DNA of 47,174 nt from an uncultured Candidatus Saccharibacteria bacterium (lineage in GTDB: Bacteria > Patescibacteriota > Saccharimonadia > Saccharimonadales > Saccharimonadaceae): assembly GCA_964522475.1 (NCBI GenBank), contig CAZFVK010000001.1:5168-52341 (forward strand), in the 5' to 3' direction. Below the pieces are notes generated by a model. The model was not told the origin of the DNA. It was given only the letters and a program-made list of their open reading frames with translations, and ran no database searches. The translations under genes were made by a program, and so were the position numbers. Positions 1 through 47,174 of the stretch are shown here, piece after piece (within the stretch, counting starts at the first letter, position 1; every line of letters starts with the position of its first letter).

Positions 1-373
1 AAATATATTACTACATCTTCCATACTGGGGGCTCCGGTAGAGAATGCGAAATGCTTTGTAAATAATGGCAAGAATGCTTGTGAACAGAAATATGAAAGAG
101 GAGCTATTATATATAGTGCTGGCAATGGTGCGCATGAAATCTATGGCGAAATTTATAATCGTTATAAAGCGTTAGATTCGTATAAGGGTATCCTTGGTTT
201 TCCAATTACCGGAATCAATTGCGATGATAAATTGAACTGCTACCAAATCTATGAAGGAAGCACACTGCTCGGTGATTCTAATTTTAAGACTTGGTTTAGC
301 GATGCTTCAATTGCTAAAAAATATATTACTACATCTTCCATACTGGGGGCTCCGGTAGAGAATGCGAAATGCT
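1..373 (+). repeat. Exact 55-bp direct repeat (1-55 and 319-373), period 318 bp = 106 aa
   Basis: aaatatattactacatcttccatactgggggctccggtagagaatgcgaaatgct occurs at both positions, in frame. Confidence 0.95.
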
Positions 374-423
374 CCAATAATGTTTGTTCTCAAAGGTTCC
401 AGAACGGTTCATTGGCCAGATGA
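1..423 (+). CDS. LGFP-repeat surface protein, C-terminal part (5' end outside the window)
   Basis: Frame 1 is open from base 1 to TGA at 421-423: KYITTSSILGAPVENAKC...QKYERGAIIYSAGNGAHEIYGEIYNRYKALDSYKGILGFPITG...QRFQNGSLAR. It has LGFP/LGAP and Q-F/Y-E/Q-x-G motifs. The ORF track catches only the last 63 aa. Confidence 0.75.
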   Translation, partial: KYITTSSILGAPVENAKCFVNNGKNACEQKYERGAIIYSAGNGAHEIYGEIYNRYKALDSYKGILGFPITGINCDDKLNCYQIYEGSTLLGDSNFKTWFSDASIAKKYITTSSILGAPVENAKCSNNVCSQRFQNGSLAR

Positions 424-424
424 T

Positions 425-1447
425 TTAGAAAGTTTGGTTGAGATTAAAAATTGAATTAGCGATTTCTGGAGAACAATCTACGATATGAATAAAGTCGTAT
501 TCTTGGTATGCTGGGGGGATATAGGATAAATTGGTTGTAAACAATGTTTCAAAAAGGGCTTGGTTCTTGGCGTCAATAAAACGTTCTAGGCCGTTGGTAA
601 AAATGGAAAAGGTTGTCATTAGGTAAATTTTGTTAGCCCCCAGTTTTTTTAATAATTTCATGGAACTTAGTAAAGAGTTGCCAGAGGCTATCATGTCGTC
701 TACCAAGAGGATGTCGTATCCCGAAAGAGATTCGGGACCATTGAATTCGTGATATTCGATTGGGTTTTGTCCGTCTTTAAGAATATTGTAATTGCGTCGT
801 TTTTCGAAAAAACCGCTTTCGGTTACATTGAGAGCTTTTGCGGAGTAATCTGCACGTTTACTAGCACCAATGTCTGGGCTAACCACGAAAAGTTTGTCCC
901 ATTTTCTGGTAGAGGTAAATTCTTTTAAGAGTTTGTCTATGGCTGTATGATTGTGAAAGCTCATGCCAAAGGGAATTGCGTTTTCGACGGAAGCGTTGTG
1001 GACATCGATTGTGATAAGGTTCTTTACGCCATACCACTCGAGTTCTTTGAGCATCATGGCACAATCGAGGGATTCGGTAGTTTTACGCTTGTCTTGTCTG
1101 CTTTGATAGAGCATCGGCATAACTACATTGATACGAGCCGCTTGACCGCCTAGGGCACTAATGGCACGTTTTAGATCTTGGATATGTTCGTCGGGGCTCA
1201 TATAATGCTTGGTGTTAACTAAATCATAATGGGAACCGTAGTTGTCGGGGTCGCATAATATATAAACGTCATATCCTGAAAGGTTTTCTTTGGCAATACA
1301 TTTTCCTTCGCCGTTGTTGAAGCGGATAAACTCTGTGTCGGCAATATAGTTTTGATTTTTTGAGTGAAAAAGTTTGTTTAGGTATTGATTAACGTTCTGA
1401 GCGAGCTCTAGACTACTTGGAGTTGCGATTAACTTTATTTGATGCAT
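425..1447 (-). CDS. prs: Ribose-phosphate pyrophosphokinase (PRPP synthetase)
   Basis: Motifs RFNNGEGK, PMLYQSRQDKR, ITIDVHN, VVSPDIGA and LLVDDMIASG. Confidence 0.93.
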   Translation of the reverse strand: MHQIKLIATPSSLELAQNVNQYLNKLFHSKNQNYIADTEFIRFNNGEGKCIAKENLSGYDVYILCDPDNYGSHYDLVNTKHYMSPDEHIQDLKRAISALGGQAARINVVMPMLYQSRQDKRKTTESLDCAMMLKELEWYGVKNLITIDVHNASVENAIPFGMSFHNHTAIDKLLKEFTSTRKWDKLFVVSPDIGASKRADYSAKALNVTESGFFEKRRNYNILKDGQNPIEYHEFNGPESLSGYDILLVDDMIASGNSLLSSMKLLKKLGANKIYLMTTFSIFTNGLERFIDAKNQALFETLFTTNLSYIPPAYQEYDFIHIVDCSPEIANSIFNLNQTF

Positions 1448-1459
1448 AGTAATTCCTTT

Positions 1460-3292
1460 CTAGTATTTACTTATAATCTTGAAGACGTTTTTGGTTTCGT
1501 CGGTTGTAAAATTATCTGTAAAATCAAACATATCTTTGATATTCTTAGTAATAATGTTTTGTTCGATACAATAAGTGTAAAAATAGAAGATAGCTTCAGT
1601 ACTAATATTATATTCGGGAAATAAGAGTTTTTGTTTTTTTGTATCTTTGAAATATTGCTCGATACCTATTTTGATGCTGTTGATGGTGTCAGATTTTTTG
1701 GTGGTGAGGGTTTCGTCGTTGTAAATAGGAATAGCCTTCCCTCCTTTTTTATGAAAGCCGAGAAGTTGTCCGTATGGAGCAGATAAGAAGAATTCGAGAA
1801 CTAGTGAATACTCATAGAGTTTTTTATAAGTGGGGTTTCTTTTGGTATCAAAGAGAAAATTTAACTGACTTTTAGGAGAGTACTCTTTGACATCATCGGA
1901 ACTGGCTAGATAGATGCCGCAGAGATCTTTTTTCGACATTTTGGATAGTTCATATTGAATAGTGCCTGAATAGCCAAGATCGATAATCTTGGTGGATGGA
2001 TTCAGAGTGCCAACACTTTGTTTAATATAGAGAAGGTAATTGTCTCTGGCGGTTTTGGAATTTTTGATAACTTCTGGTGCGTATCTTTTGATGAGAGGTT
2101 TGGCTTTTTCGTAATCATTAGGCAAGGAAATATTAAAATCTTCAAAATCGGCGGAGATATTGAGAATTTGCTTGAGCCAATTTTTTGCGGAGCCATTATA
2201 GTCGTTATGGGTAGCGAGGGTTTCTATGTCTTTAACAGATGTTAAATTGGTAAAAATAGTCGCTTTTCTGCTGGCTAGGAAATAAAAATTTTTACGAGAG
2301 GAAAGGCTGTTTATTTCGGTATATTTTTTGTAAAGTTTTTGGAGATAATAGCCTTCTCTTGAAAGGAATAAGAGTTTGTCGGTTTTTTTAGTGTGATCTT
2401 CTAGAAAATTAAAAAACTCTTCAAATATGGGGCCGTAGAATAGATATCCGAGAGTGTTTAAATCATTGATTTCAGGAGAATTCGAAAAAGGGGAATTAAA
2501 TAAATATTCGTTGATAATTGTTCCCCAGAACAAAGAGTCGCTAGTGGATAAATTGTTTGAAATATAACTATTCAAGGCTGTTTTTTTGGCCAGAGTTTTA
2601 CCTGAATCTATTTGAATAGTGCTAATTCCAAAATCTTTAGGATAAAGAGCATCTGATAAAGAATTATCGCCTATGTGGAGGATTTTTTCGGCTTTGTAAT
2701 CGTTTTTAACTATTTCCCAGATAGTTTTGGTGTCTTTACGAGCGTTTAGATGGTTTGACAGATAAAATTTGGAATACCCTTGGTAGCCACATTTTTTAAG
2801 CATCTTTTCAATGGTTGATTTTTTTAGATACATATCGCTAACGAGAATGATCTTTTTGCCTTTTTCTTTTAGTTCATTCCAAATTTCTAAGGTTTCTTTT
2901 CGGGGAATGCAGAGTTCTAATTCGAGAGACTCTTCGTATTTTTTAATATTAGAAATATTTTTGATGCCAAAATCGTTTTTTAGAACTTCGTAAATATCAT
3001 CTATAGTAACATCTCGTCCGAGCTTTTCTCTGGCTACAGAATCAGCTTTGATACGATTTTCTTTGAAATTTTTGATTTTGAAATGTTCGTCTATAATAGA
3101 AAAAATATCTTCGGGAGAATAGACTTTACGAGTGATTAGGGTATCAAAAATGTCGAATGATATAATATCGGCTTCTTCGGCTTTTTTTGTAATAGTAGCT
3201 TTATCTACGGCATTGATTGGCGTAGGGATAATACTTCTGGTTTCTCCAAGTAAAATTTTTTTGACTCGGTGCTTAATTTTGGAAAGAATCAT
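1460..3292 (-). CDS. HAD phosphatase + phosphoribosyltransferase-like protein, probable glycan ribofuranosyltransferase (PRP-gPRT type)
   Basis: N-terminal HAD motifs SFDIFDTLITR, VSDMY and HIGDN; C-terminal FLSREG and PRPP-loop-like IIDLGYSGTIQ. Lies between a glycosyltransferase and prs. Confidence 0.7.
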   Translation of the reverse strand: MILSKIKHRVKKILLGETRSIIPTPINAVDKATITKKAEEADIISFDIFDTLITRKVYSPEDIFSIIDEHFKIKNFKENRIKADSVAREKLGRDVTIDDIYEVLKNDFGIKNISNIKKYEESLELELCIPRKETLEIWNELKEKGKKIILVSDMYLKKSTIEKMLKKCGYQGYSKFYLSNHLNARKDTKTIWEIVKNDYKAEKILHIGDNSLSDALYPKDFGISTIQIDSGKTLAKKTALNSYISNNLSTSDSLFWGTIINEYLFNSPFSNSPEINDLNTLGYLFYGPIFEEFFNFLEDHTKKTDKLLFLSREGYYLQKLYKKYTEINSLSSRKNFYFLASRKATIFTNLTSVKDIETLATHNDYNGSAKNWLKQILNISADFEDFNISLPNDYEKAKPLIKRYAPEVIKNSKTARDNYLLYIKQSVGTLNPSTKIIDLGYSGTIQYELSKMSKKDLCGIYLASSDDVKEYSPKSQLNFLFDTKRNPTYKKLYEYSLVLEFFLSAPYGQLLGFHKKGGKAIPIYNDETLTTKKSDTINSIKIGIEQYFKDTKKQKLLFPEYNISTEAIFYFYTYCIEQNIITKNIKDMFDFTDNFTTDETKNVFKIISKY

Positions 3293-5391
3293 ATGTTAAA
3301 TATCCTTTTGACCAAATCTTTGTATTTAGTGGTGATGTTGCGTTTGGACTTAACTAGTAATTTGACAAAAGAATTGGTGGGGGCAATTGGGACTGGAGTG
3401 GGAGTGGTGGTGGTAAGGGCTATGTCGATGGCTTCTTGGCTGGCTTTGATAGGAGGGGCTTGATAAAATTTTGGAGATTTAGTTAATTTGTCTGAATTTT
3501 TGTCGGCCATTATGTCGTCTACAATTTTTCCAAATTCGTCAAAACCTTTGTCGATTGGATAGTCAGCCATAAACTTGGCGCCAGCTAGGGACATTCGTCT
3601 TTGTTTGGTTCTGTCGTCTAAGATTTTGATGATTGCTGTAGCAATAGCTTCTGGCGTTGGCTCTGCTAATGATATGCTGGAATCTGGCATGTCATAAAGG
3701 TTATTTTCTAGATACAGATCTACTACGGGAAGGCCGGCAGCCATCATTTCGAATGGAATTCTTGAAGGGTTAGATGAACTTAAACATAAACCTACGGTAC
3801 ATTTGTTGTATAATTCGTTGCATTCTTTTGGTGAAATAATCTTGAGGTTTTTCATATTTTTGGGGATGGGAACGGGGTTGATCTTGGATTCGGAGCCATA
3901 CAGATATATTTTAGTGTCTGGGCGCATTTTTTGAACGATTTTTAATGCGGATATGCCGATTCCGGCACAACGACGAGGTTTTTCTGGTTGGAAGATAAAG
4001 CAAACGGCGTTTTCTTTTTCGACATCTTTGAGCGGTTTGTAGATTGAGGTGTTGGCACAAAAATTAAAATAGTGCATGTTCATGCCAAACTCACTATTTA
4101 TTTTGTGGGTGAGCCAGCGCCCGATGCTGATCCCTTCAAAGTTGTTGCGGTAGGTGTTTTCCATTTGTAGGTAAAGCCCTCCTCTTGGTTCAAACCAAGG
4201 CTCGAAATCCTGAATAAAATAGGCCTTGCGTGGAGCTTCTAAGTGATTAATATAGTCGGCTTGGAGGGAATATGTAGCAAAAATAAGATCGTAAGGCTGC
4301 CTTAAAGCGATGCCCATGAAAACCTGACAGAGGCATTTGCCGTAATAGCGTTCGATTTTGTTTGTCATGGAAGCGGAGGTGTTTTCGAAATCTTCTTCTA
4401 TGTAAATATCGACCTGGTATCCTTTTTTGACTAGGGAGTTAGCGTTTTCGATAATAGTGCGAATTCCTCCTGAGCCTTTAATGGGACTAGGGATGATCCA
4501 GGCGATACTTTTGGCGGTTTTTTGTCGGAGCAATTTGACGTCTTTTTCGCTCATCTGGTCTAGTAAACCTCCATAACGGAAAGATTGTCTATGAATTTCG
4601 TAGCTGTTTAGTGGCCATTCATCGCGAATGATTTTTTGGATTTCTAGAACTTCGTTTACTTCGGTGAATTTTTTGACATCAGTACTAAGCGAGCCGGTAT
4701 GTTTTCTAAAATAATTAAGGCTTTTTGAACAGTAAGCGATTTTTCCGGTTTGTAAAAGTTTGGCGTAGAAAATCCAATCACCGCTGATCTGGTACTTGAG
4801 AGATTCTTCTAGCAAAGTAGGGATTTTGGGATTTTGTTTGAAAACTACGGCTGAAACATTGGGAATAGTGTTCATAATAGACAGGCCGGATTTGATTTCT
4901 TCCTCGCCGGTGATAGTGTAATCTTTATTCCAATGAGTATCGCTGGCGGCTAGCATCCAATCTTTGCAAGAAGTGGCGGTGATATTGCCGTTTTCATCGA
5001 TTCTATTGCTATCACAATAGGAAATTACAACGTCGGGATTATCGAAACCACGCATGACATTTTCGAGAAAATAAGGAGAAGAAACATCGTCGGCTTCGGC
5101 AATCCAAATAAAATCTCCTTTGGCCTCTTCGAAACCTTTACGCCATTGTTTGAAGGGAGAACCAGAATTCTTTTTGTTTATAATTAGTCTCGCATTTAAG
5201 TTGGGATGTTCATCTAGGTATGTATTGATGATGCTTACGCTATTGTCGGTAGATAAATCATCTAAGATGATAAGTTCATAAATGGGGTAAGTTTGGTCGA
5301 TAATAGAATTTAGACGTTCGCCTAGGTATGGGCCGTAATTATAATTTGGCACGACAACAGATACTTTTTTTGTTACGTATTCCCTATTCAT
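3289..5391 (-). CDS. Bifunctional glycosyltransferase (GT2 N-terminus + WsaF-like GT-B C-terminus)
   Basis: VSVVVPNYNY, IILDDLSTD and WIAEADD, followed by GSGGIRTI, YFIQDFEPWF and PSRIPFEMMAAG. Confidence 0.85.
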   Translation of the reverse strand: MNREYVTKKVSVVVPNYNYGPYLGERLNSIIDQTYPIYELIILDDLSTDNSVSIINTYLDEHPNLNARLIINKKNSGSPFKQWRKGFEEAKGDFIWIAEADDVSSPYFLENVMRGFDNPDVVISYCDSNRIDENGNITATSCKDWMLAASDTHWNKDYTITGEEEIKSGLSIMNTIPNVSAVVFKQNPKIPTLLEESLKYQISGDWIFYAKLLQTGKIAYCSKSLNYFRKHTGSLSTDVKKFTEVNEVLEIQKIIRDEWPLNSYEIHRQSFRYGGLLDQMSEKDVKLLRQKTAKSIAWIIPSPIKGSGGIRTIIENANSLVKKGYQVDIYIEEDFENTSASMTNKIERYYGKCLCQVFMGIALRQPYDLIFATYSLQADYINHLEAPRKAYFIQDFEPWFEPRGGLYLQMENTYRNNFEGISIGRWLTHKINSEFGMNMHYFNFCANTSIYKPLKDVEKENAVCFIFQPEKPRRCAGIGISALKIVQKMRPDTKIYLYGSESKINPVPIPKNMKNLKIISPKECNELYNKCTVGLCLSSSNPSRIPFEMMAAGLPVVDLYLENNLYDMPDSSISLAEPTPEAIATAIIKILDDRTKQRRMSLAGAKFMADYPIDKGFDEFGKIVDDIMADKNSDKLTKSPKFYQAPPIKASQEAIDIALTTTTPTPVPIAPTNSFVKLLVKSKRNITTKYKDLVKRIFNI

Positions 5392-5399
5392 TGCAGTTA

Positions 5400-5426
5400 A
5401 TTATAACATAGGTTGTGTGATATAAT
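5400..5426. promoter_or_regulatory. Back-to-back extended -10 promoters
   Basis: TGTTATAAT on minus (5408-5400, 8 nt before ATG 5391) and TGATATAAT on plus (5418-5426). Confidence 0.7.
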
Positions 5427-5445
5427 GGAAAAAATGGAGATGTAG

Positions 5446-7005
5446 ATGAAGAAGAAAACCGTGGTTATTGTGGGTGCAGGCCCAGCAGGTTTGACTGCAG
5501 CATACGAACTTTTGGATAAATCAAAAGATTTTGATGTGGTGGTTTTGGAAGAATCTGACAAGATTGGGGGGATTTCTCGGACGGTGAATTATAAAGGGAA
5601 CCGGATGGACATGGGAGGGCATAGGTTTTTCTCCAAAGTACCAGAAGTGAACAAATGGTGGGAAAAAATGATGCCAACCCAAGGATCTTTGCCGTATGAC
5701 GATAAAGTCTTGGGGCGTAAATCTAATGTAAAGAAGGGTGGACCGGATCCAGAAAAAACCGACAGAGTGATGCTTAGACGCAATCGTTTATCGAGAATCT
5801 TTTTTAACCAAAAATTCTTTGATTATCCAGTATCTTTGAAAGCCTCTACGATTAAAAATATGGGTGTGGGGACGACTTTTGTAGTGGGTGGTAGCTATAT
5901 GAAGAGTGCCGTCCACAAAAAACCGGAAAAGTCTTTGGAGGATTTTTATATCAATCGATTTGGCAAGAAGCTTTATTCGATGTTTTTTGAAAATTATACC
6001 GAGAATTTGTGGGGGAGGCATCCGAGGGACATTTCGCCTGAATGGGGCGCTCAGCGAGTGAAGGGACTATCGATTTCGGCAATATTGAAGGATATTTTTG
6101 GGAAGACTTTTAAAAAGAAGAATCGTAAAGTAGAAACATCTTTGATTGAAGAATTTGCTTATCCAAAACTTGGTCCAGGGCAACTTTGGGAACTTACCGC
6201 AAAAGAAGTGAAGAAAAAAGGTGGTGAAATCATTATGGGGGCTAAGGTGATTGGCGTAAAAAAGAATACTGAGGGTGTGTTGACTGGTGTGGTGTATGAA
6301 AAAGATGGTAAGAAAGTGACACTCAAAGGTGACTACGTGATTTCTTCTATGCCGATTAAAGATTTGGTGGCGGCAATGAATGATGTGCCCACTAAGTATG
6401 CGAAGATTGCGGCAGGGTTACCTTATAGAGATTATATGACGGTGGGGGTGCTTTCTCATAAGTTGGCGTTAAAGAATGAAACAGATATCAAAACAATTGG
6501 AAATATTGTGCCAGATAACTGGGTGTATGTACATGATAAGAGCGTACAAATGGGGAGATTCCAGATTTATAATAACTGGTCGCCATATCTTGTAAAAGAT
6601 GTCGAAAATACGGTATGGGTAGGATTGGAATACTTTTGTAATGAGGGGGATAAACTTTGGTCAATGACTGATGATGATTTTGCGAAGATGGCAATTGATG
6701 AAATGGTAAAAATAAATGTCTTGGATAATAAGGATGAAGTAATGGACTATCATGTGGAACGTGTGAAAAAGGCTTATCCGGCGTATTTTGATACTTATGA
6801 AAAAATTGACGATCTCCGTGCTTATCTAGATAAAATCCCAAATCTTTTCTGTGTAGGGAGAAATGGTCAGCATAGGTATAACAATTTGGATCACTCGATG
6901 TGTACTTCTTTTGAGACAGTAAAAAATATTATGAATGGGGTGACCGATAAGTCGAATATTTGGGAGGTAAATACGGAGAAGGAATATCATGAAGAAGGTA
7001 AATAA
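5446..7005 (+). CDS. FAD-dependent oxidoreductase, UDP-galactopyranose-mutase-like/HemY-like family
   Basis: [25 protein letters not shown] and C-terminal [15 protein letters not shown]. Confidence 0.8.
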
Positions 7006-8653
7006 ACTTAAAAACATCAGAAAAAGAGTTTGGATTAAATACGTGGTGTCGGCTATACTTGGTCTGTGTTCTAGTGTAGCTTATGATTATATTGAAAAAG
7101 GTGATTGTCATATTTCTCCTCTAGTTTTCGTGAGAGCAGGGATTTTGTTTGGCTTGTATTTGGTTTTGTTCTATCTTGTGGAGGTTTTGTTGTCAAAAAA
7201 GGACGGCTCGAATAAATTTTTGAGGAACAAAAAAATTAAGTATTTGTTTGGGAATAAAACTCCGTTTTGGAAACAGGCTTTGACTATTGCGGGGATTATT
7301 TTTGTGATGTGGTTACCATATTTTGCGGCTTCATATCCTGGTAATATGAGTAATGATACAACGGGTCAGTTGCCGATGTACTTTGCTATGTTTGACGATC
7401 AGAAGGAATATGAAATGCAGGACCAACATCCAGTTTTTACGACGATGGTGTTTGGTTCGGTAGTCTATGTAGCGAACTTGATTTTTAATAATATGCATGC
7501 GGCTTTGGCGTTTTGTATTTTATTACAAATGATGGTAACTGCGCTGGTGTTTGGTTTTGCAATTGTGTGGATGAAGAGAAGATGGGGGATTGCGACCTGG
7601 CTTTGTATTGGTATAATTGGATTTTTGACGCTTTTTCCGTTGATGCCACTTATGGTGATTAGCCTGTCTAAGGATACCTTTTTTTCGTGGATTTATGTGT
7701 TATTTGTGATTGCTTTGTTTGAGTTAGTGCGACAAGACTTTAGAATAATCAATAATAAAAAATATTTAGTAGGGCTAGTTTTGTTATGTCTTTTGATATG
7801 TTTGACTAAAAAATTGGGAGTATATATTGTATCGGGGACTTTGGTGCTATTTGTATTATTTTGTAAGCAGCAGTGGAAAATACGACTAAAAATAGCAATA
7901 CCGTTGGTGCTTTCGGCAGGATTAATGTTCATAATAATGCCAATAATTATTGCTAATACCGGAATTACTCCTACTCCTAAGAAAGAGATGTTTGGCTTGC
8001 CTTTTCAACAGACAGCGTTGACTTATATTAGGCATGGCGATAGTATGGCTGAAGATGAACTGACCCAGTTAGACAAATTGATGGATTTATCAACTTTGAA
8101 GGAGCGATATGTGCCGTATGTAGTAGATCCAGTGAAAGGACCAGTGAGTGATGATAATGATTTTGGTGCATATATTAAATTATATATAAAGCAGTTTTTT
8201 AAATATCCGGATAGTTATATTGACGCTCTTGCTTTGCATGTGGCTGGAGTGTTCGTGCCGTATCAAATTTCTCCAATTTTTGATAACCATTGGCACACTT
8301 GGAATGGTGGCTATTTTGATGAGGGTTTCTTTGATAAGCCAGATTTTAGTCGAGCACAATCTATTAAATTGCAAGAGTATTATGATTGGCTTACGGATAC
8401 GCCGATTTTGAATTTGGGTGTGTTCTCGATCACCTATGTGGTCTTTATTCCGGCTTGGTACCTTATTTGTTTAATAATGAGGGGGAAGAAAAAACGCGAT
8501 TTGCTATTATTTGTACCGATATTAGCATCGTTGGTAGGATTAGTGTTGTCGGCTACAGTGTATGATGGAAATGAAGCAATGCGATACCTGATGCCTTTTG
8601 TATATAGTGCTCCTATACTGATAGCTTACTCACAGTATTTACTCTATACATGA
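6989..8653 (+). CDS. Polytopic membrane protein, DUF6020-like putative GT-C glycosyltransferase
   Basis: About 11-13 hydrophobic segments; [22 protein letters not shown] and RYLMP motifs. Confidence 0.65.
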
Positions 8654-8665
8654 TATAATATTGGT

Positions 8666-10825
8666 ATGGGTTCAAAGAGTTTGATAAATAAAGCAAAACG
8701 GACTTTGGCAGAGGAGGGTGTTTCTTCTGTGGTTAAAAAAACTAAGAATTTTTTGGTTTATAGGGCGAAGACCGGTCTTAAAAAAGATGAGGTGAAAGAT
8801 ATTCTGTTTGTAAATGGCTGTACATTGCTTCATCCGGAGCGTTATCGGGTGGATCACCAAATGGAACAGTTGGAGGCTAATGGCCTTAGCGTGGATAAGG
8901 TTTTGTATACAGAAGTAAAGCCTGAAATGTTGAAATTTTTTAGAGCGGTAGTGATTTTTCGTTGTCCAATTACTCCTGAAGTGGAAAAATTGATTGAAGA
9001 TGCTCATTATTTTAATAAAAGAGTGTTTTTTGATATAGATGATCTCGTGATTGATAAGAAATATACTGATACAATTGAGTATGTACAAAAAATGAGTGCG
9101 GCAGAAAAAGCAACTTATGATGATGGTGTGGTAAGGATGGGAAAGACTATGCAATTATGTGATTTTTGCATTACGACTACGCCGGCATTGGCAAGAGAAC
9201 TAGAGAAATATGACAAAGAAGTATATATAAATAAAAATGTAGCGAATGAAGAGATGGTGAAATTATCGCTTAGGGCGACAAAGAATGTTAAAAAGGATGT
9301 CGGCATAATTCGGATTGGGTATTTGAGTGGAAGTATTACTCATAATCCAGATTTTGAGCTGATTAAGCCGGCATTGATTAAAATAATGGATGAATTTAAA
9401 AATGTACAACTTGTCTTGATGGGGCATTTGGATTTGCCGAAAGACCTAGAAAGGTTTGGCAATAGAATTGTCAAACAACCGTTCGAGACTTGGGAAAAAT
9501 TGCCGAGAGTAATTGCGGGGTTGGATATAAATTTGGCGCCAATTGAAGAATCGATTTTTAATGAAGCAAAATCTGAGAATAAATGGACAGAGGCGGCGCT
9601 TTGTAAGGTAGTGACGGTGGCTTCGGGTTTTGGGGCGTTTAAAGAGGTAATAGAGGACGGTAAGACTGGGGTACTTTGTGGAGATGGTGAAGAGTGGTAC
9701 AAGAAACTAAAGCTGATGGTAGAGAATAAAAAATTGAGGGACGAAATTGCAGAGAATGCGTACAAAAAAGCTATGAAGGAATACGTGACAACTTATTCTG
9801 GGCGAGGGTTAGCTGAATTCATAAAGTCAAAGTTGGCTAGAAATATCGCTTTTGTCTTGCCGTCTACCAATGTGAGCGGTGGTGTAAATGTGGTGCTTAA
9901 ACATGCAGAGATTTTGCGGAAAAATGGTTGTGATGTAATGATTATAAATATGGATAATAGCGATAATGACATTATTAATGGAGATAGCAAAGTCAATGTA
10001 ATAAGTATGGAAAAACATGATTTTGTATGTAGGTTTGATAGTATGGTAGCAACGTTATATACGACTTTGAAATACGTAAAAGAATATCCCGATGTAGATA
10101 AAAGATATTATTTGGTGCAGAATTTTGAAACGGATTTTAACGAATATGGTTCTGTAACAAAGCGGGAAGCTAATGCTACATATACAGAGTCCAACATTAA
10201 CTATATTACGATTTCTAAGTGGTGTAAGGAGTGGTTAGAGAAAGATTTTGGACAAAAAGTAAAGTATGCACCGAATGGATTGGATTTAAATAGATTTAGT
10301 TTTCATGTCAGAAAGTTTAGTGATGACAGAGTGAGAATTTTGATTGAAGGAAATTCTAATGACTATTATAAAAATGTAGATGAAAGCTTCAAAGTGGTAG
10401 AGAGATTGGATAAAGAAAAATATGAGATTATATATTTATCTTATCAGGGAGAACCGAAGAAATGGTATCGAGTGGATAAATTTTATCACAGGGTGCCATA
10501 TGCGGAGGTGGGAAAAATTTATGGTCAATGCGATATTTTGCTAAAAACTAGTATACTAGAGAGCTTCTCTTATCCGCCGCTTGAAATGATAGCGACGGGA
10601 GGATATGTAGTTGCGGTGCCAAATGAAGGCAACAGGGAATATTTGAAAGATGGGGAAAATTGTCTTTTTTATGAACAAGGAAATATTGATGAAGCAGTGA
10701 AGAAGATTGAGAGAATTGTTGAGGATGTAGAGTTGAGGAAAAAGCTGATAGAAAATGCTAAGAAGACGGTACAAGACCGGGATTTTGAGAAATTGGAAAA
10801 AGAAATTCTGGAGCTTTATCGGTGA
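8666..10825 (+). CDS. Two-domain GT-B (GT4-like) glycosyltransferase
   Basis: RYRV, FFDIDDLV, GYLSGSITH and KSENKWTEA; second domain SGGVNVV, YLVQNFE and ESFSYPPLEM. Confidence 0.87.
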   Translation: MGSKSLINKAKRTLAEEGVSSVVKKTKNFLVYRAKTGLKKDEVKDILFVNGCTLLHPERYRVDHQMEQLEANGLSVDKVLYTEVKPEMLKFFRAVVIFRCPITPEVEKLIEDAHYFNKRVFFDIDDLVIDKKYTDTIEYVQKMSAAEKATYDDGVVRMGKTMQLCDFCITTTPALARELEKYDKEVYINKNVANEEMVKLSLRATKNVKKDVGIIRIGYLSGSITHNPDFELIKPALIKIMDEFKNVQLVLMGHLDLPKDLERFGNRIVKQPFETWEKLPRVIAGLDINLAPIEESIFNEAKSENKWTEAALCKVVTVASGFGAFKEVIEDGKTGVLCGDGEEWYKKLKLMVENKKLRDEIAENAYKKAMKEYVTTYSGRGLAEFIKSKLARNIAFVLPSTNVSGGVNVVLKHAEILRKNGCDVMIINMDNSDNDIINGDSKVNVISMEKHDFVCRFDSMVATLYTTLKYVKEYPDVDKRYYLVQNFETDFNEYGSVTKREANATYTESNINYITISKWCKEWLEKDFGQKVKYAPNGLDLNRFSFHVRKFSDDRVRILIEGNSNDYYKNVDESFKVVERLDKEKYEIIYLSYQGEPKKWYRVDKFYHRVPYAEVGKIYGQCDILLKTSILESFSYPPLEMIATGGYVVAVPNEGNREYLKDGENCLFYEQGNIDEAVKKIERIVEDVELRKKLIENAKKTVQDRDFEKLEKEILELYR

Positions 10826-11868
10826 AGAAGGTTCTATATGTAGTAGAAGATACTGAGTCGGCGCAATTTCGGTATCGGGTAAAGAATATAGCGGAGGCCT
10901 TGAAAAGTTCGTTCGGGTGGAAGGTGAGTTGGGTGCTAAAATCTGAAATTGAAAAAGTGGAACTTTCTCAGGTGGATTTGGTGGTAATACTTAGGCAAAC
11001 TGCTAAGGATAAAAAAATACTGGATTTTATTGATTTGGTACACAGGAATAGGTTGAAAGTATTATTTGATCTTGACGATTTGATTTTTGATTACAGGGAT
11101 TTGCCGATTTTGATGAAGGCTACTAATAGTAGAAATGCAGTTTATTGGATGGGGTATATATGGGGGATTAGAAGAATTGCTAAGAGAGTGGATGGGTTTA
11201 TTACGACGAATGGTTTTTTGGCAAAAAAGCTAAAGAGAAGCTTCAAGAAGAAATGCGCGGTGATTCATAATTCTTTAAACAAGGAGCAGGTAGAGATTTC
11301 TGAGAAATGTTTGAGAGAAAAAACCCATGATGGGTTTGTGATTGGGTATTTTTCTGGTTCTCCTACACATTCAAAAGATTTAAAAATGATAGAAAACCAA
11401 TTAGCTAGCTTTTTGGATAGTCATAGGGATGTGAGTTTTTTGTTAGTGGGATATATGGAACTTTCGAAAACGATGCAGGAATTATTAAAAACCAAAAGAA
11501 TGAGCCTTATGAAACCGGTAGATTATTTGGAATTATTAAAAAAAGAGGCTGTGGTAGATATAAATATTGCGCCTTTGGTTGTTAATGATTTTACTAATTG
11601 TAAATCGGAATTGAAGTTCTTTGAAGCGGCGGTAGTGGAAACTACAACAATCGCTTCGCCGGTATATACATTTAAAAAAGCAATCCTTGATGGCAAGACG
11701 GGCTTTTTGGCAGAGCCTGGTGAATGGTATGATAAGATGGAATATCTTTACAAAAACCCTTCAGAGAGTCGGAAGATTGCTAAGGCGGCTAGACAATATG
11801 TTTTAGAGAATTATTATGGCGAAAAATTTTTAAAAGAAGTTGAAAAAGCGTATGAGGTTTTAGTGTAA
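10822..11868 (+). CDS. GT4-like glycosyltransferase, paralogous to the N-half of the upstream gene
   Basis: FRYRV, LFDLDDLIF, GYFSGSPTH and KSELKFFEA; GTG start overlaps the upstream stop. Confidence 0.85.
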   Translation: MKKVLYVVEDTESAQFRYRVKNIAEALKSSFGWKVSWVLKSEIEKVELSQVDLVVILRQTAKDKKILDFIDLVHRNRLKVLFDLDDLIFDYRDLPILMKATNSRNAVYWMGYIWGIRRIAKRVDGFITTNGFLAKKLKRSFKKKCAVIHNSLNKEQVEISEKCLREKTHDGFVIGYFSGSPTHSKDLKMIENQLASFLDSHRDVSFLLVGYMELSKTMQELLKTKRMSLMKPVDYLELLKKEAVVDINIAPLVVNDFTNCKSELKFFEAAVVETTTIASPVYTFKKAILDGKTGFLAEPGEWYDKMEYLYKNPSESRKIAKAARQYVLENYYGEKFLKEVEKAYEVLV

Positions 11869-11934
11869 AAAAAGTCTGGTAGTTTACTAGGAAACAAATA
11901 GTTGTTATAATTTAAGGAAGACTTAGGAGGAAAA

Positions 11935-12972
11935 ATGAAAAAATATTTGATTACTGGTGGCGCAGGATTTTATGGGAGTATCTTGAAAGAGGTTCTTCTT
12001 AATGATGGTGATTTTGTAGTGAGCGTGGATTTGGAGCCGGATGAATATGTACACAAAAATTTTGTACCGATTAAAGGCGATATTAGAGACAAGAAATTGC
12101 TTAATAAGCTGAATGAAGAATATAAATTTGATGCGATTTTCCATTGTGCAGCTTTGCTTGCGCATGAGGTGAAAGACAAGAATGAACTATGGACTTCTAA
12201 TGTGGACGGCACAGAGAATATGGCGAAATTTGCTATTAAAAATAAATGTAAAAAATTAATCTTTGTATCGTCTAATTGCTTGTGGGGAAAGAGTTTTGAT
12301 TATCCAGTGACAGAAGAAGAGAAACCAGATCCGGTAGAAATATATGGTAGATCTAAATTGATGGGTGAGGAGATATTGTTTAAATACAAGGATAAGCTTA
12401 ACTCGGTGATTTTTCGGAGTCCGACGATTATTGATGAAGGAAGACTAGGGCTCCTTAGCCTTTTGTTTGAGTTTATCGATGATAATAAGAAAATTCCGAT
12501 TGTAGGAAATGGTGAAAATAGATATCAATTTATTTATGCTAAAGATATGGTACAAGCAATGAAGCAGGCTCTTAAGTATAATAAAACGGCTATTTTTAAT
12601 ATTGGTTCTGAAAACGTAAAGACGTTTAACGAGGTTTATGAATATGTAATTAAAAAATCTGGTTCAAAATCTAGATTGTTCCATTTTCCAAAGGCTCCGA
12701 TGATAGCAGCGATGAAAATTTGTTTTGCTTTGCATATTTCTCCGCTTGGACCGTATCAGTATAAAATGATTTCTTCGAGTTTTATCTTTGATACTTCTAA
12801 GATTAAGAAGGAACTAAAGTTTACCCCTACACTCACAAATGAAGAGATGCTCTATAAAGCCTACATGTACTACCATAGAAATAGAAAAGAGATTGAGAAT
12901 CGGGAAGATGTTTCGGCGCATAAGAAGAATGCCAAAATGGGTGTGATAAAACTGCTAAAATGGATGATGTGA
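11935..12972 (+). CDS. NAD-dependent epimerase/dehydratase (extended SDR)
   Basis: ITGGAGFYG and YGRSK; AGGAGG RBS with TGTTATAAT upstream. Confidence 0.87.
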   Translation: MKKYLITGGAGFYGSILKEVLLNDGDFVVSVDLEPDEYVHKNFVPIKGDIRDKKLLNKLNEEYKFDAIFHCAALLAHEVKDKNELWTSNVDGTENMAKFAIKNKCKKLIFVSSNCLWGKSFDYPVTEEEKPDPVEIYGRSKLMGEEILFKYKDKLNSVIFRSPTIIDEGRLGLLSLLFEFIDDNKKIPIVGNGENRYQFIYAKDMVQAMKQALKYNKTAIFNIGSENVKTFNEVYEYVIKKSGSKSRLFHFPKAPMIAAMKICFALHISPLGPYQYKMISSSFIFDTSKIKKELKFTPTLTNEEMLYKAYMYYHRNRKEIENREDVSAHKKNAKMGVIKLLKWMM

Positions 12973-13826
12973 TGAGTGATACCAAAAAAGTATCAGTGAT
13001 TGTGCCGAATTACAACTATGCGAGGTATTTAAAGTGGCGGATTTTGTCGATTGTCAAACAGTCATATCCGATTTATGAACTGATTATTTTGGATGACAAT
13101 TCGAAAGACGGTAGCAAGACGGTAATTAAGCAGATGGCAGCGGAGGCAAAACGAATTAATCCGGACATTAAGCTAAAATTGATTTGGAATAAAGAAAATT
13201 CGGGTAAAGCGATTTCGCAGTGGGTGCGTGGTGTGGAGGAGGCAACTGGTGATTATATTTGGATAGCAGAAGCTGATGATATAGCGAGGAAAGATTTTTT
13301 GAAAGAGGTGATGAAGGGGTTTGATGAAGATCCGGAGGTGGTACTGGCTTATTCGGAATCGGCAATTATTAATAAACAAGGAATTCCGGTGATGCCAAAT
13401 TTTCGAAGGTCGCGCGACAAGGAGGGGACGGGACATTTCTCTTCTTCTTATATTCGTCAGGGTAAGCAAGAGATTGAAGAAATTATGGCAATTAGATGTA
13501 CGATACCAAATGTGTCGGCGGTAGTGTTTAAAAATACGCCGGAATTTTTGAAATATTTGAAGCAAGCAGAGGAGCTGGAACAAGTGGGGGACTGGTATCT
13601 GTATGCTCGATTGCTGGAGAAAGGGAAGATTTTTTATAACAAGAAATCTCTGAATTTCTTTAGGATACATAAGGGTAGTGCGACTAAACGGGGCGAAGCA
13701 CATGTGAGGGAAGTAATGGGAATGCACCGATATTTTAAAAAACACTATGATTTGGATGTAAATGTGGTGCAGTGGATGGATGCGGAACTTGAGAGAACCA
13801 AGCGTAAATATGGTATAATTAAGTAA
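12972..13826 (+). CDS. GT2 glycosyltransferase, paralog of the N-half of 3289-5391 (start moved from 12960)
   Basis: [32 protein letters not shown] and [10 protein letters not shown]; TGATG stop/start overlap at 12970-12974. Confidence 0.85.
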
Positions 13827-13843
13827 ATAATTGGAGTTATTTA

Positions 13844-14728
13844 ATGAAAGGTATTATTCTAGCTGGGGGGTCTGGGACGAGGCTTTATCCGTTGACGCTT
13901 GGTACATCTAAACAGATGCTGCCGGTATATGATAAGCCGATGATTTACTATCCTTTGACGACGTTAATGATTGCGGGAATTCGGGATATTTTGATTATTT
14001 CTACACCGGATGATTTGCCAAATTTTGAAAGACTTTTAGGTGATGGTTCGGCTATGGGGATTAATCTTTCTTACAAGGTACAGCCTTCGCCGGATGGATT
14101 GGCACAGGCTTTTCTTTTAGGTGAAGAATTTATTGGGGGAGAACCTTGTGCAATGATTCTCGGAGATAATATATTCTATGGGTCTGGTTTTACGGCGACG
14201 CTTGAGGCAGCAGTTCGCAATGCTGAAGAGGGACGGGCAACGGTGTTTGGTTACTACGTAAACGATCCGGAAAGATTTGGCGTGGTAGAGTTTGATGAGA
14301 ATTGGCATGCGGTGTCGATTGAAGAAAAACCGGTGGAGCCTAAGAGTAATTACGCGGTAACTGGTTTGTATTTTTATCCTGGCGATGTGTCGGAGCGGGC
14401 TAGTACGGTAGTTCCATCCGATAGAGGAGAGCTCGAAATTACTTCGCTTAATGAAATGTATCTTAATGATGGACTTCTTGACGTACAACTTTTGTCGCGG
14501 GGGTTTGCCTGGCTTGACACTGGTACAGTGGATTCTCTTGCGGATGCTTCAGATTTTGTGAGAGTAGTACAAAAGAGACAGGGGGTACAGATTGCGGCGC
14601 CGGAGGAAGTGGCGTTTAAACATGGTTGGATTTCTGAGGAAAAATTGCTCGAGGCGGCAAACAAATACAAAAAGACTGCGTATGGGCAACATTTAGCAAG
14701 AGTAGCGGAAAGGAAAATGTACGATTAA
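13844..14728 (+). CDS. rmlA: Glucose-1-phosphate thymidylyltransferase
   Basis: [33 protein letters not shown] and RGELEIT. Confidence 0.97.
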
Positions 14729-15282
14729 TGGGGAAGTTTAAGTTTGAAATGACGGATATTGAGGGGGTATATGTAGTTGAGCCGGCTGTTTACGGTGATG
14801 AGCGAGGATATTTCATGGAGACTTATTCGGCGGAAGAATTTAAAGAAGCCGGGCTTGACTATAATTTCGTACAGGATAATCAATCTTCTTCTAGAAAAGG
14901 GGTTCTTAGAGGTCTTCATTTTCAAAAAGAGCATCCGCAGGCTAAATTAGTGCGCGTGATTTCTGGCGAAGTATTTGATGTGGCGGTGGATCTTAGAGAA
15001 GGTTCTGATACTTATGGTAAGTGGGTGGGGGTACTTCTTTCGGCTGAGAACAAAAAACAGTTAATGATACCGCGTGGGTTTGCACATGGATTTTTGGTGG
15101 TTTCGGATACGGCTGAATTTGTATATAAATGTGATGATACTTATCATCCTGAGGATGAAGGTGGGGTAATGTATGATTCTTGTGGAATTGATTGGCCGAA
15201 GATTGACGGCGAGGTGATTTTATCAGAAAAGGATATGAAACATCCTATGCTTTCTGATCTTGATTTTAAGTTTAATTTATAA
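14728..15282 (+). CDS. rmlC: dTDP-4-dehydrorhamnose 3,5-epimerase
   Basis: DERGYFME, QDNQSSS, GVLRGLHFQ and GFAHGF. Confidence 0.97.
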   Translation: MGKFKFEMTDIEGVYVVEPAVYGDERGYFMETYSAEEFKEAGLDYNFVQDNQSSSRKGVLRGLHFQKEHPQAKLVRVISGEVFDVAVDLREGSDTYGKWVGVLLSAENKKQLMIPRGFAHGFLVVSDTAEFVYKCDDTYHPEDEGGVMYDSCGIDWPKIDGEVILSEKDMKHPMLSDLDFKFNL

Positions 15283-15295
15283 AAAAGGAGGTCTC

Positions 15296-16333
15296 GTGGA
15301 TGGCAAAAAAACAATTATTGTAACGGGTGGAGCAGGTTTTATTGGCTCCAATTTTGTATATTATATGTTAAAGAAATATCCTTTCTATCGGATTGTATGT
15401 TTAGATGCTTTGACTTATGCTGGAAATCTATCTACACTTGAAAAAGCGATGAAGGATCATCAGGATAACTTTAGGTTTGTAAAAGGTGATATTCGGGATG
15501 CGGAACTGGTGGAGAATTTATTTGTAGAGGAAAGGCCAGATATTGTAGTGAACTTTGCGGCGGAATCGCATGTGGATAGATCTATTCTTGATCCGCAGGC
15601 GTTTTTGGAAACTAATATTATGGGGCCGCATGTTCTGATGGATGCCTGCAAAAAACACAATGTAAAGCGTTATCATCAAGTTTCTACGGACGAAGTGTAT
15701 GGTGATTTGCCGCTCGATCGGCCAGACCTATTCTTTACTGAGGGGACTAATCTTCATGCTTCTTCGCCGTATTCAGCGTCGAAGGCTTCGGCCGATTTGG
15801 TAACTTTGGCTTACCATAGAACTTACGGGCTGCCGGTAACGATTTCTAGGTGTTCGAATAACTATGGGCCGTATCATTTCCCAGAAAAATTGATACCTCT
15901 TATGATTATTAACGCTCTTCATGATAAACCTTTGCCCGTTTATGGTGATGGGTTGAATGTGCGGGATTGGCTATATGTGGAAGATCATTGTAAGGCGATT
16001 GATATGATCATTCACGCGGACTGTGTAGGCGAAGTCTTTAACGTAGGCGGGCATAATGAAAAGTCCAATATTGAGATTGTAAAGTTGATTTTGAAGGAGC
16101 TAGGTAAGCCGGAAAGTTTGATTACGTTTGTGGAAGATAGAAAAGGGCATGATCGTCGTTATGCGATTGATCCAGCTAAAATTAAGAGAGAGCTTGGCTG
16201 GGAGCCGGAAACGAAATTTGAAGATGGGATTGTAAGAACTATTCAGTGGTATCTAGACCACAAAGATTGGTGGGAAGAAATTATTTCGGGCGAATATCAA
16301 AATTATTACAATAAAATGTACGGGGAGAAATAG
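15296..16333 (+). CDS. rmlB: dTDP-glucose 4,6-dehydratase (likely GTG start at 15296)
   Basis: TGGAGFIG, AAESHVDRS, STDEVYG, YSASK and NNYGPYHFPEKLIP; AAGGAGG at 15285-15291. Confidence 0.96.
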   Translation: MDGKKTIIVTGGAGFIGSNFVYYMLKKYPFYRIVCLDALTYAGNLSTLEKAMKDHQDNFRFVKGDIRDAELVENLFVEERPDIVVNFAAESHVDRSILDPQAFLETNIMGPHVLMDACKKHNVKRYHQVSTDEVYGDLPLDRPDLFFTEGTNLHASSPYSASKASADLVTLAYHRTYGLPVTISRCSNNYGPYHFPEKLIPLMIINALHDKPLPVYGDGLNVRDWLYVEDHCKAIDMIIHADCVGEVFNVGGHNEKSNIEIVKLILKELGKPESLITFVEDRKGHDRRYAIDPAKIKRELGWEPETKFEDGIVRTIQWYLDHKDWWEEIISGEYQNYYNKMYGEK

Positions 16334-17230
16334 ATGAAAGTTTTAGTAACGGGGACTTCGGGACAACTTGGATACGATGTAATGATGGAGCTTCTAAAGC
16401 GGGGACATGAGGCGATTGGTGCGGACAGGAATGACTCGGAGGCGGAGTTTGAACATGTGATTCTTGATATTACGGATGCTAAAAAAGTTTCCGAAGTTAT
16501 AAATGAGGTAAATCCGGATGCAATTATTCATTGTGCGGCCTGGACGAACGTAGATGGGGCGGAAGACCCGGCAAATAAAGATTTGGTGATGGCAGTAAAT
16601 GTGGAGGGTACAGCAAATTTGGCACAAGCAGCAAAAGATATAGACGCGAAATTTATGTACATTTCGACGGACTATGTGTTTGATGGGCAGGGTGAAAAAC
16701 CCTGGCAGCCGGATGATAAAAATTATGCGCCACTAAATATGTATGGTGAATCTAAATTGAAGGGAGAATTAGAGGTTTCTGAGATCCTAGACAAGTATTT
16801 TATTGTGAGAATTGCTTGGGTGTTTGGTAAGAATGGTAAAAACTTTATTAAGACGATGATAAAAGTAGGGGAGGGGCGCGATACAATAGAAGTGGTATCT
16901 GATCAAATTGGTACGCCAACTTATACGTATGATTTGGCTAGACTTCTGGTTGACATGATTGAGACGGATAAGTATGGATACTATCATGCGACGAATGAAG
17001 GTGGGTATATTTCTTGGGCGGAATTTGCGGAAGAGATTTTTAAGGACGCTGATATGGATGTAAAAGTTGTGCCGGTAACAACTGAAGAATATGAAGCTAA
17101 AGCGGGGAAGACAGTGGCGAAAAGACCGTTTAATTCGCGACTTGATAAAACTAAGCTAGTTGAGGCCGGATTTCAGCCACTTCCTGACTGGCGAGATGCG
17201 GTGAAGAGATATATCTTAGAGCTTGTTTGA
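16334..17230 (+). CDS. rmlD: dTDP-4-dehydrorhamnose reductase
   Basis: GTSGQLG, ISTDYVFDG, YGESK and DQIGTPT. Confidence 0.96.
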   Translation: MKVLVTGTSGQLGYDVMMELLKRGHEAIGADRNDSEAEFEHVILDITDAKKVSEVINEVNPDAIIHCAAWTNVDGAEDPANKDLVMAVNVEGTANLAQAAKDIDAKFMYISTDYVFDGQGEKPWQPDDKNYAPLNMYGESKLKGELEVSEILDKYFIVRIAWVFGKNGKNFIKTMIKVGEGRDTIEVVSDQIGTPTYTYDLARLLVDMIETDKYGYYHATNEGGYISWAEFAEEIFKDADMDVKVVPVTTEEYEAKAGKTVAKRPFNSRLDKTKLVEAGFQPLPDWRDAVKRYILELV

Positions 17231-18022
17231 TTTTTCGCTTTTTTGATAAAATTTGGTGAGTGTTTTTGCAATGAGCTGTGGCCAAAATCGTTTGAAAATT
17301 TGATAATCTTCTTTGGTGCGGATACCTTGGTTTATGATGTCGGTAGTAGTGGATTTTTCGGATATACGATGACCCATAAGAGGTTCGGGAATGTATGTGA
17401 AAGCGCCTTTTTTGGTGCTTAGCTTTTCCCATGCATGCCAATCGCAGTCACATTTGAACTCTGATTTGAAGATATCTTTGGGGCAGTTTTTGATGACAAA
17501 AGTAACAGCTGGACAACAAATAGGATTACCAAATCTAAGGATAGAGCGTTTAAAATAACGAGATTTGAGGGACTTTTTTATGCGAATAGGAGTAAGTAGT
17601 AAACGTTTTATTTTTAATAATGCGTTGGTATAAATATATTTTTTGTTGCGAATCTCAAAATAATCTGTAAAAATAATTGAAGAATTGGGATGCTTTTTGT
17701 AAGTTTCGACTATTTTTTGAGAATAGTTTTTTTCGTAGGTGTCGTCTTGATGGGCTATAGTCACTAATGGGGTGTCTCCGGTATGAATAGCGAAGTCAAA
17801 ATCGCCGCCGATATTAGTATGTTTGCCCTCGATAATTTTAAGGTTGTATGTTTTTGCTAAATTTGCGATATGAGTATTTTTGGTGGTAGTGGCAATGACT
17901 ATTTTGCTATGGTAGGTTTGATCGGTAACGGATTTAATACACTCTTCTAAGAAGGGGCTTTCTTGATAGGCTAAAATTACAAAAGTATGAAGAGAATCCG
18001 AACTAGCTTTTGGATTTGCCAT
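17216..18022 (-). CDS. GT2 glycosyltransferase
   Basis: HTFVILAY, IAHQDD, ICCPAV and CDW motifs. Confidence 0.8.
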   Translation of the reverse strand: MANPKASSDSLHTFVILAYQESPFLEECIKSVTDQTYHSKIVIATTTKNTHIANLAKTYNLKIIEGKHTNIGGDFDFAIHTGDTPLVTIAHQDDTYEKNYSQKIVETYKKHPNSSIIFTDYFEIRNKKYIYTNALLKIKRLLLTPIRIKKSLKSRYFKRSILRFGNPICCPAVTFVIKNCPKDIFKSEFKCDCDWHAWEKLSTKKGAFTYIPEPLMGHRISEKSTTTDIINQGIRTKEDYQIFKRFWPQLIAKTLTKFYQKSEKSNKL

Positions 18023-18350
18023 TTTTACCCTTTTTTAGAATTGATATTTCTTGATTTAGCTTAGTAATTTCGTCTTGCTGTTTGCTGTTTGAAACAGTGA
18101 GAAAGAAACAGATGAGAATGAGTAGAGCGATGATAACCAGAAAGATAAAGTTGGATAGAGTTTCGAATCCGAGCCAGTGAGCGAAAGACTGAAGCGGGTC
18201 GGGGAAGATGGCAATGATAATAAAAATAATAGGGAGTAGTAGCCAGGCGATAGAATTTTTGATAGATAGTCTATTTTTGGCAATACTCGTAATGATAATA
18301 ATAAATAATATAGTTGCAGCTATCGCCATTTCTATTTGTAGAGTGGTCAT
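18003..18350 (-). CDS. DUF2304-like small membrane protein
   Basis: Three TM segments and a coiled tail ITKLNQEISIL; follows a polyprenol-phosphate GT2, the usual pairing. Confidence 0.75.
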   Translation of the reverse strand: MTTLQIEMAIAATILFIIIITSIAKNRLSIKNSIAWLLLPIIFIIIAIFPDPLQSFAHWLGFETLSNFIFLVIIALLILICFFLTVSNSKQQDEITKLNQEISILKKGKNGKSKS

Positions 18351-19051
18351 TTTTTTCTCCTTAATTTAATTACGAAAATTGAAAGTAGTACATTGATGAC
18401 GTAGTAAGCGCTTTTCCAGGAATGAATACTAGATTTACCAGCGGTACGTTCATGCATTTTGACAGGGACTTCCGTGACTTTATAGCCAAACTTGATAAGC
18501 TCATAATCTGAAATTGGTTCGGGATATTCTTTGGGATAATTTTCGGTAAAATATTTAATGACTTTTTTGTTGGCAGCACGAAAACCTGAGGTGGTGTCGT
18601 AAACGCGATTTTTGGAGAAAAGGAAAATAACGTTAGAGATTAGATGGATGCCAATTCTGCGCAAAAAAGATGATTTAAAGTTAGAAGAATTTTTCTTGAT
18701 GAACCTAGAGCCAATAGTAAAATCTGCTTGATTGTCTAGGATTGGCTGGATTAAATCTTTGATGGATTCAATATCATGCTGTCCGTCGGCGTCAAATTGA
18801 ATAGCGATGTCATAATTGTTTTCTAGGGCGTATCGATAACCGGTCTGAACGGCGCCACCGATGCCTAGATTGAAGCAAAGGCTTACAAAATTATAGTTAT
18901 TTTCTGATAGGATTTGTTCGGTTTTATCGGTAGATCCGTCATCTATTACGATATAATCGTAACCAGTTTTGGTTACTAGTTCTATGGTGTCTTTGATTGA
19001 TTTTTCTTCGTTGAAGGCTGGGATTATCAGAATAATTTTGTTTGGTGTCAT
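18347..19051 (-). CDS. GT2 polyprenol-phosphate glycosyltransferase (DPM1-like)
   Basis: IIPAFNEE, DDGSTD, NLGIGGAVQTG, FDADGQH, IGSRF and DTTSGFRA. Confidence 0.88.
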   Translation of the reverse strand: MTPNKIILIIPAFNEEKSIKDTIELVTKTGYDYIVIDDGSTDKTEQILSENNYNFVSLCFNLGIGGAVQTGYRYALENNYDIAIQFDADGQHDIESIKDLIQPILDNQADFTIGSRFIKKNSSNFKSSFLRRIGIHLISNVIFLFSKNRVYDTTSGFRAANKKVIKYFTENYPKEYPEPISDYELIKFGYKVTEVPVKMHERTAGKSSIHSWKSAYYVINVLLSIFVIKLRRKK

Positions 19052-19071
19052 TAGAATAATTATAGCATTTT

Positions 19072-20631
19072 TTAGAGGTGAGTGGTAGCTATTGTAGAGA
19101 TAACATAGACAGTTTCACAGATGATGAAAATATATAGCGGATAATCTTTATTGCTAATAATGGAAGAGTTGTCTTCGATAATGGTTTTTGAGGTAGTGGA
19201 ACGTGAGCCGATTTTTAGGAAACAAATAGGGATTAGTAACATGATAGGAAGGAAATAGCGGCCTTGGACTCCGTCGATGATGGATTCACCGGATTTGGTC
19301 CAGGTGATATACATAGCGGTAAAGATAGCGACAGTGGTGGCAAAAACGGCGAAACAAGATAAAATTTTGAGGAGTTTTTGAATATTGAAAGAAAGACGTG
19401 CTTTGTAACATAGAATAACAAAAACGGTGTAAGAAGCTATGATATATATCATCGTAGGAGTGATATTGAACCATTCGAGGTAACCGCCAAAAGCTCCGGA
19501 AATATATAGTACTACATTTCGAGAGATACTGTAGATAATGGTGGCAGGTAAAAGAAGAGGGTTGTGAATGATATTGGAAAGCTGGGCTGGGCCGTCGTTG
19601 GTGATAGTGGTTGGAGAGGCAAAATGCCAAATTAGATATACCATCATAACGAGTGAACCGAGTCCGATGGCCCAAAAAACTTTTTGTTTTTTTGTGCCAA
19701 AGCGTTCTTTAGGAATAGCGAAAAGGAGTACCAAAAGTGGAGCATATACGATTTTTCCAATAGTGATGAAAATACATAGAGCTAGTAAGATGAAGAAATG
19801 TTTTTTAGTAAAGGGAGTTTTGCGGGTGTAGATAGAATGTAAGACAAAAGTAACAAGTGCAATGGCGGAAACAAAAATTGGGGCATCAGCGGAAAGAGAA
19901 CTCATAGCTTGCATCGAGATGGGAAGAAATACGATGAAGAAGATGATTTTTTTGAGAAATGGGATGTATTTGATACAGAAAAAGAGGATACCAATACAAA
20001 AAATTAGGTTGGCGATTTTGGCTAAATAGGCAGATACTAGAAAAGGGGCATGGAAGATTTTGCCAATACCCATGCCGATGGTTTGAGGGAGGTAGCTAAT
20101 GAAACTATAGCCATAGGCAGAGGTAGTTATGAAGGCGGTTTCTTCTCCGGTGGTAGTACCAAGTGATTCGATGATCTTGGCATAGGTAACGTTGCGATTG
20201 GCATATTCATCGACAATACCGATTTCGACGGGCTCGTTGCTACCTGGCATTGCTCCGTCTGTAGGAGTTTCGGAAACGAAGTGTCCTTCAGTGATTTCAT
20301 AGATACGGAAAAAGTGAGAAGCTTCATCTGGCGTGCGGCCTATGGGGACAGCGAAGACATAGATAACACCAACGATACTAGCTAGAATCAAGAATAGTTT
20401 TTCGATTTTCCAACTATGTCGATTAGCAAAGTAAACAGTTGCGGTAAGAGCAATTTCTAATAAAATACTAACGATGACAAAAAGAATAAAAGTTTTGCCA
20501 AAGGTGAGATTGTGAGCTTTGAATCCGATACAAAGTAAGACGAGATTAAAAATGGAAAGGCAGAATAACAAAATAAGGGATTTGTAATTTTGTTTGAAGA
20601 ATTTTTTTGATTTAGCTCCAAAGTTTTTCAT
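19072..20631 (-). CDS. DUF2142-like multi-TM putative GT-C glycosyltransferase (likely start 20631)
   Basis: PDEASHF, SLSAD and GVQGRYFLP motifs; more than 10 TM segments. Confidence 0.72.
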   Translation of the reverse strand: MKNFGAKSKKFFKQNYKSLILLFCLSIFNLVLLCIGFKAHNLTFGKTFILFVIVSILLEIALTATVYFANRHSWKIEKLFLILASIVGVIYVFAVPIGRTPDEASHFFRIYEITEGHFVSETPTDGAMPGSNEPVEIGIVDEYANRNVTYAKIIESLGTTTGEETAFITTSAYGYSFISYLPQTIGMGIGKIFHAPFLVSAYLAKIANLIFCIGILFFCIKYIPFLKKIIFFIVFLPISMQAMSSLSADAPIFVSAIALVTFVLHSIYTRKTPFTKKHFFILLALCIFITIGKIVYAPLLVLLFAIPKERFGTKKQKVFWAIGLGSLVMMVYLIWHFASPTTITNDGPAQLSNIIHNPLLLPATIIYSISRNVVLYISGAFGGYLEWFNITPTMIYIIASYTVFVILCYKARLSFNIQKLLKILSCFAVFATTVAIFTAMYITWTKSGESIIDGVQGRYFLPIMLLIPICFLKIGSRSTTSKTIIEDNSSIISNKDYPLYIFIICETVYVISTIATTHL

Positions 20632-21358
20632 AGGCCTCCGCGACTTTTTTGGGCTCGCCGTCCAGGATAACTTTACCATTCTCGATTAATATTGCTCGAG
20701 TACAATACTTTGTGACATTGTTCATGTCATGGGTGACAAGAATGACGGTTTGTTGCCCTTTGACGGCGGCAAAATACTCATTACATTTTTTTTGAAATTC
20801 GGCATCGCCGACGGCTAAAACTTCATCCAACAAAAGAATATCGCCTTTGGCACGAATAGCGATGGAAAAGGCGAGGCGAACTTGCATGCCTGAAGAGAAG
20901 TTTTTGAGTTTTTGGTCCATAAATTGGCGGAGTTCGGCGAAGTCGACAATTTCGTCGTACATAGCATCCATTTCTTTGTTGGAAAAACCAAGTAACGCGC
21001 CGTTTAGGTAGACGTTTTCGCGACCGGATAATTCTGGATTGAAACCGACACCGAGTTCGATAAATGGGATAAGCGTGCCATTTATTTCTAATTTGCCTTT
21101 TTCTGGAAAATAAATTTTGGCAAGAGTTTTTAGAAGGGTGGATTTGCCAGAACCATTGCGACCAACAATGCCAATGAATTCATTCTTATGAATATCAAAT
21201 GTGATATCATTTAAAACTTTTTGTTCCGTATAACCCTTGATGCCTCTTAAGCGGTTAAAAATGGCTTGTTTGAGACCACCAGCGCGTTCGGTAGGAAGTT
21301 TGAAGCTTTTATGGAGGTGCTTGATTGAAATAACTACTGGCTCGTTTTTTGTTTCCAT
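20612..21358 (-). CDS. wzt: Polysaccharide ABC exporter, ATP-binding subunit
   Basis: GRNGSGKST, ELGVGFNPELSGREN, FSSGMQVRLAF and LLLDEVLAVGD. Confidence 0.92.
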   Translation of the reverse strand: METKNEPVVISIKHLHKSFKLPTERAGGLKQAIFNRLRGIKGYTEQKVLNDITFDIHKNEFIGIVGRNGSGKSTLLKTLAKIYFPEKGKLEINGTLIPFIELGVGFNPELSGRENVYLNGALLGFSNKEMDAMYDEIVDFAELRQFMDQKLKNFSSGMQVRLAFSIAIRAKGDILLLDEVLAVGDAEFQKKCNEYFAAVKGQQTVILVTHDMNNVTKYCTRAILIENGKVILDGEPKKVAEAYEKLWS

Positions 21359-22170
21359 TAGATTTCCTCCGCGAATTTTTTAGATTTTTTTCGGAAATAC
21401 CAGGAACCCCATATTAATACAATGACGACTATTAAAATAGGAATAATTTTTAAGAAGGGATTGTCGACATAGCTCCAGGTGGTAACTGTTTGATCAGTGA
21501 TAAGACAGTAGCGGATATCTTGAACGATTTGAGCAATGGGATTCAAAAGGATGACTTTGGCAGCAATAGTGGAGGTAGAAGCTACCATGGTGATAGGATA
21601 GATGATCGGTACAGCATAAAAGAGAGCTTGAGTGAGGACGTCCCAAATAGAGGTGATGTCGCGATATTTGACATTGATAGCGCCAAGTAGGAAAGAAATA
21701 CCAAGAGCGAGAGCGTATAACTCTATAACTAAAATTGGTACGAGAACCCAAGTCCAACTAGGGGAGACTCCGTTAATTAAAGCAAAAATAATAACCACGG
21801 CTAAATTAATGAACAAATTGATAATAGCGGTGAGTGTAGCGGAAACTACAACAATATATTTAGGAAAACAGATTTTACGAATAAGGTCTCCGCGCATAAT
21901 AATGGCTTGAATCCCTTGGTTGGTACATTCAGTAAAGAAACTCCAGAGCGTAGTGCCGGCGAGTAGGTAAACTGGGTAGTGAGGAATGTCGCCACCGAAA
22001 CGAAGGAGTTTGGCAAATACTATATATAATATGGCAAACATCATGAGGGGTCTTAAAAGCGCCCATAAGTAACCCAGAACAGAGCCTTGATAACGAAGCT
22101 TGAAGTCGGTTTTGGTGAGTTCAATAAGAAGCACACGATTATTTTTGTACAGAAAATTTGGAATGGCCAT
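21358..22170 (-). CDS. wzm: Polysaccharide ABC exporter, permease
   Basis: DFKLRYQGSVLGYLWALLRP, YRDI, PIIYP and LNP; six TM segments. Confidence 0.92.
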   Translation of the reverse strand: MAIPNFLYKNNRVLLIELTKTDFKLRYQGSVLGYLWALLRPLMMFAILYIVFAKLLRFGGDIPHYPVYLLAGTTLWSFFTECTNQGIQAIIMRGDLIRKICFPKYIVVVSATLTAIINLFINLAVVIIFALINGVSPSWTWVLVPILVIELYALALGISFLLGAINVKYRDITSIWDVLTQALFYAVPIIYPITMVASTSTIAAKVILLNPIAQIVQDIRYCLITDQTVTTWSYVDNPFLKIIPILIVVIVLIWGSWYFRKKSKKFAEEI

Positions 22171-22185
22171 ACTAGTATAATTATA

Positions 22186-23193
22186 TCATATTGACTTCTG
22201 ATTTTTTAGGAACGTGAGAGTGTCTTTCATGGCGTCCTCAATGGTAAGATGAGTTTGCCAATTTAGTTCTTGTTTAGCTTTTGATGGATCGGCCCAAATT
22301 TCGGCGAGATCGCCGGGACGACGAGGGGCAAATTTGTGGGGAAGAGGTTTGCCGCTGATTTTTTCGAAAGTGTTGACAATTTCAAGAACGGACGTGGGAG
22401 TGCCAGTACCAAGGTTGTAAGCTTTGAATCCGGGAGTTTCTAGTGCAGAAATAGCAGCGAGATGGCCGTTTGATAAATCTGAGACGTGGATGAAGTCGCG
22501 ACGACAAGTGCCATCAGGGGTATTGTAATCATTGCCGTAAATAGAGAGTTCTTCTAACTCTTTTGTAGCGACTTTCATGACGTATGGCATGAGGTTGTTG
22601 GGAATACCGTTGGGGTCTTCGCCGAGTAGCCCGGAGGAATGATTGCCAATAGGGTTGAAGTATCTTAATGCTACGGCGGAGAATTCGGGATCTGAAGTAC
22701 AGACATCTTTTAGGATTTCTTCAATCATGTATTTAGTTTTGCCATAGGGGTTAGCGATGTGTTGGCCGGTAGGTATATCCTCGGTTTTTTTAGCGATATC
22801 AGAATCGCCATAGACAGTAGCAGATGAAGAGAAAATGATTTTTTTGACGTGAAAATTTTGCATGCATTTGAGTAAATTGATGGTGCCGGAAAGATTTTGC
22901 TGATAATACATGAGAGGTTTTTCGACGGATTCGGAAACGGACTTGAGACCGGCAAAATGAATCACCAAATCAAATCGATGTTCTTTGAAAATCTTTTCGA
23001 TGGTACCAAAATTAACGAGATTATCTTGGTAAAAAATAGGGGATTTTCCAGTGATTTCTTTAATGCTATCTAAGACAGTGATTTTGCTATTTGCGAGGTT
23101 GTCTACGATGACGACTTCGTGGTTATTTTTAAGTAAATCTACGACTACATGAGAGCCGATATAGCCGGTGCCGCCGGTGACTAATATTTTCAT
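22186..23193 (-). CDS. galE: UDP-glucose 4-epimerase
   Basis: TGGTGYIGSH, FSSSATVYG, YGKTK, LRYFNP, PNNLMPY and RRPGD. Confidence 0.96.
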   Translation of the reverse strand: MKILVTGGTGYIGSHVVVDLLKNNHEVVIVDNLANSKITVLDSIKEITGKSPIFYQDNLVNFGTIEKIFKEHRFDLVIHFAGLKSVSESVEKPLMYYQQNLSGTINLLKCMQNFHVKKIIFSSSATVYGDSDIAKKTEDIPTGQHIANPYGKTKYMIEEILKDVCTSDPEFSAVALRYFNPIGNHSSGLLGEDPNGIPNNLMPYVMKVATKELEELSIYGNDYNTPDGTCRRDFIHVSDLSNGHLAAISALETPGFKAYNLGTGTPTSVLEIVNTFEKISGKPLPHKFAPRRPGDLAEIWADPSKAKQELNWQTHLTIEDAMKDTLTFLKNQKSI

Positions 23194-23729
23194 TTATCTT
23201 CCTCCTTTTTAGATTTTTTACCGAAAACAAATTTGTCATAGAGAAGGAAATTCATAACCATAGTAACACAAGCGGTGAGAACAAAAGCTCCGGTGGATTG
23301 AACGAGTTCATAGGTGATAAAATCGAGATGAAGATTTTGACATATGTTAAAAGCAAATTCGTACAGCGGGGTAAACATAGCAAAAAATTGGGTGAGTCCG
23401 GGGCCGATGGGGAAAGTAAGTAGGCCATTCCAAATGAAGAATTTATAAATAGCGGTTTTGGTAACTCCGCGTTCTTTCCAGGTAATTTTGGAATGAAGGG
23501 TATAAGCTAGGATAGTGGTAGCAGCAGTGGCGATAAAGGTGGCAAGCCAGAGGAGCCTTTCTTCGTTAAAAATAAAGTTGGAAAGGATAGTAAATAGTAC
23601 GTAATTAAAAACAGTCAAGATTATTCCGATTACTAAATAGCGTTTGGCGTGCTGAGAAGTTTTGGTTTTTTTTGCATCGTTTTTTGAGGTGGCGGTAGAG
23701 ACCGCTTTGTTTTCTTCTTCTGATTTCAT
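23190..23729 (-). CDS. GtrA-like membrane protein (lipid-linked sugar flippase family)
   Basis: Four TM segments; RYLVIG...NY and NFLLYDKFVF. Confidence 0.7.
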   Translation of the reverse strand: MKSEEENKAVSTATSKNDAKKTKTSQHAKRYLVIGIILTVFNYVLFTILSNFIFNEERLLWLATFIATAATTILAYTLHSKITWKERGVTKTAIYKFFIWNGLLTFPIGPGLTQFFAMFTPLYEFAFNICQNLHLDFITYELVQSTGAFVLTACVTMVMNFLLYDKFVFGKKSKKEEDK

Positions 23730-23801
23730 TGATATTATTATAACACATCAAAGCCTTTACTCTCGACAAAAGTTGATTTTTGGTGTATAATAGGAAAGTT
23801 T

Positions 23802-26684
23802 ATGGAAGATAATTTTATTAAGGTACGGGGTGCGAGACAGAATAATTTACATGATCTTGATGTAGATATTCCTAGAGATAAATTGGTAATTATGACTGGG
23901 TTATCAGGTTCAGGGAAATCTAGTTTGGCTTTTGATACGATTTATGCAGAAGGGCAGAGGCGATATGTAGAATCTTTGAGCTCTTATGCGAGGATGTTTC
24001 TTGGTGTAATGGACAAGCCAGAAGTAGATTCGATTACAGGGCTTTCTCCTGCGATTTCGATTGATCAAAAATCGACCTCTCGAAATCCGCGTTCAACGGT
24101 GGCGACGGTGACTGAGGTGTATGATTATCTTAGACTTTTGTTTGCGAGAGTAGGGGTGCCACATTGTCCGATTTGTCATAAACCGGTGTCTCGGAGAACA
24201 AACGAAGATATTATTAATGAAGTAATGAAACTGCCACTAGGTTCTAAATTGATGGTATTGGCTCCGATTGTATCGGCTAAGAAAGGTGAGTTTTTGCATA
24301 TCCCAGAACAATACACTGCTAAAGGGTTTTCTAGGGTGAGAGTGGATGGGATTATTTATGCTTTGGATGAATTTCCGGAACTTAATAAAAATGAACGACA
24401 CGATATTGAGATTGTGGTGGATAGATTTGTGCTGTCGCCAGAGCTTCACTCTAGGATTAGTGGGTCAGTAGAGCAGGCTTTGGAACTCGGGCAGGGGATT
24501 ATTAAGGTTCTCAAAATTAACGATCGGACGACGGCGATAGATGAAAAACGAGTAAATTTGGATAATGCGGAAGTGCTTACTTATTCACAGAGATATGCTT
24601 GTCCGGATCATCCCGATGAATTGATACCAGAGCTCACGCCAAGGCTGTTTTCTTTTAACGCGCCTGAGGGGGCATGCCCTGATTGTACAGGATTAGGATC
24701 TAAGATGGAAGTAGATCCGGCACTTGTATTTAATAAAAATTTGACAATAGCGGAGGGGGGAATCAGACCGTTTAATAGAGTACAACAAGAATCGTGGTGG
24801 CTAAAAAGATTGATGGCGGTAGGCAAAAAACATAATTTTGATACACAGACGCCGATTGGAGATTTGTCGGAAGAGATACAGCATTTGATTCTCTATGGTA
24901 CAGGGGAAGAAAAATATGAGATGAGGATTTCTGGTTCGGGTCGGTTTGCGGAGGGGACGATTTATGAGACGACTTATGAAGGGGTAATTCCGATGCTGGA
25001 GAGACGGTATAATGATCCAAAAACTTCGGAGTTTACTAAGCATGATATTGAGAGATTTATGAGAGTGAGAGAATGTCAGACTTGCCATGGGGCGAGATTA
25101 AAGCCGGCGGTGCTTGCGGTGACGGTACATGATCTGAATATTGTGGATATGTGCAATCTAGATGTAGATGCGACACTCGAAGTTCTTAACCAAGATCTGG
25201 AGTTTAGCCCAGAGGAAGAGATGATTGCGGCGCCGATTCTTAAAGAAATTCGTGAGAGAGTGAAATTTATGAAGGATGTGGGGCTAGGGTATTTGGAGTT
25301 AGGTCGCGCGGCAAATACTTTGTCTGGTGGGGAGGCACAGAGGATTAGGCTTGCTACCCAGATTGGTTCGGGGCTTCAGGGGGTGCTTTATGTTCTGGAT
25401 GAGCCATCAATTGGGCTTCATCAGAGGGATAATGATAAATTGATTAACACCTTGAAGCATTTACGCGATCTTAAAAATACAGTTCTCGTAGTAGAACATG
25501 ATGAGGATACAATGTGGGCTTCGGACTATATTATTGACATTGGACCGGGAGCAGGGGTAAATGGTGGACGACTAGTAGCGTGTGGGTCACCAGCTGAGGT
25601 AGCGGCTAATCCTGAATCTATCACGGGGCAGTATCTTTCTGGTAAAAAAACGATTCCGGTGCCGAAGAAGCGACGCAAAATTCGCAAAGGCTATGAACTG
25701 GTAGTAAAAGGCGCTAGGGAAAACAATCTGAAAAATATTGACGTTTCGTTCCCGCTAGGGGTAATGACAGTAGTGTCGGGAGTGTCTGGATCTGGTAAAT
25801 CTACTTTGGTAAACAATATCCTTTCAAATGAGCTTTTGGCTAGACTTCACCGAGCACAGACAGTACCGGGGCTACACGATAAGATTGAAGGGATAGAGAA
25901 TATCAATAAAATTATCGTGATTGACCAAAGTCCGATTGGACGAACGCCGCGGTCTAATCCGGCTACTTATACTGGTGTATTTAATGCGATTCGGGAGTTA
26001 TTTGCTTCACAACCGGAAGCGGAAGTGCGAGGATACAAGGCGGGAAGATTTTCGTTTAATGTGAAAGGTGGAAGATGCGAGCACTGTCAGGGTGACGGAG
26101 TGAATAAAATTGAAATGCATTTCCTCCCGGATGTGTATGTAACTTGTCCGGCGTGTCATGGGCGGCGGTATAATGCGGAAGCGCTTGAGGTAAAATACAA
26201 GGGTAAAGATATTTCGCAAGTTTTAGATATGACGATTGATGAGGCGGTGGAGTTCTTTGGCTCGATTCCGTCGATTGCCGGTAAATTACGTACGATTCAA
26301 GAAGTGGGACTGGGCTATATTAAGCTAGGTCAGCCGGCGACGACTTTTTCGGGTGGGGAGGCACAAAGAATTAAACTTGCGACGGAGCTTGCGAGACGTT
26401 CTACAGGTAAAACCTTGTATGTTTTGGATGAGCCAACAACGGGGCTTCATACAGATGATGTGAAGAGACTACTTGAGATTTTAAACAAGCTAGTAGATGG
26501 GGGAAATTCGATGATTATTATTGAGCATAATTTACACGTGATTAAATGTGCAGATTGGGTGATTGAAATGGGGCCAGAAGGGGGGCTCAAAGGTGGGGAA
26601 GTTTGTGATCAAGGGACGCCGGAGGATCTAGCGAAACATGCTAAAACTCCAACTGGGGAGTATCTAAAGAAGTATTTGAAGTAG
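23802..26684 (+). CDS. uvrA: Excinuclease ABC subunit A
   Basis: Two ABC modules (GLSGSGKSSLAFDTIYAEGQRRY, GVSGSGKST), zinc fingers and LSGGEAQRIRLA. Confidence 0.98.
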   Translation: MEDNFIKVRGARQNNLHDLDVDIPRDKLVIMTGLSGSGKSSLAFDTIYAEGQRRYVESLSSYARMFLGVMDKPEVDSITGLSPAISIDQKSTSRNPRSTVATVTEVYDYLRLLFARVGVPHCPICHKPVSRRTNEDIINEVMKLPLGSKLMVLAPIVSAKKGEFLHIPEQYTAKGFSRVRVDGIIYALDEFPELNKNERHDIEIVVDRFVLSPELHSRISGSVEQALELGQGIIKVLKINDRTTAIDEKRVNLDNAEVLTYSQRYACPDHPDELIPELTPRLFSFNAPEGACPDCTGLGSKMEVDPALVFNKNLTIAEGGIRPFNRVQQESWWLKRLMAVGKKHNFDTQTPIGDLSEEIQHLILYGTGEEKYEMRISGSGRFAEGTIYETTYEGVIPMLERRYNDPKTSEFTKHDIERFMRVRECQTCHGARLKPAVLAVTVHDLNIVDMCNLDVDATLEVLNQDLEFSPEEEMIAAPILKEIRERVKFMKDVGLGYLELGRAANTLSGGEAQRIRLATQIGSGLQGVLYVLDEPSIGLHQRDNDKLINTLKHLRDLKNTVLVVEHDEDTMWASDYIIDIGPGAGVNGGRLVACGSPAEVAANPESITGQYLSGKKTIPVPKKRRKIRKGYELVVKGARENNLKNIDVSFPLGVMTVVSGVSGSGKSTLVNNILSNELLARLHRAQTVPGLHDKIEGIENINKIIVIDQSPIGRTPRSNPATYTGVFNAIRELFASQPEAEVRGYKAGRFSFNVKGGRCEHCQGDGVNKIEMHFLPDVYVTCPACHGRRYNAEALEVKYKGKDISQVLDMTIDEAVEFFGSIPSIAGKLRTIQEVGLGYIKLGQPATTFSGGEAQRIKLATELARRSTGKTLYVLDEPTTGLHTDDVKRLLEILNKLVDGGNSMIIIEHNLHVIKCADWVIEMGPEGGLKGGEVCDQGTPEDLAKHAKTPTGEYLKKYLK

Positions 26685-26772
26685 GATTTAGATAACGTAT
26701 TTTTTCATTAAGACCTTTTGTAGAAATTGCTCTTCTCTCCCCACCATCCTTCAAGAACTCTGTGTCATAGTG

Positions 26773-27011
26773 AATGTATTAAGAGCTTGATACTTTAGCG
26801 GATGTAGAGGCCATACTAGGAGGCTTGAACACACCGCACGTAGACCCCAGCGTAGCGGCCGCTGCCGCCGGTATATAGGCTACTACCATCGTAACGCAGA
26901 TGGTACCGCCACGCACCATTATAGGTAGTACTGCCCCACCAGTACCCGCGCGTAGACTCAAGGCGCAGCGTACCATTGTCGTAATACCCGCCCAGGACTG
27001 GGGAAAAGCTA
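26773..27011 (-). repeat. Variable-repeat-like cassette copy A (FISUMP/CLec C-terminus plus 43-nt tail)
   Basis: The reverse complement aligns with 46924-47174; the first 31 nt are identical and the post-stop tail is 42/43 identical. Confidence 0.9.
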
Positions 27012-27037
27012 GTGACGTCTCTTTGGCTATCTATTTC
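26816..27037 (-). pseudogene. 5'-truncated FISUMP-domain (Fibrobacter major paralogous, CLec-fold) fragment
   Basis: IDSQRDVTSFSPVLGGYY...GYWWGST...RYAGVYVRCVQAS*. There is no room for a gene body because the divergent tylF promoter lies ~35 bp upstream. Confidence 0.7.
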
Positions 27038-27088
27038 CACGATGTTCTTGCCTCTTGAGATGAGGCCGGTGTGGTATAATAGGGGAGC

Positions 27089-27661
27089 ATGGTTTGGAAA
27101 AACGATCAAGTGAGTGAGGGGGAAACGGAGTATATTCTAGATGTCGCTAGGGAATGCTTAGAAGTGTCTGGGGATTTTGTAGAGTTAGGATGTTATAAGG
27201 GCGATACTTCGTTGATGCTCGCAGAGGTTTTGAAAGGTTCGAACAAACTATTGTATTTATATGATTCGTTTGAGGGGTTACCGGAGAAATCGGAGGAGGA
27301 TTTTTCGCCACTAGGAGAGAATTTTAAGAAAGGAGAGCTTCTCGTGACTAAGAGAGAAGTAAAGGAGCGGTTTTTAAGGGCAGGACTCAAATTGCCGGTG
27401 ATTAAGAAAGGATGGTTTGTTGATTTTTCATCTTCTGATTTGCCGGAGAAAATTGCTTTTTGTTTTCTTGACGGGGATTTTTATGAGTCGATTAGAGATG
27501 GACTAAAATTAGTTGAAGATAAGATGGGTAGAGACGGGGTTTTGATTGTCCACGATTATAATAATCCGGAGCTTCCGGGAGTAAAAAAGGCGGTAGATGA
27601 ATGGATTAGCACTCAGGACTTGAAAGTGCTAGAAACGTGTGCTATAATCATGGGTAATTAA
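27089..27661 (+). CDS. TylF/MycF-family O-methyltransferase
   Basis: GDFVELGCYKG, DSFEGLP, KGWF, LDGDFYES, VHDY and PGVKKAVDE. Confidence 0.88.
   Translation: MVWKNDQVSEGETEYILDVARECLEVSGDFVELGCYKGDTSLMLAEVLKGSNKLLYLYDSFEGLPEKSEEDFSPLGENFKKGELLVTKREVKERFLRAGLKLPVIKKGWFVDFSSSDLPEKIAFCFLDGDFYESIRDGLKLVEDKMGRDGVLIVHDYNNPELPGVKKAVDEWISTQDLKVLETCAIIMGN
27606..27648 (+). promoter_or_regulatory. CIRCE (HrcA operator) overlapping the groES promoter
   Basis: TTAGCACTC-aggacttga-AAGTGCTAG at 27606-27632; TTGAAA(27620)-N17-TATAAT(27643). Confidence 0.88.
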
Positions 27662-27686
27662 CCTAAAATAGGTAAAAGGAGTAAAA

Positions 27687-27941
27687 ATGGCATTAAAACC
27701 GTTAAAAGACAGAATTGTGGCAATAGTAGAGAAGCCACTAGAAAAAACTAAGTCGGGGATTCTCCTAGGTGAGGCCAAAGAAAAACCAGCTTATGCAGTG
27801 GTAGAATCGGTAGGAAAAGAAGTAAAAGATGTAAAAAAGGGCGATAAGATTGTTTATAAAGAATATTCTACAACTGAGTTAAAAATTGATGGTAAGAATT
27901 ATATTATTTTGAAAGAGGAGGATGTCCTCGCGACATTATAA
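27687..27941 (+). CDS. groES: Co-chaperonin GroES
   Basis: LKPLKDRI, TKSGILL, VKKGDKI and ILKEEDVLA. Confidence 0.95.
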   Translation: MALKPLKDRIVAIVEKPLEKTKSGILLGEAKEKPAYAVVESVGKEVKDVKKGDKIVYKEYSTTELKIDGKNYIILKEEDVLATL

Positions 27942-27950
27942 GGAGTAAAT

Positions 27951-29561
27951 ATGGCAAAGAAAATTTATTACGAAGCAGAAGCGCGTGAGAAAGTGCTATC
28001 TGGAGCAAAACAACTTTATGATGCAGTAAAGGTAACTTTTGGGCCAAAGGGCAAAAACGTAATTATCGAGAAAGATTATGGTGCACCAGTGATTACGCAC
28101 GATGGTGTGACGGTGGCAGAAGCGGTGGATCTTCCTTCTACTGAAGATACGATGGGAGAAGCAGTAGGTGCTAAGTTGATTAAAACAGCGGCGCAGAAGT
28201 TAAATAAAGTGGCTGGTGATGGTACAACTACAGTAACGGTTTTGACATATAATATATTGTCTGAAGCAAATAAATTGATTGCTGCCGGTGTGAATCCGAT
28301 GGAGCTCAGGCGTGGGATTGAGAAAGCCGGAGCAGAAATTGTAGCAGAGATTGAAAAGTCTGCAGAGAAGATTGAAGGTAATTCTAAGAAAGTGGCAGAA
28401 GTGGCGACGATTTCGGCGGGGGATGCGGAAATCGGTAAACTAATTGCTGAGGTGATTTCGAAGATTGGCAAGGATGGTGTGGTAACGGTAGAAGCAGGCC
28501 AGGGCCTCGAAATGGAGCAAGAGATTGTGGAAGGATTTTCTTATGATAAAGGATATGCTTCGGCCTTCTTTATTACTGATGTAAACAGACAAGAGGCGGT
28601 ATTTGATAAACCACTTATTTTAGTAACGGATAGAAAGATTTCGGCAGCGAATGACATTTTACCATTACTTGAAAAGTGTGCACAGGCGGGAAAGAAAGAT
28701 CTCGTGATTATTGCTGAAGAGGTAGAGGGTGAAGCTTTGTCGCTTCTAGTTCTGAACAAGCTTAAAGGTGTATTTAACTCTTTGGTTCTCAAAGCGCCGG
28801 CTTTTGGGGATAGAAGAAAAGAAGTAATGGAAGATATCGCGATTTTGACTGATGCGACGGTGGTATCTTCTGATAAGGGCTTGAAACTTGAAGAGGTGGG
28901 CCTAGAGGTATTAGGTTCTGCTGGCAAAGTAATTGCGACAAAAGATGAGACAACGATTATTAAAGGTGCGGGAGCGCGGTCTGAGGTGGAAGCGAGAATT
29001 GAATTAATTCGGACTTTGGCCGAGAGTGCGAAGACTGATTATGAAAGAGAAGAGTTTGAAAAACGGGCGGCGGCATTATGCGGAAAAGTAGCAGTGATTA
29101 AAGTGGGTGGGGCGACAGAAACCGAGATTGATGAGAAAAAATTCCGAGTGGATGATGCGGTAGCAGCAACCAAGGCGGCATTACTTGATGGTATTGTGAC
29201 TGGTGGCGGGGTGACGTTGGTAAATCTTTCGATGTCCTTAGACGATTCTGATGATGGAGCTAGGATAGTAAAAAATGCTTTGAAAGCTCCATTTGTACAT
29301 ATTATGGAAAATGCAGGGTTAAATGCACAGGCGTTACTCGCTGAGGTGGAAAATGCTAAACCTGGGTTTGGTGTAAATGTGATGACGCCGGAAAAAGGTT
29401 TGGTTGACCTGAAGAAGGCAGGGGTGATTGACCCGGCTAAGGTGACTAAAGAGGCGGTGAAAAATGCTATTTCGATTGCGGCAACGGCAATTACGATGGG
29501 GGCACTAATTTGTGAAATCCCAGAAGAAAAGCCGATATCACAATCACCAGAAATGTATTAG
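27951..29561 (+). CDS. groEL: Chaperonin GroEL
   Basis: AVKVTFGPKG, THDGVTVA, AGDGTTT, KAPAFGDRR and GVIDPAKV. Confidence 0.97.
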   Translation: MAKKIYYEAEAREKVLSGAKQLYDAVKVTFGPKGKNVIIEKDYGAPVITHDGVTVAEAVDLPSTEDTMGEAVGAKLIKTAAQKLNKVAGDGTTTVTVLTYNILSEANKLIAAGVNPMELRRGIEKAGAEIVAEIEKSAEKIEGNSKKVAEVATISAGDAEIGKLIAEVISKIGKDGVVTVEAGQGLEMEQEIVEGFSYDKGYASAFFITDVNRQEAVFDKPLILVTDRKISAANDILPLLEKCAQAGKKDLVIIAEEVEGEALSLLVLNKLKGVFNSLVLKAPAFGDRRKEVMEDIAILTDATVVSSDKGLKLEEVGLEVLGSAGKVIATKDETTIIKGAGARSEVEARIELIRTLAESAKTDYEREEFEKRAAALCGKVAVIKVGGATETEIDEKKFRVDDAVAATKAALLDGIVTGGGVTLVNLSMSLDDSDDGARIVKNALKAPFVHIMENAGLNAQALLAEVENAKPGFGVNVMTPEKGLVDLKKAGVIDPAKVTKEAVKNAISIAATAITMGALICEIPEEKPISQSPEMY

Positions 29562-29732
29562 AACTTTTGTTCGCTCGGACTTGTTTGCTAGTAAAAATTA
29601 CAACATAAAGTCAAGAAAAAATGCCTTTATTCGCTTACGCTGGGGCATTTTTTCATTGTTAGGTTGTAATTTTTACGCAAACAAATCTGGTCTAAATCTC
29701 ATTTATGCTCACAAAAGTTCTAATACATTTCT
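29549..29732. repeat. 184-bp imperfect foldback (inverted repeat) overlapping the groEL stop
   Basis: A perfect 22-bp outer stem (29549-29570 / 29711-29732) and an inner ~45-bp stem (29581-29626 / 29642-29684). Confidence 0.9.
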
Positions 29733-29755
29733 TCTGTCCATGGTAAAATTATCTT

Positions 29756-30328
29756 ATGGGTAAGAGAACAAAAATGGAAAAGGGGATGAGGAACAAAAGA
29801 TATCGGAGGACCGAAGGTAAAATCCTTGGGGTCTTTTTTGTTGAAAATAAAAAGGGAACGACGATTGGGAAAATGGCAAAAAAGGCGGGGATTTCGAGAG
29901 CGACTATGTATATACATCATCGGACGATCAGAGAGGTGATACCAGATTATCGGCGATATATATTAGTGGAATATAGTAAATTGGTACGAAGGAAAATGCG
30001 AAAAAATAATTTGCCACTGAAGGCAATGTATTTTGAAACCTTGCTATTTATTTTGAGAAATAGAAAAATTTTTGAGATGTTGATTGAATTTGGTGATACG
30101 GAAACCTTGGCAAAGATTTTGGAAAAAATTAGACCAGAAATAATAGTTTCAGCGCGATTGCCTAAGAGTGCTGAGAAGGTTTTTCGAATCTATATAAGTG
30201 AAGTGATAGAGATAATAATAGAGTGGAGGGAAGGTGGGTTTCCTGAGAAGGAGATAGAAGAAGTGCTTTCTAATATAATGTATTTGACCGAGACGGCTAA
30301 GAAGAGGTTGATGCCGATAGATCAGTGA
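29756..30328 (+). CDS. TetR/AcrR-like HTH regulator
   Basis: RYRRTEGKI...TIGKMAKKAGISRATMYIHH helix-turn-helix. Confidence 0.7.
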   Translation: MGKRTKMEKGMRNKRYRRTEGKILGVFFVENKKGTTIGKMAKKAGISRATMYIHHRTIREVIPDYRRYILVEYSKLVRRKMRKNNLPLKAMYFETLLFILRNRKIFEMLIEFGDTETLAKILEKIRPEIIVSARLPKSAEKVFRIYISEVIEIIIEWREGGFPEKEIEEVLSNIMYLTETAKKRLMPIDQ

Positions 30329-30335
30329 GGCGAAC

Positions 30336-30370
30336 AAAAAAACTGCGTGAGGTGGGTACGCAGTTTTTTT
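30336..30370. terminator. Bidirectional intrinsic terminator
   Basis: aaaaaaactgcgt-gaggtgggt-acgcagttttttt between convergent genes. Confidence 0.85.
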
Positions 30371-30379
30371 TATTTTATT

Positions 30380-30958
30380 TTACATGCGATCGATAGAATC
30401 AATGATGTAGAGGAGGGCTTCAGCACGACTTTGATCATCTTTGATATCAGAAGCAGTGTGATAAGCTGATTCGATAACGCTAGAATCGTGGTAGTTGTCG
30501 ATAACATCTTTATAGATACCAAATTTTTGTTCGGCTGGAATGTCTAGCTTGTCTACAATTGGGGCGAGCTCGCGGAGAGCAGCTTCCTTGACTTGGTCTA
30601 TGCCGAGGTTGCCTTCCATGAAAGGAGTCTTTGGTTCTGGTTCATCTTCGTGTGCGATAGGAGTAGGCTCGATTTCTTCGATTGGTGCAGAAACTGGCTC
30701 AGCTGGAGCAACTTCTTCAGGTACCGGCATTGGTGCTGGAGCTGCTTTTGGTGCTGCCTTTGGTGGCATTGGTGCACGTGGGGCAGTTGGCATCGGTGCG
30801 CGTGGTGGCATGGCTGGAGTCATGCTGGCTGTTTCGAATGGCCCAACTGGTGCTGGTGCCGCTACTGGATCAGAAAATAGCGGATCATTACTAGTTGATT
30901 TAGTGATATCATCAATTGCTTTTTGTAGATCGCTGTCTACGCTTGTATTTTGGTTCAT
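30380..30958 (-). CDS. Hypothetical protein with a Pro/Ala-rich linker and helical C-terminal domain
   Basis: PRAPMP repeats; aaggtgg RBS-like motif and TGCTATAAT upstream. Confidence 0.75.
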   Translation of the reverse strand: MNQNTSVDSDLQKAIDDITKSTSNDPLFSDPVAAPAPVGPFETASMTPAMPPRAPMPTAPRAPMPPKAAPKAAPAPMPVPEEVAPAEPVSAPIEEIEPTPIAHEDEPEPKTPFMEGNLGIDQVKEAALRELAPIVDKLDIPAEQKFGIYKDVIDNYHDSSVIESAYHTASDIKDDQSRAEALLYIIDSIDRM

Positions 30959-31006
30959 TTGCCCACCTTTAATAAATTACTTATGTTTATTATAGCACAC
31001 TTTTTT

Positions 31007-31471
31007 CTAAATGCGCAAGAAATTTACTAATTTATCCAAAATATCGGATTTTACTTCTTCCATAGGAAGGCGAGCTCCCAAAGCATCAACGATGGCTTCG
31101 CCACTACCCTCTGGAAAATAAACTTTAACATTTATGCCTAAGCGTTTTTTGGGAATTAAAACGGCATAGTAATGGGAGCCGTCTTTGCTAATTCCAAAAG
31201 CACGAAAATTGGTAAAAGGATGTTTGATTTTACCTTCAGTGAGACCGGCGGAATTAAGAGTGTAATGAATCTTACGAGGAGGACGGAGATTAAAAACTAA
31301 GATAGTGATGACGCTTACGATGATGAGGGCAAGGAAGGTCCAATCTTGTAGCCAGACAGCGAGAGCGCCAAGCCCACCGGCGACTAAGAAAAGGCCAAAG
31401 TACCACCAGCCATTGTGAGATTTGGTGATGTATTCTTCGGCTTCCCAGGAGATTGAATTCGATTTGCTCAT
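31007..31471 (-). CDS. Conserved CPR-type two-TM hypothetical protein
   Basis: ISWEAEEY...WWY, two TM segments and a soluble C-domain; TGTTATAAT 6 nt before the ATG. Confidence 0.75.
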   Translation of the reverse strand: MSKSNSISWEAEEYITKSHNGWWYFGLFLVAGGLGALAVWLQDWTFLALIIVSVITILVFNLRPPRKIHYTLNSAGLTEGKIKHPFTNFRAFGISKDGSHYYAVLIPKKRLGINVKVYFPEGSGEAIVDALGARLPMEEVKSDILDKLVNFLRI

Positions 31472-31524
31472 GCTATAATTATAACATACCTTTTTTGTTT
31501 GAAATATGATAGAATGGTAACAAT

Positions 31525-31617
31525 GGAGGGTTACCCAAGTGGCTGAAGGGGACGGTTTGCTAAATCGTTAGTCTGGAGTGATCTGGAGCGGGAGTTCGAA
31601 TCTCCCACCCTCCGCCA
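31525..31617 (+). tRNA. tRNA-Ser(GCT)
   Basis: Acceptor stem GGAGGGT/ACCCTCC, discriminator G plus CCA, anticodon arm ACGGT-TTGCTAA-ATCGT, long variable arm and GTTCGAATC T-loop. Confidence 0.97.
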
Positions 31618-31721
31618 ACTCAAAATCGCCAATCTTGGCGTTTTTTCTTGCTCGCTCTATGATGTAGTAATAACGCTTCGCAAGAAGAAAATACCAATCT
31701 TGACGATTTTGGAGTTGGCGG
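31612..31721. repeat. 110-bp imperfect foldback starting in the tRNA 3' end, containing a small terminator-like hairpin (31627-31646)
   Basis: Arm 31612-31655 (ccgccaactcaaaatcgccaatcttggcgttttttcttgctcgc) pairs with arm 31675-31721. Confidence 0.85.
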
Positions 31722-31738
31722 TATGCTATAATATCTGT

Positions 31739-33199
31739 ATGAAATGGGTGAAATATGTAATTGCGTTTTTGGTGCCGGTGTTGGTGGTGTTGGGTGTTAA
31801 CCAGAGTTTAGACAATGATTCTTGGGATGTTTTGGCGCAGGGACGATATATTGTAGAGAATGGAATTTATCATGAGGATGTACTGTCGATGCATGAGGGG
31901 TTACATACGGTGGTGCAAAATTATAGCTTTTCGGTAGTCTTTTATCTGATTCATTCGGTGTTTGGGGCGCCGGGAATTTATTTTACGATGCTGTTACTCT
32001 TTTTGGTGGTACTATTTTTGCTGTATAAGATTTGTATGCTGATCAGTAATAAAAATACGAAATTGTCTTTAATTTTGATGATAGCGACTGGGGTGGTATT
32101 GGCATTAGAGTTTGTGGTGACAAGGGCGCAGATGATTGATTATATAGTGTTTCTTGCGCTAATTTATGTGTTAGAACTATATATCAGAACAGATAAGACT
32201 AAATATTTGTGGTGGATACCGGGGCTATCTATTGTGCTTGCGAACGTTCACGCGTCGGTGTGGTGGATAATTTTTGCGATTATGGTGGCTTATATTATAG
32301 ATGGATTCCGAAAACCGAAGAAAATTTTGCAAGGTTATAGGAAATGGCCGCTGATTTTAAGTTTGGTGGTTTCGGCGGGGGTGGGGGTAATTAATCCATA
32401 TGGGATAGAAATGATTACGTCAATATTTACAGCATATGGGGGGATGGCGAGTTTAGAGATTGTGGATGAATTAATGTCGTTCAATCCGATGGTAGATTAT
32501 GGGTTAATTTATTATTTAGCAATAATAACGGTAATAACCTTATACGCTTTTGCTAAGGAGAAACCGCGAGTGAGATATTTACTACTTTTCTTTGGTTTTT
32601 TGTTTATGGGACTTTCTAGTACAAAAGGGATGAGTGAGCTTTTGATTACGATGTTTTTCCCGTTGGCGTATATTTATAAAGATTTTAAGATGCCGAAGGC
32701 ATTTTATAACCAAAAGATAGGGCGAATTGTCACGATTTGGGTGGCGATATTAACGATATGTCTTTTTGCAGTTGTAACGATAAGAGCGATAATGATGGTG
32801 GAAGATAGACCGAATCGAGCGATAGAAGAAGCGATTGACGTGATTGATGAAGAAGTAGGAGACAGAAATAAGAGGGAATTGAAGATATATGTGGGATACA
32901 ACCAGGGTGGCTATGTAGAATATAGGGGCTATCCGGCGTATTTGGATCCGAGGGGAGAATATTTTATGAAAACGTTCAATAAGAAAGAGGACATTTTAAA
33001 AGAATGGTCGGATTTAGAAACCAATAAATTAAAAATAGAGGATTTTTTGGATAAGTATAATTTTGATTTTTTGGTGATAGAAGAATATTGTGAAGAAGCC
33101 CTGAAAGATTTAAAGGATGAGAGATATAAGCTTATTTACAGTGATGAGGAGAATGAAACTAGAGTATATAAAAAAGTTGAAGCTTCGGGTAGAGTGTGA
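31739..33199 (+). CDS. Polytopic membrane protein, putative GT-C-fold glycosyltransferase (start moved from 31700)
   Basis: DNDSWDVLAQGRYI luminal loop after TM1, RAQ, ANVHA and INPYG motifs; about 11 TM segments. Confidence 0.6.
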   Translation: MKWVKYVIAFLVPVLVVLGVNQSLDNDSWDVLAQGRYIVENGIYHEDVLSMHEGLHTVVQNYSFSVVFYLIHSVFGAPGIYFTMLLLFLVVLFLLYKICMLISNKNTKLSLILMIATGVVLALEFVVTRAQMIDYIVFLALIYVLELYIRTDKTKYLWWIPGLSIVLANVHASVWWIIFAIMVAYIIDGFRKPKKILQGYRKWPLILSLVVSAGVGVINPYGIEMITSIFTAYGGMASLEIVDELMSFNPMVDYGLIYYLAIITVITLYAFAKEKPRVRYLLLFFGFLFMGLSSTKGMSELLITMFFPLAYIYKDFKMPKAFYNQKIGRIVTIWVAILTICLFAVVTIRAIMMVEDRPNRAIEEAIDVIDEEVGDRNKRELKIYVGYNQGGYVEYRGYPAYLDPRGEYFMKTFNKKEDILKEWSDLETNKLKIEDFLDKYNFDFLVIEEYCEEALKDLKDERYKLIYSDEENETRVYKKVEASGRV

Positions 33200-33212
33200 T
33201 ATAATATAGATT

Positions 33213-33602
33213 ATGAAAAAGTTACTAATTAGAGTAATTCTTCCACTATTAATTTGTGGAGCTTTGGCAGGTGTAAGTGTAGCTAACGCTACGGGGGCTT
33301 TTGCGACTACTCTTAGTGAGGGAGCTGAGGCGGCAAGGTGCGATGGCTGCCCAGAGAACCTGTTTGGTGACGCTGGCGTATTTAAGCAGGTGACTAACAT
33401 TGTGCTTTATATTGTTGGTGTGATTGCGGTGATTATGTTAATTATCGGTGGTATTAAATATGTAGTATCGGGTGGTGATGCGAAGAAAGTAACTGATGCG
33501 AAGAACACCGTGCTTTATGCGATTATTGGTTTGATTATTGCTTTTCTAGCGTTTGCGATTGTGAATTTCGTTATTACTTCATTACCAACAGCATCTAACT
33601 AG
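33213..33602 (+). CDS. TrbC/VirB2-like pilin
   Basis: Signal peptide; GGIKYVVSGGDAKKVTDAKNTVLYAIIGL between two hydrophobic helices. Confidence 0.85.
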   Translation: MKKLLIRVILPLLICGALAGVSVANATGAFATTLSEGAEAARCDGCPENLFGDAGVFKQVTNIVLYIVGVIAVIMLIIGGIKYVVSGGDAKKVTDAKNTVLYAIIGLIIAFLAFAIVNFVITSLPTASN

Positions 33603-34281
33603 AGTAGGCTAGTAGACAGATGATGAATTTTTTGGCTCCGGCGGATTGTAATTTTTTGAGGGCAGAAGTAACGGAAGCGCCGGTGGTCCAGACATCGTCT
33701 AGGAGGATATAGGTTTTTGTTCCATCAATTTTGGCTTTGGGGTTGATGCTATAAGCGGATTTGGCTTGGGAAAGACGTTTTTCTCGATTGGAGCCAACTT
33801 GGGTGGTGTTTTGATTCCTGATTAAAATTTTTTCTACGGTGAGGTTGCGGATTTTGGCGAGATTTTTAGCGATTTTGTAGGTGTGGTCAAAACCGCGGGT
33901 GCGGATGTGGTGGGTGGCGGTGGGGAGGGGAACTAAGACGGAATTTGTTGGTAAATTTTGGGGTAGAGAAGCATCCAGAAGTTCGGTCAGGGGGCGGGCT
34001 AGAGCACGGGTGGAATAGTATTTATAATCATGGATAAGAGAGCCGAGCAAGCCACTGCGGTCAGAGACTACGTAAATAGGTGGCAAATCAGGGCAATGTT
34101 TGCAAAGGGTGGAGGATTTTTCTTTTTTACAATTAGGACATATTTTGGAGTGATTTTTTAAAATGTAATTTTTACAACGCTCGCATAATGGTTCACCGAT
34201 TAATCCACAACCCTTACAAGAGTGAGGAAATATTAAATCTAAAAGGCCGGGAAATGTTGTATTTTTTACAATAAAAGCCAT
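33595..34281 (-). CDS. comF: ComF family protein (zinc ribbon + PRTase), likely start 34281
   Basis: LLDLIFPHSCKGC, CxxC pairs, RGFDH and LLDDVWTTGAS. Confidence 0.9.
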   Translation of the reverse strand: MAFIVKNTTFPGLLDLIFPHSCKGCGLIGEPLCERCKNYILKNHSKICPNCKKEKSSTLCKHCPDLPPIYVVSDRSGLLGSLIHDYKYYSTRALARPLTELLDASLPQNLPTNSVLVPLPTATHHIRTRGFDHTYKIAKNLAKIRNLTVEKILIRNQNTTQVGSNREKRLSQAKSAYSINPKAKIDGTKTYILLDDVWTTGASVTSALKKLQSAGAKKFIICLLAYSS

Positions 34282-34345
34282 ATTACTCTTGATTTTACTA
34301 CGAAAGTGGTTTATAATAAAGCATAACAATATAAGTGGAGGAAAT

Positions 34346-34855
34346 ATGGCTCGTACAAATAGCGAAGATTTGTTAGACGATGACCTAGCTGCAGCGTTCC
34401 TGAATGAGGATGGTGGCGACGCAGCAGCGGCTCCAACTGTAACGGACGTTACGGAGGAGTTGGTTCAAGAAGAATCTAACGAACCAGCAACTGAAGATGA
34501 GTGGGTGAGCGAAACCGACGATTTTCCTGGGCAGCTAGCAGTAGATGTCTATGAAACGGCGGATAAATTAGTAGTAAAAGCAAGGACAGCAGGGATTTCG
34601 AAGTCTGATCTTGATGTCAGTATTGCGGATAATATCTTGACGATATCTGGCATATTGTCTGGCGGTGAAGACGAACAAACTACTCGGTGGCATATCCAAG
34701 AGTGTTATTGGGGCGAATTCTCCAGGATGATTGCTCTTCCTGTACAGGTGCGTGAAGATGAGAATAGTGTAAAAGCTGAACTAAAAGACGGTGTTCTCAC
34801 TATTACCTTCGAAAAGGAACAGGTAGAAGCGCCGAAAAGAATTACCGTTCAATAG
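34346..34855 (+). CDS. Hsp20/alpha-crystallin small heat-shock protein (likely start 34346)
   Basis: GQLAVDVYET, QECYWGEFSR and AELKDGVLTITF; GGAGG RBS. Confidence 0.92.
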   Translation: MARTNSEDLLDDDLAAAFLNEDGGDAAAAPTVTDVTEELVQEESNEPATEDEWVSETDDFPGQLAVDVYETADKLVVKARTAGISKSDLDVSIADNILTISGILSGGEDEQTTRWHIQECYWGEFSRMIALPVQVREDENSVKAELKDGVLTITFEKEQVEAPKRITVQ

Positions 34856-34891
34856 AGAGTGGGCGAACAAAAAGGTTACATACATTAAATA

Positions 34892-34919
34892 AAAAATCGG
34901 GCTATTAAGCCCGATTTTT
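34892..34919. terminator. Bidirectional intrinsic terminator
   Basis: aaaaatcgggct-atta-agcccgattttt. Confidence 0.88.
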
Positions 34920-34938
34920 ACGTAATTTGTATTTATGA

Positions 34939-35229
34939 TTATTGATTGAGAATGCTTTTGATGACGAAATTAACAATGGCGAAAGCAAGTGCGCAAATAA
35001 TCAAACCAACTACGCCGTAGAGAATGGTCTTTTTGCCTTTTTCTACTTTGCCGGCATCACCAACGGAGGTCATGTAATTGATGCCACCGATGATAATGAC
35101 GATTACGCAGACGATACTGAGCACAGCAATGACAGCGTTGATGATAGAAGTGACATCGCTTTTGAGAGTATTGCTACCTACGGTATCGATTGATTGGCCA
35201 ACGGCAAATTTTGTAATTGCATTATTCAT
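34939..35229 (-). CDS. TrbC/VirB2-like pilin
   Basis: GGINYMTSVGDAGKVEKGKKTILYGVVGL...AFAIVNFV. Confidence 0.85.
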   Translation of the reverse strand: MNNAITKFAVGQSIDTVGSNTLKSDVTSIINAVIAVLSIVCVIVIIIGGINYMTSVGDAGKVEKGKKTILYGVVGLIICALAFAIVNFVIKSILNQ

Positions 35230-35231
35230 TT

Positions 35232-35561
35232 TTAGCTACCTAGTATGTTGTTAATAACGAAGTTGACGATAGCAAAAGCGAGTACACAAACTACTAAGCC
35301 GATAACGCCATAAAGGATGGTGTCTTTAGCTTTTTTAACCTTGCCAGCGTCACCAGATGAAGTCATGTAATTAATACCACCAATAATAATTACAATTACA
35401 CAGACGATACCGAGAACACCGATTACGGCGTTGATGATGGTTTTGATGTTGTCCCAGAGTGTGTCACTTCCATCTCCTACTACTTTTACATTCGTACCTA
35501 CGTTTTGTCTGCTGGTATTGGTGCTATTATTTGCAGCGAATTTTGTAATAATATCGTTCAT
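35232..35561 (-). CDS. TrbC/VirB2-like pilin
   Basis: GGINYMTSSGDAGKVKKAKDTILYGVIGL...AFAIVNFV. Confidence 0.85.
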   Translation of the reverse strand: MNDIITKFAANNSTNTSRQNVGTNVKVVGDGSDTLWDNIKTIINAVIGVLGIVCVIVIIIGGINYMTSSGDAGKVKKAKDTILYGVIGLVVCVLAFAIVNFVINNILGS

Positions 35562-35621
35562 TAATAAATCCTTTGTTAGTTAGTTTTATTTTACAACGTT
35601 TTTACTAAGAATACAATAGTT

Positions 35622-36029
35622 TTATTGATTGAGGAGGCCTTTGACGACGAAGTTGACGATGACGAAAGTAAGGGAGGCAATAATGAGACCGACAACGGCC
35701 CAGAGGATGGTCTTTTTGGCTTTTTCGATTTTGCCGGGGTCACCAGCGGATGTCATATAGTTGACACCGCCGACTACGATAAAAATAGCGGCGACTATAC
35801 CGAGGATACCGATGACGGCGCTAATGATGTCGGTGATGGCATTTTTTAATTCGACAGTAGAGCCACCGCCACAGCCGTTGGCTTCTTTGATTGCTTGAGC
35901 GACGGGTTGGTCACAAATATCATTTGCGTCGGCATAAACGGCGGAAGTGCTTAAAAATGCTAAGCTGGGTGTCAAGAAAAAAGTGGTGGTAATTATAATA
36001 TTAATGATTTTAGGTATTTTGGTCTTCAT
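35622..36029 (-). CDS. TrbC/VirB2-like pilin
   Basis: Signal peptide; GGVNYMTSAGDPGKIEKAKKTILWAVVGL. Confidence 0.85.
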   Translation of the reverse strand: MKTKIPKIINIIITTTFFLTPSLAFLSTSAVYADANDICDQPVAQAIKEANGCGGGSTVELKNAITDIISAVIGILGIVAAIFIVVGGVNYMTSAGDPGKIEKAKKTILWAVVGLIIASLTFVIVNFVVKGLLNQ

Positions 36030-36780
36030 ATGACTCCTTGTTTATATTAGCGATAACGGAATTATTGACGTAAGAATTGGAATTGGCGTCTCGGATGATA
36101 TTGGAGACAAAGGCAGTGATGATTTGGGCTAGGGCAAAAATAACGAGGCCGATAATAGCATAGAGGATGGTCTGTTTGGCTTTTTGAAGTTTGCCGGGAT
36201 CGCCAGCGGCAGTGATGTAGCCCCAGGCACCGATTAGAATAAAGGCAGCAGAGACCGCACCCATGATACCGCCGAGCCAGCTGATTAAATTGCTAACGAG
36301 ACTGGCTTGATTGGCACAGCTAGCTCCTGGCATAGCACAATCGCTAAGTCTGGCACTGCTGCCGGCGAGGGCGATACGGATGGCACTAAAAATAGTATAA
36401 GCAGAAATCACTATGGCGAGACCAATGAAAGCATGGATGAGGGTTTTTTTGCCGTTAGCAGCTTTGCCGGGGTCGCCAGCAGAGGTCATATAAAGGAAAC
36501 CGCCGTATATAACATAAAATAGTACAAGATATGAGGCGATGACGCTGATGTCGGTAAGGATATTGCTGGCAATGGTGGCAATACTTTCGACAAGATCATT
36601 TTCACTCTCGATTTTAGGAGCATTACAATCCCAGTTGGTCATACCGAGAAAATACACACAATCACTTCCGTCACCGTATTCTCTAGCAGCGGTTGGCGTG
36701 GAATTGGTAAAATTAACAGTGGCAGAAACAGTGGCAATAATCCCTAAGAAGACCAGAAATTTTTTGAGAAAATTCTTCAT
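36010..36780 (-). CDS. Tandem double-domain TrbC/VirB2-like pilin (likely start 36780)
   Basis: Two copies of the Y(M/I)T(S/A)AGDPGK motif, each flanked by hydrophobic helices. Confidence 0.8.
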   Translation of the reverse strand: MKNFLKKFLVFLGIIATVSATVNFTNSTPTAAREYGDGSDCVYFLGMTNWDCNAPKIESENDLVESIATIASNILTDISVIASYLVLFYVIYGGFLYMTSAGDPGKAANGKKTLIHAFIGLAIVISAYTIFSAIRIALAGSSARLSDCAMPGASCANQASLVSNLISWLGGIMGAVSAAFILIGAWGYITAAGDPGKLQKAKQTILYAIIGLVIFALAQIITAFVSNIIRDANSNSYVNNSVIANINKESYEDQNT

Positions 36781-36837
36781 ATATTTACATAATAGCATAA
36801 ACCTACAAAAAAGCCAATAAAATAAGAGGTTTTAACA

Positions 36838-36866
36838 TTGACAAAAACGCTTATGTGTGCTATAAT
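36838..36866 (+). promoter_or_regulatory. Perfect sigma70 promoter for the T4SS-like operon
   Basis: TTGACA(36838)-N17-TATAAT(36861), with TG extension. Confidence 0.88.
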
Positions 36867-36896
36867 TGTTAGAAGCCTAATTGGAAGGCGATTTTT

Positions 36897-39800
36897 ATGA
36901 TGATAAGAAGAAAGGACCTAAAAACAGGTATCAGGTGGAAGTTTTTTGGGTGCTTTTTTGCTGTCTTCTTGATGCTTTCCAGCCTCTTTGGAACTTTGCC
37001 TGGTACAGGGGTGGATGTATACGCAGAGCCAGAAGAGGGAACTTCGGAATCTAGTGGGGTATCTTGTCAGGATAGCTTAGGGTCTTTAGGTTGGCTAGTG
37101 TGTCCTACGACAGGCAAAATATCCGAGGCGGTAGATTTCTTGTATGACAAGATAGAAGATGTACTAGTAATTAATCCGGTAGAAGCGGAAGATGGTTCAC
37201 CGGTGTATGAGATTTGGAAATATTTCCAAGGGGTAACGAACATAGTATTTATTATATTCTTACTCGTAATTGTGTTTTCACAGATTACGGGGCTTGGGAT
37301 AAATAACTATGGGATAAAGAAAGCTTTGCCGAAGTTGATTATTGCGGCAGTACTGGTGAATCTGTCGTTTTATATTTGTTCTCTAGCGGTAGATGTGTCG
37401 AATATATTTGGTGGCAGTATAAGGGGGCTTTTAGAATCGGTGGAAACATCGGCAGGGGTAGGGATGGAAGCTGGGACGGTGAGTGGGGCAAACCTTGCGG
37501 AGATGTATACGGCACTTGCTAGTGGGACAGCTCTCTCAATTGGTGGTGCAGTAATAGCTTTTGAAACTGGAGCGATTTGGATGATGATCCCAATGGCTTT
37601 AGGTGCTTTGGTATCGGTAGTAATAGGTTTAATTACGATTGCGATGCGCCAAGCGGTAGTAACACTTCTCATAATGATTGCGCCGCTGGCGATGGTAGCG
37701 TATATTTTGCCAAATACAGAGCAGTGGTTTAAAAAATGGAAACAGCTGTTGTTCCAGATGTTAATATTTTATCCAGCATTTTCTTTGCTATTTGGAGCGT
37801 CCTCTCTTGCGGGATGGGCAATTATTGTGTCGTCTAACAATGGATTTGGAATATTAATTGGGACGGCGGTACAGATATTCCCGTTATTCTTCTCTTGGAG
37901 TTTGATGAAGATGTCTGGTACAATACTTGGTACAATCAACTCCAAGCTCAACGCTCTCGCAAGTAAGCCGCTAGCTGGAGTGAATAGTTGGGCAGAATCG
38001 CATAGGGAATTGTCGCGCCAAAAACATTTGGCATCACCAAAGGCGTTTACTCCTTCAATGAGATTACAACAGTACTTGTCTGATCGGAAGATTGCAAGAG
38101 AAGAAGAAACTAGGGAACATGCGGAGACAGTGAAAAACAGAGGCTTAGCTTATGCGGCGATGAGGAACTATAACCGCAACGGAACTCCGTCAAAGGATGG
38201 TGAGGAATCATATGAAGCACAAGCAAGGAATGCGAGATACCAGAGGCAGATTCTTAGACATAAGAATAATATGAATAAGGGTATGGGGCAACTGGAGGCG
38301 CTCAAAGAAAATGGCACGGCTGCTCAAAGAGCAAGGCTATTAGAACTTGATGGGGCTAATGTAGAGGCATTTGATACGCTCAAGATGGAACAGGCGCGTG
38401 GCGAAATGATTGATTATAAGAACGCTAAGGGCTTTCATCAGAGAATGCAAGATGCTATTAATGTACATATGGATGATACTACTGGTAAGACGAAGAATGC
38501 GAATGGTGTAATGGAGAGCAGATTGAATTATAAACGTCACTTTGATATGGGTAGCGTGAGAGAGGCACAGGCGCGGACGAGATACTCTGAACTATCTAAA
38601 ATTATGGAAGGCAATATACAGGATGCGCAATATGCAGAGGCTACTGCGGCACACGCTTATGATACGCAGAATAAGATTGTGGCGACTAAGATGCAGAAAA
38701 TGGCAGATCTGACTCCGCCGACACAAGATTTGGTATATAGAATGAATGAGTTTACCAAAAATAAGGGTGCGGCGGAAAATATTGATCTAATTATACCGGC
38801 TTTGAAGGCTTTGAATATGCGGGGTGATACGGACTTGGTTAAGGCCCAGATAGATAATATATTAAATAAGAACATTGGCGGTGGGGTGGAGCTTGGTACG
38901 CACGCTTCGCAATCTTTGGCATCGTTCTTGATGTTTGATGTGAAAGATTCGGATCCGTGGCTCCGACGGTTTGGTAAATACATTAATCTTGAGACGGCGA
39001 GAATTTATAATAGTAATGATAGAAAGAATATGGAATTAACTTATGATGAATATGTGAAAGGCTATCATATTGAGCAAGACGCGACGACTGGACAGCCAGT
39101 AAAGATGTATGCGAAGAAAGGTATGAAGGAGCTTATGGAAGGTACGTCGCTTGATAACGTGGAAAGAACGGCGTTTGCTAGTTTTGACGATAGCCTTAAG
39201 CAGGCTTATAGTTATGTAGGTGATGACGGTAAGCGACATCTCGATACAGAAGAATATTTGCGTAAGCGTGAAGAGATTCAAACGGCGGTTGGGCCACAGT
39301 TTATTTCGGCGTCACTAAAATATCTGTCTGGTAGTGAACAGTTGGTGAATGCGGTAAGTTTCTTAACTGGGTATAATCACAAGCAAAAGAAAGATAGTAC
39401 TGGTAATATAATGTTAGATAAAAATGGCGATCCGCTTTATGAATGGACGGCCTCGTGGGAGGATAAAAACGGTATTTTTGCGGATGATCCGGAAACGATT
39501 AGAAAGTATTTCAATAAAAAAGCTTTGCAATATGTGACAGACCAGACACCGTCACAAATTCTGAGTATGCGTTCTGATTATTATGCGCCAATGCTTAACC
39601 ATTTGGCGATGGCGTATGAAGAGACTGATATGGAAGGCTGGACTGATGAGCAGGTTGCTGAACATGAAGAGTATATGAAGGAGCTTTCTGAAATTCAGAC
39701 TCGGTATGCTGATTTGCCGCCAGATGAAGCGAAGAAGAAGCGTGATATAGATAGAAAGAAGTTGAAAGACAGAATGGCTGGTGCACAGTTCAGACAGTTA

Positions 39801-40268
39801 CTTGACAGTAGAGGTAAACTCAATCAGATTTATAGAACAAGGCGTTCTGGTGCGGCGAACAATGCCAAGGACTGGCTCAGGAAATGGCTCGATCTTGATA
39901 ACGATGTGGCAATTACGATGAGACTAGATGAGGTTAGGAAGAAAGAAAAGGAAGAAATCAAAAAGGCTAGACAAGACAAACAGTCACAAGAGGGCGGTGA
40001 TACTTCTACGGCAGAAAGTAATAGAGTTTATACCGATGCGGATATAGCGGATTTTGTGTCGCATGTAGAGGATATGTGGCAAGATTTCAAGAGTGAGGAT
40101 GACGAGGTATTTTATGAGGAGTCTCACGACTATATTAAGAAAACTTTGAGTGCGGATAGTTATATTGTTAAGGAATATGAAAAGTATAGGGAAAATGAAC
40201 CGACTGCTGATAGCCATACGTTGAAGGACTATCTAGTTGACCTTTTGAGTGATCCTGAGAATTATTAA
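36897..40268 (+). CDS. Large membrane protein: VirB6/TrbL-like N-terminal TM domain plus ~770-aa soluble helical tail
   Basis: GWLVCP, KKALPKLIIAAVLVNLS and APLAMVAYILPNT...FKKW; first gene before PrgI/VirB4. Confidence 0.7.
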   Translation: MMIRRKDLKTGIRWKFFGCFFAVFLMLSSLFGTLPGTGVDVYAEPEEGTSESSGVSCQDSLGSLGWLVCPTTGKISEAVDFLYDKIEDVLVINPVEAEDGSPVYEIWKYFQGVTNIVFIIFLLVIVFSQITGLGINNYGIKKALPKLIIAAVLVNLSFYICSLAVDVSNIFGGSIRGLLESVETSAGVGMEAGTVSGANLAEMYTALASGTALSIGGAVIAFETGAIWMMIPMALGALVSVVIGLITIAMRQAVVTLLIMIAPLAMVAYILPNTEQWFKKWKQLLFQMLIFYPAFSLLFGASSLAGWAIIVSSNNGFGILIGTAVQIFPLFFSWSLMKMSGTILGTINSKLNALASKPLAGVNSWAESHRELSRQKHLASPKAFTPSMRLQQYLSDRKIAREEETREHAETVKNRGLAYAAMRNYNRNGTPSKDGEESYEAQARNARYQRQILRHKNNMNKGMGQLEALKENGTAAQRARLLELDGANVEAFDTLKMEQARGEMIDYKNAKGFHQRMQDAINVHMDDTTGKTKNANGVMESRLNYKRHFDMGSVREAQARTRYSELSKIMEGNIQDAQYAEATAAHAYDTQNKIVATKMQKMADLTPPTQDLVYRMNEFTKNKGAAENIDLIIPALKALNMRGDTDLVKAQIDNILNKNIGGGVELGTHASQSLASFLMFDVKDSDPWLRRFGKYINLETARIYNSNDRKNMELTYDEYVKGYHIEQDATTGQPVKMYAKKGMKELMEGTSLDNVERTAFASFDDSLKQAYSYVGDDGKRHLDTEEYLRKREEIQTAVGPQFISASLKYLSGSEQLVNAVSFLTGYNHKQKKDSTGNIMLDKNGDPLYEWTASWEDKNGIFADDPETIRKYFNKKALQYVTDQTPSQILSMRSDYYAPMLNHLAMAYEETDMEGWTDEQVAEHEEYMKELSEIQTRYADLPPDEAKKKRDIDRKKLKDRMAGAQFRQLLDSRGKLNQIYRTRRSGAANNAKDWLRKWLDLDNDVAITMRLDEVRKKEKEEIKKARQDKQSQEGGDTSTAESNRVYTDADIADFVSHVEDMWQDFKSEDDEVFYEESHDYIKKTLSADSYIVKEYEKYRENEPTADSHTLKDYLVDLLSDPENY

Positions 40269-40317
40269 ACTTTTAAACTAATCATAGAATTAAAGATGTT
40301 TGTGCTATAATATATAT

Positions 40318-41463
40318 ATGGCGCAATATAAGGTGCCTCAGGATGTTGAGGCGGACGACAAATTGCTCGGGCCGTTTAGTTTTCGTCAGTTTGTATATTT
40401 GATGATAGCTGGGGGCTTGGTTGCTACGGCAGTGGGATTATTTCAACTCTTTCCGATTTTGGCGATTATTCCAATTCCATTCGTAGTGTTTTTCTTGGCA
40501 CTAGCATTGCCTCTTAAAAAAGATCAACCGATGGAGACGTATCTTGCGGCGGTAGTGTCTTATTATTTAAAACCACATTCGAGGCATTGGATGCCAGGGC
40601 AAAAAGAGAATCCAATCATAATTACTGCACCAAAAATTGTAGAGCAGAAGCGGGCGCGGGATATTACGGGTGAAGAGGCAACGCATCGGTTGTCATTTCT
40701 TGCTGACATTGTAGATACGGAAGGCTATGCAATCAAAGGAGCGGGAGCGAGCCCTATGCGGGAAGATTTGATTGCGGAAGCGGAAGCAACGCCGGATATG
40801 TTTGAGACTTATCAATCTCAGGTGATTAATCGGGTGATTGACCAGGATAAAATGACGCGGCATCAAACGGCGGTGAAAGAGATGCAGGACGCGATTGCGA
40901 AGAATACTGTAAAAGCGGTACCAGAGAATAAGACAAATAGAGTATGGGGTGAGAAAGTAATTGAAAGACAAAGAATAACGAGGTCGGTGCCTACGCCTGA
41001 ACAGGTGCCTCAAAATGTATTCCAAGAAGCACCGGTACCAGTAGAAGCGGCGCCAGCTGTAATGGCACAACCGGAGCCAGCGGTGGTTCCTGAGACCCCA
41101 ACTGTACCAACTAGCATGGTAAATTTGAGAAGCAATGCGGTTTTGAAACCGGATGTAGATATTGATAATACAGACGTAGTGATTAGGCCGGAGATGGAGT
41201 CTATGAATGCTGCTAATAAAAAATTGAGAGTGCCTGGAGCGGAAAGATTTGGTGTAGAAATGGATGCTCAGGCAGGGATTGCTAGTTTGGCAGCGGGTCT
41301 TGGTACGAAGCCGACTTATACAAAAAAAGTTCCCACAAAACCAGTAAACGATAGTATAATGGAATTAGCAAATAATTCTGATTTTTCCGTTGCGACCATC
41401 GCGAAAGAAGCTAATAGAATCAATAGAAAGGAAAATGGCGAGATATTCGTTTCGCTGCATTAG
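40318..41463 (+). CDS. PrgI-family (VirB3-like) protein with an extended C-terminus (start moved from 40300)
   Basis: YKVPQDVEADDKLLGPFSFRQF, two TM segments and DQPMETY. Confidence 0.85.
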   Translation: MAQYKVPQDVEADDKLLGPFSFRQFVYLMIAGGLVATAVGLFQLFPILAIIPIPFVVFFLALALPLKKDQPMETYLAAVVSYYLKPHSRHWMPGQKENPIIITAPKIVEQKRARDITGEEATHRLSFLADIVDTEGYAIKGAGASPMREDLIAEAEATPDMFETYQSQVINRVIDQDKMTRHQTAVKEMQDAIAKNTVKAVPENKTNRVWGEKVIERQRITRSVPTPEQVPQNVFQEAPVPVEAAPAVMAQPEPAVVPETPTVPTSMVNLRSNAVLKPDVDIDNTDVVIRPEMESMNAANKKLRVPGAERFGVEMDAQAGIASLAAGLGTKPTYTKKVPTKPVNDSIMELANNSDFSVATIAKEANRINRKENGEIFVSLH

Positions 41464-41466
41464 AGT

Positions 41467-42363
41467 ATGAATCCACAACAGCAGATGCCACAACAACAGC
41501 CGACGCCTCAGCAGCCGATGATGCAAATGCCTGGTGGTCAGCCAGTGCCGATGCAGCAGATGGCACCGGTGCAGCAGCCAATGGCGCAAATGCCAAATAC
41601 GCAGCCGGCACAACCTAACGGAGCTACTCCTCAACAGTCAGTGCAACCGGCGGCGATTCCGGTATCTAAGGATAATCCTTCTTCAACGCAAGCAACTTTG
41701 ATGATTTCGGAACTTCGGGATAATATCGTGATTATGAAGGATGGATCTTTTAGAGCAGTGGTGGCTTGTAAGTCGATTAACTTTGACCTGATGAGCGATG
41801 TAGAGCGGGAGGCGGTAGAATATTCGTATCAGAATTTCTTGAATTCGCTAGATTTTACGACGCAGATTATGGTGAGAAGCCAAAGAGTAGATATTGGACC
41901 ATACCTTTCCAGATTAACGGAGATTCGGCGAAATAATGATAATATGCTACTCGGCGTATTGATGGATGATTACATTAACTTTATTGAGATTTTGTCGCAA
42001 GAAGCTAATATTATGGATAAATCATTCTTCATCGTGGTGCCATATTATAGTTCTCCAGATGAGGAAAAAAATCTTCAACAGACAAAGAACTTTTTTAAAG
42101 CTTTTTCTGGAGTGAAAGATTTGCCGATTACCAAGATTGATCGACCAACTTACGACAAAGCTCTGACTGAACTTACGAATAGAGTAGAAAGAGTAGTATC
42201 CGGGCTATTTCAGATTGGGATTCATTCGGTGAGACTGAATACGAGGGAACTTGCGCAGCTGTATTATAACTTTAATAATCCAGACACGGCAGTGAGAGAA
42301 CCTTTGGTGGATTTCTCGGAAGTAGCGACGATGTATGTTAAAAAAGGAGAAAAGAATGCCTAG
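41467..42363 (+). CDS. T4SS-associated protein (VirB4/TraC N-terminal-like) with a Q/P/M-rich leader
   Basis: STQ..L.I.E...N.VI.KDG, INFDLMS and YQNFLNSLDF; lies between PrgI and VirB4. Confidence 0.7.
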   Translation: MNPQQQMPQQQPTPQQPMMQMPGGQPVPMQQMAPVQQPMAQMPNTQPAQPNGATPQQSVQPAAIPVSKDNPSSTQATLMISELRDNIVIMKDGSFRAVVACKSINFDLMSDVEREAVEYSYQNFLNSLDFTTQIMVRSQRVDIGPYLSRLTEIRRNNDNMLLGVLMDDYINFIEILSQEANIMDKSFFIVVPYYSSPDEEKNLQQTKNFFKAFSGVKDLPITKIDRPTYDKALTELTNRVERVVSGLFQIGIHSVRLNTRELAQLYYNFNNPDTAVREPLVDFSEVATMYVKKGEKNA

Positions 42364-44170
42364 GAAGAAGAAAAAGGGAAAGTTGACTGCGGCGGAGATT
42401 GCGGCACAAGCTGAGGCTTTGGAACTTGCAGAAATCCAAAAAGCGTTTGAGCAAGGTACGAATACTTTACGTGATTTGATTTCGCCGTCGGCAATTGAAA
42501 TTCATTCAGATTATTTTAGGCTGGGTACTAAGTATGGGCGGACATTGTATGTGTATGGCTATCCGCGTACACTTTTTACGGGATGGATTTCGCCGATTAT
42601 CAATATTGATGAAGTGATTGACGTATCGATGTATATTTATCCGGTGGAGTCGGCGGTGGTGATGAAAAACTTGCGGACGAAGGCGACGCAGCTTGAAGCA
42701 TCGATGAATCTTAATACTGAGAAGGGTAAAATTAGGGATCCGGAGCTAGAGGCAGCTCTCGCTGATACTGAGGAATTACGCGACCAACTTCAGGTCGGGG
42801 CAGAGAGGTTTTTCCGCTTTGGGCTTTATGTAACGATTTGGGGAGATTCGCTTGAGGAATTAAAGTTTGTCCAACAAAAGATTGAGACGATTTTTGGCCA
42901 GCAGATGATTTTCTCAAAAGTGGCCAATTCACAGCAAGAGCAGGGGCTAAATTCGGCAATGCCACAATGTACGGATCAATTACAGATTCGGCGGAATATG
43001 AATACTGGTGCGATTTCGACATCTTTCCCGTTTACCTCAGCAGATCTTACTCAGGATAAGGGGATTTTGTATGGCATTAATATGCATAATAACGGCTTAG
43101 TGATTTTTGATAGATTCTCGCTTGAAAATGCCAATATGGTGGTGTTTGCGAAGTCTGGTGCTGGTAAATCGTTTACAGTAAAATTGGAGGCATTACGTTC
43201 AATGATGACGGGGGCGGAAGTGATTATTATCGATCCAGAAAACGAGTACCAAAAACTATCTGATGCGGTGGGCGGATCTTATATTCGTTTGTCTCTAAAC
43301 TCGGACGTAAGGGTAAATCCGTTTGATCTTCCGAAAATCGTAGACTCGGAGGACGCTAATGATGCTCTCAAAGCTAATTTGGTAACTCTGCACGGGTTAT
43401 TTAGGCTGATGCTTGGTGGAGTGGGAAACACTGGACAAGCGGCTTTGACTCCAAACGAAGAAGCAGATCTAGACCAGGCTTTGATTGATACTTATGCTCG
43501 GGCGGGGATTACTTCAGACCCCTTGACACATCAATCGCCAGCTCCGACGATTATGAATTTGTACGATACACTTTTACATATGGGTGGAAGTGGGCCATCT
43601 CTCGCACAGAGACTTAGAAAATATACCACGGGGACTTTTGCGGGGATTTTCTCACAACAGTCTAATATTGACATTAATAACCAGATGGTGGTGTTCAATA
43701 TTCGGGATCTTGAGGATGAACTGAGGCCGGTGGCGATGTATATCGTGCTATCTCATATTTGGAATATTGTGCGGGCGAATCAGAAAAAACGCCTTCTGAT
43801 TGTGGATGAGGCGTGGCAGTTAATGCAGTATGAAGATTCGGCGAATTTCTTGTTCTCACTCGCGAAGCGCGCACGTAAATACTACTTGGGACTCACGACG
43901 ATTACGCAGGATGTAGAAGACTTTATGGGGATGAAGATGGGTCGGGCGATTGTGGCGAACTCGTCGATGCAGCTACTTCTCAAACAGTCAGCGTCGGCGG
44001 TGGATGTGCTGGCGGATGTGTTTAAGCTCACCGAAGAAGAGAGAAGAAGGCTGGCAAACTTCCCGGTGGGGCAGGGATTATTCTTTGCGGGGCAGAATCA
44101 CGTACATATTCAAGTGATTGCATCGGAAACAGAGGAAAGACTGATTACTACAAATCCTAACCAAAAGTAG
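42356..44170 (+). CDS. virB4: VirB4-like type IV secretion ATPase (likely start 42356)
   Basis: Walker A AKSGAGKS, IIDPENEY, Walker B LIVDEAW, KRARKY and TQD. Confidence 0.9.
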   Translation: MPRKKKKGKLTAAEIAAQAEALELAEIQKAFEQGTNTLRDLISPSAIEIHSDYFRLGTKYGRTLYVYGYPRTLFTGWISPIINIDEVIDVSMYIYPVESAVVMKNLRTKATQLEASMNLNTEKGKIRDPELEAALADTEELRDQLQVGAERFFRFGLYVTIWGDSLEELKFVQQKIETIFGQQMIFSKVANSQQEQGLNSAMPQCTDQLQIRRNMNTGAISTSFPFTSADLTQDKGILYGINMHNNGLVIFDRFSLENANMVVFAKSGAGKSFTVKLEALRSMMTGAEVIIIDPENEYQKLSDAVGGSYIRLSLNSDVRVNPFDLPKIVDSEDANDALKANLVTLHGLFRLMLGGVGNTGQAALTPNEEADLDQALIDTYARAGITSDPLTHQSPAPTIMNLYDTLLHMGGSGPSLAQRLRKYTTGTFAGIFSQQSNIDINNQMVVFNIRDLEDELRPVAMYIVLSHIWNIVRANQKKRLLIVDEAWQLMQYEDSANFLFSLAKRARKYYLGLTTITQDVEDFMGMKMGRAIVANSSMQLLLKQSASAVDVLADVFKLTEEERRRLANFPVGQGLFFAGQNHVHIQVIASETEERLITTNPNQK

Positions 44171-44175
44171 AATGT

Positions 44176-44242
44176 AGAAGGCAAAAGATATTTTTAACAG
44201 CCCTTGTTACACGAGGCTGTTAAAAATACCTTTTTGCCTTCT
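44176..44242. repeat. ~67-bp imperfect hairpin overlapping the next gene's -35
   Basis: agaaggcaaaagatatttttaacagcc pairs with ggctgttaaaaatacctttttgccttct; TTGCCT(44234)-N17-TATAAT(44257). Confidence 0.85.
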
Positions 44243-44268
44243 TTAATTTTTTCTGGTATAATATAGGT

Positions 44269-45531
44269 ATGAAGGTAAAGAGGTTGCTGGTTGGTTTGGT
44301 GGCGATTTTTTTGACGCTTTTGCCGGTTGATGGTGTTTTTGCGAAGAAGGTGATTGATGAGGATACACTTTATTATTATGGACTCAATGGGATTTATCAT
44401 TACAATGGAGCGAAGGAAAAATGTACAGCGGAAGAAGGAGGAAATCAGAATTACGCTGGGGCGACGGTGTGGAGTGATGTAGAGCTTGAAGCGATTGGTC
44501 AGAATAAGGCGATTTATAAAGAAGCGGCAGATAAGTATGATTTTCCGTGGCAAGTGCTCGCAGTTTTTCATAGTATGGAGACTTCACTTCGGAGATACAA
44601 CCCAGCTAATGGACAGGGAATTTATCAGCTCTATTCCTACACGGCCGGTGGGAGTAATGAAAATGCGTTTACTCCGGGGCCAGTGGATGAGGCAGAGTTT
44701 AAAAGACAGACCATGATTGCGGCAGAAGTGATTAGCTCTTCGGTAGGAGATCTTAATGAATCAGATAATGTGAAGAAGCTATTTTTCAAGTTTAACGGGA
44801 TGTCTTCAAAATATATACAGAAGGCGCTCGCTATGGGATTTTCGGAGACGGAAGCACAGAATGGGGAAGGCTCCCCTTATGTGATGAATCGGTATGACGC
44901 GAAGCGGGATCCTTCGAGCAGCGAGATGGATTCGCATTGGCCGGGAAGATATGTGAGGGATGGAGTGTATGATGCGAGCTCTACTTCAATGGTGTTTGGG
45001 GCGTTTGTAAAATATGAAGCTTTGGCTGGGAGTGTGAATTGTACGGACCATGGTGGTGAAATAGTGGAAACGGCTCTGTTATTATCTTGGGAAGGACATG
45101 GGCATAGTAAGGATGATCCAAAGCCGGAATATGTGGATGCAATGAAGGAAGTTGGGACGTATAATAGTCCATGTAGAAGCAGCGGAGATTGTGCGCCTAA
45201 GGGAGCTTCTTGTGACGTTTTTGTATCTACGGTGATGAGATATTCGGGGTCGGATCCGGATTTCCCGATGTTTAACCCGGCCGCACAGAAGAGCTACATG
45301 GAATCACATACGGATAAATATGTAAAGATAGATGCTCATGATGTGAGCGATTTACAAGCAGGTGATATTTTGGTGGCGGTAGATAATGGAAGGCATATTT
45401 ATTTGTATCTTGGTGATGGGATGCAAGCGTCGGCGTCGTATAATGATCGGACGGGTGAACATTTTTCGGGAGTGTATTTGTCGGATAATGGGGGGTCGAG
45501 ACATTATAGTGTATATAGGAGAACTAGTTAA
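44269..45531 (+). CDS. Secreted putative peptidoglycan hydrolase (lysozyme-like + CHAP/NlpC-like domains)
   Basis: Signal peptide; YKEAADKYDFPWQVLAVFHSMET...GQGIYQ; C-terminal SCDVFVS...AGDIL...RHIYLY Cys/His pair. Confidence 0.7.
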   Translation: MKVKRLLVGLVAIFLTLLPVDGVFAKKVIDEDTLYYYGLNGIYHYNGAKEKCTAEEGGNQNYAGATVWSDVELEAIGQNKAIYKEAADKYDFPWQVLAVFHSMETSLRRYNPANGQGIYQLYSYTAGGSNENAFTPGPVDEAEFKRQTMIAAEVISSSVGDLNESDNVKKLFFKFNGMSSKYIQKALAMGFSETEAQNGEGSPYVMNRYDAKRDPSSSEMDSHWPGRYVRDGVYDASSTSMVFGAFVKYEALAGSVNCTDHGGEIVETALLLSWEGHGHSKDDPKPEYVDAMKEVGTYNSPCRSSGDCAPKGASCDVFVSTVMRYSGSDPDFPMFNPAAQKSYMESHTDKYVKIDAHDVSDLQAGDILVAVDNGRHIYLYLGDGMQASASYNDRTGEHFSGVYLSDNGGSRHYSVYRRTS

Positions 45532-45542
45532 TTTGGAGCAGT

Positions 45543-45580
45543 TTGGCACTCTTGACTAACGAGTGCTAGTGATATATAAT
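45543..45580 (+). promoter_or_regulatory. CIRCE (HrcA operator) overlapping the dnaJ promoter
   Basis: TTGGCACTC-ttgactaac-GAGTGCTAG at 45543-45569; TTGACT(45552)-N17-TATAAT(45575). Confidence 0.88.
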
Positions 45581-45606
45581 ATATATATTATATATGGAAA
45601 GATACT

Positions 45607-46533
45607 ATGGCGGAAAAGCGTGATTACTATGAAGTTTTAGGCGTATCCAAGAATGCGTCAGATGATGAAATAAAAAAGGCTTATCGTAAATTAGCAATTA
45701 AATACCACCCGGATAAAAATCCTGGTAACAAAGAAGCTGAGGCGAAGTTTAAGGAGATTAATGAGGCACATGATGTATTGTCTGACAAACAAAAGCGAGC
45801 GCGGTATGATCAGTTTGGTCATGCGGGGGTAGGAGGAGCTGGTTTTGGTGGGGCAGGGAATCCATTTGGTGGGGGTAATCCGTTTGGTGGTGGTTTTGCA
45901 CGTAATGGGCAGACCTTTAATTTTGAGTTTGGCAATGGGGGAGTGTTTGACGATATTATTGGCAATATTTTTGGGTTTGGAGCTGCTGGTGCGAGAAGAC
46001 CGAGGAGGGGTGCGGATTATCAAGTAGCGGTGACTTTGACTTTTGAAGAGGCGATTTTTGGTTGTACAAAGACGGTAGATAATAATGGTTCGGATCTTAA
46101 GGTGAAGATTCCGGCGGGGATTGATGACGGGATGTCTATACGCCTTCGTGGTAAAGGTGGGCCGGCACCGGAAGGCGGTTCTGAGCCGGGAGACCTCTAT
46201 GTGAGAGTGCGGGTGAAGCCACATAAATCACTCACGCGTGAGGGTGCGATTATTTTGTCTGAGCATACGATTGATATGGTAGATGCGGCACTGGGTTGTG
46301 AAATTGAAGTTCTGACCGTGGATGGGCCGGTGATTATGAAAGTGCCGGCAGGGACGCAGAGCGGGACACCGTTTAAACTGTCTGGGCATGGGGTGCCATT
46401 CCGTGCGGACGGAGATAGGGGACCGCATATTGTGACAGTGCTAGTGGAGACGCCGAAGAATTTGTCGAAGAAACAAAAAGAGTTACTTGAAGAATTTAAG
46501 TCTGCGAAGAAACGCGGGTTCTTTGGGCGATAA
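45607..46533 (+). CDS. dnaJ: DnaJ co-chaperone lacking the zinc-finger domain (class B)
   Basis: J domain with HPD, G/F-rich linker and C-terminal domains; no CxxCxGxG repeats. Confidence 0.9.
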
Positions 46534-46546
46534 TCTTTTAGAAATT

Positions 46547-46786
46547 AAAGGTCTTAATAATATTTTTAGCAACGGTTGAACTTCGCTCCGGGATTTCAAA
46601 AATTATTTTAGGCGGGTCTTCACCTAAATTATCGGACAATTCTAATGGTACGAACTTTATAAAGTTTACCTAACTAGATAAAGTTATCTACACTCCACGC
46701 TGACAGTTTAGGATTCAGACCCGTAAAATAATTTTTAAACTCTCGGGCTCGTTCAAAATGTTGCTAAAAATACCATTAAGACCTTT
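46547..46786. repeat. 240-bp foldback element with ~85-bp imperfect arms and AAAGGTCTTAAT/ATTAAGACCTTT termini (MITE-like)
   Basis: 46547-46633 pairs with 46702-46786; the core has palindromes at 46653-46666 and 46675-46690. Confidence 0.9.
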
Positions 46787-46789
46787 CAT

Positions 46790-47131
46790 AACACGCTCTC
46801 ACCCTCTACGACCTCGTCTACCACTACAGCAACCCAATCCATCTGTCCTAAGGGCTGGACTTTGCCTGCCAAAACACAGATAGACAGTCTAAGTGGAGGA
46901 TCTAGCAGTACTACTTATGTTGGTAGCTTTTCCCCAGTCCTGGGCGGGTATTACTACAATAGTACGCTGCGCAGTGAGTCTACGAACGGGCTCTGGTGGA
47001 GCTCTATGGCAGTTAGTGACTCGCTACGATGTCGCCTGTATTATGATGGTAACAAGCTATATAGCATTACCAGTACCAGTGGCGGCAGCCGCAACACTGG
47101 GTTCTACGTGCGGTGTATCCAGGCCTCCTAG
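46790..47131 (+). pseudogene. 5'-truncated FISUMP-domain (CLec-fold) fragment
   Basis: In-frame NTLSPSTTSSTTTATQSICPKGWTLP...SFSPVLGGYY...GLWWSS...GFYVRCIQAS*. There is an in-frame TAA at 46736 and no ATG before the domain. Confidence 0.78.
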
Positions 47132-47174
47132 TATGGTCTCTACATCCGCTAAAGTATCAAGCTCTTAATACATT
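46924..47174 (+). repeat. Variable-repeat-like cassette copy B
   Basis: Homologous to 26773-27011 in inverted orientation; 12 nt longer. Confidence 0.9.

What the first reader, a model, noticed from the sequence alone, without database searches (positions are those of the whole stretch)
46787..47174. Dispersed, start-less lectin-fold cassettes with a DGR-like mutation signature but no RT or template nearby (partner at 26773-27011)
Seen: two ~240-250-bp homologous segments lie 20 kb apart in inverted orientation. Both encode the C-terminus of a FISUMP-type domain (ICPKGWTLP in copy B; WWxS and YVRC in both). By my hand alignment, excluding one indel region, 31 differences fall at codon positions 1/2 and 12 at position 3. 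The first 27 codons have 11 differences, none at position 3 (gac/tac, ggt/agt, ctt/agt, cgc/aac, tac/ctc, ggc/agc, agt/tct). Known: NNC/NNT variation is what adenine-specific mutagenesis of AAC/AAT template codons produces in diversity-generating retroelements, which are common in CPR and target CLec folds. Unusual: neither copy has a gene body, start codon or promoter, and both sit in intergenic gaps beside housekeeping genes. Inference: they may be a scattered library of silent variable cassettes recombined into an expressed adhesin, or ectopically integrated DGR products. Simple decay of remote DGR targets is the mundane alternative.
Basis: partly seen in the sequence, partly recalled or inferred. 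Interest (0 to 1): 0.88.

Follow-up and report, generated by a model that had tools for sequence, protein, structure and literature searches.

The report
Retroelement-written silent adhesin cassette library
This tiny gut bacterium scatters about 40 start-less spare copies of the variable tip of a surface lectin-like protein between its ordinary genes, each carrying the adenine-directed mutation pattern of a mutagenic reverse transcriptase system encoded elsewhere in its genome, and it likely swaps these spares with the working gene, which would join two known ways of diversifying proteins into one.

Summary
The two segments are real. They are 2 of 41 start-less cassettes on 26 contigs of a Saccharibacteria genome. 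A complete DGR lies on contig C2: RT, Avd-fold protein, AAY-rich TR and a 732-aa target. Against the TR, copy A differs at 27/55 adenines and 3/128 other bases; copy B at 26/55 and 21/128. The cassettes copy the C-terminal part of either FISUMP/C-type-lectin domain of a two-domain surface protein, whose gene breaks in the assembly where cassette homology begins. They are not decaying: 40/41 variable regions are stop-free (21-25 with stops expected), dN/dS is 0.2, and frameworks are mosaic. Sister copies sharing a deletion carry unrelated variable regions. Two related species hold similar libraries (one without an RT found), partly at the same sites. Best reading: a silent library, like Mycoplasma MgPar or Neisseria pilS, likely exchanging with a DGR-mutated expressed gene. 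Transfer back into that gene is inferred; one allele pair supports it, another does not. I found no such coupling in print. This scan noted similar libraries in two other genomes (e1-5276126, e1-4311630).

The parts
26733..27068 (-). Cassette A, whole repeat block (class I, short-head deletion family of 4 sister copies), between uvrA and a TylF-family gene
27012..27068 (-). Cassette A head: start of master domain 2 (YDL..RGKN) fused by a shared deletion to the loop just before the variable region; abuts the TylF gene's -10 box
   Evidence: sequence
26816..27011 (-). Cassette A TR-homologous variable region with stop codon; 27/55 adenine and 3/128 non-adenine differences from the TR in the 183-nt core
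26740..26815 (-). Cassette A 76-nt invariant tail after the stop, shared at 98-100% identity by class I cassettes; likely the 3' flank of the master gene
   Evidence: G265 parallel
46802..47174 (+). Cassette B, whole block (class I, second deletion family of 6 sister copies), downstream of dnaJ, running to the contig end
46802..46923 (+). Cassette B head and framework (TTTATQSICPKGWTLP...STTYVG); the loop before the variable region matches that of the DGR-adjacent target
46924..47131 (+). Cassette B variable region with a 12-nt in-frame insertion and stop codon; 26/55 adenine and 21/128 non-adenine differences; shares a 173-nt identical tract with the cassette on C23
47132..47174 (+). First 43 nt of the invariant tail; the contig breaks here
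46561..46772 (.). Imperfect palindromic intergenic element between dnaJ and cassette B, with a 212-nt identical copy on C64; a neighbour of the cassette, not part of it

Best explanation
The two segments are members of a genome-wide library of start-less cassettes copied from the variable tip of a FISUMP/C-type-lectin protein that is predicted to be surface-anchored, each carrying adenine-directed differences from the template of a DGR in the same genome, and the library likely exchanges DNA by homologous recombination with the expressed gene, storing variants and likely returning them. Shown: the DGR anatomy on C2; the adenine bias in the cassettes; two cassette classes matching domains 1 and 2 of a two-domain master protein; invariant 3' arms; intact frames; dN/dS 0.2; mosaic frameworks; replacement of variable regions after duplication; gain and loss at intergenic sites; similar libraries in two other species. 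Inferred: the cassettes are silent; variable regions were selected as protein, hence passed through an expressed gene; transfer runs from cassette back to gene; RecA-type recombination does the work; the protein is an adhesin for the host bacterium or a surface antigen under pressure from phage or host.
For: DGR: RT with YVDD; accessory protein matches Bordetella Avd by predicted fold (TM 0.83 on the target, rmsd 2.4 over 108 residues, weak E 0.07); target versus TR 19/57 A and 0/139 non-A; IMH-like extension and 11-bp hairpin only at the target. Library: 41 cassettes, A 996/2246 versus non-A 939/5217; the 21 least diverged give A 475/1155 versus 137/2682. Frame: 40 of 41 stop-free, all 41 lengths multiples of 3; neutral simulations give a mean of 24.6 (minimum 16) or 21.4 (minimum 13) with stops. 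Framework outside the TR: pS 0.61, dN/dS 0.20; neighbouring sites are more compatible than in any of 1000 permutations. Master: P0018 has both domains and the class II linker. The G000 orthologue on C25 stops at a contig end about 21 codons before the cassette start, and contigs of three runs go only 89-107 nt further. The G076 orthologue stops at residue 578, where its class II cassettes begin. In G265 the orthologue overlaps exactly by 141 nt with a domain 1-linker-domain 2 unit followed by the cassette tail; the next best match among the other fetched loci is 121/141. Rewriting: three deletion families (4, 5 and 6 copies) have variable regions 30-84 nt apart. Selection: adenines in the same local context mutate very unevenly (A[A]TG P 5e-4; C[A]AC P 1.5e-4). 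Outbound hint: alleles P0011/P0012 differ at 12/556 residues upstream but 14/103 in the cassette-covered, non-TR part (P 4e-6), and 11 of the 14 residues occur in G076 cassettes.
Against: No clone-level or read-level transfer was seen; all laid runs were contigs. Allele pairs P0016/P0026 (24/558 versus 5/103, P 0.79) and P0017/P0016 (P 0.22) show no excess in the cassette-covered part, and the positive pair could reflect allelic exchange between strains or loop selection. Cassette variable regions share almost no long derived tracts with each other (only B and C23), fewer than frequent cassette-to-cassette conversion would leave. Many class I heads carry out-of-frame deletions, so some decay occurs. 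Context tests were uneven: 2 of 7 context groups were significant. The absence of Cys at AAY codons (0/356, 0/364, 0/499) may be polymerase bias, since BPP-1 RT samples only 8 of 14 residues above 1% (PMC12875486 section 7). No matching TR was found in G076 and no RT in G265 (78% complete). The G265 join rests on an assembly overlap, and long start-less linker units also exist there. The master's 3' half is not assembled in G000.
Confidence: 0.65

Rival explanations
1. One-way spill-over: pieces of the expressed genes are repeatedly copied into intergenic sites and refreshed there, by conversion or by in-place DGR retrohoming, as a self-spreading repeat family; nothing returns to the expressed gene.
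For: Fixed 5' start and fixed tail end; head-to-tail junctions in all three species; shared deletion families; clustering with other palindromic repeats. Variable regions look like independent DGR products. Residual retrohoming without the stem-loop is reported (PMC12875486, passages).
Against: Saturating synonymous divergence with dN/dS 0.2 and no stops is hard to keep in DNA that is never used. Site-specific residue preferences imply passage through protein. Class II cassettes lack nearly all 3' TR homology. No terminal repeats or target duplication were seen at the three filled/empty sites read by eye.
Confidence: 0.15
2. Expression by rearrangement: single crossovers between the master gene and a cassette fuse the N-terminal half onto the cassette where it lies, inverting or moving chromosome segments, in the manner of a dispersed shufflon.
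For: Cassettes occur in both orientations; the dnaJ site holds opposite orientations in G000 and G076. The flank beyond the G265 master unit is a cassette site in G076 and an empty, inverted region in G000.
Against: No shared dedicated recombinase: G076 has one tyrosine recombinase and no serine recombinase hit, and none lies on the master contigs. Segment-level mosaics fit conversion better. Many cassettes have out-of-frame heads.
Confidence: 0.1
3. The cassettes are small expressed remote DGR targets (stand-alone lectin modules).
For: Intact frames and purifying selection; short CLec-only targets exist (PMC5758913, passages). 10 of 41 have an upstream in-frame ATG within 420 nt.
Against: Those ATGs come from flanks, junctions or internal residues at varying positions, with no signal segment. 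Cassettes lack model residues 1-79, including three predicted strands of the domain, and many lack more. No promoter excess over shuffles.
Confidence: 0.04
4. Decayed remote target genes, or an assembly artefact of strain variants.
For: Fragmented metagenome bin (124 contigs, 4% contamination); 28 of 41 cassettes lie within 1 kb of a contig end; 20 of 41 have more than 13 non-adenine differences.
Against: No gene bodies and no stops; 13 cassettes are mid-contig; A's 5' junction recurs in other studies; two independently assembled species show the same design with their own tails and partly orthologous sites.
Confidence: 0.06

Closest known systems
Diversity-generating retroelements (Bordetella BPP-1 mtd/avd/TR/brt; remote targets of Treponema denticola; Thiohalocapsa PB-PSB1)
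   Same: RT, Avd-fold protein, AAY-rich TR, adenine-specific VR at the C-terminus of a C-type-lectin-fold protein, IMH-like extension and hairpin at the adjacent target.
   Different: 41 VR copies against a maximum of 7 non-adjacent and 8 tandem targets in the 372-DGR survey (PMC5758913, passages). The copies have no gene body, IMH extension or hairpin, and vary outside the TR as well.
Mycoplasma genitalium MgPar repeats and mgpBC
   Same: Dispersed non-functional fragments of an adhesin gene in varying order and truncation, a few percent of a minimal genome, mosaic; reciprocal and non-reciprocal exchange described there (PMC5745988, passages).
   Different: No DGR is described there; 9 loci versus dozens here; exchange is demonstrated there and inferred here.
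Neisseria pilE/pilS, Borrelia vlsE/vls, Treponema pallidum tprK donor cassettes
   Same: Start-less donors with conserved arms around variable loops; segmental patchwork (pilS and tprK details recalled; vls from search-listing abstracts).
   Different: Those donors are clustered and transfer is mostly one-way into the expressed gene. Here donors are dispersed, gained and lost, and receive new DGR-type variable regions.
FISUMP / Fib_succ_major domain proteins (TIGR02145, PF09603)
   Same: Target and master score above the TIGR02145 cut-off (54.7 and 76.5 versus 41.65); the model's best structural matches are mostly C-type-lectin folds, including TvpA, Mtd and TaqVP.
   Different: Other genus members carry many full-length paralogues; three species carry fragments instead.

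Membership tests
DGR (locus on C2) | Reverse transcriptase | tested here: met
   PF00078 above cut-off, 385 aa, no stop, YVDD
DGR (locus on C2) | Avd accessory protein | tested here: met
   No Pfam, NCBIfam or PDB sequence hit; predicted C-terminal bundle matches 4dwl Avd, TM 0.83 on the target, E 0.07
DGR (locus on C2) | Intergenic AAY-rich TR with adenine-only differences to a target VR | tested here: met
   19/57 A, 0/139 non-A
DGR (locus on C2) | IMH/IMH* and stem-loop after the target | tested here: met
   25-nt shared extension at 96%; perfect 11-bp hairpin at the target
DGR (locus on C2) | Ongoing hypermutation in populations | not testable with these tools
   Only contigs were available
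DGR remote target genes (the cassettes) | Adenine-biased differences from the TR | tested here: met
   A 44% versus non-A 18% over 41; 41% versus 5% over the 21 least diverged
DGR remote target genes (the cassettes) | Complete protein-coding gene | tested here: not met
   Open frames of at most 275 aa, made of flank plus fragment, with no signal segment
DGR remote target genes (the cassettes) | IMH extension and stem-loop | tested here: not met
   Found only at TR and target; class I keeps about 26 nt of 3' TR homology up to the stop, class II less
Silent-cassette variation (MgPar/pilS/vls type) | Partial start-less copies of the variable part of a surface-protein gene | tested here: met
Silent-cassette variation (MgPar/pilS/vls type) | Expression locus sharing the segment | tested here: inconclusive
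   The C25 gene breaks at the homology start; complete two-domain forms exist in P0018 and, by a 141-nt overlap, in G265; expression itself was not tested
Silent-cassette variation (MgPar/pilS/vls type) | Conserved homology arms and preserved reading frame | tested here: met
   Invariant tail and linker; 40/41 stop-free; G076 37/37 in frame, though selected by an open-frame pattern
Silent-cassette variation (MgPar/pilS/vls type) | Mosaicism among copies | tested here: met
   0 of 1000 permutations reached the observed value, in both alignments
Silent-cassette variation (MgPar/pilS/vls type) | Transfer from donor into the expressed gene | tested here: inconclusive
   2 of 4 allele pairs show an excess (both involve P0011), 2 do not
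Silent-cassette variation (MgPar/pilS/vls type) | Homologous recombination machinery | tested here: inconclusive
   RecA, RuvC and DprA motifs found; RuvB, RecG, MutS, MutL and RadA not found with strict recalled motifs in an 87% complete genome
Shufflon / site-specific inversion | Dedicated recombinase beside clustered invertible cassettes | tested here: not met
   Cassettes are dispersed; no integrase or resolvase hit on the master contigs; G076 has one tyrosine recombinase only
MITE / insertion sequence | Terminal inverted repeats or target-site duplication | tested here: inconclusive
   None evident at 3 filled/empty sites read by eye, but the genomes are only about 80% identical in DNA; Y1 and DDE transposases were not searched
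C-type lectin fold | Structural match of the domain | tested here: met
   Model pLDDT 90.9; best Z 8.0 PvdO, 6.8 TvpA, 5.2 Mtd, with most of the top 50 of this fold; Z values are middling and Foldseek gave no hit at E 0.001

The most novel reading that the evidence does not exclude
A two-tier diversifier with memory: the DGR invents lectin-tip variants in the expressed gene, reciprocal recombination files selected variants into dozens of silent sites that spread through the chromosome as head-to-tail units, and the cell later recalls and reshuffles them, a bacterial parallel to hypermutation plus pseudogene conversion in bird antibodies.
Probability: 0.45. Interest if true: 0.93.

Novelty: new variant of a known kind. 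Interest (0 to 1): 0.82.

Why it matters
DGRs are described as overwriting a target with no record of earlier variants, and surveys count at most 7-8 targets per element (PMC5758913). Here a roughly 1-Mb episymbiont spends about 2% of its assembly (24.5 kb of repeat blocks, which include neighbouring repeats) on dozens of selected-looking variants. If exchange is real, DGR output can be stored and recalled, loops outside the template can be diversified too, and FISUMP proteins become strong candidates for host-recognition factors in gut Saccharibacteria. It also explains why these adhesin genes break in short-read assemblies and why RT-proximity DGR finders miss such copies.

Tried and rejected
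DNA search of cassette A in 60 relatives: no hit; only the protein and TR searches found the other libraries. No RNA holder was listed, so expression is untested. Scans of metagenome and genome collections gave only distant relatives or a cut N-terminal half, with no complete master locus. Direct TR cDNA insertion rejected. Absence of cysteine first looked like proof of selection but was downgraded after reading PMC12875486 section 7. Summed contig depth over the cassette is far above the flanks in four runs but is not a copy number. Promoter and terminator scans were at chance level. Foldseek found no significant match for the lectin domain. The protein atlas was unreachable. Paper searches without a precedent: DGR + Saccharibacteria + variable repeat + remote; DGR + silent cassettes + gene conversion; Saccharibacteria + FISUMP, 0 papers; Nanosyncoccus or diversity-generating; Patescibacteria + antigenic variation + gene conversion + diversity-generating; DGR + CPR + partial target + VR-like + archive; Saccharibacteria + diversity-generating + adhesin + gut. 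These were read as listings only; subscription papers and supplements were not seen, including Paul et al. 2017 on CPR DGRs, which may list such copies.

Full report
Observation. The window is G000:C1:5168-52341 of a 1.05-Mb, 124-contig bin, 87% complete with 4% contamination. A relative's homologous protein is named Candidatus Saccharibacteria by its source, as are other homologues. Copy B (46802-47174, +) follows dnaJ and a palindrome; copy A (26733-27068, -) lies between uvrA and a TylF-family gene (uvrA and dnaJ recognised from recalled motifs).

The missing DGR exists. Contig C2 carries a 732-aa target, a 309-aa accessory gene, a 385-aa RT and, on the opposite strand, an AAY-rich TR. The target differs from the TR at 19/57 adenines and 0/139 other bases, and only TR and target share the IMH-like extension, with a perfect 11-bp hairpin at the target. 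The accessory protein has no sequence hit, but its predicted C-terminal bundle matches Bordetella Avd. Similar loci with related RTs occur in other genus members. The target domain passes the FISUMP cut-off and models as a C-type-lectin fold with middling Z scores.

The library. Iterative BLAST gave 42 places. After merging split hits, adding four diverged copies found by tblastn, and leaving out the TR, the C2 target and a full-length gene on C13, 41 cassettes on 26 contigs remain: 22 class I, 17 class II and 2 with eroded ends. Copy A differs from the TR at 27/55 adenines and 3/128 others (P 6e-14); copy B at 26/55 and 21/128 (P 3e-5). Class I ends in CVQAS, a stop and a 76-nt invariant tail; class II reads on into a linker toward a second FISUMP domain. 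These match domains 2 and 1 of P0018, a 981-aa protein with an N-terminal hydrophobic segment. Its orthologue on C25 is cut by the contig end about 21 codons before the cassette start, and contigs of runs X1, X2 and X4 extend only 101, 89 and 107 nt further, about one word length into the repeat (X1 and X2 may be the source study). Cassettes occur singly, in tandem, tail-to-head and inverted, often next to other palindromic repeats. None carries TR flank, so they are not plain cDNA insertions.

Not decay. 40 of 41 variable regions are stop-free and all lengths are multiples of three; the exception is a deletion that fuses into the tail. Simulations with the same substitution counts give 24.6 or 21.4 stop-bearing copies, ignoring shared ancestry. 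Upstream of the TR-homologous part, synonymous divergence is near saturation (pS 0.61) with dN/dS 0.20, and the loops form a patchwork with a strong recombination signal (16 and 26 sequences). Fifteen cassettes fall into three families sharing a large internal deletion, yet their variable regions differ by 30-84 nt, so these were replaced after duplication; A and B belong to two of these families. A's family shares somewhat more derived states (9-14) than the median pair (7). Apart from B and the C23 copy, no two variable regions share a long derived tract. Adenines in identical local context mutate unevenly in 2 of 7 groups, which suggests protein-level selection. Cysteine is absent at AAY codons in all three species, but RT bias may contribute (PMC12875486, section 7 read in full).

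Other species. Of 201 genus genomes, 140 have FISUMP matches, mostly in long genes; G076 has short ones. With the TR as query, 19 of 369 genomes match; G000, G076 and G265 have 41, 39 and 52 candidates and the next has 9. G076 has 36 DNA matches and G265 has 65 protein matches, each with both classes, its own invariant tail, tail-to-head junctions, adenine bias against the G000 TR (534/1210 versus 480/2816 in 22 ungapped copies; 710/1650 versus 747/3840 in 30) and a master gene cut at a contig end; I fetched only part of their loci. In G265 the master overlaps exactly by 141 nt with a domain 1-linker-domain 2 unit that ends in the tail, so the tail is likely the master's 3' flank. Some sites are shared between G000 and G076, including dnaJ, where the orientation is reversed; others are filled in one and empty in the other. 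Against the model, G076's RT-adjacent TR is of another type and no matching TR was found, and no RT was found in G265.

Mechanism. Inflow into cassettes follows from the deletion families. Outflow is only hinted at: alleles P0011 and P0012 differ six times more densely in the cassette-covered, non-TR segment, mostly by residues found in cassettes, while two other pairs show no excess. No shared site-specific recombinase is evident; RecA, RuvC and DprA motifs are present. I therefore favour homologous exchange between expressed gene and silent library (0.65) over one-way spill-over (0.15), expression by rearrangement (0.10), small expressed genes (0.04), and decay or artefact (0.06).

Comparison. 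The C2 locus is a DGR by every testable feature. The cassettes fail as remote target genes. They resemble MgPar repeats (PMC5745988, passages) and pilS/vls donors. Passages of PMC5758913, PMC8144416, PMC10907252, PMC12386605, PMC6182149 and bioRxiv 2024.11.15.621889 showed multiple or remote targets and duplication of target C-termini, but no start-less library; seven further searches listed none. Supplements were not read. Two unchecked notes of this scan describe similar libraries in other Saccharibacteria genomes; I saw them after stating my reading and do not count them as support.

Verdict. A real feature and a new combination of two known systems; interest 0.82.

Noticed in passing
L004:2278-3207 (G000:C2): The Avd-fold protein has an extra N-terminal alpha/beta domain of about 180 aa, conserved in the five aligned copies. 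Its pattern recalls the MutS mismatch-binding domain (recalled, no database hit), which suggests a fusion of the MSL and Avd accessory types that PMC5758913 describes as separate genes.
   Followed up: partly
L005 (G000:C9:22688-24903) and L007 (G000:C41): A second DGR with its own RT, accessory gene and TR; the multi-domain FISUMP gene on C41 carries a VR-like segment resembling that TR by eye.
   Followed up: no
L001 (G000:C36): A third RT with a short Avd-like gene beside an amidase and an integrase; it looks like a phage DGR of another host and is probably bin contamination.
   Followed up: no
window 46561-46772: Imperfect 212-nt palindrome after dnaJ with an identical copy on C64; several other palindromic repeat families sit beside cassettes genome-wide. 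An unchecked scan note (e1-792205) describes hairpin elements in heat-shock intergenic gaps of another genome.
   Followed up: partly
window 33213-45531: Type IV secretion-like cluster: five T4SS pilin genes, a VirB6/TrbL-like 1123-aa protein, PrgI, a VirB4-like pair and a 420-aa gene, interleaved with comF-like and Hsp20 genes.
   Followed up: no
window 1460-23729: Surface-glycan block with rhamnose pathway genes, several glycosyltransferases, a WsaF-like protein and an ABC exporter.
   Followed up: no
L030:103-320 and 2541-2727 (G076:C38): In G076 the RT-adjacent target VR appears identical to its TR, either unmutated or collapsed in assembly, and this TR type does not match that genome's cassettes.
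   Followed up: partly
L008, L026 (G076:C40, G167:C11): The site upstream of thrS holds a FISUMP gene in G076 and a FISUMP coding region in G167 but is empty in G000, so whole target genes also come and go.
   Followed up: partly
G000:C35:9140-9400 and C65:3064-3300: Two cassette arrays sit next to related genes that resemble ORF6N-domain proteins (recalled motif, not tested).
   Followed up: no
class I tails of G000, G076 and G265: The tails differ between species, but all end near a purine-rich GGAT motif where tail-to-head and tail-to-tail joins occur, suggesting a preferred break point; unexplained.
   Followed up: partly
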